NCBI GenBank assembly: GCA_048886685.1
Contig: JBHLKM010000003.1
Coordinates: forward strand, 192,001 to 256,000
Direction: 5' to 3'
Length of the DNA stretch: 64,000 nt
Origin: Candidatus Hodarchaeota archaeon
GTDB taxonomy: Archaea; Asgardarchaeota; Lokiarchaeia; Sigyniarchaeales; SOKP01
Shown: piece by piece, positions 1-64,000 of the stretch
Position numbering within the stretch: the stretch's first letter is position 1
Layout: each line of letters starts with the position of its first letter
Notes under the pieces: generated by a model
Databases searched by the model: none
Told to the model about the DNA's origin: nothing
What the model saw: only the letters and a program-made list of their open reading frames with translations
Position numbers and translations under genes: made by a program

Positions 1-239
1 TAAAGTAGTCCAATTTTTACAATTAAGATAATTGAATCAAATGAAATTTATAAGTTTTTGATCTTAATGTCTAAATACTGAAGCCATATATCACAATTCT
101 CTTAATTTCATGTTGGGTATCACCTATATATTACCTTAATTGAATCTTAGCTTATAAAAATCCTAAATTTTTATATAATTGATAATCATATTATTTAGTT
201 AAGCAGATTTAAAGAATTTGTATAGATTCGATAAGTAAA

Positions 240-2222
240 GTGGCTTCCGACAAAAATAGTAACTTCTTAGAAAAGCAACTAAAGACGTTAGGTCAAAAAG
301 TAAGAATAGATATTTTGAAAAAATTAAAAGTTGTTCAGGATCATTGTTCCTTTTCGAAACTCCAAAAAGAAGTTCTGGAACATAATCTTTCTTCTGTGAA
401 TTTTTCTTTTCATTTAAATACATTAAAAAAATGTGAGCTCATTGATTCATCAGAAAAAGGATATTTTATAACAAAATTAGGGAAACAAATTTTAAACAAT
501 ATATTGTCAATAGAACAAATCCTCACCGATAGATCCAAATCCAGAATGATTAGGACTTCAAAATATTCAAAAGAATTATTCGATTCTAATAAAATTGAAG
601 AATATCTTGTTGTTGAAGGGGAATTAGATGTTTTTTTGGCTAAGCAAATTGCTCGAGAAGTTGAAGAACGTTTATCAAAAACAAATATTGAATATTTAAC
701 TGCCCCATTAATGCGAGAATATATTAACGCGATTTTATTAGAAAATGGTTTAGAAGAGGTAAGACATAAGCTTACAAGACTTGGAACTCCCCCTTTTGAA
801 GTGTTTAAATTATTCAATTCAAAAGAAAGTGAAATAACACCAGAGTGTTTTATAAGAAAGCTAGGTTCTGATGTTTCTGAACAATTTTTACTTTTAAATC
901 TCCTTCCTAAAAACCTCGCTGATTTATATCTAACGGGAGAAATAGCATTCCTGCATTTAAATTACTGGAGTTTAAGGCCTTTAAGTATTTATTTAAATTC
1001 TAATTCTGTTCTTAACTATATTATAAACAATTACCCAAATGTATCAGATAATTTCGAGAAAACAGAAAATTTAATTCATCTAATTTTAGGTTTCTGCGAT
1101 TTGTTGAATAAATGTAAACAATTTTATTCAGAAGATTTATTATTAGGGGAATTTTATAATCATTTTCTAGCAAATTTCAATTTTGCGGTAGAAAAGTCTT
1201 ATATTATCGATCTATTAACTTCTCAGATGCTCAGCGTTAATAAAGGCTTCAATAATGGTCGATCACATTTATCTTTAGGGTTTAATATGACACGGTCTCC
1301 AAATAATGATAGTATCTTACTTAATCCCCCAGTTAAACAATTTCTATATTCTTTTACTGAAAAACCAGCAAAGAATAATATCCCATTATTATTGTTTAGA
1401 TACTCAGATTTTCTTTCTCAAAATTCAACTAGAGATACTATCAATGATCTTTTCTCTCATTCCTTAAAAAATAATATAATCCTCCAGAATAACAGTCTTT
1501 CAAATTTGCTAAATTCTACCATAATTAATGTTTTAAATCCAAAACAAAACAGAATTATTCTAGATAAGATATTAATAAATTTGCATATGATTTCTGTAGA
1601 AGCAAGACAAAATGATGATATCTTCCTTGAATTGTTGCAAGATAAAATTGGATCAACTTTTGAATTATTCAATTTAAAGGAAAAGCTTGCGAATAAAAAA
1701 CTAAGTACACTTAATAATTGGGGTAAAATAATACTACAAATATTTGGTGAAAAAAAGGATAACATATTAAAGGATTCAATAAAATCAATAAGTTTTTTTG
1801 GGTTAAATAAAGCTATCTTAAATCATTGTGGTATAGAACTTGATAGAACGGAGGGTAGTGCTTCATTTGCCCTAAAAATTCTTAGTTTTATGAAAACTCT
1901 TATTGAAGAAAAGAATGAATTAGAAAATGAATACTTTACACTGTCGCAGCCCCATCCTGATAAATATTTACAAGATTGTTGGAACAATGGAACTCTACAT
2001 AATGAACAAAGAATCAATTGTTATTCGTCTAAAATTATTAGAGAGAATTCTACCCTATCTTTACTCAAGAAACTCTCCCTATTTAAAAAATTTGAGAAAA
2101 TTATAAATGGGGGGTCAATATTTGATCAATCCATTGATGCAAATGATATCACCCTTAATAAATATCTAAAAATGTTAATAAATTTAAAAATTAATGCTTT
2201 TTCTTTGAGAAACTTTAAATAA
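240..2222 (+). CDS. wHTH + ATP-cone + degenerate class III ribonucleotide reductase (NrdD)-like protein
   Basis: N-terminal ArsR-like wHTH; archaeal NrdD-type segment RTS..FD..KI...YLTAPLMREYINAILLENGLEEVRHKLTRLG; no C-terminal glycyl-radical motif. Confidence 0.7.
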   Translation: MASDKNSNFLEKQLKTLGQKVRIDILKKLKVVQDHCSFSKLQKEVLEHNLSSVNFSFHLNTLKKCELIDSSEKGYFITKLGKQILNNILSIEQILTDRSKSRMIRTSKYSKELFDSNKIEEYLVVEGELDVFLAKQIAREVEERLSKTNIEYLTAPLMREYINAILLENGLEEVRHKLTRLGTPPFEVFKLFNSKESEITPECFIRKLGSDVSEQFLLLNLLPKNLADLYLTGEIAFLHLNYWSLRPLSIYLNSNSVLNYIINNYPNVSDNFEKTENLIHLILGFCDLLNKCKQFYSEDLLLGEFYNHFLANFNFAVEKSYIIDLLTSQMLSVNKGFNNGRSHLSLGFNMTRSPNNDSILLNPPVKQFLYSFTEKPAKNNIPLLLFRYSDFLSQNSTRDTINDLFSHSLKNNIILQNNSLSNLLNSTIINVLNPKQNRIILDKILINLHMISVEARQNDDIFLELLQDKIGSTFELFNLKEKLANKKLSTLNNWGKIILQIFGEKKDNILKDSIKSISFFGLNKAILNHCGIELDRTEGSASFALKILSFMKTLIEEKNELENEYFTLSQPHPDKYLQDCWNNGTLHNEQRINCYSSKIIRENSTLSLLKKLSLFKKFEKIINGGSIFDQSIDANDITLNKYLKMLINLKINAFSLRNFK

Positions 2223-2250
2223 AAAATTAATAATGACTTTTTGCTTCTCT

Positions 2251-3168
2251 CTATTCTCTCATTAGTTCTGCTAAAAGAGCTTTTCTCATAGGAATGCCGT
2301 AAAAAGTCTGTTTAAAATAAATTGTTTTTTCAGAAGCATCAACATTGGGAGAAATTTCTGTAATTCGCGGTAAAGGATGTAATAAACGAAATTTATCTTT
2401 AGTATTTTCAAGATCATTTTCTCCAAAGGTGTAAAAACCTTTCACCTTTTCATACTCTTCTAAATCTATAAATCTTTCTTTTTGAACTCGTGTCATATAA
2501 AGTACATCCAATATATTTAAAATCTTTCTATAATCCGTTATTTCCTTATACTTCATATGTCGTTGTTGTAAGAAATCTTTATCTCGATTTCTCATTTTCA
2601 ATTCCACAGGGCTTATGAAATAAATATTAACGTCATAATTAGATAGGAGAATCGAGAGTGAATGAACTGTTCTACCATATTTAAGATCTCCCATTACTCC
2701 GATGTTCAACCCATCTAATGCACCGCATTCTTCAGTAATGGTTAAAAGATCTAATAAAGCTTGAGTAGGATGTTCTCCACTTCCGGATCCAGCATTAATA
2801 ACTGGCACTCGTGCAAAGTTTGAAGCCATTCTCGCAGCCCCTTCAAGTGAGTGCCTCATTACAATACAATCGCTATAATTTTCTACTGTTCTAATTGTAT
2901 CTGCAATACTCTCCCCTTTTTTAATAGAGGACACATCTCCTGAATGAAATCCAATTACATTCCCTCCCAATCTATACATAGCAGATTCAAAACTAAGTCG
3001 AGTTCGAGTAGAAGGTTCAAAAAATAAAGTTGCTAGAATTTTACCTTTAAGAAGATTTGAGTTTTTTTCACTCAACATTTCTTTACCTCTTTTCAAGATA
3101 TACTCAATATCTTCTCTATCAAATTGTTTAGCACTTATTATTCCTTCTGCAAATTTCTCATGGAACAT
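2251..3168 (-). CDS. pyrB: aspartate carbamoyltransferase catalytic subunit
   Basis: FFEPSTRTRLSF, HPTQALLD, HPLPR motifs. Confidence 0.97.
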   Translation of the reverse strand: MFHEKFAEGIISAKQFDREDIEYILKRGKEMLSEKNSNLLKGKILATLFFEPSTRTRLSFESAMYRLGGNVIGFHSGDVSSIKKGESIADTIRTVENYSDCIVMRHSLEGAARMASNFARVPVINAGSGSGEHPTQALLDLLTITEECGALDGLNIGVMGDLKYGRTVHSLSILLSNYDVNIYFISPVELKMRNRDKDFLQQRHMKYKEITDYRKILNILDVLYMTRVQKERFIDLEEYEKVKGFYTFGENDLENTKDKFRLLHPLPRITEISPNVDASEKTIYFKQTFYGIPMRKALLAELMRE

Positions 3169-3328
3169 TTAAATTCTCATTTATAATGTTTTTATTAACA
3201 TTATGAAAGTAAGATTTAAATTATTTATTATTAAACTACGGTTTTTCAAAAGAAATAGGCTAAACTAATAAAATTTAAAATTTATAAATAATTAAATTAG
3301 TTACTCAGATAAAATAGTTGTTCTATAT

Positions 3329-3610
3329 ATGAAGTATCCTAAAACCACAAGGAAATATTGCCCTAGTTGCCGTTCACATCAAATACATAATGTTTCACTG
3401 TACAAAAGGGGTAAAGAACGCGCTCTTAATCATGGTAGGAGAAGAGTAGAGCGTAAAAAGAGGGGTTATGGGAGTTTTCCAAAAGAAATTTTTCATAAAA
3501 ACGCTAAAATCAATAAAAAAAGTACTCCTATTTTAGAATGTACTGAATGTGGAAAAAAACAATATGCAAAATCTTATCGTGTTAAACGTCTTGAACTACA
3601 AGAAGTATAA
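3329..3610 (+). CDS. rpl44e: 50S ribosomal protein L44e
   Basis: basic zinc ribbon YCPSCRSH...ECTECGK, next to S27e. Confidence 0.93.
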   Translation: MKYPKTTRKYCPSCRSHQIHNVSLYKRGKERALNHGRRRVERKKRGYGSFPKEIFHKNAKINKKSTPILECTECGKKQYAKSYRVKRLELQEV

Positions 3611-3628
3611 GAAAAAAGGTAAAATTAA

Positions 3629-3835
3629 ATGGTTAGAGATAAAAAATCAAAGGATCTAATACCCCAACCAAAAAGCCGATTTTTACGTGTAAAATGCTTA
3701 AATTGTGGAAACCAACAAATAATTTTTGGATGTTCGGCAACTGATGTAGAATGTTTAGTGTGTGGAAAAACTTTACTCCAATCCACAGGTGGGAAAGCTC
3801 GAATTCTTACCAAAATTTTAGAAGTTCTTTCTTAA
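3629..3835 (+). CDS. rps27e: 30S ribosomal protein S27e
   Basis: [15 protein letters not shown]...V.C..CG..L...TGGKA. Confidence 0.95.
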
Positions 3836-3954
3836 CCACAGGTTTTAATGTTCGATTACTTTTTTTAGCTAAAAGATCATGAAACTGAAATTTCATGTTT
3901 ATACTGCTATATCTCTGTAATATTATTATTGTTTCGTCTAATAAGAAATATAAT

Positions 3955-4287
3955 TTATCCTTGACGCCAAGTGTGTTTACATTTTACACATCTAAAAAAA
4001 TGAGTACTCGGCTCATCTGAGCTTCTAATTTGAATTTGCCAGGTTTCAGCTTCCTGATTTTGACATTTAGGGCAACTTCTTTTAACTATTGGGTGGACTT
4101 TAATTTTATCTTCTTCTGATATAATTATTAAATTTTTTTTTAAGGCTTCTTTCTTCTTTTCAATAGTCTTGTGATCTATTGAGCTGTTTAAGATTTCTTG
4201 ATAACCACACTTACATACAAGATAATCATTTCCATCTTCAGTTTTTTTACGTAAAAGATTTGAACACTCAGGGCAGAATTGTACCAT
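3955..4287 (-). CDS. tfs: transcription factor S (RpoM/TFS family)
   Basis: FCPEC N-terminal ribbon; CPKC...QIRSSDEP.T.FFRC..C C-terminal ribbon with acidic DE pair. Confidence 0.92.
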   Translation of the reverse strand: MVQFCPECSNLLRKKTEDGNDYLVCKCGYQEILNSSIDHKTIEKKKEALKKNLIIISEEDKIKVHPIVKRSCPKCQNQEAETWQIQIRSSDEPSTHFFRCVKCKHTWRQG

Positions 4288-4312
4288 TAGTCGTCATCCA
4301 CATTTTTTCTAA

Positions 4313-4630
4313 CTACAAATACTCTTTTTTCAGTTCATATAACTTTAGATAGTATTCAAAATTTAATTTATTCATGTCTTGAATGATTTCTGCCACGATT
4401 GTCTTCCCTCCATCCATTTTGATGACAAGCTCACCAATAACATTTACAAGATCTTCCTTTTTATACCCAAAATCGACATTTTTAATATCAACACTAATTT
4501 GTCCACTCCCATCATTTAATACGATATGTTCTTTCTCAACAATATTTTTTACATACCCAGTTACTTGGATTCGAACATCATCTTTCTTGATATCTTTTAT
4601 AGTTCTTTGCTTCGCAGACTGTATTGACAT
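4313..4630 (-). CDS. small single OB-fold protein (RPA14/RPA3-like)
   Basis: V.VTGYV...LNDGSG.I.V...VNVIG OB pattern with a C-terminal helix. Confidence 0.6.
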   Translation of the reverse strand: MSIQSAKQRTIKDIKKDDVRIQVTGYVKNIVEKEHIVLNDGSGQISVDIKNVDFGYKKEDLVNVIGELVIKMDGGKTIVAEIIQDMNKLNFEYYLKLYELKKEYL

Positions 4631-4810
4631 TTTTTCTTTAAAAATCTTAAGAGTTAGTTATAACATATACATTGAAAAATTAAGATAACTATAAATAATT
4701 ATTTTAATACCTAGAATTGGTTTTATTAAAAGACTAATATTAAACATTATTAATAATGCTAATAAAACATTATTATCTTAATTATAATTGAATAAAGGTA
4801 CTGAAAGAAT

Positions 4811-5614
4811 ATGAGCTTTACGTTAAAATTGGAAAATAGTCGAATATTGAAAGGAATTGTTGAAACTCTTGCTAGTATTATAGACGAAACTGAGTTTCGA
4901 GTCACTCCTAAAGAGTTTACAATCTCAGCAATGGATCCTAGTAGAATCTGCCTATTAAAATTATCAATAAAAAAAGATGACTTTGATGATTATCAATGTA
5001 ATAAAGAATCCAAAGTAGGCTTAAACTTGGATGATCTGGATAAGATCCTGAAGAGAAGTGCTGCTAATGATTCAGTTGAGATTAACTTTAATGAAACTGA
5101 TCAAAAAATAAAAATCAAAATGCAAAGAGAAGGAGTATCGCGAACAAGAACATTTAGTCTAGCTTTATTAGATATTGATATCGAGGAAATTCCAATGGAT
5201 AACTTATTGAAGATTGAATATCCCTCGAATTGGGTCTTAGACCCAGACTTTTTAGTTGAGGCAATTAAGGATGCTGAAATTTATTCTGAAATTCTCAATA
5301 TAAACGCCAATGAAGGACAGGGGCTCATTTTTAGCTCATCAGGACAAATAGGTGAAATGGAATACGATCTCAATGAAGATGACTTAATCGAGAGTGATCT
5401 CCAAGGTTCAAGTAGCGGGGCTTATTCCTTAACATTCCTTAAGGCTATTTTAAAAATTGCTTCAATTACAGAGAAATTAAAAATATCTTTAAAGACTGAT
5501 CATCCCTTAAAAATGAATTTTGATCTTCTCGAAGGGGGAAAACTAAGCTACTTCCTTGCACCAAGAGTAGAAGAAGAGGAATTTGACGAAGACGAGGATA
5601 TGGACGAATTTTAA
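4811..5614 (+). CDS. pcn: DNA sliding clamp PCNA
   Basis: AMDPSRICL, YSLTFL, YFLAPRVEE; acidic tail. Confidence 0.96.
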   Translation: MSFTLKLENSRILKGIVETLASIIDETEFRVTPKEFTISAMDPSRICLLKLSIKKDDFDDYQCNKESKVGLNLDDLDKILKRSAANDSVEINFNETDQKIKIKMQREGVSRTRTFSLALLDIDIEEIPMDNLLKIEYPSNWVLDPDFLVEAIKDAEIYSEILNINANEGQGLIFSSSGQIGEMEYDLNEDDLIESDLQGSSSGAYSLTFLKAILKIASITEKLKISLKTDHPLKMNFDLLEGGKLSYFLAPRVEEEEFDEDEDMDEF

Positions 5615-5766
5615 ATGATTCTTTCTCAAATTTTAACTTATTTGATTTTTAGTAGTTTTTTTAACTTTAACAATAAACCATTCTACTCTTAACTTATTAT
5701 AATTTAAAAATGTCAAATTTCTTAATAATTAGATAATACTAATCACGACTGTAAATTTATTGAAAA

Positions 5767-6951
5767 ATGAGTGAAAATTTGGATTTGGTAAAGCGTTATC
5801 CTTGGCTTCCTTCTTTGAAAGATTGCTATCCTAGAATAGCAATAAAAGGACCTATGGAATTTATTGATGAAGTCTTCTCAAATGACAATGATAATGATCT
5901 TGGTAGTAGAATCTTGGAATTTTTTAAAGCAGCGATAGATAACCTTGAAGAGTTTTCTTATTATATGGATGATGAGACCAATATACACTTTTATATCCTA
6001 ATCAGAATAATTTTAAGTATATTAAACAGGATACAAATTACCAATAGAGTTGCAGAATTATATTCGAAGACTGCATATAGAAAATTGAATAAAGAATTAA
6101 ATAATGCTTCAAATTTATATAGAATTTATAAGGATTTGAAATTAGATTTTATCTATAAAGAAGAACCTATAATATATAAAAAAATTAAATTAAAAGATCA
6201 AGAACTATTTGAAAAAACTAATTTTAGAATCCATTTTATTGATTATCTCCAACTCGCTGCTAATCTAAAGGATGATCATCGAAAATTAACAAATAACCCG
6301 ATAACAGATGGTTATGTATTTATTCAACCCAAAAATCTCAATAGATTAATTCAAGAATTCGTACGTAAGAAAATTTTAACTTTAATGCAAATTGAAGAAC
6401 ATAAAGAATCCTTACTCAAAAATAAAGTATTTGCAAATATTTATAAAACAATTGAAAATATTTGGGAAGTAAAAAAAGAAAAATATCAACAAATTGAAAT
6501 CTCTAATATCAATGGAAAGAGCCAAAGAGATTATTTCCCTCCATGTATAAGAGAGATATTTAAAAAAGCAGAGGAAGGTCAGAACTTAATACATATCGAA
6601 AGATTATTTATTGTCTGGTTTTTGAATGCTCTTAAATTTCCTGAGGAAGAGATAATAAATATATTTTCAACGCTTCCTGATTTTGATAGAGATAAAACAA
6701 CTTATCAGGTAAGATATGCAATGAGAAAAGGATATACACCTTATTCGTGTGAATCTGTAAAATCTTATGATTTATGCTATGCTAAGATATATAATGATGA
6801 TATATGTTTAAAGGGATATTACTCAAGAACTCAAGATAAACAAATGGAACTTACCCAACCTTTAAGATATGTCGGGATAAAACAATTTCGTCAATCTAAA
6901 AAACCAAAATCTTCTAATAACAAACCACAAGAAAATGATGAAAGATCTTAA
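5767..6951 (+). CDS. priL: DNA primase large subunit
   Basis: RYPWL N-terminus, FPPCI..H.ER, Fe-S cysteines, overlaps priS. Confidence 0.9.
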   Translation: MSENLDLVKRYPWLPSLKDCYPRIAIKGPMEFIDEVFSNDNDNDLGSRILEFFKAAIDNLEEFSYYMDDETNIHFYILIRIILSILNRIQITNRVAELYSKTAYRKLNKELNNASNLYRIYKDLKLDFIYKEEPIIYKKIKLKDQELFEKTNFRIHFIDYLQLAANLKDDHRKLTNNPITDGYVFIQPKNLNRLIQEFVRKKILTLMQIEEHKESLLKNKVFANIYKTIENIWEVKKEKYQQIEISNINGKSQRDYFPPCIREIFKKAEEGQNLIHIERLFIVWFLNALKFPEEEIINIFSTLPDFDRDKTTYQVRYAMRKGYTPYSCESVKSYDLCYAKIYNDDICLKGYYSRTQDKQMELTQPLRYVGIKQFRQSKKPKSSNNKPQENDERS

Positions 6952-8221
6952 ATACTTAAATCGCATATTTATCGAATATTATAAAAATAAAAAGGCCAAT
7001 ATCTCATTTATTGATTTATTACCGCAAAGAGAGTTTGCTTTTTTTCTTTGGGATAAGAAATCAATCATGATGAGGCACATGGGCTTTAATAATAAAGACA
7101 ATTTCATTAATTTTTTAATTAATAATGGACCTCGACATGTTTATTCTAGCGGAGCTTTTTATCAAATCCCAGAAAATCAAAATATGGATGGTAAAGGCTA
7201 TTTAGGTTGTGATTTTATTATAGATATAGATGTAGATCATTTTTATACACCCTGTAAAGAAGATCATGATTTATGGAATTGTAGAGAATGTGGTAAAAGT
7301 GGGACGGGAATGGTCTCTAAATGTCCACATTGTAGTAAGACGAAAATACAAACTATAACTTGGATATGTGAGGAATGCTTAAATATAGCAAAAAATGAGA
7401 TAATTAAGCTACTATATAACTTTTTAATACCAGATTTCGGAATTTCTCTAGATCAAATGAAAATTGCATACTCAGGTCACCGTGGATATCATTTGAAAGT
7501 AAAAGATGAAAAAATAAGAACGTTATCTAGTGAAGAAAGAAGAGAAATTGCAGATTATGTTTCAGGAGAAAATATTTCCTTTGAGCTTTTAGGATTGCGA
7601 GAAAAACGAGGTACTATTTTTGGATTTTCAAAAGAAAATATTGGATGGTCTCAAAAATGCCTAGAAAAAATTAAAGAAATTTTAAACAAATCTGATGCAG
7701 AAATTCATCATATCTTACTTAATAAAAGATTATTTAATCTTAAAGCAGATCAAATTACAAGTTTTATAAATTTCAAAGACGAACTTCTAAATATAATTCA
7801 AAATAATACGAATAATGTATGGCCCAGTGATAATTTCGGGATAAAATCATGGATGAATTTCTTAAGTGGAATAGTTCATGAAATAGGAGTTGAAATCGAT
7901 ACACCAGTAACTGTTGATATTCATAGACTCATCAGATATCCTGGATCTCTTCATGGAAAAACGGGATTTAAAGTACAAGAATTGAATCCTGATGATTTAG
8001 ATAATTTCAATCCTCTAAATGAAATAAATGAGAGACTAGATCCAATTGTTTTTGAAAGTAAAGTGGAAACTACTCAAAAAATAGAAATCACTATTCCTGA
8101 GGTACCAGCAACTAAGATAAAAGAAAAAGTTTATGGACCGTATGTAATGGGACAAATAATCAAAGTTCCTCATCATATAGCGGTATTTCTTTTATGTAAA
8201 GAAGTAGCAAAAACCATATGA
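6935..8221 (+). CDS. priS: DNA primase catalytic subunit with Cys-rich zinc insert
   Basis: QREFAF, IDIDVD, YSGHRGYH, D..VT.D..RLIR.PGSLH motifs. Confidence 0.94.
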   Translation: MMKDLKYLNRIFIEYYKNKKANISFIDLLPQREFAFFLWDKKSIMMRHMGFNNKDNFINFLINNGPRHVYSSGAFYQIPENQNMDGKGYLGCDFIIDIDVDHFYTPCKEDHDLWNCRECGKSGTGMVSKCPHCSKTKIQTITWICEECLNIAKNEIIKLLYNFLIPDFGISLDQMKIAYSGHRGYHLKVKDEKIRTLSSEERREIADYVSGENISFELLGLREKRGTIFGFSKENIGWSQKCLEKIKEILNKSDAEIHHILLNKRLFNLKADQITSFINFKDELLNIIQNNTNNVWPSDNFGIKSWMNFLSGIVHEIGVEIDTPVTVDIHRLIRYPGSLHGKTGFKVQELNPDDLDNFNPLNEINERLDPIVFESKVETTQKIEITIPEVPATKIKEKVYGPYVMGQIIKVPHHIAVFLLCKEVAKTI

Positions 8222-8282
8222 GTTAAAAATTTATTTACATGAACACTAAGATAAATTATTAATATAAAAAGTTTCGATATTA

Positions 8283-8951
8283 ATGGATTTAAAAAAAGAA
8301 TACGAAAATTTATATCAGCATTGGCTTAAAGAATTCCAACAAGCAGAATTAACTAATTTGAATCAGAAACTATTTGAAAAATATGGTAAACTCCTAAATT
8401 CTGTTGACAATCATCAAGAAAATGAATCTGATATCATTAAATCCCAAGTATTTGAAACCTATAAAAAAAACCTTAATTTCCTATATGAGGATCTTTTAAA
8501 GATGAGAGAACTTAAAATTGTTAATACAGCACTAGCTCTTAAAGAAATTGATATTGATAATGTTATTGAAGCTGAAAAATTACTTTACCAAAATTTAGTG
8601 AGTTCAATTAAAGGATTCAACAAAGTTAAAGCTATTTCTAAGTTTGAAGGAGGAGAACAATTAAAAATTGAAGAAATTATTAAACCTAAAACTGATAAAG
8701 AACCTGAAATAATAGAATCAGAATTATCAATAAAAGAAAAAAATTCGATTATCTCTGAAATAATCAGTGATCAAAAGGAAGAACAAGTAGATTTTACCTT
8801 ATTAAGATTCATAAAAAAAACACCACCATTAGTAGGTATTGATCTTATTAATTATGGACCATTCGAGGAGGAAGATATAGCGTATATTCCTTCTCAAAAT
8901 GCGAATATCCTTGTATTGGAAAAATTTGCAGAAAAAATAGAAATTTCTTAA
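8283..8951 (+). CDS. GINS complex subunit Gins15/Gins51-like
   Basis: Follows priS; LLKMRELKI helix and C-terminal P..VGID...YGPF..EDI..IP..NA..L domain. Confidence 0.8.
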   Translation: MDLKKEYENLYQHWLKEFQQAELTNLNQKLFEKYGKLLNSVDNHQENESDIIKSQVFETYKKNLNFLYEDLLKMRELKIVNTALALKEIDIDNVIEAEKLLYQNLVSSIKGFNKVKAISKFEGGEQLKIEEIIKPKTDKEPEIIESELSIKEKNSIISEIISDQKEEQVDFTLLRFIKKTPPLVGIDLINYGPFEEEDIAYIPSQNANILVLEKFAEKIEIS

Positions 8952-8954
8952 TAA

Positions 8955-9140
8955 TTAGTTAAATTTCTTTTCAAATTCTTCTTTAAAGTACTTTAATCGA
9001 TATTTACCATATTTATCTATTAAAGAAAATTTCGGGGGTTTTGGATTTACCAACTGACCTCCACAATATCGACACTTTGAATTAGGATTTGCTAAACCAT
9101 ATTTATTACAGCTACTACACTTCTGTAAATATTTTGTCAT
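8955..9140 (-). CDS. nop10: H/ACA RNP protein Nop10
   Basis: C..C..Y.L...C..CGG....PPKFS..DKYGKYR. Confidence 0.92.
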   Translation of the reverse strand: MTKYLQKCSSCNKYGLANPNSKCRYCGGQLVNPKPPKFSLIDKYGKYRLKYFKEEFEKKFN

Positions 9141-9168
9141 AGGTTAATCAAACATATTTATTTGGAAT

Positions 9169-9990
9169 CTAGTCTCTTATGAATTCAAATGTGCCATTGT
9201 ATTGAATTGTTTTTTGTTCAATAACTTCTAAAGCATCAGACAATATATTTTCAGCGTCTAAATAATCTTTTGTTATCACTTCTAATCGATAGAATGGTGC
9301 AGCTAAATAATTAATTTTAATATTACGAGTTTCCTTTGAGTCAATGACTTTTGTGGCTTCCAGTAATGATTCTTTAATTTGATCTATTCCATTTTCTGAA
9401 TTAAATGATAACTTAACCTTCCCTGATATACTTACTGTTGAAATTTCTACATTCTCATTTACTATTTTCAATAAAATTGTCTTAATATCATCGGAAACTC
9501 CTTCTAATTCACTTAAAATTTCTTCACCATTCTCTTTCAGATTTTCTATCGCCTCTTGGTATGTATCAAAATAATCTAAGACAGGAAATCCTATTAATTC
9601 ATAAGCTTCATCAAGAGTCATGTTAACTCCTTCAGCTTCTGTAAGGAATTGCAATAGGTTTTCAAATTTTACAGCATATTTCCATTCTTTTAATCTTATC
9701 TCTCTTTGAGCTGAATTCACTCTTCGTAATGACAAATCGACATGACCTTTTTCTGGATCAACTCGCAACACACGTAATACTATCCTCTGACCAATTCGAA
9801 CATAATTTCTTATATTCTTAATCCATCTAGAGCTTATCTCCGATATATGTATCATCCCTCTTGCTGTATTTTCAGAAGATAAGCCTTCAAAATCAATCAG
9901 ATCCACGTATACATATTGATCTTGAACTACAGTAACTTTTGCAATAACAAACTCCCCTTCCTTTGGAAAATTTGTTCTACTCTTTACCAT
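9169..9990 (-). CDS. translation initiation factor aIF2 alpha subunit
   Basis: S1 domain GMIHISEISSRWIKNIR...KGHVDLSLRRV; APFYR. Confidence 0.95.
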   Translation of the reverse strand: MVKSRTNFPKEGEFVIAKVTVVQDQYVYVDLIDFEGLSSENTARGMIHISEISSRWIKNIRNYVRIGQRIVLRVLRVDPEKGHVDLSLRRVNSAQREIRLKEWKYAVKFENLLQFLTEAEGVNMTLDEAYELIGFPVLDYFDTYQEAIENLKENGEEILSELEGVSDDIKTILLKIVNENVEISTVSISGKVKLSFNSENGIDQIKESLLEATKVIDSKETRNIKINYLAAPFYRLEVITKDYLDAENILSDALEVIEQKTIQYNGTFEFIRD

Positions 9991-10278
9991 AATACTAATT
10001 TACTTTTGTTTGTTCTCTTCCTTTTTTTTAATTATTACAATATTTAACGATCTATCGTTTTTTATTTTTATTATCTCATTCACTTAGAATTCATAACAAA
10101 TACTAAAAATTATTTTGAAATTAGATTATAAGATGAAAAAGACCATAAGTTTGGTAGAATATAGTAAAAAATATAAACTCAACAACATTTAAAAATAACA
10201 TCTAATAAAAATAAATTTAATTTGGAAATTTAAAATTTAAAGAAATAAATAATTATTAATAGAGGAAATTGATGAATT

Positions 10279-11580
10279 ATGCCAACTGATAAGCCTCATT
10301 TGAACTTAGTAATTATTGGGCATATAGATCACGGTAAGAGCACTATGATGGGTGCTTTACTCATCGAAACTGGTGCGGTAACAGATAGAGAAGCTCGTGA
10401 ATTAGAAAAACTTGCTAAAGAATATGATCGAGAATCTTGGTCTTATGCTTTCGTATTTGACAAGTTAAAAGAAGAACGACAGCGAGGAATCACAATTGAT
10501 TTAGCTTTCCGCAAATTCGAAACTCCGAATCGATATTTCACTATTATTGATGCACCAGGTCATGCAGACTTTGTCAAGAACATGATAACTGGCGCCAGTC
10601 AGGCCGATGCCGCAATCCTCGTCGTATCTGGGAAGAAAGGTGAAATGGAGGTTGGAATTGCTGCGAATGGGCAAACCCGTGAACATGCATATTTAGCACA
10701 AACCTTAGGTGTAAAGCAAATAGTTGTTGCGGTAAATAAAGCTGATATTTATGATTATAGTGAGGATCGTTTTAATGAAGTTAAAGAATCTGTTGGTGAT
10801 CTTCTAAAAAACATAGGTTTTCGAGTAAAAGATGTACCATTTGTACCTACTAGTGGTATGGCAATGGAGAACTTATCAAAAAAGAGTGATAAAATGCCAT
10901 GGTATGATGGTCCAACCTTAATTGATGCAATCGATAAATTCGTACTTCCTGAAAAGCCTACTGGTAAACCCTTAAGGATTCCAATACAGGATTCTTATAG
11001 GATTAAGGGAACTGGCGTTGTACCTGTAGGTCGAGTAGAAACAGGTATTCTGAAGAAGGGTGATAAAGTTGTAATTAATCCAACAGGTTTTCAGGGTGAA
11101 ATTCGAACGATTGAAATGCATCATGAGGAAATCCCCCAAGCTGAGCCAGGTGATAACATAGGTATGAGTATCCGTGGAATTACTATGCAGGATGCGAGTC
11201 GAGGAGATTGTATAGGACATCCTAGTGATCCTCCTACTGTAATCACTCCAAATGGAAAATGGACTGGACAAATCATAGTAATCTGGCATCCAACCGCTGT
11301 AGCGCAAGGTTATACTCCAGTAATTCATGCCCACACAGCCCAAGTTGCCGCAAGATTTGCAAGCTTGGTTAAAAAATTAGATCCGAAAACTGGTGCTGTA
11401 ATTGAGGATTCTCCTAAGTTCTTAAAAAGAAATGAAACCGCTATCGTTGAGTTATCTCCTATTAAGAAGATGTGTCTCGAAAAATATGAAGTAATTCCAG
11501 AAATGGGTCGATTTGCTGTAAGAGATATGGGACGCACCGTAGCGGTCGGAATAGTTAAGGATCTTGACACCGGAGCATAA
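10279..11580 (+). CDS. tuf: elongation factor 1-alpha
   Basis: GHIDHGKST, ERQRGITID, DAPGH, NKAD, GRFAVRDMG.TVAVG. Confidence 0.97.
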   Translation: MPTDKPHLNLVIIGHIDHGKSTMMGALLIETGAVTDREARELEKLAKEYDRESWSYAFVFDKLKEERQRGITIDLAFRKFETPNRYFTIIDAPGHADFVKNMITGASQADAAILVVSGKKGEMEVGIAANGQTREHAYLAQTLGVKQIVVAVNKADIYDYSEDRFNEVKESVGDLLKNIGFRVKDVPFVPTSGMAMENLSKKSDKMPWYDGPTLIDAIDKFVLPEKPTGKPLRIPIQDSYRIKGTGVVPVGRVETGILKKGDKVVINPTGFQGEIRTIEMHHEEIPQAEPGDNIGMSIRGITMQDASRGDCIGHPSDPPTVITPNGKWTGQIIVIWHPTAVAQGYTPVIHAHTAQVAARFASLVKKLDPKTGAVIEDSPKFLKRNETAIVELSPIKKMCLEKYEVIPEMGRFAVRDMGRTVAVGIVKDLDTGA

Positions 11581-11586
11581 AAAACC

Positions 11587-11615
11587 TTTTTTTTTTGAAC
11601 TTTTTTATTTTAAAC
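11587..11615 (+). terminator. oligo-T archaeal terminator-like tract after EF-1alpha
   Basis: T runs immediately after the stop codon. Confidence 0.5.
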
Positions 11616-11784
11616 TTATTTTAATTGAGACTTTTTTGAAATTTTTTTTAATTAACTTCTGAATTCAGTTTTGCTTTATCTTTATTATATATTAGAATAT
11701 TCCCATGATATAGGAATATTATTTTAATTTTTGAAGCTTAAATCACCTTTTCTTAGTAAGAAGATTCTAATAAGGGAAGGTTGA

Positions 11785-12267
11785 TTGGAAGTACTCTCGA
11801 CAAAAACGAAAATATGTTTTGTAGGGCAAAATGGAGTTGGAAAATCTTCATTGTTATCATTACTTCAAGGAAGGAAGATTTCAAAGAAAATAAACCCAAC
11901 TGTTGGGTTAGAAATACAAGATTCAGTATTAAATGGAAGTAAAGTCAATATTTGGGATTTTGGGGGTCAAGAACGTTTTAGATTCATGTGGCAAGATTTT
12001 TTGAAAGGTGCAGGATTAGCAGTTCTAGTATGCGATTCTACTGAAGATAATATCGAAAAGACACGAGAAATCTATAGTAAGTTTTCACGTTATATCGGTT
12101 CAAAAATAATTGCAATAGCAAATAAACAAGATCTTCCTGATGCCTTAAGTGCTGAACAAGTTGAAAAAAAATTAGGCATCCCCACTTATGGAATGTCTGC
12201 GATAAGAGTAGATCTACGTGGAAGAATTAGGCGCATTTTAGAATATGAACTTGATAATAACAAATGA
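11785..12267 (+). CDS. Arf-like small GTPase
   Basis: GQNGVGKS, PTVG, WDFGGQERFR..W, ANKQD, SA motifs; TTG start. Confidence 0.88.
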   Translation: MEVLSTKTKICFVGQNGVGKSSLLSLLQGRKISKKINPTVGLEIQDSVLNGSKVNIWDFGGQERFRFMWQDFLKGAGLAVLVCDSTEDNIEKTREIYSKFSRYIGSKIIAIANKQDLPDALSAEQVEKKLGIPTYGMSAIRVDLRGRIRRILEYELDNNK

Positions 12268-12275
12268 TTGAACAC

Positions 12276-12836
12276 TCAAAACAATTTTCCAATTAAGTGG
12301 GCAAGGCGAAGACACTCTGGTAATTTAGAATCAATACTGCTCTTTTGTATTAAGAATTCTAATTCAGAAAGCTCTATACCTTTTAAATGAAAATATATAT
12401 TTGAGAATCCGCCTGCAGTTTGGATTCTGGTTTTGTATAAATTTCCAGCATTTACTATACATTTGATTTTTTCCTTGTAATGTTCTGGAAATTTTTTAAT
12501 TAGAGCATTGATAACAGAATCGAGATTAACACTTTGATCATTAAATGCAATTATGGGTTTTTTCAGTTCATTGTAAATTCGTTCAAGGTTAATGATATTG
12601 AAACCTCCGAATGTAATTGTATGGGTCATTATATATTGGATGTGTTTCTCATTTTGTCGTACAAGTTCAATTAACTTCTCAGTTGCATTATTTCCATCAA
12701 TATCAATTTCTGTTCTAATTACATTTACCATCCTAATACCTTGACAGACAACTCCAATTAATTGAGTTGTTTTAACTCCAGATTTAAAATCGAAGGTTGA
12801 ATCATCTATTCCAATAATAATAGGATTTTCTTTCAT
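12276..12836 (-). CDS. DUF99 / endonuclease V-like family protein
   Basis: IGIDDS, ITFGGFN, PECLRLAH; probable ATG start at 12836. Confidence 0.82.
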   Translation of the reverse strand: MKENPIIIGIDDSTFDFKSGVKTTQLIGVVCQGIRMVNVIRTEIDIDGNNATEKLIELVRQNEKHIQYIMTHTITFGGFNIINLERIYNELKKPIIAFNDQSVNLDSVINALIKKFPEHYKEKIKCIVNAGNLYKTRIQTAGGFSNIYFHLKGIELSELEFLIQKSSIDSKLPECLRLAHLIGKLF

Positions 12837-12840
12837 AATG

Positions 12841-13293
12841 TTATTTCTTAGGCAAAAATTCTTTAATATAATTAAAAAATATAGTAAATGCTTCTGTAGC
12901 ACTCGCTATTTCTTCATTTCTAACATTTAAATCTCCACTTAAATTCTCTGATAGGTAGTTAATTATATCATCTATAGTAATTTTCTTACTGAGCCAGGCA
13001 TAGGCGACTAAGGCTTCAGCTGTATCAGCAAAATCATGCGCATCAGCACGGGTTTTTGCGAAATTTTTCATATTAGCATTTTTCAAAGCATTAGCCAAAA
13101 TTTTTTTACTAACTTTTACTCCAGTTCTCAAAATTTTGTTATTTGGGCTGTTTTTAGTCAAATATATTGATTTTGCCATGGAATAAGTAAGATTTACGAT
13201 TCCATCTCCTATTTTTGCTAACCCTTTATCTGTCCCTATCGCTTTTTGGGATTTATTTAGGTCTAGATCTTTAATTAAAAACTCATAATCCAT
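12841..13293 (-). CDS. archaeal RNase III-like domain protein
   Basis: GLAKIGDGIVN...AD.AEALVAYAW. Confidence 0.7.
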   Translation of the reverse strand: MDYEFLIKDLDLNKSQKAIGTDKGLAKIGDGIVNLTYSMAKSIYLTKNSPNNKILRTGVKVSKKILANALKNANMKNFAKTRADAHDFADTAEALVAYAWLSKKITIDDIINYLSENLSGDLNVRNEEIASATEAFTIFFNYIKEFLPKK

Positions 13294-13351
13294 TAATTTA
13301 AGTTGAATTATGGCATCTTATAAAGTTTTCATAAAAAGATTATAAAAGTAG

Positions 13352-13852
13352 TTAAGTAAGTTTTTGAAAGAGTTTTTGAACCTCAATTACTTCCTCCCTA
13401 AGAGATTCAATTGCTTCATATAAGATATCTTTGATTTTATACTTTTTATCGGGATCAAGGCGGATAAATATTTGGGCTGGTACTATACCTGTTACTTTAT
13501 ATGCTGCCGCATTAACACCCTCAATATTTAATAGATGCTTGACCAGAATATTACAGAAACCATGGGATTGACCTTCAACAACAAGTTCATAATCATTCTC
13601 ACCGACTATTTTAGTTAAATTTAATTTGAGGTGCTTATAATCAGGAAATCTAGCTTCTTCTTCTATTTCAAATTCTTCCTCTGGAAGTACATCAATATCA
13701 TCATCATCTACTGAAGAAGAAACAACCTCCTTTTCTTTTTTATCATTAACTTCAGGATATTCACCTATATCATCATCGAGTAGATCATCTTCTAGGTCAT
13801 CTAAATCTTCTTCATCTTCATCTTCTGGTTTCACAGCTTTTTTCTTAGCCAT
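13352..13852 (-). CDS. rpoL: RNA polymerase subunit L (Rpo11) with acidic N-terminal extension
   Basis: EGQSHGFCN.L...L....V.AAAY resembles the Rpo11 GEDHT.GN.L motif; usual csl4-rpoL neighbourhood. Confidence 0.75.
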   Translation of the reverse strand: MAKKKAVKPEDEDEEDLDDLEDDLLDDDIGEYPEVNDKKEKEVVSSSVDDDDIDVLPEEEFEIEEEARFPDYKHLKLNLTKIVGENDYELVVEGQSHGFCNILVKHLLNIEGVNAAAYKVTGIVPAQIFIRLDPDKKYKIKDILYEAIESLREEVIEVQKLFQKLT

Positions 13853-13940
13853 CGTAAAAACTCCAAATAATTAAGAATTGATAATAAGAAATATTTAAAC
13901 TAAAATAAAATTTTTATGGTTTTGTAGAAAAAGTCAAATT

Positions 13941-14159
13941 TTATAGATATTGATTGGCTAGGTCTTTTAATCTTTCAGTTGCAAGATTTTGAAGATCTCG
14001 TGAACCAAATAAAGTAATCTTTATGCTTTTTCCCTCAACACTTGCATTTAAATTGAGATAGTTTATCTTTTTTTGCACATTTTCAAGGAATTTAATTATA
14101 TTATCTAAAGAACCACTATTATTGTGGAAATGAATGACTTTTTTACCTTCTTTTTTCAA
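13941..14159 (-). CDS. small hypothetical protein between csl4 and rpoL
   Basis: 72-aa ORF co-oriented in the operon, TTG start. Confidence 0.6.
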   Translation of the reverse strand: MKKEGKKVIHFHNNSGSLDNIIKFLENVQKKINYLNLNASVEGKSIKITLFGSRDLQNLATERLKDLANQYL

Positions 14160-14215
14160 ATCTAAACACTTTATAATGGTTGTTATAAAAAAATATTGAG
14201 TTAATTTAAAAAAAG

Positions 14216-14827
14216 TTAAAATCTTAAAGGTTCAGATACATTCCTATAGTCATTTGCCAGTTTTCTTGTCTCAGTATTACCACATCTTTCACACCTTAAC
14301 TTATTATAACCAATTTTATCCAGCGGAGTTCCACAAATAACACAATCTGCATAAATTACTCCAAAGTCCTTCCCGCTAGTACTTAAGTTATATTCATTAT
14401 AATTTAAGCTTATTACTCGAGCTCTTACAATATCAGTAATTTGAAAAGCATCTTGTATTTTTTCGATATATCTATCCGAGATTTGAGATACATGGATATT
14501 ACCAAAATAACCTGAATTAAAATGAATTTTATTATTAATAGTATAAAAGTTTATGCCAACTGAATACTGTCGTAAAAATAAAATAGGGCCAATGACGATG
14601 TCTCCTATTTTTACGATTTTTCGGTCTTTTTCTTGATGAGTTTTTATTTCAATTTTTCTTTTTTCGTTGTCCATATCAATAATTCCTGATTTAGTTGCAT
14701 ATATTTGTCCATCTTTAACAAAGGTTGATTGTTTATCAGGTAGAAATTCCTCAACTACTCCAAGATATTGACCTGTTAACACGATATCGTCATTATTTAA
14801 AGATTTTTTATCCAATAATATCAACAA
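14216..14827 (-). CDS. csl4: exosome RNA-binding protein Csl4
   Basis: GQYLGVVEEF, S1 domain, C-terminal C..CG...C..CG.TE.RK.A. Confidence 0.92.
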   Translation of the reverse strand: MLILLDKKSLNNDDIVLTGQYLGVVEEFLPDKQSTFVKDGQIYATKSGIIDMDNEKRKIEIKTHQEKDRKIVKIGDIVIGPILFLRQYSVGINFYTINNKIHFNSGYFGNIHVSQISDRYIEKIQDAFQITDIVRARVISLNYNEYNLSTSGKDFGVIYADCVICGTPLDKIGYNKLRCERCGNTETRKLANDYRNVSEPLRF

Positions 14828-14929
14828 TAATCTTATAATTTCCCAATTTCTTTCTATTTTAAGTAAATAGTATTAAATAAAATAAATAAATTTAATGTAT
14901 TAATTATAAAAGAGTAAACATTTTTACGG

Positions 14930-15580
14930 ATGAAAATCAACAAAAAAGAATTAATCTCTATCATCCAAAACACTGAACCATTTATTAAACCTAAAATTGA
15001 ATTAGAACAATATTGTATTGATGCCATTAGTGCTGTTGATATAATAATGTTTGCCGGTTTTGAATATAATGATATTGATAATAAATTTATTGTTGATCTA
15101 GGCTCAGGAACAGGAAGATTATCTATAGCAAGTACTTACTTAAATGCTAAATCAGTTTTAAGTGTTGATATAGATATTAGCGCTTTAAATATTTTAAAAA
15201 AGAACATTCATGCCCTGGGATTAAAAAATATCGTATTTCCTTTATGTGCAAATGTAAAAAATCTTGAATTTTCAAATAAGTACCTCTTCAACAATATAAA
15301 AATTACAACAATAATGAATCCTCCTTTTGGTGTTAAAAAAAGAACTGCTGATCGCATTTTTTTAGAAAAGGCATTCTCCTTTTCAGATGTTGTTTATTCT
15401 ATTCATCTAGCTGGAGAAAAGGTTTTTAGGTTTATCTCAAAATTTTGTGAGAGATTTGATTGGCATATTGATAATTTCTTTCCTTATAATATGAGTCTAG
15501 AAAGAACCTTCCAATTTCACACGAAAAAAACTAAGGTTATTGATGTAAATGTATTTAGATTTGTAAAAAATGGAATATAA
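14930..15580 (+). CDS. METTL5-like SAM-dependent N6 methyltransferase
   Basis: LEQY, DLGSGTG, NPPFG. Confidence 0.88.
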   Translation: MKINKKELISIIQNTEPFIKPKIELEQYCIDAISAVDIIMFAGFEYNDIDNKFIVDLGSGTGRLSIASTYLNAKSVLSVDIDISALNILKKNIHALGLKNIVFPLCANVKNLEFSNKYLFNNIKITTIMNPPFGVKKRTADRIFLEKAFSFSDVVYSIHLAGEKVFRFISKFCERFDWHIDNFFPYNMSLERTFQFHTKKTKVIDVNVFRFVKNGI

Positions 15581-15604
15581 ATTAATTATGTGTTGAGTAA
15601 ATGC

Positions 15605-16909
15605 TTATTGAAATTTTTTCCATGAATCTAAATATTCTGGATACATTGCTTTATTTCCTAGCATCTCTTCAATTCTAAGAAGTTGATTAAATTTTGCACA
15701 ACGGTCACTTCGGCACGTGGCTCCTGTTTTAAGCTGACCTGTACAAAGTCCAACTGCTAAGTCCGCAATGAATGGATCCTCAGTTTCTCCCGAACGGTGC
15801 GATACCATAACATTAAATCCATTATTGAAGGACATCTTACATGCATTTATTGCTTCTGTAAGAGAACCAATTTGGTTGACTTTTAATAGTAAAGTGTTTC
15901 CCGCTTTTTCATTTATAGCTTTTTCCAAAATTTTTATATTAGTTACCGTTAAATCATCATCAACAACTTGCATAGTCTTATCAATTTTAGCAGTTAGTTT
16001 AGCAAAGCTCTTAAAATCTTTTTCATTAAAAGGGTCCTCAATCGATTTAAATGGATACTCCTGAACTAGATCGAGATAATATTGTAATAACTCTTCTTCA
16101 CTTAATTTTTTTCCATCAATGTTATAAATCCCATCTTCATAAAATTCACTAGCTGCTGCATCCATTCCTAAAACAAAATCAGTACCCATTAAAAAACCTG
16201 CTTCTTCAATAGCTTCAATTATAATATCAACTGCTTCGGATGTTAAAGAAAGGTTTGGGGCGAACCCTCCCTCATCTCCAACATTAATTGCCGATGGCCC
16301 ATATTTTTTAGCTAATAAGATTTTTAACGTCTGGTATACTTCAGCTACATTCTGAATAGCTTCTGAGAATGATTTAGCACCTATAGGAAGGACCATAAAT
16401 TCTTGAATTGATAAATTATTTCCCGCATGTTCTCCTCCATTGATAATATTGCAGGATGGCAATGGTAAGAGATAATCTTGTCTTGTCTTATTAAATGCTA
16501 AATTATGAATATGAGCATATAATGGTATATCGGATAAATCTGCAGCTAATTTAGCAACTGCTAATGAAACAGATAAAATAGCGTTAGCTCCTAAATTACT
16601 CTTATTTTCAGTTCCATCAATATTTATCATCTCTTCATCGATTTTTGATTGTTCTCGCACATCAAAACCTAACAATTTTTTACTTAGGATCTCATTAACA
16701 TTTGCTACTGCTTTTGTGACATGTTTACCCTTAAAAGCTTTTCCACCGTCCCGCAATTCAAGTGCTTCTAAAACGCCAGTAGATGCACCAGAAGGAACAG
16801 CCGCTCTCGCGTACTTTCTTCTAGCATAGACCTCTGATTCTACAGTGGGATTTCCACGTGAATCTAAAATCCATCTTGACTTTATATTTGTAATTTTGAA
16901 TTCAGTCAT
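15605..16909 (-). CDS. eno: enolase
   Basis: [33 protein letters not shown]. Confidence 0.98.
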
Positions 16910-17013
16910 AAATATCCTATATATTTTTTTTCTAGATATGAATATTAATAAGGAATTAAGAAAATTTAATTCTTAATATAATCTAATATAAATTAAATTT
17001 ATCTATAAAAAAA

Positions 17014-17985
17014 ATGACTCTTGAGAATAGGCCTTTCGTAGAAAAATATCGTCCTAGATTTTTGGATGAAGTGGTAAATCAAAAAGGAATCATTAAACGG
17101 TTGAAACAATTTGTTAAAGATAAATCCATGCCTCATCTTATTTTTGCTGGTCCAGCTGGTACGGGTAAAACCACTTCTGCGTTGGCAATGGTTCGAGAAT
17201 TATATGGGCGAAAGATGGCAGTGAATAGAACCTATTTAGAATTGAATGCCAGTGACGCGAGAGGTATCGATGTCATAAGAACATTTATTAAGGATTTTGC
17301 TAAAGCACGACCATCAATAGATATTCCCTTTAAAATATTGATATTAGACGAAGCAGACAACATGACATCCCCTGCTCAACAAGCTTTAAGGAGAACAATG
17401 GAAAAATATACAAAAAATTGTCGGATGATTTTAATCTGTAATTATTCAAATAAAATCATTCCACCTATTCAATCAAGATGCGTTGTGTTTCGATTTTCAT
17501 CCTTAAGTAATAAAGATATCAAGAAAAGAGTGAATTATGTTGCAAACCAAGAAAAGATTATTTTAACTCCTGGAGGCTTAAATGCATTAGTAGATGTTTC
17601 TAGAGGAGATTGTAGACGAGCTATAAATTACCTACAATCCTGTGGCACAATCTCTAAGAAAATTGATAACGATATTGTCTTTAGAGTTGCTGGAGAAGTT
17701 CCTCCTGAAAAGATAAAAGATATTTTAAAAGCTGCTTTAGAAAGCCAATTACAATTATCAATCAATTTACTTAACGATTTAATTAATGATTACGGGCTCT
17801 CAGGACAAAATATTATTAAAAATATTTATAGAGAAATATACGACTTGAATGTTTCTGAAGATATGAAAATTGAACTAACCAAACTTTTGGCTGAATTTGA
17901 ATATCGTCTTAGCCAAGGTGGAACAGAAGAAATACAGCTACAGGCGTTATTAGCCAAAATTGTGATGTTGCAAGAGGTTGAATAA
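17014..17985 (+). CDS. rfcS: replication factor C small subunit
   Basis: EKYRP, GPAGTGKT, ELNASD.RG, DEAD, SRC; no intein. Confidence 0.96.
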   Translation: MTLENRPFVEKYRPRFLDEVVNQKGIIKRLKQFVKDKSMPHLIFAGPAGTGKTTSALAMVRELYGRKMAVNRTYLELNASDARGIDVIRTFIKDFAKARPSIDIPFKILILDEADNMTSPAQQALRRTMEKYTKNCRMILICNYSNKIIPPIQSRCVVFRFSSLSNKDIKKRVNYVANQEKIILTPGGLNALVDVSRGDCRRAINYLQSCGTISKKIDNDIVFRVAGEVPPEKIKDILKAALESQLQLSINLLNDLINDYGLSGQNIIKNIYREIYDLNVSEDMKIELTKLLAEFEYRLSQGGTEEIQLQALLAKIVMLQEVE

Positions 17986-18798
17986 TTGATGTTTGAAATT
18001 AAAATAAAACTTCCTTTTCAAGAAAAAACTTTCCATTCTTTCCTTAGATTTAAAATCCTCTATTAAATTAACTTTTTCATCATAAACAACGTCCCATAAT
18101 ATTAATCCCCTTGGATCAGCAGGTTGATATGAAATATTCTGCGAGGAATCAAATAATTGAATGAAATCATCTAACAAGATTTCACCCATACCTAACTCTA
18201 TGACTTTCTTTACCATACGACGAACTTGTTGTCTTAAGAATGCTTTACTTTTAAATTGAAAAATAATAAAATCAGCTTCAATTGATAAATTTACTGAGTT
18301 CATATCTCGTTCAGTATTTACTTCACTCTTATCCCTTTTCGAGAAATTGACAAAATCATGTCGTCCTTCTAAGAATCGACAAGCATTATGCATGGCTTCT
18401 ATATTTAAAGAGTTATTTTTTTGAAGATACGATAGAGGTGTAGGAACAAGATATATATAATGGCGTAATATCGCATTATACCGAGAAGAGAAATTTAGAG
18501 GTACTTTTGTATAAGCCCAAATCCCTATCTCATTGGGTAAGGCTGAATTAATTTCCATTAACACTGGCTTTTTCTCCAATATACAAGTAAAACATGCACC
18601 TCGTGCAGATACAAATCTATCTGTTCTGCTCGCCGCTTCAAATCCTGAGAGTCTAATGTTTTGAATATATTTTTTTTTCACCAATGCTCTTAAAATACAT
18701 TCTTCAATAGATAAAAAATTAGATTGTCTTTGAGATCCAAAAAATTTGGATTTTCCTATATAATACATTTTCAAAAGATATTTACTTTTTTCCATCAT
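17950..18798 (-). CDS. truA: tRNA pseudouridine synthase TruA
   Basis: GSQRQ, SRTD..VSA, G.HDF.NF, FLRQQVR; probable start 18798. Confidence 0.9.
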   Translation of the reverse strand: MMEKSKYLLKMYYIGKSKFFGSQRQSNFLSIEECILRALVKKKYIQNIRLSGFEAASRTDRFVSARGACFTCILEKKPVLMEINSALPNEIGIWAYTKVPLNFSSRYNAILRHYIYLVPTPLSYLQKNNSLNIEAMHNACRFLEGRHDFVNFSKRDKSEVNTERDMNSVNLSIEADFIIFQFKSKAFLRQQVRRMVKKVIELGMGEILLDDFIQLFDSSQNISYQPADPRGLILWDVVYDEKVNLIEDFKSKERMESFFLKRKFYFNFKHQLFNLLQHHNFG

Positions 18799-18995
18799 TA
18801 ATAGAACAACTTTATTTAACGTATTAATTAAAGAAGCCAAAAATCCAAAATATTTTTATTTTTTTTCTACAATTTTGCATTTTACAATGTGTTAGATTAA
18901 AGAAAAACATTTTAATCTGAAGCATATTTTTTATATTCAAAATTTAATTATGGTTTATAAATTACCAATTTTATTAAAATTTTAAATGAAATGTT

Positions 18996-21900
18996 ATGGT
19001 AAAGATCGTTGCCTCACTCAGAAATTTCCGTGATCGTATCAGAACCTCAATAAGTATAAAAACCCAAAATGTATTGTTTTTCTTCGCAATTTTTTTGGTT
19101 ATATTCTTAGCTATACTATTAAGGATTAGTCCAATAATTAGAGGCCCACGTTTAATTAAAGCTTTTGATCCTTGGATACAATGGTATAATGCAGAATATT
19201 TATCAGAACATTCTTTATATGAATACTTCTCATGGCATGATTTTAAGAGCTGGTATCCAAATGGATTTTACCGTGGAACTCTACGTCCAGGTTTGACCTT
19301 TACTGTTGTAATAATATATAAAATACTAACCTTTTTTGGTATTCCTATCTCTCTCTATGACATTTGCTATTTCTTCCCCGCAGTTATGGGAGGTTTAACA
19401 GTTTTAGTCATTTATTTCTTAGGAAAAGAAATTCTTGATCGAGGGACTGGATTAATTGCTGCTTTTTTCCTAGCCTTTAATCCGGGTTATATGCAACGTA
19501 CAATGGTAGGATTTTTTGATAATGAAACAATCGGCGTTTTTGCTTCTCTGTTGACATTTTTATTTCTTCTAAAAGCTATAAGAACTGGAAGATTTTTATA
19601 TTCCATTCTTAGTGGTCTTTCTTTAGGCTATTTGTCTCTAAGTTGGGGGGGGTATCAATTTGTGTATTTGATTATCCCACTACTATGTATTATATTAATC
19701 CTAATTGATAAATACAATGAAAATATACTAATTTCTTATGCTGTTGTTGAAGGAACTGGGTTGTTAATTTTCTCTTTATATACAGGTTTTAGATATGATG
19801 CTCTATTTTCAGATTTAGAAACAGGCGGCATTTTTCTATTTACTATTATTTTAATTATATTTCATATAATACAAACAAAAAGAGTGGAACACCCATCTTT
19901 ATATAAGAGTATATTAAATGCTGTAAAGTGGGGTTTTATACCCGTTTTTTTAATTGGTGCAATAATTATATGGACTGCTCCTGATCTGCTTCCTTTTGGT
20001 TTTGGTGCAAAATTTCAAACAATTCTTAACCCTTTATTTCGAGATGAAATAAGTCTAGTAGCTTCAGTTGCTGAACAGATGCCAAGTCCGTGGAGCGTTT
20101 TTTATTATAATACTTTGATTCCATTAGTTTTAACACCCCTTGGAGTTTATTTCTGCTTCAAAGTGTTAAATGCCCCAGAAATTTTTCTAATAACATTTGT
20201 AATCCTAATGTTTTATTTTACAGGGAGTATGATTCGGATCATATTAATATTTTCACCTGCAGTTTCTTTGATGGGTGCATATGGATTAGTAAGTGTATTA
20301 AAAATCTTTGGTAGCTTTTTAGGGGACAGGAGAGAAGGTATTAGTAGAAAACGCAAAAGACAATTAAAAGGCACAATTGGGAATTCTGAAATTCTTGCGA
20401 TTTTCATGATTGTTGGGTTTTTAGGAGTTGCTCAAATTGTTCATGCATCTGACATTTCGATTGACCAGTTTTCTTATACACAAATATCACCGGCTGGTGT
20501 TCTTCACGATTGGGAAGAATCTCTCATGTGGATGAGATCTAACTTAGAAGGAACGGATGTGGTTGTATCTTGGTGGGATTACGGCTATTGGCTTACCCCT
20601 ATCGGTAACGTGACCACAGTTAATGATAATGCCACCATGAATTCAACTAGAATTGGTTTAACGGGTATGGCTCTAATGCAGACCAATGAAATTTATAGTG
20701 CAAAAGCATTTCGTAGGTTGAAAGCAGATTATGTCTTAGTATACTTTGGATTAATGATTAGTGGCTTGGGTGGAGATGAAGGGAAATGGCCTTGGATGAT
20801 AAGAATTTGTAATGATAATTATGCAAGGTATAAAGCTCGTGGTATGGAGGAGGATAATTGGGGTGAAGATTTTGTATTTAATGAAAGTTCGTACCAAGAT
20901 CCCAATACCGGAAGAATGTGTCCTAATTGGTTTAATAGCCAGCTGGTTAAATTGATGTTTTCTTCGGCTCCTGAATTAGGATATTACCTGCCAACGAATC
21001 GGGATGAAGTACAGAGAGAAGATATAAGGTGGACCTATGTTAATACGATTAACAACGAAAATAATCCTACTTGTGAAGGTGGAGTATGGAAAGACTATAT
21101 CCCAGACAATGGATTATACGATTACAACATATTTATTCCCACATATATCTCATCTACAGGCTTAGTGAAACTTTTTAAACTTGACTATACAGTCTTAGAA
21201 TCAAGTTTTACAATACAAGAAGCGGAGGTTTTTGAAAACGGATATGCTACATTCAAACTCACGAATACTGGTACGAAAGATTTGACTATAAAAAGTGTAA
21301 AGATTAATGGAACTGATTATGATTTTGTGATAAGCAATAGTGCCGAAATTAATAAAATTGAGAATGGTGCTTCAGAGATGGTTTGGGTTGACATTAAATC
21401 GAAAGGTACAACTTTTCAAAAAAATGATGTAGTAAATATTGATGTAACTGCTGAATCGGTAGCATTACAAGGAAAAAAATATGAATTTTCAAATGCTACT
21501 AAAAATTTCTTTGTAAAAGTACCAGCACAAGGTGCTATAAAAATTAATAAAGAAAATAGTTCGATAATCCAAAAAGACCTTTTAACAACAGATATATATC
21601 TTGAAGTAGAAAACTACGGAGAATCGATTGAAGTCTTAGAAAGATTTTATTTAAACGAGGATACTATTGAAAATGAAATAAATTCTAATAATATTGAATA
21701 TCTTAGTGGTTCATCTATATTAAAACCAGGGGAAAAAGCAGACATATATATAAATGACATAAATGTTATTGATTTTGATTCTGTTGAGATTATGGGTACT
21801 AACTTGTATGTTTCTAAAATTGGGGTTGCAACCCCTAATAATGTAAGTGATGAGGTATTATTTAGCTCAACTCTGGAAAATTATTCGATCTCTATTTTGA

Positions 21901-22967
21901 GTGAAGAGAGGATTATTTCTCCTGAAGCTCTGCTAGCAATTAATAGTATTAAAAGAGTACACATTCCTGCTAATTTCAATTTCACTCATGGATTTACATA
22001 TGAGAATGAAAGTACAATCTTGAAAATTAATGTGAAAAATACTGGAGATATTGTATTTGGAATAGATTCAATTTATTTAACAGATTCTTTGATTGAAGTT
22101 GATTATGCAGATTTCTATACACAAAGTGGAAGCGTACTTTTGTATGAAAACCAAGAAGATTTTATAATTATTGATGCAACCAATTATGGTAATTTTGAGA
22201 TTAATGATGAAATACTAGTCTGTGTTACTGGAAGTTTTGGAATAACAGGTTCGGTAACATCAGATATAGGTTATATTCATACAGTTAAAGATGATCCAGA
22301 TATTCAAATAATTGAAAATATCGATGATATAATGACTTCTTTTATTTATGCTAATGAGACAGGGAAATTAGTAATTAAAAATACCGGAGATGAGCCTGTG
22401 ACCATTGATGATATCTATGTGAATTCCACTCTTGCTACAAATATAACATATCTCTCGGGAAAACCTTCTCTTGACATTCAAGAATGCGCAATTGTATCTT
22501 TTGACATTCCAGATTTAATGTTAAACAAATCAACCGAAATAATTGTGAATATTACAACTACTTCTACCGCTACAACTAGCGAGACTTTTAATGCTTATGT
22601 AGATCCAGCATATTATAGTCTTGTGATTGATGACGATGCAACTGAGGTAGATAACAATGCAAATATGACTTTATTATTTACAAATACCGGAAAGGCTAAT
22701 GTAACAATTGAATCCCTCTATGTAAATGATACTTATGTTCCGTTATCAAATATTTATGCTTATTTTAATAATACTTGGGTACCATTAACAAGTAGTAATA
22801 TATTAGCTTTTGAAATAGGCATTGGAGATACTATGGAATTAACCATCAGAGTTAATGATCTCGAAGTGATTACAGGTCTTACGATTAATGTTGATGATGA
22901 AGTAATAATCACTATACGAACTGAAGAGGGTCCTGAGATTATTCACGAAGAAATTGTAATTCCTTAG
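18996..22967 (+). CDS. aglB: oligosaccharyltransferase AglB/STT3 with long C-terminal beta-rich extension
   Basis: FDPW, DNE, SVAE, WWDYG, DNAT motifs; multi-TM N-terminal half. Confidence 0.93.
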   Translation: MVKIVASLRNFRDRIRTSISIKTQNVLFFFAIFLVIFLAILLRISPIIRGPRLIKAFDPWIQWYNAEYLSEHSLYEYFSWHDFKSWYPNGFYRGTLRPGLTFTVVIIYKILTFFGIPISLYDICYFFPAVMGGLTVLVIYFLGKEILDRGTGLIAAFFLAFNPGYMQRTMVGFFDNETIGVFASLLTFLFLLKAIRTGRFLYSILSGLSLGYLSLSWGGYQFVYLIIPLLCIILILIDKYNENILISYAVVEGTGLLIFSLYTGFRYDALFSDLETGGIFLFTIILIIFHIIQTKRVEHPSLYKSILNAVKWGFIPVFLIGAIIIWTAPDLLPFGFGAKFQTILNPLFRDEISLVASVAEQMPSPWSVFYYNTLIPLVLTPLGVYFCFKVLNAPEIFLITFVILMFYFTGSMIRIILIFSPAVSLMGAYGLVSVLKIFGSFLGDRREGISRKRKRQLKGTIGNSEILAIFMIVGFLGVAQIVHASDISIDQFSYTQISPAGVLHDWEESLMWMRSNLEGTDVVVSWWDYGYWLTPIGNVTTVNDNATMNSTRIGLTGMALMQTNEIYSAKAFRRLKADYVLVYFGLMISGLGGDEGKWPWMIRICNDNYARYKARGMEEDNWGEDFVFNESSYQDPNTGRMCPNWFNSQLVKLMFSSAPELGYYLPTNRDEVQREDIRWTYVNTINNENNPTCEGGVWKDYIPDNGLYDYNIFIPTYISSTGLVKLFKLDYTVLESSFTIQEAEVFENGYATFKLTNTGTKDLTIKSVKINGTDYDFVISNSAEINKIENGASEMVWVDIKSKGTTFQKNDVVNIDVTAESVALQGKKYEFSNATKNFFVKVPAQGAIKINKENSSIIQKDLLTTDIYLEVENYGESIEVLERFYLNEDTIENEINSNNIEYLSGSSILKPGEKADIYINDINVIDFDSVEIMGTNLYVSKIGVATPNNVSDEVLFSSTLENYSISILSEERIISPEALLAINSIKRVHIPANFNFTHGFTYENESTILKINVKNTGDIVFGIDSIYLTDSLIEVDYADFYTQSGSVLLYENQEDFIIIDATNYGNFEINDEILVCVTGSFGITGSVTSDIGYIHTVKDDPDIQIIENIDDIMTSFIYANETGKLVIKNTGDEPVTIDDIYVNSTLATNITYLSGKPSLDIQECAIVSFDIPDLMLNKSTEIIVNITTTSTATTSETFNAYVDPAYYSLVIDDDATEVDNNANMTLLFTNTGKANVTIESLYVNDTYVPLSNIYAYFNNTWVPLTSSNILAFEIGIGDTMELTIRVNDLEVITGLTINVDDEVIITIRTEEGPEIIHEEIVIP

Positions 22968-23115
22968 AATTAACCTATATATTTTAACTTAAATAATATT
23001 CATTTCTTTAGAAATAATCATAACATATGGTTCATTAGAATATTTATAGTCTTATCTCTTATATATTACATTTTATATAAATTAAAAATAAATCAAATTA
23101 TCAATTAAAAACTAA

Positions 23116-25148
23116 ATGATTATGGATTTTCAATTACAAACTGAATATAAACCTGCAGGCGATCAACCTTTAGCTATTCAAACATTAACAGAGAATATTA
23201 GGAATGCTAAAAGTTTTCAAACCTTATTGGGCGCAACTGGGACAGGGAAAACATTTAGTATTGCTCAAATAATACAAGAAGTACAGAAACCAACATTAGT
23301 AATGTCTCCTAACAAAACTTTATGTGCCCAACTCTATAATGAGTTTAAAGAACTCTTTCCTGAAAATGCCGTTCACTACTTTGTCTCTTACTATGACTAT
23401 TATCAGCCAGAAAGAACATTTCATTAAGAAATTTTCTGGAAGCATACATGCCTGTTTCGGGGATGTACATAGAAAAAGACTTCAGTGTGAACGAGGAAAT
23501 AGAAAGATTACGATTGGCTGCTACTCACGCTATTAGGACAAGAAAAGATGTTATTATAGTCGCTTCTGTTTCATGCCTTTATGGAATTGGGAACCCAGAG
23601 GTTTGGACAGCAGTTTCTCTCAGTTTAGAAACAGGACAAACGATTAACCGGGGGGAAATATTGAAAAGGCTAATTAGCATTAATTATGAGCGAAACAATA
23701 TTGATTTTAAACCAGGCGTGGTAAGGGTAAGAGGAGACATTATAGATATATGGCCAGCATACTTAATTAATGCTTTACGGGTTTCGCTTTTTGGGGATGA
23801 GATTGAATCAATTCAAGAGATACATCCAATTTCGAGTGAAGTATTAAACGATTTACCTAATTGCCGAATTTTCCCTGCCACTCATTTCATCATTCCAGAA
23901 GAAAATAAAGTGAAAGCGCTTGAATCAATAGAGGTTGAATTAACTGATCAACTTGATAAATTTAAGAAAGAAAAAAAATATGCTGAAGCACAACGATTAG
24001 AAAGACGCATTAAATTTGATTTAGAAATGTTAAGAGAAATGGGGTGGTGCAAAGGTATAGAGAACTATTCTAGACATCTAGATGGAAGAGCACCCGGTTC
24101 TCCTCCTATGACATTAATTGACTACTTCCCAGAAGATTTCCTTATTGTCGTGGATGAATCTCATGTTTCAATCCCTCAAATTCATGGACAAATCGGGGGA
24201 GATAGATCTCGTAAGAAAAATCTTGTAGACTATGGGTGGCGTTTGCCAAGTGCCTACGATAATAGGCCACTTACTTTTGAGGAGTGGGAGAGTAAAATTA
24301 AATATACAATTTTCATGAGTGCTACTCCGGGAGATTATGAATTAGAGAAAAGTGGGGAAATTTCAGCAGAGCAAATAATTAGACCTACAGGTCTTGTAGA
24401 TCCTCAGGTTGAGGTTAGACCTGCGAAGAACCAAATTGATGATTTGTTAGGAGAAATTAGAAAAGTCGTAGACAATAACGGCAGGGTTTTAGTTACTACA
24501 CTTACTAAGAGGATGGCTGAAGATATAGCAGATTATTATTCTGAATTGGGAGTTAAAATAGAATACTTACACTCAGAAGTCGATACTGTGGAGAGATTTG
24601 AGATATTAAGGCAATTAAGAGATGGTACTTATGATGTTGTAGTAGGAATTAATCTTCTTCGAGAAGGATTAGATCTTCCTGAAGTGCAATTAGTTGCAAT
24701 CTTAGATGCTGACAAACTTGGATTTCTACGCGATACTCGTTCTTTAATTCAAACAATTGGAAGAGCCTCTAGAAATGTTGAAGGAAAAGCAATCTTATAC
24801 GGTGATAGAACCTCTATAGCAATGAAAGCGGCGATAGACGAAACAAATAGGAGAAGGAATAAACAGATTGCGTACAATGAGAAAAATGATATAACCCCTC
24901 AAACAATTAAGAAAAATATTCTAAAATCTTTATCAGAGGAAAAAGAATATAAAGAAAGAGAAGTAAAAAGATTAAAACAGAATGTTAAAGCAAAAATAGA
25001 TCAATTACAAGAGGAAGGAGATATTGAGATTGTGATTGAATATCTTGAGAATAAAATGTTTATGGCTGCAAAGGAACTTAGATTTGAGGATGCAGCATAT
25101 CTACGTGATAAAATTAAGGAAATACAAAAAGATTATAAAAAAACATAA
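23116..25148 (+). CDS. uvrB: excinuclease ABC subunit B, interrupted; predicted join(23116..23412,23442..25148), 667 aa
   Basis: [20 protein letters not shown] in part 1; AYMP..., [19 protein letters not shown] and UVR domain in part 2; removing 29 nt restores the frame. Confidence 0.93.
23413..23441 (+). other. candidate 29-nt bulge-helix-bulge intron in uvrB mRNA
   Basis: CCAG 23407-23410 pairs with CTGG 23436-23439; 3-nt bulges AAA 23411-23413 and AAG 23440-23442; internal stem-loop; canonical cuts give YQPE|AYMP. Confidence 0.8.
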
Positions 25149-25343
25149 TGATGTCTATTTTTTAATATCAACGTACCATATTAGGAGCCACTATAAGCTA
25201 GAATTTGATTTTTTTCAAAGGAGCTCAAAAATAATGATGGTGATTAAGCTCTCTTAGTCTTATAAAACTGAAAAAGCTATATATAAAAATAATCTAATTA
25301 TATCTATTTAATAATATATTCCAATTATAAAAAGGAGAAAAAA

Positions 25344-26105
25344 ATGTCAAGTGATGTTTTAATTTATGAAGTTAAAGATCAGATTACATACATAACATTA
25401 AACAATCCAAAGCGAAATTTGCTAGATCCTCCTTTATGTAAAGCCTTGGGAGAAGCATGGGAACGCTTTGCTGACGACTCCGAAAGTAGAGTTGCAATTC
25501 TCGGTGCAAATGGTCCAGACTTTAGTTTTGGTGCAGATCTCAGACACAGAGGTTTATTAAAAGATCTTCGTAAGGCATTTCCCCCTAATGGGACTAAAAT
25601 CCTGAAACCTATCGTTGGAGCAGTACATGGAACTGTTGCGGGAAGTGGATATGGGCTTGCGATTAGAGGTACAGATATAACTTATGCTACAGAAGATGCT
25701 CAGTTTATCTTTGGTGAAGCGTGGGTAGGAATTGTAGGTGGAATTATAGAATATACCCCTTACATGCCTTTTAAGATTGCTATGGAATTTTATATGGGTG
25801 GGCAACCAATGAGTGGTAAACGGGCTTATGAAGTGGGTTTAATCAATCATATAACTAAAAACAAAGAGGAGCTTATGGTAGAAGCCATCAAAATGGCTGA
25901 AATTCTACGCGACAATGCGCCATTAACACTAAAAGCGATTAAATATGGGCTTTATAAGAATTTGGAGCCTGCAGCAAGAAAAGCAACGCGTTTAGCACAG
26001 GAGGAATTCAATACGTTTATTCAACCTCAATTAGATAGTGAAGACCTGCAGGAAGGTATCGCAGCGCTTAGAGAAAATAGAAAGCCAATATTTAAAGGGC
26101 GCTAA
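25344..26105 (+). CDS. enoyl-CoA hydratase/isomerase (crotonase) family protein
   Basis: FSFGADL, KPIVGAVHG, A...GLIN, APL....K, EG..A..E.R.P.F.GR. Confidence 0.88.
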   Translation: MSSDVLIYEVKDQITYITLNNPKRNLLDPPLCKALGEAWERFADDSESRVAILGANGPDFSFGADLRHRGLLKDLRKAFPPNGTKILKPIVGAVHGTVAGSGYGLAIRGTDITYATEDAQFIFGEAWVGIVGGIIEYTPYMPFKIAMEFYMGGQPMSGKRAYEVGLINHITKNKEELMVEAIKMAEILRDNAPLTLKAIKYGLYKNLEPAARKATRLAQEEFNTFIQPQLDSEDLQEGIAALRENRKPIFKGR

Positions 26106-26281
26106 TACGTCGCTTTAGTATTTTTTTGGAAGAAGAAATAAGAAGAACTAATAAGAAAATGAGTAAGAATTGGCAATAATTTATTATTGAGTTATCTTCC
26201 TTTTTTTTTTTGAAAGAATCCTTATTTTAATTCAGGATGATTTTAAAAAAAAATGAGAATTTAAACTTGGAAAATATAAAC

Positions 26282-27385
26282 TTAGCCAAAAATATTTAAG
26301 CTTATTCCTTTGGGATATTCATCTCTTACTTTTACCATTTTGATTGCGTTATTAGGACAATTCACAGCACAGGTTCCACATCCTATACACATTTCTTCTC
26401 TGACTTTCATTCTTTCATCCGATGAATCTGGTTTATTTGGCCAAATATGATAAATTGCTTCATTTGGACATTTTTCCATACATATTTCACATTTAGTACA
26501 GAGTTCCATATCAAATTCAGGAGCAAAATTGGTCTGATTTACGCCCTTATAATGATATAATTTTGCTGGAAGAAGTGCTCCGCAATGGCAACTACAACAG
26601 TTGCAAATCCACTGTGAGGTCTCCTTACTGGTATCTGCAACAGTATTATGAATAAGTCCTGCTTTTTCAGTTTCTCTAATAAATTCAATAGCTTGTTCCT
26701 TAGTTAGTCTTTTTGCCCCATAAGAGATTTGCCTTTCTGCAGCTTCTCCAGTTAAAAAACAACCCATTTCAGCGGATGCTACTTCACAAGGCTCATCTGT
26801 ATATTCACCAATTAACCGACATTGACAAGGTACAACCGCAAACGATTCATTTTTATCGATCATATCTTTAACTACCTCAAAAGGAAGCACTTGAGTCTCA
26901 ACATCTAAAGATTCATCAACTTTAATTAGCTTCTCCTCAGAGTCATATGGAAGCAAAGGACGGAATCCTCTTCTGATATTATCAACATTATCTAAATCTG
27001 GTGTCCTGTTCTTAAAAATATAGCGATAAATCTCTGCAACCTTGCGAAGATTTTCTTGGGAATCCTTACGTCTTATGAAATACATTTCAAATATACCCGG
27101 TACAAGAGGTAATAATCTATAATCTGACCCAGATCTTAAAATAGTACCATTTCTTGCCGATCTTCTTAATAGTTCTTCTATTTCTTCTTCTGATTTACCT
27201 GTTTTTTCCGCTAATTCTTTTCGTAAGGTTATTTTACCAACATTATTAAATTGAGACAAAATTTTTATCTCTTCTTCATTCCAGAAAATCTTCATCAATT
27301 TGAATATTTTTTTGTGGTTAGGAGCAGTTATTCTACCTATTTGTAGTTTTTGTCTTACAATTTCATAATAGTCAACCACAGTCAT
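26282..27385 (-). CDS. 4Fe-4S dicluster protein with N-terminal HTH-like region
   Basis: CQCR, ICNCCSCHC and two CxxCxxCxxxCP motifs. Confidence 0.85.
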   Translation of the reverse strand: MTVVDYYEIVRQKLQIGRITAPNHKKIFKLMKIFWNEEEIKILSQFNNVGKITLRKELAEKTGKSEEEIEELLRRSARNGTILRSGSDYRLLPLVPGIFEMYFIRRKDSQENLRKVAEIYRYIFKNRTPDLDNVDNIRRGFRPLLPYDSEEKLIKVDESLDVETQVLPFEVVKDMIDKNESFAVVPCQCRLIGEYTDEPCEVASAEMGCFLTGEAAERQISYGAKRLTKEQAIEFIRETEKAGLIHNTVADTSKETSQWICNCCSCHCGALLPAKLYHYKGVNQTNFAPEFDMELCTKCEICMEKCPNEAIYHIWPNKPDSSDERMKVREEMCIGCGTCAVNCPNNAIKMVKVRDEYPKGISLNIFG

Positions 27386-27629
27386 AAAATAATTGAGGAT
27401 TGTATTTATTATAAATTTTTCAGATCAATATGAAACTTAATTTTTAAGATTTCAAAATCTGTTTTAAGGAAAAAGCATGAGTTTTACATACGAATTTTTC
27501 TTATCTTTCTATTGTTTTTATCCTTTTTAAGCTTCCTAGAATTTATTAAAGCTTAATAAATACCATTTATCAGGAAACTTAAGATTATAAAGGAAAAAAA
27601 AAAATTAATTTTGAATTTATTATAAATTC

Positions 27630-29813
27630 TTACTTCAACATATGTCTCTTTTTTCTTATAATAGTGTATCCGATTCCGAGAATAGCTATTAATGATGCAG
27701 ATAAAACTGAGTAAACTGAATAACCTGGGATCAATGCTTTTTCACGCTCAGTTGGTGAGTATTTAATCAATTCATAATGCATGAAACCCCAATACCAGCT
27801 ATAATCCCAATCTTTATCGACGGCATGCCCAATCAGATCATTTGCTAGATATATCTGTGGATATTGATAGTTTTGAGCCCAATCACATAGTTTATTATAT
27901 GAATCCTGTTGTCCAGTACTGTTTTGAAACCACATTTTAGCTATTAATTCGTCGCAAGTTGTATTATAGTTAAAGCCCATATTCATAAATCCAGTGTATG
28001 GAAAAAATTGCCCGTCAGCCAAGCTATTACCTTTATAATAGGCTTGAATGTAAGCAAGAACGTTTACTCGGGTATAATACCATTTTATTGCAAATCCATC
28101 ACATGTAAACCAAGGAAATGACCAACTACCACCGGTCATTGAAGTATAAGTATCAGGGTCATTTTTGGTAAGCGTTATACCACATCCAATATCCTTAAGA
28201 CTGGTTGTCATCAAATCTTTAGTTTCTAGATGAGCATCATCATAACTATAATCAAAGTTATAAATAGGGTTGGTCTCTGCTATATAATTCCATTCTGCTG
28301 TCGAATTAGAAAGATCCAGCTCTCTATCAGCACATATTGGTCCCCAAAAATCATCATCGAGAAGGGCTTGGCGTGCTATGTCAAGATCATGATAAGCAAG
28401 TGGTATGGAGCTATTATAATATACATTGTTTTTTGGAAGCAATCCTCCACCACGCTCTACACGATCATCAAAAGCAACATGTACGTATGTGTCATAATCA
28501 AAAGCATAAGAAATCGCTTTCCTAAACGCTCGATTCACTCCCTCTGCGTTTATCGTGCCATCTGGATTCATTATTCCTGAACCCATGAATGGATACTGGA
28601 GACCTGGGTAAATGTTGTATGGAGCGCTATTCATGGGGATGTCTCCATCAGCAAAATACGTTTTCAACCATGTTTCGTTGATGCAATTTAAAATGATGTT
28701 TTCTCCATAATTTTCAAGACCCATAGGTATATATCTTATATCAGGGGCAGCAATCATATCCTCATAATTAATAGGTTCCCATGCACGGTCATAAGCCCAG
28801 TCAATTTCTCCAGCAACCATAGCAGTACTCCTTGCTTGATATCCATCTTCGCTGTGGGCAAATGTAGCTAGTGCAACATATGGAACCATATGCCAACCCC
28901 GAGCTTGTGAATCAGTAGCGTTCCACCAATCATCAAATCTATTCATTGTACCAATACCACTTCCAAGGTTATGACCTACAAACTGATACGGACCTGTACC
29001 TATCAGATGTCCAGTTTCGTATCCCTCCATAATAGTATCTTCATAGGCTTTATACGCCTCCATTGATATCATCCGTAATCCTACAGCTCCGCTGAGATAA
29101 CCTGGGCCAGTTCGCCAATCATTAAAAGAAATGTTTACCTTTCCTCCCGATTGTAGATTTTCTGTGATTGTCACACCTGCAATCCGGGGAAAGCGGCTAA
29201 CATAATCTCCAGAAGCCCCATATTCTGCATAAGTTGATGGCACTCCATCAAATTGCGTAACATTCCAACCGACTGTTTCATAATCTTCCCAATCAGCTAC
29301 TTTTAACCACCAAGTTGTTCTCACACTAATTAAACTTTGTGGAATAGACGAGGGGAGAATACCACTGATATTTCCTGTAATTCTCATAACTCTATCAATA
29401 TTCCATTTACATACTGTAGCATTCCAATCTGAGCCGTCATGGAATTTAACACCTGATCGAAGGGTTACCTCCATTGACTTTATTCCCGCATAATTCATAA
29501 AACCAGCAGCATTTATTTCATTCGGTCTATTTTCAAATTCCCAGCTTGTTGCAAGTACTGGGTCAAGTTCGCTATAGTCACCACTCCAACCATCTCGAGG
29601 TGAAAATAACGCTTCAATAGCGCTAAACATGTAATAATCACCAGTACTGGTCACAAAACAAGTTGGGTCCCAATTGGCTATGGGTCGTGCTCCACAAGCA
29701 CCCACAACAAAAAGAGGTATATCATCCTGAGCGTTTACTGTTATAGGTATGATTGGCAGTAACATAGAAGTAAGACAAAGAGTTAATATTAATCTTTTTG
29801 AATACTTTCTCAT
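27630..29813 (-). CDS. ABC transporter substrate-binding protein family 5 (Opp/Dpp)
   Basis: Signal peptide, P.LATSW, LRSGVKFHDGS, GTGPY, RKAISYAFD; C-terminal IPGY-TM-RKKR anchor. Confidence 0.9.
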   Translation of the reverse strand: MRKYSKRLILTLCLTSMLLPIIPITVNAQDDIPLFVVGACGARPIANWDPTCFVTSTGDYYMFSAIEALFSPRDGWSGDYSELDPVLATSWEFENRPNEINAAGFMNYAGIKSMEVTLRSGVKFHDGSDWNATVCKWNIDRVMRITGNISGILPSSIPQSLISVRTTWWLKVADWEDYETVGWNVTQFDGVPSTYAEYGASGDYVSRFPRIAGVTITENLQSGGKVNISFNDWRTGPGYLSGAVGLRMISMEAYKAYEDTIMEGYETGHLIGTGPYQFVGHNLGSGIGTMNRFDDWWNATDSQARGWHMVPYVALATFAHSEDGYQARSTAMVAGEIDWAYDRAWEPINYEDMIAAPDIRYIPMGLENYGENIILNCINETWLKTYFADGDIPMNSAPYNIYPGLQYPFMGSGIMNPDGTINAEGVNRAFRKAISYAFDYDTYVHVAFDDRVERGGGLLPKNNVYYNSSIPLAYHDLDIARQALLDDDFWGPICADRELDLSNSTAEWNYIAETNPIYNFDYSYDDAHLETKDLMTTSLKDIGCGITLTKNDPDTYTSMTGGSWSFPWFTCDGFAIKWYYTRVNVLAYIQAYYKGNSLADGQFFPYTGFMNMGFNYNTTCDELIAKMWFQNSTGQQDSYNKLCDWAQNYQYPQIYLANDLIGHAVDKDWDYSWYWGFMHYELIKYSPTEREKALIPGYSVYSVLSASLIAILGIGYTIIRKKRHMLK

Positions 29814-29878
29814 ATTATTTATTCGCCTTATATAATTATTTTACACAAAATTTATTTTTCGATTTTTTTGTTAAAATT

Positions 29879-29899
29879 TAAATTTACTTCGTAAATTTA
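29879..29899. promoter_or_regulatory. candidate operator TAAATTTAC-TTC-GTAAATTTA
   Basis: Perfect 9-bp inverted repeat in the divergent SBP/permease intergenic region. Confidence 0.6.
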
Positions 29900-30061
29900 T
29901 TTAAAGGTTATGATTATAATATATTTAAACATTACTGAAAATGATCAGTATTTACCAAGAAACCATTAATTAAAAAAAATATAAAGAATTAAATCATAAC
30001 GAAGCGAAGAATTTAAGAAAATTAAAAAATTTTTAATTTAATCCTATAGAGATGAGAAAGG

Positions 30062-31129
30062 ATGGCTAAACCAAAAACAAATATGATAAAATATATCCTC
30101 AGACGGATATTAATGATGGTACCAATGCTGATTCTTGTTCTAACTTTTGCCTGGATTTTGTCGCATATGATGACTGTAAGCCCAGTTACCAATAAATTAA
30201 GTGGATTAGTCGAACCTGAATTCATCGAAGCAGAATTACAGAGAATTGGATATTATGATCCCTGGTATGTTCAACTTGGTGCCTATTATAAGAATTTTTT
30301 TACAGGAAATTGGGGTACTTCTTATGTAATTCGAGATGGTGAACCTGTACTCAAATTTGTTTTAGAAGTATTTCCAAAAACAATAGAATTAATGATAATT
30401 CCGATCATAATAAGTCCTATTATTGCAGTTAAGCTTGGATTATCATCCGCAGTCCATAAGGACAAATCAAGAGATCTTTTCATTAGAACTCTAGCAATTT
30501 TTGGAGCTGGATTTCCAGTGTTTTGGATTGCTACTTTGCTCCAGCTCTTCTTTGGTTATTATATAGATATATTTACATACGGACAGTTTGATTTACCCAT
30601 TATGTTCCAAAATCAACCTGGATTATCAGCTCCTGTACCAGATGGTGCATTTAGCACAGGATTTCGTATTATTGATAGTTTCATCTATAATGATCAAGAA
30701 TTTCTTTGGGATACAATATTACATTTATTTGTTCCAGCTCTTTGTTTAACTTTTGTTTCATTAGCTAGTGTTACAAGGCAAACCCGATCAAGTATGTTAG
30801 ACGTTTTAGATCAAGATTATATTAGAACTGCGCGGGCCAAAGGTGTTTTAGAAAAGGATGTTATAAATAAACATGCCCTTCGCAACGCTTTATTACCTAC
30901 CAGTAATCTTATTATAGGAGGGACCGCAACGGCATTGCTAGGATCTTTTTTTATAGAAGTAACTTTTACCTATAACGGTTTTGGATATTATATGGTGAAT
31001 TCTATATTCGCAGGGGATTATTTGGTTATTAACGGACTCTTAGTATTTGCAACTATAATACTTATTTCAGGAACATTAGTTGCAGATGTAATGTATACTA
31101 TTATTGATCCTAGAATAACATACAGATAA
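30062..31129 (+). CDS. peptide-type ABC transporter permease (DppB/OppB-like)
   Basis: YILRR, G.WGTS, RSSMLDVL.QDYIRTARAKG, DPRI. Confidence 0.93.
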   Translation: MAKPKTNMIKYILRRILMMVPMLILVLTFAWILSHMMTVSPVTNKLSGLVEPEFIEAELQRIGYYDPWYVQLGAYYKNFFTGNWGTSYVIRDGEPVLKFVLEVFPKTIELMIIPIIISPIIAVKLGLSSAVHKDKSRDLFIRTLAIFGAGFPVFWIATLLQLFFGYYIDIFTYGQFDLPIMFQNQPGLSAPVPDGAFSTGFRIIDSFIYNDQEFLWDTILHLFVPALCLTFVSLASVTRQTRSSMLDVLDQDYIRTARAKGVLEKDVINKHALRNALLPTSNLIIGGTATALLGSFFIEVTFTYNGFGYYMVNSIFAGDYLVINGLLVFATIILISGTLVADVMYTIIDPRITYR

Positions 31130-31147
31130 GATAAAATTGAGAGGGAG

Positions 31148-32149
31148 TTGAAAATTACAGAACAAGCTTTTATAGAGGATATAGCTAATAAGCAATCTAA
31201 ATCACTAACGAAAGAGAAATTTATTCGATTTTTAAGATTTTATTTAATTCCTGGTTGGCGAGATCCTGAATTTGCTTCTCAAGAATATGAATCAGAAAAA
31301 ATAAAATCTAAAAGGAGAATGTTTAGACGCCTTCTTAAACCTCTAACAATAACAGGATTCGTAATGATTATATTCATTTTAATATTAGCAGTATATGCTC
31401 CTTGGTTAACTCAATATAGCCTAGGTGAAATTATATCACCATATTATCCTCCCGAAGGAAATCCTTTTGATGATCCATCACCAGAACATCCGTTTGGGAC
31501 AACAAAGTATGGATATGATATTTTAGCAAGACTTATTTGGGGAAGTCGAACTACTGTCGTAATGGCATTAATCCCAGTAACCATTGCTATTGGAGGAGGT
31601 ATTCTCTTAGGGACAATAGCAGCATATTTTGGTGGAATGGTTGATTATGTTATGATGCGTTTTGTAGATTTAATGTATGCATTTCCGAATTTGATACTTG
31701 TCATCATACTTGTTCCTATATTGGGACAAGAATTATTAACTAGTCTTGTAATTTACGGAATTCTTTTTATACCATATAATATCAGGTTTATGCGATCACT
31801 TGTATTACAAGTAAAACAACTGGAATTTATTGAAGCAGCAAAAACGGGTGGTGCGCAAAAATTCAAAGTGATGTTTAAACATATTATACCAAATGCAATA
31901 TCTCCTATATTAATAGCTTTTTTTGGAGGTGCAGCAATTGCAATATTAGGGCTAGCAGGTCTAGCTTTTATAGGACTTGGAGATCCAACTGTTGCTAGCT
32001 GGGGAACCGATATTAATTGGGCAAGAGCTTCATTTAGCAATTTCAATGCAGCTGTTTGGCCCGGATTTTTTATAGGAATAACAGCTATAGGGTTTATGCT
32101 CATAGGAGATGGTTTGCGAGATGCATTGGATCCACGATTAAGTAAATAA
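31148..32149 (+). CDS. peptide-type ABC transporter permease (DppC/OppC-like)
   Basis: HPFGT, FIEAAK..GA, HIIPN, GDGLRDALDPR. Confidence 0.93.
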   Translation: MKITEQAFIEDIANKQSKSLTKEKFIRFLRFYLIPGWRDPEFASQEYESEKIKSKRRMFRRLLKPLTITGFVMIIFILILAVYAPWLTQYSLGEIISPYYPPEGNPFDDPSPEHPFGTTKYGYDILARLIWGSRTTVVMALIPVTIAIGGGILLGTIAAYFGGMVDYVMMRFVDLMYAFPNLILVIILVPILGQELLTSLVIYGILFIPYNIRFMRSLVLQVKQLEFIEAAKTGGAQKFKVMFKHIIPNAISPILIAFFGGAAIAILGLAGLAFIGLGDPTVASWGTDINWARASFSNFNAAVWPGFFIGITAIGFMLIGDGLRDALDPRLSK

Positions 32150-32191
32150 AAAAAAGGGGGATAAAAGGTTTTAGATACAATATATCAAACT

Positions 32192-34090
32192 GTGTATGGA
32201 TTAAATTATGGAATGGCTTTTGTTGAATCTATTATTGCGACATTGATTTTGTTCCTAATTGTAAATATTATTAATAACGAAATTCCTGAAGAACAACAGA
32301 TCTCCAAAAAATTCCATAGAAAGAGTTCAGCTGTAATTAGCATCATACTTTTTGGTATAATATTTGGCATTCGGTCTATTTTTGAAACTCTAGGGACTTT
32401 TTTTTCCAAGTTTTTAATTTTCAATAATGATGCTTTGATGTTTGCACTAATGACAACACTTTTTTATTTTCTGTATAAAAAATTAGTGTTTAAAAAAGAA
32501 ATATTCGGGTCTATAGGAGAGGGGCTTTTTAGTAATCCATTTCTAAAAATATTTAGATACTTTATTATATTATGTTGCATAATCGCTGGCATATTCCTCT
32601 CAATTTCTATTCTAAGAATTAGAATGGATAATCCTGATACTTTTAACCTCGGATTTATATGGGCTGCTTTAACGGTTGCATTTGATATTATCGTTACAAA
32701 TATTATAAATAGGATTCGTTCAATTGAAAAACGTATCCCTAAACAAATTCTTAAATATTCTATGTTTACTGGTGCACTCATTTCTTTCGGAATTTGGTCA
32801 ATACAACTAATAATTTTTGAATTGTATTTGAATAAACTATTTGGATTAATGCTATATGAGCAAGATATTCGTGTACTATTTGGAGTAGTTAGTGCTATAT
32901 ATGGTTCTATATTTTATTTATCTTTAAAAAAGAAATTTATGCCTACTGCTGAGGAAAAAAGCAAGTTAAAAATCCAAAAAGCACTCGAAATAGTTAGTGA
33001 GCAAACTGTACAAAATTTTACTTCAGGAGGGAATCATACGATTCTTGAAGTGAAAGATCTCGTTACCTATTTTCATACAGAAGAAGGTGTTGTTCATGCT
33101 GTAGAGGGTGTTTCTTTTCAAGTATATGAGGGAGAAGTTCTTGGTCTTGTGGGCGAAACTGGTTGTGGGAAATCTGTAACTGCATTATCGATTCTCCGAG
33201 TAATTAGACCTCCAGGAAAAATTGAGAAAGGCAGTGTTATTTTTAGAGGAGAAAACCTATTAATAAAACCTGAATCAGAAATGCTAAAATATCGTGGCAA
33301 AGATATTACAATGATTTTTCAAGATCCACTAAATTCTCTTAATCCCGTTTTTAGAATAGGTAAACAAATCTCTGAAGTATTTTTATTGCATATGGAAAAT
33401 GAAATGCTTGCTGAAGCTTCCAAGTTTCCCGATAAAACCACATATGGTATTGCTCGAGAATGGAGCATAGAGCTCTTAAGAGAATTAAATATACCTTTTC
33501 CTCAAGTAATTATCGATCGATATCCACATGAATTAAGTGGTGGAATGCGACAAAGAGTTCAGATCGCTATGGCTCTTGCCTGTAGACCTAAATTACTAAT
33601 TGCTGACGAACCGACTACTGCGCTAGATGTAACAGTACAGAACCAAATTCTAAAACTGATGAAAGAACTTCGAAAAAAATTTAATACAACCATATTATTT
33701 ATTACTCACGATCTTGGAATTATCTCTAAAATGTGTGATCGTGTTGCTGTAATGTATTGTGGGTCTATTGTTGAATATGGAGATATAAAGAAGCTCTTTA
33801 CTACTCCATATCATCCATACACTAGAGGACTTATAGCTTCTGTTCCTCTTATGAGGAGAAGACAACGACAACTTGAAGTTATACCTGGAATGGTACCAAA
33901 TTTAATTTATCCACCTTTAGGATGTAGATTTCATCCTAGATGTCAATATTGCTTCGAGCCCTGTGATTCAAAAGTTCCAAAACAAATTGAGATTGAACCG
34001 GGATATTTTGTTAGATGTCATCTCTATGATCCCGAATATGAAAGTCAAGCAGAAATTTCTATAAAGAAAATAGGAGATATATCAGAATAA
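32192..34090 (+). CDS. DppD-like ABC ATPase with N-terminal multi-TM domain
   Basis: ~250 aa hydrophobic N-terminus, then GETGCGKS, LSGGMRQR, DEPT, GCRFHPRC. Confidence 0.9.
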   Translation: MYGLNYGMAFVESIIATLILFLIVNIINNEIPEEQQISKKFHRKSSAVISIILFGIIFGIRSIFETLGTFFSKFLIFNNDALMFALMTTLFYFLYKKLVFKKEIFGSIGEGLFSNPFLKIFRYFIILCCIIAGIFLSISILRIRMDNPDTFNLGFIWAALTVAFDIIVTNIINRIRSIEKRIPKQILKYSMFTGALISFGIWSIQLIIFELYLNKLFGLMLYEQDIRVLFGVVSAIYGSIFYLSLKKKFMPTAEEKSKLKIQKALEIVSEQTVQNFTSGGNHTILEVKDLVTYFHTEEGVVHAVEGVSFQVYEGEVLGLVGETGCGKSVTALSILRVIRPPGKIEKGSVIFRGENLLIKPESEMLKYRGKDITMIFQDPLNSLNPVFRIGKQISEVFLLHMENEMLAEASKFPDKTTYGIAREWSIELLRELNIPFPQVIIDRYPHELSGGMRQRVQIAMALACRPKLLIADEPTTALDVTVQNQILKLMKELRKKFNTTILFITHDLGIISKMCDRVAVMYCGSIVEYGDIKKLFTTPYHPYTRGLIASVPLMRRRQRQLEVIPGMVPNLIYPPLGCRFHPRCQYCFEPCDSKVPKQIEIEPGYFVRCHLYDPEYESQAEISIKKIGDISE

Positions 34091-34116
34091 ATAAAAATTA
34101 GAGGTTAGTTATAATC

Positions 34117-35832
34117 TTGGTTGGTCTAATAGAATTTGTCATTATTCCCGTCGTTATATTTATAATAGGTTTTTTTATAATGAGACGATTAATAAAAGGA
34201 AAGAGATGGGAGAATTCAATAAGAATAACACTAGTAATAAATCTGATCTGGTTAATTTTCAGTATAATTTCTAATGTTATAATTTTAAAAACTTTCGGTG
34301 ATTCACTTCTTTCTAAGATTATATTATTTATAATACTCATACCAGTTGGCATATTAATCCTTTGGGGAATTTATGATAAAAATGTTCTCGAGTCACTCGA
34401 AGTTGTTAGCCTTATCCTAGCAGCATTGCTAGTAATATCGTTATTTTTAAGCGGTATTCAAGAAATTCTCAAAATCTGGCAAATTGAAGGAAATGATGAT
34501 TTAGATGGTTCTAAATTTACATTTGCTATGGCATTTCTTTTCGTTTTTGGTCTATCTATTTTTTTAGCTTATTGGGGAGATAAAATACAATTAGTGCGAT
34601 TCAGGATAACTTTTGCTATAGGTAGTATAACACCTGGAACTTATTATTTGATGCAAACCTTTATTTCTCAGAATGAAAACTTTTACAATGAAATAGTTAT
34701 TGATCTCTTTATTGCCTTTACAATTGCGATTGTTACTATTTTTATTGTAAAGCAAATTGCTTATCAAACTATTGAGTTCAAAGAAATTAGAGGTTTAGCT
34801 GTCCTTGAGAAGGATAAACCATTATTAAAGGTAAAAGATCTTAAAGTACATTATCCACTCTTTAAGGGAACCCTTAAAAGACAAATCGGAGCTGTAAAAG
34901 CAGTAAATGGAGTCAATTTCAGCCTAAAAACAGGTCAAACCCTCGGGCTAGTTGGAGAGAGTGGATGTGGGAAAACGACGATTGCAAAAGCAATTCTCGG
35001 TTTGGTTGACAAAACAGACGGAGAAATTCTTTTCCGGGATAATCCCATCCCTCCTGAGTATTCAGTTTATTTAAGACATAAAATACAAATGGTTTTTCAA
35101 GATCCAGATGCATCCTTGAATCCCCGTTTAAAAGTAGTCGATATAATAGCAGAACCACTTAGGAATTTACTAGGTATTACTAATAAAATGGAAATCAGAA
35201 GACGAGTTCTAAATTTGTTAGATGAGGTTTCCTTAAAACGAGAGCACATGGATCGCTATCCACATGAATTTTCTGGTGGTCAGAAGCAAAGAATTGTTAT
35301 AGCAAGAGCCTTAGCTTGCAATCCAGAATTAATTATTTTAGATGAACCTTCCTCTGCTCTTGATGTATCAGTCCAAGCACAAATCCTTAATCTTCTTAGA
35401 GAATTACAAGCACAATATGGGTATGGCTATCTGTTTATTACTCATAATTTAGCTGTTGTAAATTATATTGCTGATCGTGTAGCCGTCATGTATCTTGGCA
35501 AAATTGTAGAAATAGGAAGTAAAGAACAAGTTTTTAAAAGACCAACTCATCCATATACTCAAGCTCTTCTCTCTTCACATTCTGATATTGATCCTTACAA
35601 TCAAGAGATCAGTTTTGTTATCACGGGGGAAGTACCAAGTCCTATAGCACCTCCACCGGGATGTACATTTAATCCACGCTGCTCTTCAGATGCCCGAACT
35701 AAAGATTGTGAACTTGAACTACCTCATAAAATAAAAATCGAGGAAGGTCATTATATTTGGTGTATTAATCCTCCGACTTCACTGCAATCAGAAACTCAAG
35801 AACCTAAAGAGAGTTTATCATTGAATAATTAA
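34117..35832 (+). CDS. DppF-like ABC ATPase with N-terminal multi-TM domain
   Basis: ~215 aa hydrophobic N-terminus, then GESGCGKT, FSGGQKQR, DEPS, GC.F.PRC. Confidence 0.9.
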   Translation: MVGLIEFVIIPVVIFIIGFFIMRRLIKGKRWENSIRITLVINLIWLIFSIISNVIILKTFGDSLLSKIILFIILIPVGILILWGIYDKNVLESLEVVSLILAALLVISLFLSGIQEILKIWQIEGNDDLDGSKFTFAMAFLFVFGLSIFLAYWGDKIQLVRFRITFAIGSITPGTYYLMQTFISQNENFYNEIVIDLFIAFTIAIVTIFIVKQIAYQTIEFKEIRGLAVLEKDKPLLKVKDLKVHYPLFKGTLKRQIGAVKAVNGVNFSLKTGQTLGLVGESGCGKTTIAKAILGLVDKTDGEILFRDNPIPPEYSVYLRHKIQMVFQDPDASLNPRLKVVDIIAEPLRNLLGITNKMEIRRRVLNLLDEVSLKREHMDRYPHEFSGGQKQRIVIARALACNPELIILDEPSSALDVSVQAQILNLLRELQAQYGYGYLFITHNLAVVNYIADRVAVMYLGKIVEIGSKEQVFKRPTHPYTQALLSSHSDIDPYNQEISFVITGEVPSPIAPPPGCTFNPRCSSDARTKDCELELPHKIKIEEGHYIWCINPPTSLQSETQEPKESLSLNN

Positions 35833-35974
35833 AAAAAAATACGTTTCTTCTTCATGTAATTAATAAAATCTGCAATTAAAATTTAACTAAATCCATTTTT
35901 CTTAAATAATAGTCTAATTTTCAAGGATTAATGATAATACTTCTTCTTATGAATGGTTATAATTAGTTTAAAAA

Positions 35975-35995
35975 TAAATTTACATAATTAATTTA
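35975..35995. promoter_or_regulatory. candidate operator TAAATTTACATAATTAATTTA upstream of GRE1
   Basis: Imperfect copy of the 21-bp palindrome, 27 nt before the ATG. Confidence 0.55.
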
Positions 35996-36022
35996 AAATA
36001 ATAAAAAAACAATATTTGAATT

Positions 36023-38452
36023 ATGGTAGTTCAAGATATCAGATTGACTCCTCTTCAAGGGATACCTTCAGAGAGGATTAGAAAAATTAGAGACAGGATG
36101 TTGTCCCAACCCTTCGAATATGATCTAGAGCGTGCACGCTGTTATTCAAGAATTTGGAAACAGATGGAAGATGCTCATCCCTATATGAAAAAAGCCAAAG
36201 CATTAAAGGAATTCTTACGCTGCCTTCCTATAAGGATTGATTCCGATGAATTTCTTGTAGGAGTAAAATCCAGTAAAATAAGAGCTGATCCTTTTGAAAT
36301 AGAACTTGGAAGGCATGTTCGAATGTATGATTTCCTTTTAGATGATTCAATAGATGAAACAACTAAGGATTATTTCCGTAGACGTAATCCCATTCTTAGA
36401 CGTTATGTCCCTTTTACAGAAGAAGAACTTAACGAATTGAAAAATGATATTATCCCTGTTTGGAAAGGGAAGACATTAACAGACCTGAAAGAAAAACTTT
36501 GGATAGAAGCAGGCTTATTCAAGGAGAAAAAGAGTTCTATGGAACGAGCTGAGAGTTGGATTAACCCATTTTATGCAAATATGCAGGGTCATACCATTCC
36601 AGGTTATAAACGAGTTCTTAAAATAGGATTTAAAGGAATAGAAGAGATAGCTACTGAAGAACTTGAAAAACTTAAAGAAGATGATGAGGATTACGAAAAT
36701 CGCAAGACTTTTTATGAAGCAGTTCAAGTTTGTGCCAAAGCTGTTTGTGATTATTCTAATCGTTACGCAGATCTGGTAATGGAGATGGCTGAAAATGCAT
36801 CAGAATATAGAAGAGCAGAACTTTTAGATATTGCTGAACGGACAAGAAGAGTGCCTGCTCTCCCACCCAGAAGTTTCATGGAAGCACTTCAATCGGTATG
36901 GATGACCAACGTCGTCATGGAAATGAGCTATGGTAATGGTAATATATTTTCTCAAGGACGAGTAGACCAATATCTTTACCCTTATTATATCGCAGATTTA
37001 AAAGAAGGACTTATTACTTATGAGGAAGCTTTAGAAGCCATTGAGGAATATTTAGTTAAACTTGCCACTGTTGTTATCGCAGGACAGAATAATATAACTA
37101 TTGGAGGATTAGATAAGGATGGAAATGATGCTACTAATGACGTTTCATACATGTTTCTTGAAGCTGTTGCAAATGTAAAAAGTTTATTGAATACGTTATC
37201 AATACGGATTTCTTCTAAAACACCCCGAGATTTTCTGAAAAGAACCATTGAAGCTTTTAAATACACTGGCGGAATGGGAATTCATAATGATGAAATTTTA
37301 GTACCACAGCTTCAAAAAGACGGGTATTCATTAGAACATGCTAGAGATTACTCACTCGTAGGGTGTGTAGAACCTCATGGTACTGGGTTTGATTTTTCAT
37401 ACACTGCGGGTAATGGCGTTCGATTGTCAACCGTTTTACATATGGCTTTAAATGAAGGACGAATTCTTATAGCAGGGAACCGTCAATTTGGAGCAAAAAC
37501 ACCTGATCCAAATACTTTTAAAACTTTCGAAGATGTGAAAAAAGCTTTTGTAGATCAGCTTTCCTTTGGAGTAGATTTAGTTGTGAAAAAGGCAGAATTA
37601 AAAGATAGAGCCTTTGCAGAATATTTTCCTTCCCCATTGCTTTCATCTACAATAGAGGGATGCCTAGAGAGTGGAAAAGATGTAACTCGAAATGGAGCGC
37701 GCTATAATAACAACCCTATTGGCTGTCAAGCATTAGCAACCGTAACCAATTCATTAGCAGCAATTCGCTGGGCAGTATTCGAAGAAAAATTAGTGACAAT
37801 GGGAGAATTAGTTACGCATCTTAATAATAATTTCAAGGGAGCAGATAAACTTAAAGAACTTTTAAGAAATAAGGCTCCAAAATACGGTAATGGTGATGAG
37901 AGGACAGACGAACTTGCAAGATGGGTTGCGCATACTCTATGTGATATTGTCAGAAAATATCCTGCTAGAGGTGGTGCTGGTATTTATCGCACATATTTTG
38001 TGTCTTCAGGACTTAATATTCTTGAGGGTAAAATGTTAGGAGCGACTCCCGATGGAAGATTATCTGGTGAAGCTGTTTCTAATGGCATATCTCCTGCAAA
38101 CGGAACAGAGAAAAATGGGCTTACTATGACGCTCCGATCAGTAGCTTTAGCAACAAAAGATGCTCTCCTAACCGGTGGAGTAACCATGAACATAAGAATC
38201 AATCCCAGTTTAATAGAAACAGATGAAGGTATAGATAAATTAACATCTATTGTTGACGCTTATTTGGAATTAGGAGGAAGAGAACTTCAGATTAATCCTG
38301 TAAGTACAGAAACATTAAGAGACGCACAAGCTCATCCAGAAAAATACCCTGACTTATCAGTTAAGGTCACAGGTTATTCTGCTCGGTTCATAGAAGTGGG
38401 TAGAAGTCTTCAAAATGACATCATTGCCCGTACGGTATTTAATGAATTATAA
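36023..38452 (+). CDS. glycyl radical enzyme (PFL-like, eliminase-type), paralog 1
   Basis: GRVDQYLYPY, Cys loop GCVEP, Gly loop KVTGYS. Confidence 0.92.
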   Translation: MVVQDIRLTPLQGIPSERIRKIRDRMLSQPFEYDLERARCYSRIWKQMEDAHPYMKKAKALKEFLRCLPIRIDSDEFLVGVKSSKIRADPFEIELGRHVRMYDFLLDDSIDETTKDYFRRRNPILRRYVPFTEEELNELKNDIIPVWKGKTLTDLKEKLWIEAGLFKEKKSSMERAESWINPFYANMQGHTIPGYKRVLKIGFKGIEEIATEELEKLKEDDEDYENRKTFYEAVQVCAKAVCDYSNRYADLVMEMAENASEYRRAELLDIAERTRRVPALPPRSFMEALQSVWMTNVVMEMSYGNGNIFSQGRVDQYLYPYYIADLKEGLITYEEALEAIEEYLVKLATVVIAGQNNITIGGLDKDGNDATNDVSYMFLEAVANVKSLLNTLSIRISSKTPRDFLKRTIEAFKYTGGMGIHNDEILVPQLQKDGYSLEHARDYSLVGCVEPHGTGFDFSYTAGNGVRLSTVLHMALNEGRILIAGNRQFGAKTPDPNTFKTFEDVKKAFVDQLSFGVDLVVKKAELKDRAFAEYFPSPLLSSTIEGCLESGKDVTRNGARYNNNPIGCQALATVTNSLAAIRWAVFEEKLVTMGELVTHLNNNFKGADKLKELLRNKAPKYGNGDERTDELARWVAHTLCDIVRKYPARGGAGIYRTYFVSSGLNILEGKMLGATPDGRLSGEAVSNGISPANGTEKNGLTMTLRSVALATKDALLTGGVTMNIRINPSLIETDEGIDKLTSIVDAYLELGGRELQINPVSTETLRDAQAHPEKYPDLSVKVTGYSARFIEVGRSLQNDIIARTVFNEL

Positions 38453-38551
38453 AATTTCGTTTTAATTTTTTTTTAATATTTTTAAATAGCCCTAAAGAAA
38501 TACTTATTAAAAAATTATAAAAGATTTTACATTATTACAATAATTTATAAA

Positions 38552-38572
38552 TAAATTAACATAGTTAATTTA
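38552..38572. promoter_or_regulatory. candidate operator TAAATTAAC-ATA-GTTAATTTA upstream of GRE2
   Basis: Perfect 9-bp inverted repeat, 26 nt before the ATG. Confidence 0.6.
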
Positions 38573-38598
38573 AATAATAAAAAAACTATATTAGAATT

Positions 38599-41037
38599 AT
38601 GGTAGTTCAAGGTACTAAAATGACCCCTCTTCAAGGGATTCCCTCCGAGAGGGTTCGAAAGATTAGAGATAGAATGCTTGCTATGCCTAGAGAACTTGAT
38701 ATTGAACGAGCTCGGTGTTATACAAGAATATACAAACAAATGGAAGATGCTCCGCCCTGTATGAAGAATGTCAAAGCATTAGAGGAATTCTTACGATGTC
38801 TTCCAATAAGGATTGAGGAAGATGAGCTTCTTGTAGGCGTAAAATCTAGTAAAGTGAGAGCTGATCCAATGGAAATTGAACGTGGAATGCGTGCTAGCGT
38901 TTATGGGTTTATGTTTAATGATTCAATAGATAAAAAAATAAGAGATAGGTTTGCCAAAAGCTCACGTCTTCTTAATCGTTCTGTTCCCTTACCAAAGGAA
39001 GAAATGGATGAGTTGAAATATGAAATCATCCCCTTCTGGAAAGATAGAACTGTAGCAGCTCGAAAGCGAGAATATTGGAAAGAAGCAGGCTTAATTGAAA
39101 CAGGGGCGGCATTAGGTCCTACGGGTAGGTCTCGGAGTGGTACTGATTTATTTGCAGGTGCTAGCATGCAAGGACATGTCATTCCAGGATATAGACGAGT
39201 TCTTAAAATGGGATTTAGAGGAATTGAAAAGATGGCGCAAGAAGGCCTTGCGAAACTCAAGGAAACAGACGAAAAATATGACCAACGGAAAGATTTTTAT
39301 GAATCAGTGGTGATAGCAGCAAGAGCAGTCTGTGATTATTCCAATCGCTATACAGATCTTGCAATGAAAATGGCAGAAAATGCTTCAGAAACAAGAAAGG
39401 CTGAACTATTAGATATTGCTGAACGAACAAGACGAGTGCCAGCACTTCCCCCTAGAACATTCATAGAAGCACTTCAATCAATTTGGATGACTAATGTTGT
39501 TATGGAAATGAGTTATGGTGCAGGAAATATCTTTTCTCAAGGACGGGTTGATCAATATCTTTATCCATATTATGTTGCTGATTTAGCCGAAGGTCGTATA
39601 ACATATGAAGAAGCTTTGGAACTCATTGAAGAATATTTAGTTAAACTTGCTTCTGTCGTTATCGCAGGACAGAATAATGTAACTATCGGTGGATTAGATA
39701 AAGATGGGAATGATGCTACTACTGATGTGTCATACATGTTTCTCGAGGCTGTTGCAAATGTAAAAAGCTTATTGAATACAATATCGATACGTATTTCTTC
39801 CAAGACACCCTATAATTTTTTGAAAAGAACTATTGAAGCTTTCAAGTATACAGCCGGAATGGGTATTCATAATGATGATGTGTTAGTACCACAGCTTCAT
39901 AATACAGGATATTCATTAGAGGATGCTAGAGATTATTCACTTGTAGGATGTGTAGAACCCCATGGTACTGGTAATGATTTCTCTTATACTGCAGGGAACG
40001 CTATTCAGATTACAATCCTTCTTAACATGGCATTAAATGAAGGACGTACTATTTATTCAAGAAATAAAACTGTCGGAGCGAAAACACCCCCAGCTAAAAC
40101 TTTTAAATCTTTTGAAGATGTGAAGAAAGCCTATGTAGACCAGCTTAAATTTGCCATAGATCTCGCTGTGAGAAAAGCTGAATTAAAGGATAAAGCATAT
40201 GCAGACTATCTTCCTTCCCCATTACTTTCATCTACAATAGAAGGATGTCTCGAAAGCGGAATGGACGCAACTCGAAACGGCGCTAAATATAACAATAACC
40301 CTATGGGCTCACAAGGATTAGCGACTGTTACTGATTCCTTAGCAGCAATTCGTTGGGCTGTATTTGAAGAGAAATTAGTGACAATGGAAGAATTAGTTAC
40401 CCACATGAATAATAATTTCAAAGGAGCAGAAAAACTTCGAGAAAAATTACGAAATAAAGCTCCTAAATATGGAAATGGTGATGAGCGAACAGACGAACTT
40501 GCAAAGTGGTTTGCATCTACCCTATGTGATATTACAAGAAAATATAAAGCGAGAGGCGGTGATGGTATATATCACAATTGCCTCGTATCTTCTGGAGGAC
40601 AAGTTGCGGAAGGTAGAGCATTGGGGGCGACTGCGGATGGAAGATTAGCTTATGAGCCTATATCAAACGGCATTTCTCCTGCAAACGGTATGGAAAAGAA
40701 TGGGCTTACCATGACACTCCGATCAGTAGCTTATGCAACTGGTGAACCGCATCTAACTAATGGAGCATCAATGAATATAAGAATTAATCCTACCTTAATA
40801 GAAACAGATGAAGGAGTCGATCAATTAGCTTCTATAGTAAAGGCTTATTTAGAGTTAGGAGGACGAGAACTTCAGATAAATCCAATAAGTACAGAAACAT
40901 TAAGAGATGCACAAGCTCATCCAGAAAAATATCCCGACCTATCAGTTAAGGTTACAGGCTACTCCGCTCGATTCATAGATTTAACAAAAGAGCTTCAAGA
41001 GGATATTATCGCAAGAACAGTATTTAATGAATTATAA
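38599..41037 (+). CDS. glycyl radical enzyme, paralog 2 (tandem duplicate)
   Basis: Same motifs as paralog 1, colinear over the full length. Confidence 0.92.
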   Translation: MVVQGTKMTPLQGIPSERVRKIRDRMLAMPRELDIERARCYTRIYKQMEDAPPCMKNVKALEEFLRCLPIRIEEDELLVGVKSSKVRADPMEIERGMRASVYGFMFNDSIDKKIRDRFAKSSRLLNRSVPLPKEEMDELKYEIIPFWKDRTVAARKREYWKEAGLIETGAALGPTGRSRSGTDLFAGASMQGHVIPGYRRVLKMGFRGIEKMAQEGLAKLKETDEKYDQRKDFYESVVIAARAVCDYSNRYTDLAMKMAENASETRKAELLDIAERTRRVPALPPRTFIEALQSIWMTNVVMEMSYGAGNIFSQGRVDQYLYPYYVADLAEGRITYEEALELIEEYLVKLASVVIAGQNNVTIGGLDKDGNDATTDVSYMFLEAVANVKSLLNTISIRISSKTPYNFLKRTIEAFKYTAGMGIHNDDVLVPQLHNTGYSLEDARDYSLVGCVEPHGTGNDFSYTAGNAIQITILLNMALNEGRTIYSRNKTVGAKTPPAKTFKSFEDVKKAYVDQLKFAIDLAVRKAELKDKAYADYLPSPLLSSTIEGCLESGMDATRNGAKYNNNPMGSQGLATVTDSLAAIRWAVFEEKLVTMEELVTHMNNNFKGAEKLREKLRNKAPKYGNGDERTDELAKWFASTLCDITRKYKARGGDGIYHNCLVSSGGQVAEGRALGATADGRLAYEPISNGISPANGMEKNGLTMTLRSVAYATGEPHLTNGASMNIRINPTLIETDEGVDQLASIVKAYLELGGRELQINPISTETLRDAQAHPEKYPDLSVKVTGYSARFIDLTKELQEDIIARTVFNEL

Positions 41038-41198
41038 AATTTTTTCATACTTTTTTTAATTTTGTCATATTTAGTTTTCAATTTTTAATTTGATTATATT
41101 CTCGTTTTAGATCTGAAATACTTTTGATAATTTTGTATAAGAAATAAGTAAAAGAATATCTTTTCTGTAAGTTATTATGCAAATTGGTTTATTTCGAT

Positions 41199-42143
41199 TT
41201 AACGAGTTAAACCAGACCATTTAACCTTTTTAACCCCAGTACTTTTAGCAATTTCAAGAAAATTTTCCATCTCCTCTTTTGTCATTAATGGTTCATCTTT
41301 TAAAGGCCATGACATATCTAATCTTGAATATTTAATTTCGCAGAGTTTATTAAAACTTAATAGATCCCACTGATCAGGAATATTAATTAATTCATTTACA
41401 ATGAATTTTCCAATTTCCCTAATATTCTCTTCCGTGGCAGTATAATGTGGTATTATTGGTGTCCTTATCCACATTATCTTTCCATTTTCTTTGGTATATC
41501 GTGAAATCCATTTAGCATTTTCTAAGATTCTTTTATTTGAAACGCCCGTATATTCTTCATGTTTTTTAGCATCAATAACCTTTATATCTAAAAGAACTAT
41601 ATCAACGTAGGGTAATAAATCTTGATAAACTTTTTTACTTGAATATCCACATGTGTCTAAAGCAGTAGAAATGTCATTTTCCTTACATAATTTTAAAAGT
41701 TGTAAGAGAAAATCAGGTTGAAATGTAGGTTCACCACCAGAAACGGTTATACCTCCTTTTGTTTTATTAAAAAATATCTTTTCTTTCTCTATTTCGCGAA
41801 AAAGAATATCTAGATCCCACCACTTGCCAAACATAGTTAATGCCGTACTGGGACAGGCTTCTACACAATCTCCGCAACTATTACATTTTACTCTATTAAT
41901 ATGTAAACCATCTTCTTCAAAAAATAAAGTGTCCTCTTGGCAAGCATCTATACAACTATTACAACCAATGCATTTACGATCTATCCATTGAAGCTGAGGC
42001 TTTTTTGGAATTGATTCCGGATTGTGACACCAAACACAATTTAAGGGACAATAATTAAAAAAAATTGTTGTACGGACACCAGGACCATCGTCAGTAGCCA
42101 TTCTCTCAATTTTAAAAATTAAACCTTTAGATTTTGACTCTAT
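41199..42143 (-). CDS. glycyl-radical enzyme activating protein (radical SAM with ferredoxin insert)
   Basis: GLIFKIERMATDDGPGVRT, CPLNCVWCHNPE, two CxxCxxCxxxC motifs, SGGEP; start extended to ATA 42143. Confidence 0.92.
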   Translation of the reverse strand: MESKSKGLIFKIERMATDDGPGVRTTIFFNYCPLNCVWCHNPESIPKKPQLQWIDRKCIGCNSCIDACQEDTLFFEEDGLHINRVKCNSCGDCVEACPSTALTMFGKWWDLDILFREIEKEKIFFNKTKGGITVSGGEPTFQPDFLLQLLKLCKENDISTALDTCGYSSKKVYQDLLPYVDIVLLDIKVIDAKKHEEYTGVSNKRILENAKWISRYTKENGKIMWIRTPIIPHYTATEENIREIGKFIVNELINIPDQWDLLSFNKLCEIKYSRLDMSWPLKDEPLMTKEEMENFLEIAKSTGVKKVKWSGLTR

Positions 42144-42216
42144 AATACGGCACCATAATAATTGCTAAAATGTTCTTTAAAAGAAAATACAAAAAGTACT
42201 TGAATAAAAAAATATT

Positions 42217-42237
42217 TAAATTTATTATGTAAATTTA
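42217..42237. promoter_or_regulatory. candidate operator (reverse complement TAAATTTACATAATAAATTTA) between activase and tetR
   Basis: Reverse complement matches the 35975 site at 20/21 positions. Confidence 0.6.
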
Positions 42238-42255
42238 AAATCATTTTTATGTTCT

Positions 42256-42999
42256 GTGAAATTCATGATTGATGAAAAAAGCATTTCTCATAGTAATAAA
42301 AAAACGAGAAGTAGATCACCTGAGAAGAAAGCTCAACAATTTGATACTATTTTAGAAGTAGGGAAGCAATTATTCCAAGAACAAGGACGAGATGGTTTTA
42401 CACTACGTGGATTAGCAAAAAAATTAAATATGAGTCAAAATAATCTCTATAATTATGTGGAAAGTAAACGAGAACTATGGATTGCGATAAGAAAGAAGTT
42501 TTATGAACAATATCGGAATGAAAACCGGGATATTATTAAGAATTTTAGTGGATCAACCGTTGAATTATTATTAAAAATTTTTCAACACTTTTTTGAATTT
42601 GCAGAAAGAGACTATGCTGCCTTTCGAATGATGCACATTATCCGCTCCCCTCCATCAGATAAAACAGGACCGTTTGAGAGGGAATATAAACCATTTAGGT
42701 TTCTAGACGGAACCACTCGTGTAATTCAAAACGCAATTGATAAAGGAGAAATCAAAGAAAAAAATGCTGCTTTAATCTCATCCTTTTTATTTAGTATATT
42801 ATTAGGCGCAGCGATGGTAGAATACGTCATGCGGGATATTGAAACAACTAATAAAAAATCAGGAAAAAAAGTAGAGGAATTTAAACAATTTGAAACTCGA
42901 AATTTCACAAGCAATGAATTTAGGAAATATGTATTAAGGAAAATTCAAAAAGGATTACTTGATCCCAATTTGGTTTTAGATGAAACTGAATATAAATAA
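42256..42999 (+). CDS. TetR/AcrR family transcriptional regulator
   Basis: IL..G..LF...G..GFTLR.LAKKL.MSQ.NLYNY..SK.EL HTH. Confidence 0.92.
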   Translation: MKFMIDEKSISHSNKKTRSRSPEKKAQQFDTILEVGKQLFQEQGRDGFTLRGLAKKLNMSQNNLYNYVESKRELWIAIRKKFYEQYRNENRDIIKNFSGSTVELLLKIFQHFFEFAERDYAAFRMMHIIRSPPSDKTGPFEREYKPFRFLDGTTRVIQNAIDKGEIKEKNAALISSFLFSILLGAAMVEYVMRDIETTNKKSGKKVEEFKQFETRNFTSNEFRKYVLRKIQKGLLDPNLVLDETEYK

Positions 43000-43054
43000 G
43001 AGTATAAGCTTTTTTCACTTATTTATAACTAAATAAAAAAATGGGTGTATAATT

Positions 43055-45073
43055 ATAACAGCGAATGAGTCTACTGAATCAAGCGATCCTCTTTTCACCG
43101 AGCCATATATTGATATTGATGAGTGGCGGGATGAGCCCGTACGTCATAGATATGTCCATGGTGGTTTTAAAGGTACCGATGCCCTATTTTCGATCTATTT
43201 CCCACCGAAGGAACAATATGATGGTCAGTTCTTCCAGTATATCATGCCGATATCGGGGAACGAGAAGGTTGCACAATCACCAGAATCCTCTAATGCCAGC
43301 TATGCGTTAGGCTTTGTCTTCGAGAGTGGCGCTTATTTTGTTGAATCAAACCTGGGGAGGAAGGACATGTTCCCTGGCGAAGATCCTACCATCGCGGGGT
43401 ATCGAACAAGTGCGGCAGTAGCGAACTACTCGCGCGTTTTGGCCTCTAAAATGTATGGTCCCCAACGCCACTATGGTTATGCATGGGGTGGTAGTGGTGG
43501 AGGATATAAGACCATCAGTTGTATTGAAAACACAGAAGGTGTTTGGGACGGTGCGGTCCCATTTATTCACGCAACACCAATGGCCATGATCAATGTATTC
43601 TCTGTGCAGGCCCATGCAATGCGCATATTGAAAGAAAAGGTACCCTCCATCGTCGATGCGGTAGAACCTGGTGGTAGTGGAGACATGTACGCTGATTTAA
43701 ATGAAGAGGAACGAGAAGCTCTTACCGAAGTGACTAAGATGGGATTTCCGCCAAGAGCTTGGTTCAATTACAGGAGGATAGCGTTCGGCTACACCGGAGT
43801 CTTAACCACCCTCCTTGACATAGTGATTAAATGGGATCCCACATATTTTGAAGATTTTTGGAAGGTTCCGGGTTACCTTGGTGCGGATCCGCCCGAGTCA
43901 CTCCTACGCGCCCGGATCCAGCATGAAACAACAATTACCAAACTTATAATGCCCGAAGATATCAAGAAAATGGGTCAGTCACTGTCAATATCTGCCGGGC
44001 AAGCGGGTAACATAACAGTCCCAGCAGGATTAGTATTCGAAAGCGTGCCTGAGGGTGAAATACAAGGAGCATCATTGTTTTTAAAAAGTGGTGAAGCAGA
44101 GGGTCGAGTTGCTTATGCTGTTGCAGCCTTCGGTAATACGGTAATGCTTGCCTATGGGGAGGAAAACTATCCATATCTAGCAGGTATCAAGGTGGGTGAC
44201 AAAGTGCTGATTGATAATTCTAATTATCTCGCTGCTCAAACCTATCATCGCCATCAGGTACCCTCACCTGAATATAAGGTTTGGGACCAGTTCCGAGATG
44301 CTGATGGTAAACCGGTGTATCCACAGCGACCCGAGATATTAGGCCCGCGTCACGCCTATCAAGGAGCAGGCTCGGTTCAGATTGGTAAGTTTAAGGGTAA
44401 GATGATTGTAGTAAATACTTTGATGGACGAAGCTGCCTATCCTTGGCAGGCTGATTGGTATCGTTTGAAGGTAAAAGAGGCATTGGGAGATAAATTCGAT
44501 GACAACTACCGGCTCTGGTTTATTGACCATGCAATGCATACACCACCGGTGATCACATCATTCAATTCCCGTCCAGCAATAACTACACGCATCATCAATT
44601 ATAGTGGGGTGTTGCAACAAGCGCTGCGTGATGTGAGCGCATGGGTAGAAAAAGGTGTGGTTCCCCCTGCGAGTACTACTTACAAAGTGGTAGATGGTCA
44701 AGTGCAAGTACCACCGACTGCTATTGGCCGCAAGGGAGTGCAACCGGTTGTCAACCTTACAGTAAATGGGGGTGTGCGTGCAGACGTTACAGTTGGAGAG
44801 ACGGTTGAATTCTCTGGAGTTATCGAAGCACCCTCAGATGCCGGTTCAATAGTCTCTGCGGAATGGGATTTCGAGGGTGCTGGTGATTATCCAGTCAAGC
44901 ACCAACTTAATGACATCAAGAGTACTCGTGTGGAAGTGAAAACTACTTATGCCTTCTCCAAACCTGGCACTTACTTCCCAGTAATTCGTGGATCATTACA
45001 TAGACAAGGTGACCCAGAAACTAAATGGGCACGGATCCAGAATCTCGGTCGTGTAAGGGTCGTAGTAAAGTAA
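43055..45073 (+). CDS. alpha/beta-hydrolase-like (tannase/esterase-type) protein with C-terminal PKD-like domain, GC-rich
   Basis: GGSGGG nucleophile elbow, WDFEG.G PKD-like motif; frame open and protein-like upstream of ATG 43244 to ATA 43055. Confidence 0.7.
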   Translation: MTANESTESSDPLFTEPYIDIDEWRDEPVRHRYVHGGFKGTDALFSIYFPPKEQYDGQFFQYIMPISGNEKVAQSPESSNASYALGFVFESGAYFVESNLGRKDMFPGEDPTIAGYRTSAAVANYSRVLASKMYGPQRHYGYAWGGSGGGYKTISCIENTEGVWDGAVPFIHATPMAMINVFSVQAHAMRILKEKVPSIVDAVEPGGSGDMYADLNEEEREALTEVTKMGFPPRAWFNYRRIAFGYTGVLTTLLDIVIKWDPTYFEDFWKVPGYLGADPPESLLRARIQHETTITKLIMPEDIKKMGQSLSISAGQAGNITVPAGLVFESVPEGEIQGASLFLKSGEAEGRVAYAVAAFGNTVMLAYGEENYPYLAGIKVGDKVLIDNSNYLAAQTYHRHQVPSPEYKVWDQFRDADGKPVYPQRPEILGPRHAYQGAGSVQIGKFKGKMIVVNTLMDEAAYPWQADWYRLKVKEALGDKFDDNYRLWFIDHAMHTPPVITSFNSRPAITTRIINYSGVLQQALRDVSAWVEKGVVPPASTTYKVVDGQVQVPPTAIGRKGVQPVVNLTVNGGVRADVTVGETVEFSGVIEAPSDAGSIVSAEWDFEGAGDYPVKHQLNDIKSTRVEVKTTYAFSKPGTYFPVIRGSLHRQGDPETKWARIQNLGRVRVVVK

Positions 45074-45328
45074 TTATATTGAATGATACTCAAGGTTTAT
45101 ATATTTAATAATATCTTCCTACAAAATTTTGTTATCTTAGATTAATCTATTAATAATTGATATTGATTCCAAATTTAAATTCAATACTAATTTCATGTTC
45201 TTCAATCAAATGAAGGACATAATTAGAAAATTGATACCCTTTAGGAGCAAAAATATAATATTTGAGGTTTATAAAACAAAAACATGAAATTTTTGTTGTA
45301 TAAATGATTATAAAAAATAGTCATAAAA

Positions 45329-48199
45329 ATGAGTCAGAATTCAATTATTATTAAAGGAGCAAGGCAGAACAATCTAAAAAACATAAATGTTATAATTCCT
45401 CGTAATAAATTAGTAGTTATTACTGGAATTAGTGGGAGTGGAAAGTCATCTTTAGCAATGGATACATTGTATGCGGAGGGACAAAGAAGGTTTTTAGAAT
45501 CACTATCCAGTTATGCAAGACAATTCTTAGGTGAAATGGACAAGCCAGATGTAGATTCAATTGAAGGATTGTCGCCTGCAATTGCAATAGAACAAAAACC
45601 ACTCTCTAAAAATCCAAGAAGTACGGTAGGAACTGTCACAGAAATTTATGATTATTATAGGTTATTATTTGCTAATATTGGTATCCCACATTGCCCCAAT
45701 TGTGGAAAAGAAATAAAACCCCAAACACCACAACAAATTATTCAAATACTTCTAAATTCTATTAAAGAAAATCAGAAATTTATAATCAAGGCCCCTCTAA
45801 TAAGAGACAGAAAGGGGGAATATAAAGAACTTCTGCAGGATTTAAGAAAGCAGGGTTATGTAAGAGTAGAAGTAGATGGGATTCAGTATACTTTAGATGA
45901 AGAGATAACAATGAAAAAGAATATGAAGCATAATATCAACGTAATCCTTGACAGATTAGTAATGCGTAAAGATATAAAAACAAGATTAGCTGATTCGATC
46001 GAAAATGCCTTAGATCTAGCAGAAGGATTAGTTATCGTTGAAATCATTGACGAAGGAGAACAAATATATTCAGAACACCTTGCTTGTATAGATTGTGGAA
46101 TATCATTTCCTCAGCTAGATCATAAAATGTTTTCATTTAATATCCCTCATGGAAGTTGTAGGTATTGTAGTGGATTAGGCACTGTTATGGAATTTGATTA
46201 TGGATTAGTATTAGGAAATGATTTAACTGCACCACTTAAAGACACCCCAATCAGAGATATTCCTGGATTTGGATCTGAGACAGGTTATTCTTGGCAAACC
46301 ATAGAACAAGTCGCAAAACATTATGGGTTTAATGCCAATAAGACTCAATTACAAGAAATTGATCCGGAGAAATTACACAGGTTATTATTTGGTTCTGAAA
46401 ATGAATCAATAGATTTTCATTTTGAAAATAATGGAAATGATTACAAGAACCAAAATGGTGAATTTAAATCATCCTGGGATGTTGTGAGACCTTTCGAGGG
46501 AATTATTCCAATATTACATAGAAGATATATGGAGACTCGCTCTGAATGGGCTCGGGAGATCTATGAAAGTTTTATGAATAGGATTTCATGTCCTCAATGT
46601 AAAGGAAAAAGGTTAAAACCTGAGAGCTTAGCAGTTACTATAAATGATCTAAACATCGCACAACTATCAGATTTGACAGTAAAAGAATCAACTAAATTTT
46701 TTAATTTATTGCAGCTAAGTGAAACTGAAAAAACCATAGCAAAAGAAATATTAAAAGAAATTTCGGATAGATTGTCATTTTTAGAAAATGTGGGTTTGGA
46801 TTATATTTCATTAAGCCGTCGCTCACACACATTATCTGTTGGAGAAGCAGAGAGAATAAGATTAGCAACTCAATTAGGTTCTAGTTTAGTAGGTGTATTA
46901 TATGTATTAGATGAGCCAAGTGTAGGTCTACATCAACGAGATATAGATAGACTCATAAATATGTTAAAAAAATTAAGAGATTTAGGTAATACTGTTATTG
47001 TAGTTGAGCATGATGAGGCAATAATGCAAAATGCAGATCATATCATTGATTTAGGACCCTTAGCTGGTGAAAAGGGTGGAGAAATAGTAGCAGAGGGACC
47101 AATAGAACAAATTATTAAAGCTAATACGTTAACTGGAAGATATTTATCAGGAAAGGAAAAAATTGATATACCACAGAGTAGACGTAAAACAAATTATGAA
47201 TTTCTTCAAGTAATAGGAGCAAGAGAAAATAATTTGAAGAATATTAATGTGAAGATTCCTCTAGGGATATTTACTTGTGTAACAGGCGTTTCAGGGGCAG
47301 GTAAGACAAGTTTGATTATCGATTGTCTATATAAAGGTTTACATAATCTTATCAACACACGTAGTTCAAAAATCAGTGAAGGGGATTTTGATACTATTGA
47401 AGGTTATGAAAAAATAGATAAAATTATTAATATTGACCAATCACCAATAGGAAGAACTCCAAGATCAGTTCCCTCAACTTATACAAAAGCTTTAGATTAT
47501 ATCAGAGATATTTTTGCTCAATTACCTGAATCAAAAGAAAGGGGTTATAAAAAAGGGAGATTTAGTTTCAATACTAAAGCAGGTCATTGTAAGAAATGCA
47601 AGGGTACTGGTTATATCCTAAAAGAAATGTACTTCCTTCCTGATGTTTATATTAGATGCGATTTATGTAAAGGAAAACGATATAATGCAGAAACATTAGA
47701 AATCAAATATAGAGAAAAATCGATTTCAGATGTTTTAAAAATGACATTTAATCAAGCTTTAGAATTTTTTGACAGCTTTCCAAATTTAAAGAGAACTTTA
47801 CAAACAGTAGTAGATGTAGGTTTAGGTTATTTAGAATTAGGTCAATCATCAACAACTCTTAGTGGTGGAGAATCCCAAAGACTAAAAATCGCAAGGGAAT
47901 TACGAAAAACTAGTACAGGAAATACTCTCTATATCTTAGATGAGCCTACCACCGGATTACACATGTATGATATTAAATTTTTGTTAGATGTACTTCAAAA
48001 ATTAGTCGATAAAGGTAACACAGTAATAATTATTGAGCATAATATGGATATAATTAAATCTGTTGATTATATAATAGATCTTGGGCCCGAGGGTGGAGAA
48101 AAAGGCGGAGAGATTGTAGTTTTAGGGACTCCCGAAGAAATTGCTAAAGATAATAATTCTTACACCTCTCAATTTTTAAATAAATACTTAAATAATTAA
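45329..48199 (+). CDS. uvrA: excinuclease ABC subunit A
   Basis: GISGSGKSS, LYAEGQRR, zinc fingers, GVSGAGKT, LSGGE, LDEPTTGLH. Confidence 0.97.
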   Translation: MSQNSIIIKGARQNNLKNINVIIPRNKLVVITGISGSGKSSLAMDTLYAEGQRRFLESLSSYARQFLGEMDKPDVDSIEGLSPAIAIEQKPLSKNPRSTVGTVTEIYDYYRLLFANIGIPHCPNCGKEIKPQTPQQIIQILLNSIKENQKFIIKAPLIRDRKGEYKELLQDLRKQGYVRVEVDGIQYTLDEEITMKKNMKHNINVILDRLVMRKDIKTRLADSIENALDLAEGLVIVEIIDEGEQIYSEHLACIDCGISFPQLDHKMFSFNIPHGSCRYCSGLGTVMEFDYGLVLGNDLTAPLKDTPIRDIPGFGSETGYSWQTIEQVAKHYGFNANKTQLQEIDPEKLHRLLFGSENESIDFHFENNGNDYKNQNGEFKSSWDVVRPFEGIIPILHRRYMETRSEWAREIYESFMNRISCPQCKGKRLKPESLAVTINDLNIAQLSDLTVKESTKFFNLLQLSETEKTIAKEILKEISDRLSFLENVGLDYISLSRRSHTLSVGEAERIRLATQLGSSLVGVLYVLDEPSVGLHQRDIDRLINMLKKLRDLGNTVIVVEHDEAIMQNADHIIDLGPLAGEKGGEIVAEGPIEQIIKANTLTGRYLSGKEKIDIPQSRRKTNYEFLQVIGARENNLKNINVKIPLGIFTCVTGVSGAGKTSLIIDCLYKGLHNLINTRSSKISEGDFDTIEGYEKIDKIINIDQSPIGRTPRSVPSTYTKALDYIRDIFAQLPESKERGYKKGRFSFNTKAGHCKKCKGTGYILKEMYFLPDVYIRCDLCKGKRYNAETLEIKYREKSISDVLKMTFNQALEFFDSFPNLKRTLQTVVDVGLGYLELGQSSTTLSGGESQRLKIARELRKTSTGNTLYILDEPTTGLHMYDIKFLLDVLQKLVDKGNTVIIIEHNMDIIKSVDYIIDLGPEGGEKGGEIVVLGTPEEIAKDNNSYTSQFLNKYLNN

Positions 48200-48228
48200 T
48201 AAATCCTTAACAACTTAAGGTGTTCTAA

Positions 48229-48693
48229 ATACAAATAATTTCAGCAGAGGAATCCCATCTACCAGGGATATTGGAAGTATGGAAAGAATTTATGGATTAT
48301 CATAAAAATTTAGATTCTTTGTTTACCAGAAGAGAAAATGGTCATCTAAATTTCGAAACATATATTAAGGAATTAATTAAGTCAAATAGTGCTCAGGTTT
48401 TAGTAGTTTTAGACAAAGAAGATGTTGTAGGATATTCAATATCTCTTATACAATTTTACCCTCCCGTCTTTAAACGAAGAATTTATGGTTTAATTAATGA
48501 TTTAGCCGTAAAAGAATCCCATAGAAGGAAAGGTTTAGGAGAACAAATGCTTTTTAAAATGTTTCAATGGTTTGAATCTCATGGGTTAGATAGAATCGAA
48601 TTGCGCGTCTCTGTGAGAAATAAAATAGCCTATTCATTTTGGAAGAAACATGGATTTAAAGACTATCAGCATATTTTATATTTAAAAAGGTAA
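48229..48693 (+). CDS. GNAT family N-acetyltransferase
   Basis: LAV...HRRKGLG, N..A..FW.K.GF; start probably ATA 48229 (ORF track gives TTG 48271). Confidence 0.88.
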   Translation: MQIISAEESHLPGILEVWKEFMDYHKNLDSLFTRRENGHLNFETYIKELIKSNSAQVLVVLDKEDVVGYSISLIQFYPPVFKRRIYGLINDLAVKESHRRKGLGEQMLFKMFQWFESHGLDRIELRVSVRNKIAYSFWKKHGFKDYQHILYLKR

Positions 48694-48831
48694 TAGAATA
48701 AGATTAGTTTCAGAAGATATGATAATTTTCATCTTTATTTAGGATAAGATTCTAAACTTATTGTTGATATTTTTATTATAATAGTTTAAATTATAAAGAA
48801 TTTATTAATTATTTGAGATTCGTGGTATTTT

Positions 48832-50637
48832 ATGACTGAAGCTGAAAATAAGATAATTAGAGCTCCAATTACATGCATTTTAGGTCATATAGATCATGGT
48901 AAAACCACTATCCTAGATTACATTAGAGGAACGGTGGTTCAACAAAGAGAGGCTGCTGGAATTACACAACACATTGGAGCATCTTATTTTCCAACTAAAG
49001 ATATTAAAGATTTTTTAAGAAAATCAAAGCAAGAATTCGCGGAGAAAGAGATTAACCTTCCAGGGATATTAGTAATCGATACACCGGGACATGCGGCTTT
49101 TTTAAATCTCCGTCGGCGTGGGGGCGCAGTTGCAGATATAGCCATTTTAGTCATTGATGTAACCGCAGGTACAATGCCAATAACATGGGAATCTGTAAGG
49201 ATTTTACGAGATAGAAAAACTCCATTTGTTATTGCAGCAAATAAAATCGATCGAATATCAGGCTGGAAATCAAAAATAGATGCTGATTTTTTAGATTCCT
49301 ACAACTCTCAAAAACCTCATGTAAAAGATTTCTTAGATGAGAAGATTCTGCAAATCATGGGTGATTTCTTGGAGGAAGGTTTCAAGGGAATTGATAGATA
49401 TGATAAGATTAAAGACTTTACAAAAAAGGTAGCAATTGTACCTACTAGTGGGAAGACTGGTGAGGGTATTTCTACACTTCTCATGGTTTTAATGGGATTA
49501 GTTCAGCAATATTTAACAGAAAATCTTAAATTCTCTGAAGGGGCAGCAAAAGGTGTTGTATTAGAAGTTAAAAAAGAGAAAGGGCAGGGAAAAACCATGG
49601 ATGTTTTGATTTATGATGGTATTATTAATAAAGGTGATGAGTTTATTGTGGGAGGTTTAGAACATCCAATCAAATCAAAAGTTAGAGCTCTGCTAATTCC
49701 GAAACCTCTAGATGAAATACGAGATCCCAGGCAAAAGTTCGATTCCGTTGATCTCGTAAGTGCCGCAGCCGGTATTAAGATTTTAGCACCCAACATTGAC
49801 GATGTCGTAGCGGGTTCTCCCTTTAAAAGTATAACAGACCCTTCAGAAGAAGAAATTGTATACAAGGAAATTGAATCAGAAGTCGAAAGTATCCGTATTA
49901 AAACTGAAAAAGCAGGAGTCGTCCTAAAAGCGGATACTTTGGGATCTCTTGAGGCTTTAGAAAACCATTTTACTAAAAATGGAGTAAAAATTAGTATCGC
50001 TGACGTAGGGCCCATTAAAAAAGAGGACATAATCAATGCTAATATTGTAAAAACCTTTGACCCTTACTCTGCAACAGTATTAGGGTTTAATGTCCCGATC
50101 TTACCTGAAGCAAATGAACAAGCTTTTATTGATAATATTAGAATTTTTACAAATAATGTTATTTATCGTTTATTAGAGGATTATATTGAATATGCTGAAA
50201 CAAGAAAAGCCGAGGACACTGCTAAAGGACTAAGTGAACTAATCTTACCTGCTAAATTAAAAATGTTCCCAGAGTTTATATTTAGGAATTCAGATCCCGC
50301 AGTATTTGGTGTTAAAGTTGAAGCTGGTACCTTATATCCTAAAGTACCTTTAATAACCAATGAAGGTAAGAGAGTAAGGCGAGTTCATCAAATTCAAGAC
50401 AAAGGAGAAACATTAGAAAAAGCAGAAAAAGATGCTGAGGTTGCCATTTCCATTCGGGGCATTGAAATAGGAAGAGAAATTGGAAAAGATGAAACCCTAT
50501 TTGTAAATGTTCCTGAATCTCACGTAAGACAATTAATGGGAAAATTTCTTGATGAATTAACTACAGATCAAAAACAAGTTTTAAGAGAGTTCATTTCTTT
50601 AATGCGTAAAACAAATCATCCTTGGTGGGGGATGTAA
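48832..50637 (+). CDS. infB: translation initiation factor aIF5B (IF-2)
   Basis: GHIDHGKT, EAAGITQHIGA, DTPGH, NKID, KADTLGSLEA. Confidence 0.97.
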   Translation: MTEAENKIIRAPITCILGHIDHGKTTILDYIRGTVVQQREAAGITQHIGASYFPTKDIKDFLRKSKQEFAEKEINLPGILVIDTPGHAAFLNLRRRGGAVADIAILVIDVTAGTMPITWESVRILRDRKTPFVIAANKIDRISGWKSKIDADFLDSYNSQKPHVKDFLDEKILQIMGDFLEEGFKGIDRYDKIKDFTKKVAIVPTSGKTGEGISTLLMVLMGLVQQYLTENLKFSEGAAKGVVLEVKKEKGQGKTMDVLIYDGIINKGDEFIVGGLEHPIKSKVRALLIPKPLDEIRDPRQKFDSVDLVSAAAGIKILAPNIDDVVAGSPFKSITDPSEEEIVYKEIESEVESIRIKTEKAGVVLKADTLGSLEALENHFTKNGVKISIADVGPIKKEDIINANIVKTFDPYSATVLGFNVPILPEANEQAFIDNIRIFTNNVIYRLLEDYIEYAETRKAEDTAKGLSELILPAKLKMFPEFIFRNSDPAVFGVKVEAGTLYPKVPLITNEGKRVRRVHQIQDKGETLEKAEKDAEVAISIRGIEIGREIGKDETLFVNVPESHVRQLMGKFLDELTTDQKQVLREFISLMRKTNHPWWGM

Positions 50638-50645
50638 TTCACTTA

Positions 50646-52103
50646 ATGACATTAATTGATGAAGTTTTTGCAGAAGTCTTAAAAGATATTACTCCAACTC
50701 CGGAAGAAATATCATTGATTAACGATATCACTGCAAAATTAATATTTTTACTGAATAAAAAAGCAAAAGAATTGAATATTACTTATACAAAAATAGAACC
50801 TCAAGGCTCAACAGGAATTAAACAGACACAATTAAAAAATGATTTTGATATCGATCTCTTTATTGGGTTAGACTATAAAGATTTTGAACCAAATTATAAA
50901 GGATTAAGTAAGAATAAATTAAAAAAAGCATCAAAAAAGGATTTTTTGAATTTATGCAATAATTGGGTTATCCCAAGCTTAAGTTTGAATGAATTTCACA
51001 ATCCTCGGCTTTTATATGCTGAACATCCGTATGTTACAGTTGATTTTCATCTGGATGACATAGCATTAAAGATTGATATTGTTCTTTATTTTGATTTAAG
51101 TAAAGAAGTAATTAAACAAGAAGGGCCAATAACAGCTGTTGATCGTTCTCCTTGGCATGGGCGTTTTGTAAAAGAGGAACTTTCTGAGGATCAAAAAAAT
51201 GATGTACGCCTTCTGAAACAATTTTTTAAAGCAAATCATAGTTATGGGGATAAAAGCTCTGTAGGTAAAGTAGGATTTATAGGATACAGCTCAGAACTCC
51301 TCATTTATTATTTTGATAATATAAAAAACCTTTTCAATAATTTTGATAATTTATATTCAAAGCCATTAGATTTTTATAAGAGAAATCTGAAAGATATACA
51401 AAAAATTCTACATTTTCAAAATGATTATTTAATCATCGTAGATCCTATTGATAAAAACAGAAACGTTGCATCAGCTATCTCAGAAAGAGCATATAAATAT
51501 TGTAATTATAGAATCAGTGAATTTTTAAAACAACCGAATAAAGAATTTTTTGAAATTAAACCTATTGTAGAGACAGATTTAAGAAATTCAACCAAATTGT
51601 TCCTCTCAAATATATATATTGTAGAATTAAAGAATTGTGAAAAAGAAATTCATTATACAATTAATAGAGATAAACTATATTCAATAGGGGAAAGTATTGT
51701 AGATAATGGAGAAAAAGAATATACTCATGCAGATCGATTTGGTACTATTATTTTTGAAGTATATTTTGAAGATGAAGCTGATGAATACAACATAGCAATT
51801 TATTGCGAAAATCCAGACATTTCTCAAACTTATATTCGCAAAGGACCTCCAATTGAAGAATCTTTCCATGTAAACAATTTTAAGAAGAAAAACCCAGACT
51901 GTTTTGAACGTGATGGGTATTTATGGGTAGAAACTCGCAGAGAATTTAACAACTTCCTTAAATTTCTAAACTATTTTATTAAAAGTAAAATTCCAGATAA
52001 TTTTGAAATTATTAATATTGCTAAGTCCTTCAAAACAATAGCATCATCGGGAAAGAGAGCGATAACAATCCTGGCCGAAATGGTTTTACCATTTTGTTTC
52101 TAG
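50646..52103 (+). CDS. cca: archaeal class I CCA-adding enzyme
   Basis: GS....T.L..D.DIDLF, YAEHPYV, TAVDRSPWH, VRLLKQF, DP.D..RNVAS. Confidence 0.92.
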   Translation: MTLIDEVFAEVLKDITPTPEEISLINDITAKLIFLLNKKAKELNITYTKIEPQGSTGIKQTQLKNDFDIDLFIGLDYKDFEPNYKGLSKNKLKKASKKDFLNLCNNWVIPSLSLNEFHNPRLLYAEHPYVTVDFHLDDIALKIDIVLYFDLSKEVIKQEGPITAVDRSPWHGRFVKEELSEDQKNDVRLLKQFFKANHSYGDKSSVGKVGFIGYSSELLIYYFDNIKNLFNNFDNLYSKPLDFYKRNLKDIQKILHFQNDYLIIVDPIDKNRNVASAISERAYKYCNYRISEFLKQPNKEFFEIKPIVETDLRNSTKLFLSNIYIVELKNCEKEIHYTINRDKLYSIGESIVDNGEKEYTHADRFGTIIFEVYFEDEADEYNIAIYCENPDISQTYIRKGPPIEESFHVNNFKKKNPDCFERDGYLWVETRREFNNFLKFLNYFIKSKIPDNFEIINIAKSFKTIASSGKRAITILAEMVLPFCF

Positions 52104-52106
52104 AAT

Positions 52107-53414
52107 TTAATGCGTTTCAGGGATTAAAATAATAATCTTAGTACCTTTCTTGTAATCTCCTTTAGCTCTATCTTCAGCCCATACTTTGCCATTAAAACTT
52201 TGAATAACTTCTCTTACAAGTAATAAACCTAACCCAATTCTCTTAAAACTTTTCGCTTTCTCATAAATTTTATAAAAAATATTTTCCTTCATTTTCTCTG
52301 GTATTCCAGAACCATTATCTATGAATTCCATTCTTATATAATTAATTTCCTCCTCCTGTTCACGAAAAATATTTATTATGACTTGCACTTCAGGGTTATC
52401 ATTATACCGAATTGAATTATTTAAGATTATTCGAAAAACATCATATAAAATTTCACTAGCCTTTACAATATAAGTTTCTTCCTTGGGATCGAAAGTAATA
52501 TTAACAATTTTATCAGGAAATCTCGTTTTATTATATTCTATAGCTTTTTTTAAGATTTCATTTACGTTTATGGGTGTATTCCTAATTTTCCCTAATTCTA
52601 AATCGGAAAGTTTCCTTACATTAATCCCGAGTTCTGCACCCCTATTCACTTGAGTTTTCGCAAGGTTTAACAGTTCTTTAATGTCCTCCTTAACATTATG
52701 CTTAGCACATTCCTGAGAAATAATTTCTAAAGAGAATTCTAAATTTTGTAGGATATTATTAATATCATGCACAAAGAGATCTTTATAAAATTCTGCTCTA
52801 TTGTATGCTAACCGATATTTACTTTCAGATCTTACTATCCTTTCTTCAATTATAGCGACTATGCCTGTAATTAACAATACTGTAGCCATAAGAACTCTTG
52901 AAAACTCTAATAATTCATCTCCATAAGCATACCCTTGATCTCTAAGCATGCTTGCTAATATTTGAAATAATCCTGTACTTAGTATGAAACACATAAATGC
53001 ATGAATTGGGGTTTTTTTTTTCAAATATATCCTTATGATTAGGAACATTGCAATAAATAATAATAATGCAATTGCTATTTGTAATACTAATGAAGTAAAT
53101 TTTTGTTGGAAAAGGAAAAAAATCATAGGAACAAATGCTTTCTTCTTGGATTTTGAAAATGTCCTATAATATTCATGAGACACTGCAATTACAAATAATA
53201 AGACAGTCAAAGCTGAGAAACTGATACTTATTATTTCGGAAGTATCATACTGTTCTTGAGAGAGTAATCTGAAAACTTCAGATAACGTAGCACTAATATA
53301 TGCAGATAGCCATGAGAATAAATCTTTTCTTTTGAAACACACCAAAGCAAACAATAAAGTTGCGATGAAAATAACAATTGTAGTGGATAAATTCATCACA
53401 AAAAATTCTTTCAA
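52107..53414 (-). CDS. membrane sensor histidine kinase
   Basis: Multi-TM N-terminus, HDINN H-box, N box, DNGSGI, GLGL. Confidence 0.9.
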   Translation of the reverse strand: MKEFFVMNLSTTIVIFIATLLFALVCFKRKDLFSWLSAYISATLSEVFRLLSQEQYDTSEIISISFSALTVLLFVIAVSHEYYRTFSKSKKKAFVPMIFFLFQQKFTSLVLQIAIALLLFIAMFLIIRIYLKKKTPIHAFMCFILSTGLFQILASMLRDQGYAYGDELLEFSRVLMATVLLITGIVAIIEERIVRSESKYRLAYNRAEFYKDLFVHDINNILQNLEFSLEIISQECAKHNVKEDIKELLNLAKTQVNRGAELGINVRKLSDLELGKIRNTPINVNEILKKAIEYNKTRFPDKIVNITFDPKEETYIVKASEILYDVFRIILNNSIRYNDNPEVQVIINIFREQEEEINYIRMEFIDNGSGIPEKMKENIFYKIYEKAKSFKRIGLGLLLVREVIQSFNGKVWAEDRAKGDYKKGTKIIILIPETH

Positions 53415-53619
53415 CTCTAAAACCTTAATTCCTCGTAAATTTAATGGTTAAAATATTAATAGAGTTGACTATTTTAAATTTACCCTTGTGTTACCATAAT
53501 GAGAAATTACTAAAAAATGACAATTTATAGCTTAGATTCATAAAATTTTTATGATTTCGTATACTTTCTTTTTCATTATACTTAGATAGAAAATTAGTAA
53601 AAAACAAAGTGAAATTTTC

Positions 53620-55872
53620 ATGGTTAAAGTTAAGAACCCAGAGGAAATAGCTCAATTGGTAACCTCTGGATCATATGATAAAAAGAGAATATTTTCGATC
53701 ACCGCCCACATCGATCACGGTAAAACTACAGCTACAGATTATCTATTAAGACGTGCGGGTCTTATGCGACCCGAAGATGCAGGTCAACTTCAAATGACAG
53801 ACTCAGATGACGAAGAGCAAGAAAGAGGCATTACTATTTTTACAAGTGTAGTTCTCCTTGCATTTAATGACCCAAGAAAGCCAGATGATCTTGAACCCTA
53901 TATCATTCAATTAAATGATACTCCGGGACACATTAGTTTTACAGGAGAGGTGTCAAGAGCACTCAGAGGAAGCGATGGTGCAATAATTTTAGTGGATGCC
54001 CTTGAAGGTGTTATGACTCAGACAGAAACTAATATTCGCCTATCCGTTGGAGAGGAACTTTGCAAACCTGTCTTATTTATTAATAAGGTTGACAGATTAA
54101 TAAGTGAACTAAAGTTGAGTCCTCAAGAAACATTTGCTAAAATAGATAAAATTACACGAGAAGTTAATGATCTAATTAAAAAAGTTCGACCTGAAGGTTC
54201 GGATTGGTCAATTGATTTTGCGAAGAATTCAGTAGCTGTTGGTTCAGCGAAGCATGGTTGGGGTTTTACTTATGAAATTCTACTGGAAAAAGGTTTAAAA
54301 CCTCAGGATGTTTTTGCGAAATATAACGAAGGAGATATACAATGGTTAAGAGATAATTTGCCATTAGATGAACCAATGTTAAGAATGATTGTAGATCACC
54401 TTCCAGATCCTATTTCTGCTGCTAAATATAGAATACCTCATATCTGGGGAGGTGACCTGAGTACGGAACTAGGACAATCTTTACAGAAGAGTGACCCGAA
54501 TGGGCCGCTTTATGGAATGATAACTAAGATTTTCTTAGATCCTAAGAGGAACTATCAAGCTACCTTGATTGGGAGAGTTTTCAGTGGCATATTTGACCAG
54601 ACAGATTCGATTTATTTAATTAATAGTGATTCAAGCAATCGTGTAAAGAGACTTGGTGTCATGGAGATAACTGATATCTTAGATATTCCCAAAATTCCTG
54701 CAGGAAATCTTTTTGCATTGTTTGGTTTTGTATGTCCTGCTGGTGAAACATTTATGCTTACAAATGATGTTCCTAAAGATAAAGAAGAAAAGAAAATGTT
54801 GCATCCATTTGAAAAAATTCAATATGCCTGTGAGGCTGTTGTATCAAGAAGTATTAAGCCAAAGGATCCACATGAAATTGATAAATTAGATGAAGTAGTA
54901 GGAAAATGGCTAAAAGCGAACCCAGAAGCAGAATATCGAAGAGATGATGAATCTGGTGAATTCATTTTAAGTGGCATCGATCCACTTCAGATAGAAATCC
55001 TGACAAAAAGGATTAATAATCAAGTACAAATTAACATTGGAGAACCAATTATCATTTATAGAGAGAAAATTACTAAAAAGAGTCCTGAGTATTATACAAA
55101 ATCTGCAAATACTCATAATCGTATCTTGTTATACATAGAACCATTAGATGAGACTACAGAAAGATTGATTGAAACAGGAAAAGTTAATGATTTACAAAAT
55201 GAAAAGGATAGAGCTCAAATTCTCCGTGAAGATGCAGGATGGGATGCAAAAGAAGCAAGACGTATAGTTGATGTCTATCATGGAAGTGTTCTGGTTAATG
55301 GAACTACAGGATTACAAAGATTTGATCGTGTGAGATCTTACTTGAGTGCTGCTTTTAGGGATTGGCTTGGCAATTGTATTATAGCAAAAGAACCTGCAGC
55401 CGGAGTAAAAGTGGTTTTTACAGATATGACCATACACGAGGATCCCCGGCATACGCAATATGGACAGATTGCTGGAATGGCCTTTTCTGCCTTGTCTTTA
55501 GCAATGTTAGATGCAGAACCTCATCTATATGAACCAGTACAAAAAATTGATATAAAAACACCACAAGGAACGGAAGGAGGAGTCACCACGATTATAACCA
55601 AGCGTAGAGGTAGAATAACAAATGTCATTCCTGAAGGTGAATATGTGAGAATTCAAGGTCAAATTCCTGCTGCCGAGACAATTGGAATAGCTGACGATAT
55701 TAGAGGCTCAACCCAAGGACGTGCGTTTTTCGGCTATGAGTTCAAAGGTTTCGAAAAGGTTCCTGCTTCTTTAGAGGAAGATCTTGTAATGGAAATCCGT
55801 AAACGCAAAGCTATGCCTCTAGAAATGCCAAACAGAAAGAGCTGGGAACGTTTTATTTACAAACGTACCTAA
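53620..55872 (+). CDS. elongation factor 2 homolog lacking the diphthamide HRG motif (probable aEF-2p paralog)
   Basis: AHIDHGKTT, EQERGITI, DTPGH, NKVD; HEDPRHTQYGQ in place of HED..HRG..Q. Confidence 0.88.
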   Translation: MVKVKNPEEIAQLVTSGSYDKKRIFSITAHIDHGKTTATDYLLRRAGLMRPEDAGQLQMTDSDDEEQERGITIFTSVVLLAFNDPRKPDDLEPYIIQLNDTPGHISFTGEVSRALRGSDGAIILVDALEGVMTQTETNIRLSVGEELCKPVLFINKVDRLISELKLSPQETFAKIDKITREVNDLIKKVRPEGSDWSIDFAKNSVAVGSAKHGWGFTYEILLEKGLKPQDVFAKYNEGDIQWLRDNLPLDEPMLRMIVDHLPDPISAAKYRIPHIWGGDLSTELGQSLQKSDPNGPLYGMITKIFLDPKRNYQATLIGRVFSGIFDQTDSIYLINSDSSNRVKRLGVMEITDILDIPKIPAGNLFALFGFVCPAGETFMLTNDVPKDKEEKKMLHPFEKIQYACEAVVSRSIKPKDPHEIDKLDEVVGKWLKANPEAEYRRDDESGEFILSGIDPLQIEILTKRINNQVQINIGEPIIIYREKITKKSPEYYTKSANTHNRILLYIEPLDETTERLIETGKVNDLQNEKDRAQILREDAGWDAKEARRIVDVYHGSVLVNGTTGLQRFDRVRSYLSAAFRDWLGNCIIAKEPAAGVKVVFTDMTIHEDPRHTQYGQIAGMAFSALSLAMLDAEPHLYEPVQKIDIKTPQGTEGGVTTIITKRRGRITNVIPEGEYVRIQGQIPAAETIGIADDIRGSTQGRAFFGYEFKGFEKVPASLEEDLVMEIRKRKAMPLEMPNRKSWERFIYKRT

Positions 55873-55976
55873 TAAATTAAATTTTTTTGATTAATTTATT
55901 TTTCAGACTTTAATTTAGAATTAATTAAATAAATTCAGATTCTTCCATATAAAAAACAAAAATTTAAATACTCCCT

Positions 55977-56546
55977 TTAAGAAAAGCTCGGAATTTTGGC
56001 AATCATATATAATTTTCTAACAAGAGCTTTAAAGGCATCAGTTACGCCTTGACCTGTTAGCGCACTTGTTTTATAATAACCAATGAACCTATTATCTTTC
56101 GTAAATTGACCCACATTATCATCTGATCTTGGATTATCTGGATTCTCAGTTAATCCTCCATCAATAACTAAATCAACTTTATTTCCAAATAAAACAATCG
56201 GAATGTTTCCACAATGTTTCTTGAGATCAGCAAGCCATTTACTTACATGATTATAGCTTTCTGCTTGTTCAGGTGCATGAGAAAAAACTATGATCACTCC
56301 ACTACTACCAGTATAGAATCTTTTGCGTAATGCTTCAAATGAATCCTGACCAGCTATATCCCAAAGATACAATTCAACTTTCTCTCCATCAATTATTTCT
56401 TCATATTTAGAAAATTGGGTTCCTAAAGTTGCAATATATTCATTCTGAAAAGAATCTTGAGTGTATTTTTTAATTAATGAAGTTTTACCTACTGCACCAT
56501 CTCCGATCACCGTTATTTTAAATCCATAACCTGTTCCATTACTCAA
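55977..56546 (-). CDS. Rab/Ras-like small GTPase
   Basis: GDGAVGKTS, TLG, WDIAGQ, GNKVD, TSA. Confidence 0.92.
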   Translation of the reverse strand: MSNGTGYGFKITVIGDGAVGKTSLIKKYTQDSFQNEYIATLGTQFSKYEEIIDGEKVELYLWDIAGQDSFEALRKRFYTGSSGVIIVFSHAPEQAESYNHVSKWLADLKKHCGNIPIVLFGNKVDLVIDGGLTENPDNPRSDDNVGQFTKDNRFIGYYKTSALTGQGVTDAFKALVRKLYMIAKIPSFS

Positions 56547-56727
56547 CTTATGTACCCACCATTTTGTTTTAATTTCCCTTTCTTTGCTAGTAAAACTAAG
56601 ACATTTTAAATTTTTACAAAAGAATATTCAATTAAACTACGATATACTAAATTGAATAGCCAATATTAAAAGATTATAATATCAATATATGGTAGAAAAA
56701 CGATTAAAGCTAAGAAGAGAAATTATT

Positions 56728-57279
56728 TTATATTGTAGCTCTTTGATATAGTTTGAACACTAATGCTTGAAATGCTTCTTTTACATCTTGACCTGTTAAA
56801 GCACTAGTTTTATAATATTTAATAATTTTATTATCTTGGGCAAATTGATTTACATGAACATCTGAAGTTGCATAATTTGGGCTTGTTGCTAATGCATTTT
56901 GGTCTACTAAATCAGCCTTGTTTCCAAATAATATAGTAGGAATATTCCCACAAGCTTCTTTTATATTTGAGAGCCATTTAGTAACATGGTTATAAGTTTC
57001 AATTTCTTCAGGAGAAAGGGAAAAAACGACAATAGCACCACTACTTCCTGTATAAAACCTGTCACGTAGAGTGCTAAATGACTCTTGACCCGCTAAATCC
57101 CATAAAAATAATTCTACCTTCTCCTCTGCTACATTCTCCTCATATTTCGAAAATTGCATACCTAATGTTGAAATATAATCTTTTTCAAAAGAATTTGTTG
57201 TATATCTTCTGATTAGCGAAGTTTTCCCAACCGCAGCATCACCCACAACCACAATCTTAAATTTGAAAGCATCACTCAA
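56728..57279 (-). CDS. Rab/Ras-like small GTPase, tandem paralog
   Basis: GDAAVGKTS, WDLAGQ, GNKAD, TSA; probable TTG start 57279 downstream of GGTGA. Confidence 0.92.
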   Translation of the reverse strand: MSDAFKFKIVVVGDAAVGKTSLIRRYTTNSFEKDYISTLGMQFSKYEENVAEEKVELFLWDLAGQESFSTLRDRFYTGSSGAIVVFSLSPEEIETYNHVTKWLSNIKEACGNIPTILFGNKADLVDQNALATSPNYATSDVHVNQFAQDNKIIKYYKTSALTGQDVKEAFQALVFKLYQRATI

Positions 57280-57440
57280 ATGATTCACCACTTATTTCAT
57301 TATCTATTTCCTAAATAGTAAAAATGAGCTATTTTAAATTTTTACAATAAAATAATCCTGAAAAATTTTCTAGAATAACTATAAACATTCGGGATAAAAA
57401 ATGCATATCGTATTGCTTAAATACAAATGTATCAAAAAGA

Positions 57441-58157
57441 TTAATCAGCACCAAAAAGTTCAATTAATTCTTCTGTGTTGTCAACTAATATATCTGGATA
57501 ATGTTCTAGGAGAGTTTCTTTTTTGGCAAGACCAGAAGCGACGCACACCATTTTTACATTTGCAGATTTTCCCGCGTCTATATCAGTTGTCATATCTCCT
57601 ATGAAAATTGTTTCTGATGGCTTTATTTTCCATTTATCTAAAATTTTCAATATTCCTTCTGGACTTGGTTTCACTTCTGAAACTTCATTAAATCCTATAA
57701 TAGTATCAAAAAATTTGGTCAAATTAAATTTTTCTAAAACTTCTTCAGCATATTGGCTTTTATTGTTTGTTAAAATTGCTAATCTTAGTTTTTTATCATG
57801 AATTTTTTTAATTAAATTATCTATCCCATCATAAATCGAAGATTCAGCGTCTTTATACTTATTGAATTGGTTAAATAAAAAGATAGCAATACGTAATTTT
57901 TTAAAAAAACTTAATCCTTCTAAGAACTGTACCTGTAACAAATCATATGAATTAAGAAGAATTTTTGGGACGGGATAATTTTGGATTTCCTCAATTAAAT
58001 GTGCGAGTTCTTCCATTATATCTTCTGTATTTACATTCATTTCATACTTTTCTACTGAATCATCGACTGCTTTTTCTATTGCTTCAGAAATATTAAAAAT
58101 CACACCATCCATATCAAAAATGATTCCCTTATAATTTTCTAAGTTAATTTTTTCCAT
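57441..58157 (-). CDS. HAD family hydrolase (phosphoglycolate phosphatase-like)
   Basis: FDMDGV, TN, KP.PE, IGD...D. Confidence 0.9.
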   Translation of the reverse strand: MEKINLENYKGIIFDMDGVIFNISEAIEKAVDDSVEKYEMNVNTEDIMEELAHLIEEIQNYPVPKILLNSYDLLQVQFLEGLSFFKKLRIAIFLFNQFNKYKDAESSIYDGIDNLIKKIHDKKLRLAILTNNKSQYAEEVLEKFNLTKFFDTIIGFNEVSEVKPSPEGILKILDKWKIKPSETIFIGDMTTDIDAGKSANVKMVCVASGLAKKETLLEHYPDILVDNTEELIELFGAD

Positions 58158-58259
58158 GCTAAAGTGAATAAATATTTAGAACAATTTTAATTATACGAAT
58201 GGCAATATTTTATTTAAACAAGTATCAACTATTATATTAACTAAACTTCTCAGTTTAAA

Positions 58260-59144
58260 ATGAATGACAACAAAGAAGGAGAGAAGGAAACATTTGAAGA
58301 AGAGGAGGAAGAATTAGAAGACGACGATTTAAAAGTTTACTTAGAAGAAATGAAGGCATTAGAGACAGATTTTTCTGATTTAGAGGATTTAGACATGGAA
58401 GAACTTCAAGAAATACAAGACGCCATTGCTCTTGTGAAAGAAAGCGAGGAACCATCAGAAATTGAAGTAATTGATGAAATATTAACTGAAGATGGAATTA
58501 TGGATGAGTTAAAGGAAGAAAGAGAATTTAGGGAAGCAATGGTTACTGACTTTTCAGATATGGATGAAATCGAATTTGAAGAATTAAAAGATATGCAAGA
58601 TGCAATCCAATCAGTTAAACAAGAGGAAATGAAAGCTGTTGTTGAAGGAGAGGCTGAAATCCAACCAACCCAAGAAGTTTCTAGAGAATTAGAGGAGAGA
58701 ATTAAGCAAGAACTCTTAAAAAGAAAAGAAGTTGAGGAAAAAGTCATTACACCAGAGAAATTTCTAGATTACATTAAAAATAAACGGGATAAAATTTGGT
58801 ATCATGCCCTCTACTATCTTGTTTTTAATGTTGAGGATCACATTGCTTCAAAGATGTTATTATACGATGTTTTAAAAGAAGTGACTAGTAAATCGCCTAT
58901 TGATCCAATTCCAGAACACCAATTTTATTTTGGATTGGGTTATATTTTACGACTAAGTCTGAATAATAAACAAGTTGTAAGATTTTTGAAGGATGGGAAG
59001 TTTAAGATTAATATCAATGTGGATAATTTAAAAGAAATGTTAGAGATAGCGGGAGAACCTATAAGTACACGTCCAATTATAAAGGAAGAAGAAAAGAAAA
59101 AAATGTATATGGATTTTCTTAAGGAAGATTTTTTTAATATCTGA
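58260..59144 (+). CDS. hypothetical protein, acidic N-terminal region with internal repeat
   Basis: 294-aa ORF, D/E-rich N-half, globular C-half. Confidence 0.75.
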   Translation: MNDNKEGEKETFEEEEEELEDDDLKVYLEEMKALETDFSDLEDLDMEELQEIQDAIALVKESEEPSEIEVIDEILTEDGIMDELKEEREFREAMVTDFSDMDEIEFEELKDMQDAIQSVKQEEMKAVVEGEAEIQPTQEVSRELEERIKQELLKRKEVEEKVITPEKFLDYIKNKRDKIWYHALYYLVFNVEDHIASKMLLYDVLKEVTSKSPIDPIPEHQFYFGLGYILRLSLNNKQVVRFLKDGKFKININVDNLKEMLEIAGEPISTRPIIKEEEKKKMYMDFLKEDFFNI

Positions 59145-59169
59145 ATTTTTATGATTCTTGATAATTTAA

Positions 59170-59811
59170 ATGAAAATGAGTGAAAAACCTTCTTTATTAA
59201 TTATAGGAAATTCAAATGTAGGTAAAAGCTCTATTACAAAATTAATACTGCCGAACCCTAAGATGTTCAAAGGTAAAATTGGGAAATCCCCTGGTAGCAC
59301 CTTATTGATAAAACCAATAACCCAACCCAATTTAGCCTATAAAATAATTGATCTCCCTGGTTTTGGATACACCAAACATTCAAGTCACAGACGACAAGAA
59401 CACATAAAAAAACAGATTATTATCCATATTGAAAAGCATTATGAAGACTACTTTTTTGGATTAGTTGTATTAAATATTGTAAGGATTGAAGATGAAATCA
59501 ACAAGTATTTCATTAAGGATAAAAAAACTATTCCATTGAGTTTTGAACTCATTCAATTTTTAAATGGGTTTAGAATCCCAATTTTAATCATTTTAAATAA
59601 AATTGATAAGCTCTCCAATTTTGATAAAGAAAGAATTATTAGCTTGCTTTTAAAGGCTGCTAAGGAATATAATCTTAATTTAATCCATTTAAATAACTAT
59701 GATTATAAAACTAGCTTTAAAATCCCTTATCTAGAATTTTCAGCATTGAAGAAAATTAATTTAAAAGGTTTGAAAACAGCTATTCAACACTTTTTAAAGA
59801 AAAAACTATAA
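59170..59811 (+). CDS. EngB/YihA-like GTP-binding protein
   Basis: GNSNVGKSS, PGST, DLPGFG, NKID, SA. Confidence 0.88.
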   Translation: MKMSEKPSLLIIGNSNVGKSSITKLILPNPKMFKGKIGKSPGSTLLIKPITQPNLAYKIIDLPGFGYTKHSSHRRQEHIKKQIIIHIEKHYEDYFFGLVVLNIVRIEDEINKYFIKDKKTIPLSFELIQFLNGFRIPILIILNKIDKLSNFDKERIISLLLKAAKEYNLNLIHLNNYDYKTSFKIPYLEFSALKKINLKGLKTAIQHFLKKKL

Positions 59812-60420
59812 TTTTTTTAGTTTTAAGTGATTAGAGATAATATTTTTCAGTTCAGAATATTCTGAAACAACTGGAAATTGGGGGAACTCTTTCTTTACAT
59901 TTGCAGAAGGTCTAAATAAGATTCCGAAATCTGCTTCCATTAACATTCTAATATCATTGTAAGAATCTCCTACTGCAATTACATTGTACTTCAATTTTTT
60001 CAGTGCTTTGACAGTCTTCTTTTTCATATCTTTAAGTCTCAAAATATAGTTAACAATCATGCCTGTGTTGTCTATTTTGAGATTGTTGCAGAATATTAAG
60101 GGATAATTTAGTTTCTTTGCAAATGGCTGAACAAACTCTACAAAACTGCCAGTTGCAATTATTACCTGCACGTTGGATCTAAGCCAATCTAAAAATTCAA
60201 GGGCTCCTGGCAAAAGATCAATTTCTGTTATTATTTCTTGGATATCATTTAAGGTAATATTATTATTTCTGAGAATATTCAACCTTTGCTTCATAAGTGC
60301 ATCATAATCAGCTATATCTCTAGTGGTTAACTTCAATTTTTCAATCCCAGAAGCAGCAGCAACAGCCTCCCATATTTCAGGAGTGAGAACACCTTCTAAA
60401 TCTAAACAAATAACATACAT
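59806..60420 (-). CDS. thrH: phosphoserine phosphatase / homoserine phosphotransferase ThrH
   Basis: CLDLEGVL.PEIW, TTRDI.DYD.LM, GDSYND. Confidence 0.9.
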   Translation of the reverse strand: MYVICLDLEGVLTPEIWEAVAAASGIEKLKLTTRDIADYDALMKQRLNILRNNNITLNDIQEIITEIDLLPGALEFLDWLRSNVQVIIATGSFVEFVQPFAKKLNYPLIFCNNLKIDNTGMIVNYILRLKDMKKKTVKALKKLKYNVIAVGDSYNDIRMLMEADFGILFRPSANVKKEFPQFPVVSEYSELKNIISNHLKLKKL

Positions 60421-60511
60421 TCCAATATGAATAGGTATGGGATCAATATGAATTTTGTGATCTTATAAGAGTTAATAAGGTCTAAAGAGTGTATTTTCTT
60501 TTAAATGGAGT

Positions 60512-61804
60512 TTATAATTTAGTTATTTTTGGATCCTTTTCTTTATCCCAATTCACAGCAAATAGAAAGTCTCTACTTGCCTGATTTTTATAAATTATAG
60601 GGAATCCACTGATCTCCTCAAATTTAAGTGCAAAATTTTCTAAAAAATCGTAATCAGGAAAATAGTAGTGTAATTCTTTATCACTCTTTAACCGATCTTT
60701 TATAAGTAACGCTTTAGCTTGTAATGTAAAACCTTTTATCTCAAAGAAATTTGGATTTGCTCTCTTGATTATCTTTTTATAATTCTCGATATATTTTTCA
60801 TCAATATTTAAGTTTTTGATAGCTGTTAACCTAATTAAAGATCTACAAGATAATGAATCCAATAACTCTAAACTTTCATTTAATTTATTCCAACCATTTT
60901 TAATCATTGGTCGACAAACTTTTTTATATAATTGCTCATTTGGTGCTGGTAAAGTAATATATAATTGACTTGGTAAAGGATTCAAGTCTGTAATTCTGTC
61001 TGGGAGGGTTCCGTTTGTGACTATAAATGTTGTCATATTACGATCTTTAAATTCTTGTACAAGTTCAGACATCTTTGGATACAATAATGGCTCCCCATCA
61101 AGAGATATTGCAGCATGATTAGGTATCATTGCCTCACTATGAGCCTGCATAATCTCATCTGGAGTGGTTAATGCTCGGTTAATTAAAACTTCTATCTCTT
61201 CTCTTGAATTAATACAACATTGAATATCATCGTCTAGTTCAAATGCAGTGAGTCCATGATTTACATTCTTAACAAAATTTTGATTTTTTAGGAGATTAAT
61301 TGCCCTTTCAATTTTATTTTTTGAAACATGAATTTTATTCGTTAGAGAATCTACGTTATAGACCCCTTTTCGATTCAATAACATATAAAATAAAATGTCA
61401 ATCATTATTTCATAATTATCAAGATATCGCCTTAGAGGTAAATGATTTTGTATGATATCTTGATGATGGCGAAACATTTCATCAACTATATCTTTAGGAT
61501 CATCAGGTTCAACATTAAACTCACTTCCCAGAGATCCAGTTTCTATATCCCGCCAACAGAATACACATTGGTGGTTACAAAATGGTAAAGAAGGAGTATT
61601 TTGTAAACATCTGTGACTTTTTATTCCAAAAACATCCTTATAGCAATTTCGATTATTTCTTCCAGTCATTAATCTCTGTTCTAACCAATGACAAGGTTTA
61701 ATGGAGGTGTGTTTATTTTTTCCTATGATTCTATAAGTAGTTTTTGTATAGGTTTCGATAAATTCATTAGTGATTCTGTTATCAACGATGAACCGTTTTT
61801 TCAT
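60512..61804 (-). CDS. taw1: 4-demethylwyosine synthase Taw1/TYW1 (radical SAM) with internal insertion
   Basis: K.CHW, CYK..FGI.SHRC, CNHQCVFCWR, H.AISL.GEP, VTNGT. Confidence 0.88.
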   Translation of the reverse strand: MKKRFIVDNRITNEFIETYTKTTYRIIGKNKHTSIKPCHWLEQRLMTGRNNRNCYKDVFGIKSHRCLQNTPSLPFCNHQCVFCWRDIETGSLGSEFNVEPDDPKDIVDEMFRHHQDIIQNHLPLRRYLDNYEIMIDILFYMLLNRKGVYNVDSLTNKIHVSKNKIERAINLLKNQNFVKNVNHGLTAFELDDDIQCCINSREEIEVLINRALTTPDEIMQAHSEAMIPNHAAISLDGEPLLYPKMSELVQEFKDRNMTTFIVTNGTLPDRITDLNPLPSQLYITLPAPNEQLYKKVCRPMIKNGWNKLNESLELLDSLSCRSLIRLTAIKNLNIDEKYIENYKKIIKRANPNFFEIKGFTLQAKALLIKDRLKSDKELHYYFPDYDFLENFALKFEEISGFPIIYKNQASRDFLFAVNWDKEKDPKITKL

Positions 61805-61977
61805 TAAACAGCCACTTTTATCGTAAAATTCTCAATACTTTATATAAATAAATGTATTTTATTTAGATATTAAATTATTTTCTTAAAATTTATAAGTATA
61901 TGTATAATTAGCACTAAACTTTTAGAATATAATCAAAACTATTGTTTTAACTAATTACCATAAATAAATGGTTTAAA

Positions 61978-62859
61978 ATGTTAAACAGAATAAAAAGCGA
62001 GCTGTTAAATATAGGATTGAAATTTTTAAGCGTGGATGAGAAAATCGTTCGTATGCTACTTGAGACAAGCCCCTCAAATGTAAATGAAATTGTAATTCTC
62101 CCTGCTATCAAGATTGTGATGAAAAAAATTTTACGAAAATTACAAAATAAGAGGAATTATGGACGAGTGTATAATGGAGAGATAAATAATATAGGGGTAA
62201 GCGTTATTCGCTCTTTAGTAGGCGCCCCAAATTGCGCGATGACCATTGAATGTTTGAAAAGATGTAAAACAAAAATTATAATTAGATTAGATACATGTGG
62301 GGGAATTGAATCACCTAATATGAAAGTTGATATAGGTAATATCTTAATACCTAAACTAGCTTTTTGCGATGAGGGTACAAGTCCTCAATATATTAGAGAA
62401 AACCCTTCTATGGCAAATGATTTAGAGGCCATATCAAATCCATTCACGAAATCTCAAAACCTACTAACTGGGAATCAAACAATATTCATTTCACGTCCTA
62501 ATCTAAATTTAAATGAGATATTATTAAATTCAGGAAATAATCTTTTCCCAAATAAGATTATATCAGGGGATTTATGGACTACTGACGCACTTTTCTGTGA
62601 GAGTTTGGATTTTATCAGAGCATTACAATCAATCAATATTCAGGGTATCGATATGGAATCTTCAATTTTATTCTTGTTAGGTAAACTTTATAATTTAAAA
62701 ACAGCATCCATCCTCTCTGTTTCGGATTTACCCGGTCATCCTAAATATGATTTACTTAATTCAAATGAGATACATCCCGAGATGGAGAATGGAATCGATA
62801 ATGCAATAAAATTATTATTTAACATATTACCAAAGCTTAATTTAATTCTTAAAGCATAA
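61978..62859 (+). CDS. nucleoside phosphorylase family (PNP/UDP) protein
   Basis: GAP, IIR..TCGG, DEGTS..Y, WTTDA, DMES. Confidence 0.8.
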   Translation: MLNRIKSELLNIGLKFLSVDEKIVRMLLETSPSNVNEIVILPAIKIVMKKILRKLQNKRNYGRVYNGEINNIGVSVIRSLVGAPNCAMTIECLKRCKTKIIIRLDTCGGIESPNMKVDIGNILIPKLAFCDEGTSPQYIRENPSMANDLEAISNPFTKSQNLLTGNQTIFISRPNLNLNEILLNSGNNLFPNKIISGDLWTTDALFCESLDFIRALQSINIQGIDMESSILFLLGKLYNLKTASILSVSDLPGHPKYDLLNSNEIHPEMENGIDNAIKLLFNILPKLNLILKA

Positions 62860-63053
62860 CTATCAAAGAACTTAAATAAGCAAAATAAGAATTATTCCTA
62901 AAAATTTAGAAAAAGAGAGGAAAAAGTTTAGCAAAATGGCTTCTCGAATGACCACACCTAAACTTATATTCCTCTATTCTATATTACTTTTTTTTTAAAT
63001 ATAAAATTTGGCTTAATAATTATTGTTAAAAATTGATAAGGAGATGGGGGGAT

Positions 63054-63947
63054 TTAAAGACCTTGTAATAATTTACTAAAATCCGGTTCTTTAAAAAATT
63101 CATTATACTTTTTTAATAATTCGATATTTACAAGAAAAATCTTTTTCCCTGATTGATTTCTAGTAGATTTTACTAAATTAAGATCTTTTAGTTTGTTAAT
63201 ATGGTATAGTATAGTTCCTGAATAAATATCTAAATTTTCTCCCATTTTTGAAACCGTTACCGATTCATCTTTAAAGATTTCTTCTAATATCTTTGGGATT
63301 AAGGGATTTAAAAATACAATTTTAAACTTATCGTAATCTTCAGATACATCAGATAAAAAGTAATGAAGAGATTTACCAATTTTTTTGGATCTTATAAGAT
63401 TAAATCTTTCCAGAGTCATTACGTGTTTAAGAAAAGGGGTTCTAGTGATATTTAATTCTTCTTCAATTTTATCATCTCTAGCATGGATTCCAGGATTATC
63501 TTTAATAAAATCTAATATTTTTACGAGCTTTTCATTAGTAAGTATCTCTAGTTTTGTACGTCTCTCGTTAGTCACAATCCATGTCTTTTTTTCTAAATCC
63601 CTTATACTAAGGAAAATTTCCTCCTTACTATAACCTTTTTTATAAGATAATTTTGCTATACATTTTGCATATAGTTTTTCAATAATTGGATATTTTTGTA
63701 TTTGACTCTCAGATTCAATCTCAAATTCAGCATCATATCGCTTTAATTTTAGGATATCTTTTGCAATTTCTAAAACATCTTGATCGATTTCGGTTAATTC
63801 ATCGACAAGAGCCTCTTCTTTTAGTTTTTTTTCTTCTGTGTCCGCTCCTTCCTGTAAAGGTTTAAAATCTAAACGCCTAAATAAGCTTTCTTCTAAAATT
63901 TCTTTTTCCTTTTCTTTTTTAACTTCTCTTCTTCTTTCGAGCGACAT
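63054..63947 (-). CDS. putative transcriptional regulator with tandem winged HTH domains
   Basis: ILDFIKDNPGIH...H...LE...LI and second YH..KL...NLV wHTH. Confidence 0.7.
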   Translation of the reverse strand: MSLERRREVKKEKEKEILEESLFRRLDFKPLQEGADTEEKKLKEEALVDELTEIDQDVLEIAKDILKLKRYDAEFEIESESQIQKYPIIEKLYAKCIAKLSYKKGYSKEEIFLSIRDLEKKTWIVTNERRTKLEILTNEKLVKILDFIKDNPGIHARDDKIEEELNITRTPFLKHVMTLERFNLIRSKKIGKSLHYFLSDVSEDYDKFKIVFLNPLIPKILEEIFKDESVTVSKMGENLDIYSGTILYHINKLKDLNLVKSTRNQSGKKIFLVNIELLKKYNEFFKEPDFSKLLQGL

Positions 63948-64000
63948 TTTTAGGCGTTTTCCTCTAAGAATTGAATAAATTTAATTCGTTCTTGAGTGTC

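Follow-up and report, generated by a model that had tools for sequence, protein, structure and literature searches.

A 29-nucleotide insert that breaks the reading frame of uvrB is best explained as an archaeal intron of the EndA/RtcB type that would be spliced from the mRNA of a working gene, a reading to which we assign a probability of about 0.9. The insert lies within the window, as we call the whole 64,000-nucleotide stretch of DNA that was analysed, on contig C3 of an Asgard archaeal genome. The preliminary description of this DNA had proposed such an intron from its letters alone, and the comparative evidence set out below strongly supports the proposal.

The uvrB reading frame is interrupted

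In the window uvrB is read in two frames, 23116-23427 (103 aa) and 23448-25148, and an in-frame TAA lies inside the insert at 23425-23427. As previously described, deletion of 23413-23441 restores the conserved motif [10 protein letters not shown] and leaves a protein of 667 aa with a single terminal stop. On the TIGR00631 profile the two halves of UvrB abut without gap or overlap, exon 1 covering positions 2-96 and exon 2 positions 97-657. The layout of the gene and of its pathway partner is as follows.

23116..23412, + strand: uvrB exon 1 of 99 codons; it encodes Walker A GATGTGKT and ends at YYDYYQPE, halfway through the beta-hairpin
23413..23441, + strand: putative BHB-type intron, 29 nt; phase 0, between Glu99 and Ala100
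23442..25148, + strand: uvrB exon 2 of 568 codons and a stop; the motifs DESH, SATPG and QxxGRAxRN are intact
45344..48145 (C3:237344-240145), + strand: intact uvrA, pathway partner in the same window, a 961-aa open frame

A possible alternative start of uvrB is the ATG at 23122. The gene is single-copy, uvrC is also intact in the genome, and the nearest named record, a Promethearchaeota (Asgard) genome, has 72% identity to exon 1 and falls among the uvrB genes of the family in the tree. In all 78 distant loci that were parsed, mostly bacterial, uvrB reads through the insert site without an insert. A short AGAA repeat stands on both sides of the insert in this genome, where the identical protein results from any of five equivalent deletions of 29 nt (starts 23409-23413). 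There was no long antisense ORF across the intron and no match in an Rfam search, and a sigma-70 promoter scan, using a consensus unsuited to archaea, stayed at the level of shuffled sequence. Directly upstream of uvrB, in this genome and in all relatives examined, lies a gene for AglB/STT3, here 1323 aa in length, with a long extension at the C terminus (window 18996-22967). Besides the canonical uvrA, the genome also holds extra UvrA-like genes (C14:93014-100421), one of which has a 1633-aa frame that contains two UvrA-like units.

The insert fits a relaxed bulge-helix-bulge

The insert and its flanks can be drawn as a bulge-helix-bulge (BHB), in which the helix, bulge, TAA, inner-stem and loop coordinates of the preliminary description proved correct:

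23407..23410, + strand: exon-side strand of the central helix, CCAG; relatives of type B have CCGG
23411..23413, + strand: 5' bulge AA^A; predicted cut after 23412 (cut rule PMC2738675)
23414..23435, + strand: inner stem-loop of the intron; G14-U35, A15-U34, A16-U33, bulged C17, AUUUC/GAAAU and loop AUUAA, with the TAA inside
23436..23439, + strand: intron-side strand of the central helix, CUGG; relatives of type B have CCGG or CCGA
23440..23443, + strand: 3' bulge AA^G and the single outer pair C23443-G23406; predicted cut after 23441

When the insert was shuffled, a 4/4 central helix together with the first inner pair arose in 4 of 20,000 sequences (0.0002), none of which folded as well too, and helix plus hairpin occurred in shuffled inserts at a frequency of at most 0.00035. 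The pairing scheme described earlier is correct, whereas its reading as a plain BHB needs qualification, since the strict hBHBh' form has an outer exon-exon helix of at least two pairs and here there is one G-C pair. Moreover, in the local fold of lowest energy (-9.7 kcal/mol) the 5' bulge is base-paired, and the BHB fold reaches -5.5 kcal/mol, that is, 4.2 kcal/mol above the free fold in this genome as against 0.1-3.7 in relatives, so that splicing may be inefficient here. With its weak outer helix and a fold other than the minimum-energy one, the motif is relaxed rather than strict, and most cbf5 introns have likewise been reported with a relaxed motif (PMC2738675).

A BHB is cut after the second base of each bulge (PMC2738675). 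In the nine carriers of an insert at this site the 3-nt bulges stand on opposite strands, the first inner pair of the intron-side helix that closes the 5' bulge is always formed, and cuts after bulge base 2 restore the conserved protein in 9/9. In G009 the sole deletion offset that restores YQPEAY is the one predicted by the bulge rule. Hence the earlier claim that the predicted cuts fall exactly on the frame-restoring boundaries holds as consistent throughout and unique in G009, while for this genome, with its five equivalent deletions, the word 'exactly' goes too far. Across the aligned sequences, cleavage after bulge base 2 followed by RtcB ligation is very probably the only rule that yields the invariant motif in every carrier.

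We infer the following course of events. The uvrB pre-mRNA would fold into a relaxed BHB in which a 4-bp helix joins exon and intron, the intron hairpin closes one bulge, of 3 nt, and weak exon-exon pairing closes the other; the two-subunit EndA of the host would cut each bulge behind its second base, and ligation of the exons by RtcB would give YQPE/AY and a 667-aa UvrB. Translation of the unspliced RNA would produce a dead fragment of 103 aa.

Relatives carry different inserts at the same bond

Eight other assemblies have inserts of 30-32 nt at the same bond of uvrB, so that the carriers comprise eight genomes and one metagenome contig (L047), with lengths of 29 (one), 30 (four) and 32 nt (four). 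Carriers were found by a protein search blind to RNA shape, which added four genomes whose first frame is short, and then by pattern and family searches; of the 13 pattern matches in the phylum, five were intron-free genes matched by chance. Short first frames in G248, G212, G250, G206, G217 and G008 turned out to be intron-free genes truncated at contig ends. The inserts fall into three types.

Type A (29-30 nt): this genome, G017, G222, G227, L047
Type B (32 nt): G007, G019, G220
Type C (32 nt): G009

Presence is patchy, as a comparison of uvrB among relatives, proposed in the preliminary description, made clear: 8 of the 44 genomes of the window's genus that have uvrB carry the intron, and it was not found in 73 other genomes of the family with a match. 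Neither a longer insert nor an ORF for an intron-encoded endonuclease was found at the site among the 117 family genomes with a match, where inserts measure 29-32 nt. The three types are mutually unalignable (13/36 to 20/36 identity), and all lie between the same Glu and Ala codons with the aglB-uvrB synteny kept. The insert blocks translation in every carrier, the 30-nt inserts keeping the frame yet carrying an in-frame TAA and the other lengths shifting it, and splicing would give an intact UvrB of 663-670 aa with its helicase motifs, one of which varies in pattern in L047.

The comparison also brought out compensating changes. The central helix is Watson-Crick at 4/4 positions in this genome and six others and at 3/4 in two, being CCAG/CUGG in types A and C, CCGG/CCGG in G007, where a synonymous exon change is matched by an intron change (exon A/intron U to G/C), and CCGG/CCGA with one C-A mismatch in G019 and G220. 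The first three inner pairs (columns 17-19) differ between types on both sides. Of the cells of the BHB alignment 87.5% are paired, compared with at most 56% for slid registers; the shuffle control for covariation ignores relatedness, which inflates its result, and the covariation at the central pair traces to a single event in the tree. Outer-helix pairs number one in type A, none in type B and two in G009 only.

The interrupted gene evolves under constraint

Among carriers dN/dS is about 0.02-0.11 in both exons up to a dS of about 2, compared with 0.04-0.09 in intron-free pairs, and uvrB shows no further lesion in the nine carriers. Directly after the insert the codons for Ala100 and Tyr101 differ at third positions alone (GCA/GCG/GCC/GCT and TAC/TAT) in all nine, which indicates that they are translated. 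Judged by these substitution patterns, the interrupted uvrB is a functional gene under purifying selection. Within types the intron itself is conserved at 26-28/30 and 24-26/32 positions, against 0.60-0.69 at fourfold-degenerate sites.

The bond was occupied at least twice, and one intron was probably lost

Types A and B form one clade, with a support of 100 in two trees and 77 in a smaller tree, while G009 sits among intron-free genes in another clade. An AU test rejects one common origin for the carriers (p=2e-5), and we therefore conclude that the bond was reached at least two times, whether by independent gain or by lateral transfer, unless there were many losses. The uvrB of G221 (L193) is intron-free and sister to that of the carrier G227, with a support of 100 and about 95% identity. 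Just before the junction (L193 ~1343-1376) 9/33 bases differ between the two, versus 5.4% downstream and about 10% further upstream; this pattern suggests that the intron was lost when uvrB recombined with a foreign allele lacking it, and not with the cell's own cDNA. The first two tyrosines are encoded by TAC TAT in all nine carriers, a pair rare among non-carriers, which may reflect co-conversion of the flank or a preferred target. An intervening element of another kind also occurs in uvrB: in G003 (L135:608-4189) an intein of ~520 aa with LAGLIDADG and HTH domains interrupts Walker A, and L201 (G238) probably has a UvrB intein likewise.

Alternative explanations

Four other accounts of the insert fit the data worse than a spliced intron. 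The most tenable of them, which we nevertheless consider very improbable, is a split gene, in which an exon 1 piece of 101-117 aa and a chain restarted at ATG 23448 would assemble into UvrB. The in-frame ATG 6 nt past the insert indeed opens 566 aa and is preceded at 5 nt by an RBS-like GGAAG (GGAGG in G007), but this Met is also present in intron-free relatives and the purine stretch before it is lost in G019 and G009. A restart would leave the codons of Ala100 and Tyr101 untranslated despite their purely synonymous variation, the tails of the N-terminal pieces are unrelated between insert types, the break would fall within the beta-hairpin that verifies damage (PMC5053424), and the covariation of the BHB would go unexplained. 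Less probable still is a ribosomal bypass of the T4 gene 60 kind, a hop from GAA 23410 to GAA 23439 over the hairpin. Type A does have matching GAA codons around an insert with hairpin and stop between them; the landing codons in G019, G220 and G009, however, are AAA, AAG and GAC, from which a matched hop would not yield the invariant Glu, no stop directly follows the take-off codon, and inserts that differ in length (29, 30 and 32 nt) would call for different recoding events.

We rate just as low a pseudogene made by insertion of a hairpin with duplication of GAA, a possibility raised in the preliminary description, to which the AGAA repeat with its five equivalent boundaries would lend itself, and UV repair might conceivably be dispensable in sediment. 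It is contradicted by the nine carriers free of other lesions, by dN/dS values unchanged to a dS of 2, by the missing GAA duplication in G009 and by intact uvrA and uvrC. The 29 nt found here, as against 30 in the closest relatives, fall in a T run where a one-base error is possible; that the insert as a whole is an assembly artefact is hardly credible given diverged versions at the same bond in eight independent assemblies. A further proposal adds to splicing rather than competing with it, namely that the intron works as an XBP1-like switch that ties excision repair to EndA and RtcB, as the preliminary description had supposed. The unspliced form would be inactive, the intron is constrained within each type and the bond was occupied at least two times, but we found no support for regulation and regard it as unlikely: the intron is missing from most relatives and precisely lost in G221, no sequence is common to the types, unrelated genes in this genome harbour similar inserts, and the constraint is expected from the need to stay cleavable alone. 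The patchy distribution and the ease of loss speak for a tolerated passenger rather than such a switch, and the spliced uvrB intron is most likely a passenger of this kind, one of many in the genome, kept only as a cleavable shape.

The host has splicing enzymes and further inserts

The genome encodes a catalytic EndA of 198 aa with the Tyr, His and Lys present, whose best PDB match is the enzyme of Aeropyrum pernix and which shares with it an extra N-terminal loop with a Lys, together with a second EndA subunit that lacks the His and an RtcB, all three genes being intact. EndA loops of this kind have been linked to relaxed substrate recognition (PMC12397907), and likeness to the A. pernix EndA and the loop suggest that the two-subunit enzyme is suited to relaxed motifs (PMC12397907, PMC2724299). 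EndA cleavage and RtcB ligation are established for tRNA, rRNA and cbf5 (PMC2738675, PMC7714728), and many tRNA introns are present in this genome.

The preliminary description had also suggested a scan of the genome for other frame-broken genes with BHB geometry, and a census revealed further cases. It drew on the proteins encoded in about 0.8 Mb of two relatives, used no motif, covered 550 genes and 529 kb, and returned three frame-broken genes with four inserts, all of which have a 3/4 or 4/4 central helix and the bulge geometry; among stop-free in-frame insertions 1/16 scored versus 0.45 expected. Apart from uvrB, the census found a 34-nt BHB-type insert just before a CxxCxxC in an Fe-S gene (C18:88180-88213), probably cdhA, the alpha subunit of CO dehydrogenase/acetyl-CoA synthase, where removal gives 100% local identity to G005. 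The third gene, on C3 outside the window, has two inserts, 76487-76520 (34 nt) and 76537-76567 (31 nt), that flank a 16-nt micro-exon, and removing both restores the sequence of intron-free relatives. Four more inserts, whose boundaries were judged by short motifs only, have BHB-type geometry at the motif-restoring boundary:

C17:95399-95367: 33 nt, cobO
C1:204867-204901: 35 nt, uL11
C20:41204-41175: 30 nt, GH38 mannosidase
C40:3422-3451: 30 nt, acetoacetate-CoA ligase

In this genome at least six other genes thus carry similar inserts, and 3/550 extrapolates to a suggested figure of about 20 genes, leaving uncounted any introns shared with the query genomes. The uvrB intron has no copy elsewhere in the genome within 6 mismatches. 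Two ab initio scans for BHB shape and frame joining, with length-shifted nulls, gave true counts equal to null counts and so had no power, the second missing uvrB itself. At C2:319378-317966 an in-frame TGA aligns to Cys in an HdrA-like Fe-S protein and is likely selenocysteine, because a tRNA-Sec is called in the genome.

Comparison with known systems

On balance we lean towards the view that mRNA splicing by the tRNA machinery is routine and genome-wide in this lineage. Its short BHB introns would number some tens and lie in unrelated genes, including a tandem pair on either side of a 16-nt micro-exon, and they would be gained repeatedly and site-specifically and lost by recombination. If this is true, the closest relatives of eukaryotes would possess a spliceosome-free intron system, which would be a hidden cause of genes mis-annotated as 'split' or 'pseudo'; with uvrB and further genes of this kind, the splicing of mRNA would belong to everyday gene expression in Asgard archaea. 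The question bears on the first entry of introns into mRNAs near the origin of eukaryotes and on annotation that misses or truncates real genes. With intron-bearing and intron-free sisters 95% identical, three types at one bond and short substrates, uvrB offers a compact test system.

The parallel with XBP1 drawn in the preliminary description does not carry far. Like the introns of XBP1, HAC1 and bZIP60 (PMC13149111, PMC4282640), that of uvrB is short, frame-changing and spliceosome-independent, and the animal form is RtcB-ligated, so that the type of ligation alone would be common. Those introns, however, are cut by IRE1, another enzyme, at another motif of two stem-loops (PMC13149111), whereas the uvrB boundaries lie in bulges of one helix; they are also stress-regulated and deeply conserved, neither of which is expected for the uvrB intron, and the 30-nt uvrB relatives, unlike them, keep the frame.

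Closer counterparts exist in archaea. The non-canonical tRNA introns of Asgard archaea (PMC11291895; bioRxiv 10.64898/2026.10.13.758758) share a BHB or relaxed motif and repeated gains, but both reports concern tRNA genes only, and a text search of the preprint (bioRxiv 10.64898/2026.10.13.758758) found no mention of mRNA or cbf5. No Asgard mRNA intron appeared in the literature searched, a search that most subscription journals lay beyond. The 5'-UTR BHB intron of HVO_1309 in Haloferax volcanii (PMC7714728) is likewise an mRNA substrate of the splicing endonuclease, yet it sits in an untranslated leader and breaks no reading frame; that 2020 study named cbf5 as the only earlier mRNA case (PMC7714728). 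In the papers searched, a coding-sequence BHB intron is therefore confirmed in one other archaeal gene, cbf5, and one more lies in a 5' leader, in agreement with the earlier statement that cbf5 is the main known case.

The cbf5 intron of Desulfurococcales and Sulfolobales (Watanabe 2002; Yoshinari 2006; Yokobori 2009, PMC2738675) is the nearest likeness. At 16-44 nt it is short and ORF-free like that of uvrB, and both lie within a conserved functional motif of a coding sequence, have an unconventional BHB with the cut, predicted for uvrB, after the second bulge base, belong to hosts with a two-subunit EndA, and show variable length and frame and lineage-specific loss. In the sequences compared, the uvrB insert displays every testable feature of a cbf5-type intron, the strict motif excepted. 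It differs in gene and phylum and in being one of several in its genome; splicing of cbf5 was shown by cDNA, while that of uvrB is predicted here from sequence comparison. Finally, cbf5 records one ancient gain, whereas the uvrB intron is recent and patchy and arrived at least twice at one bond.
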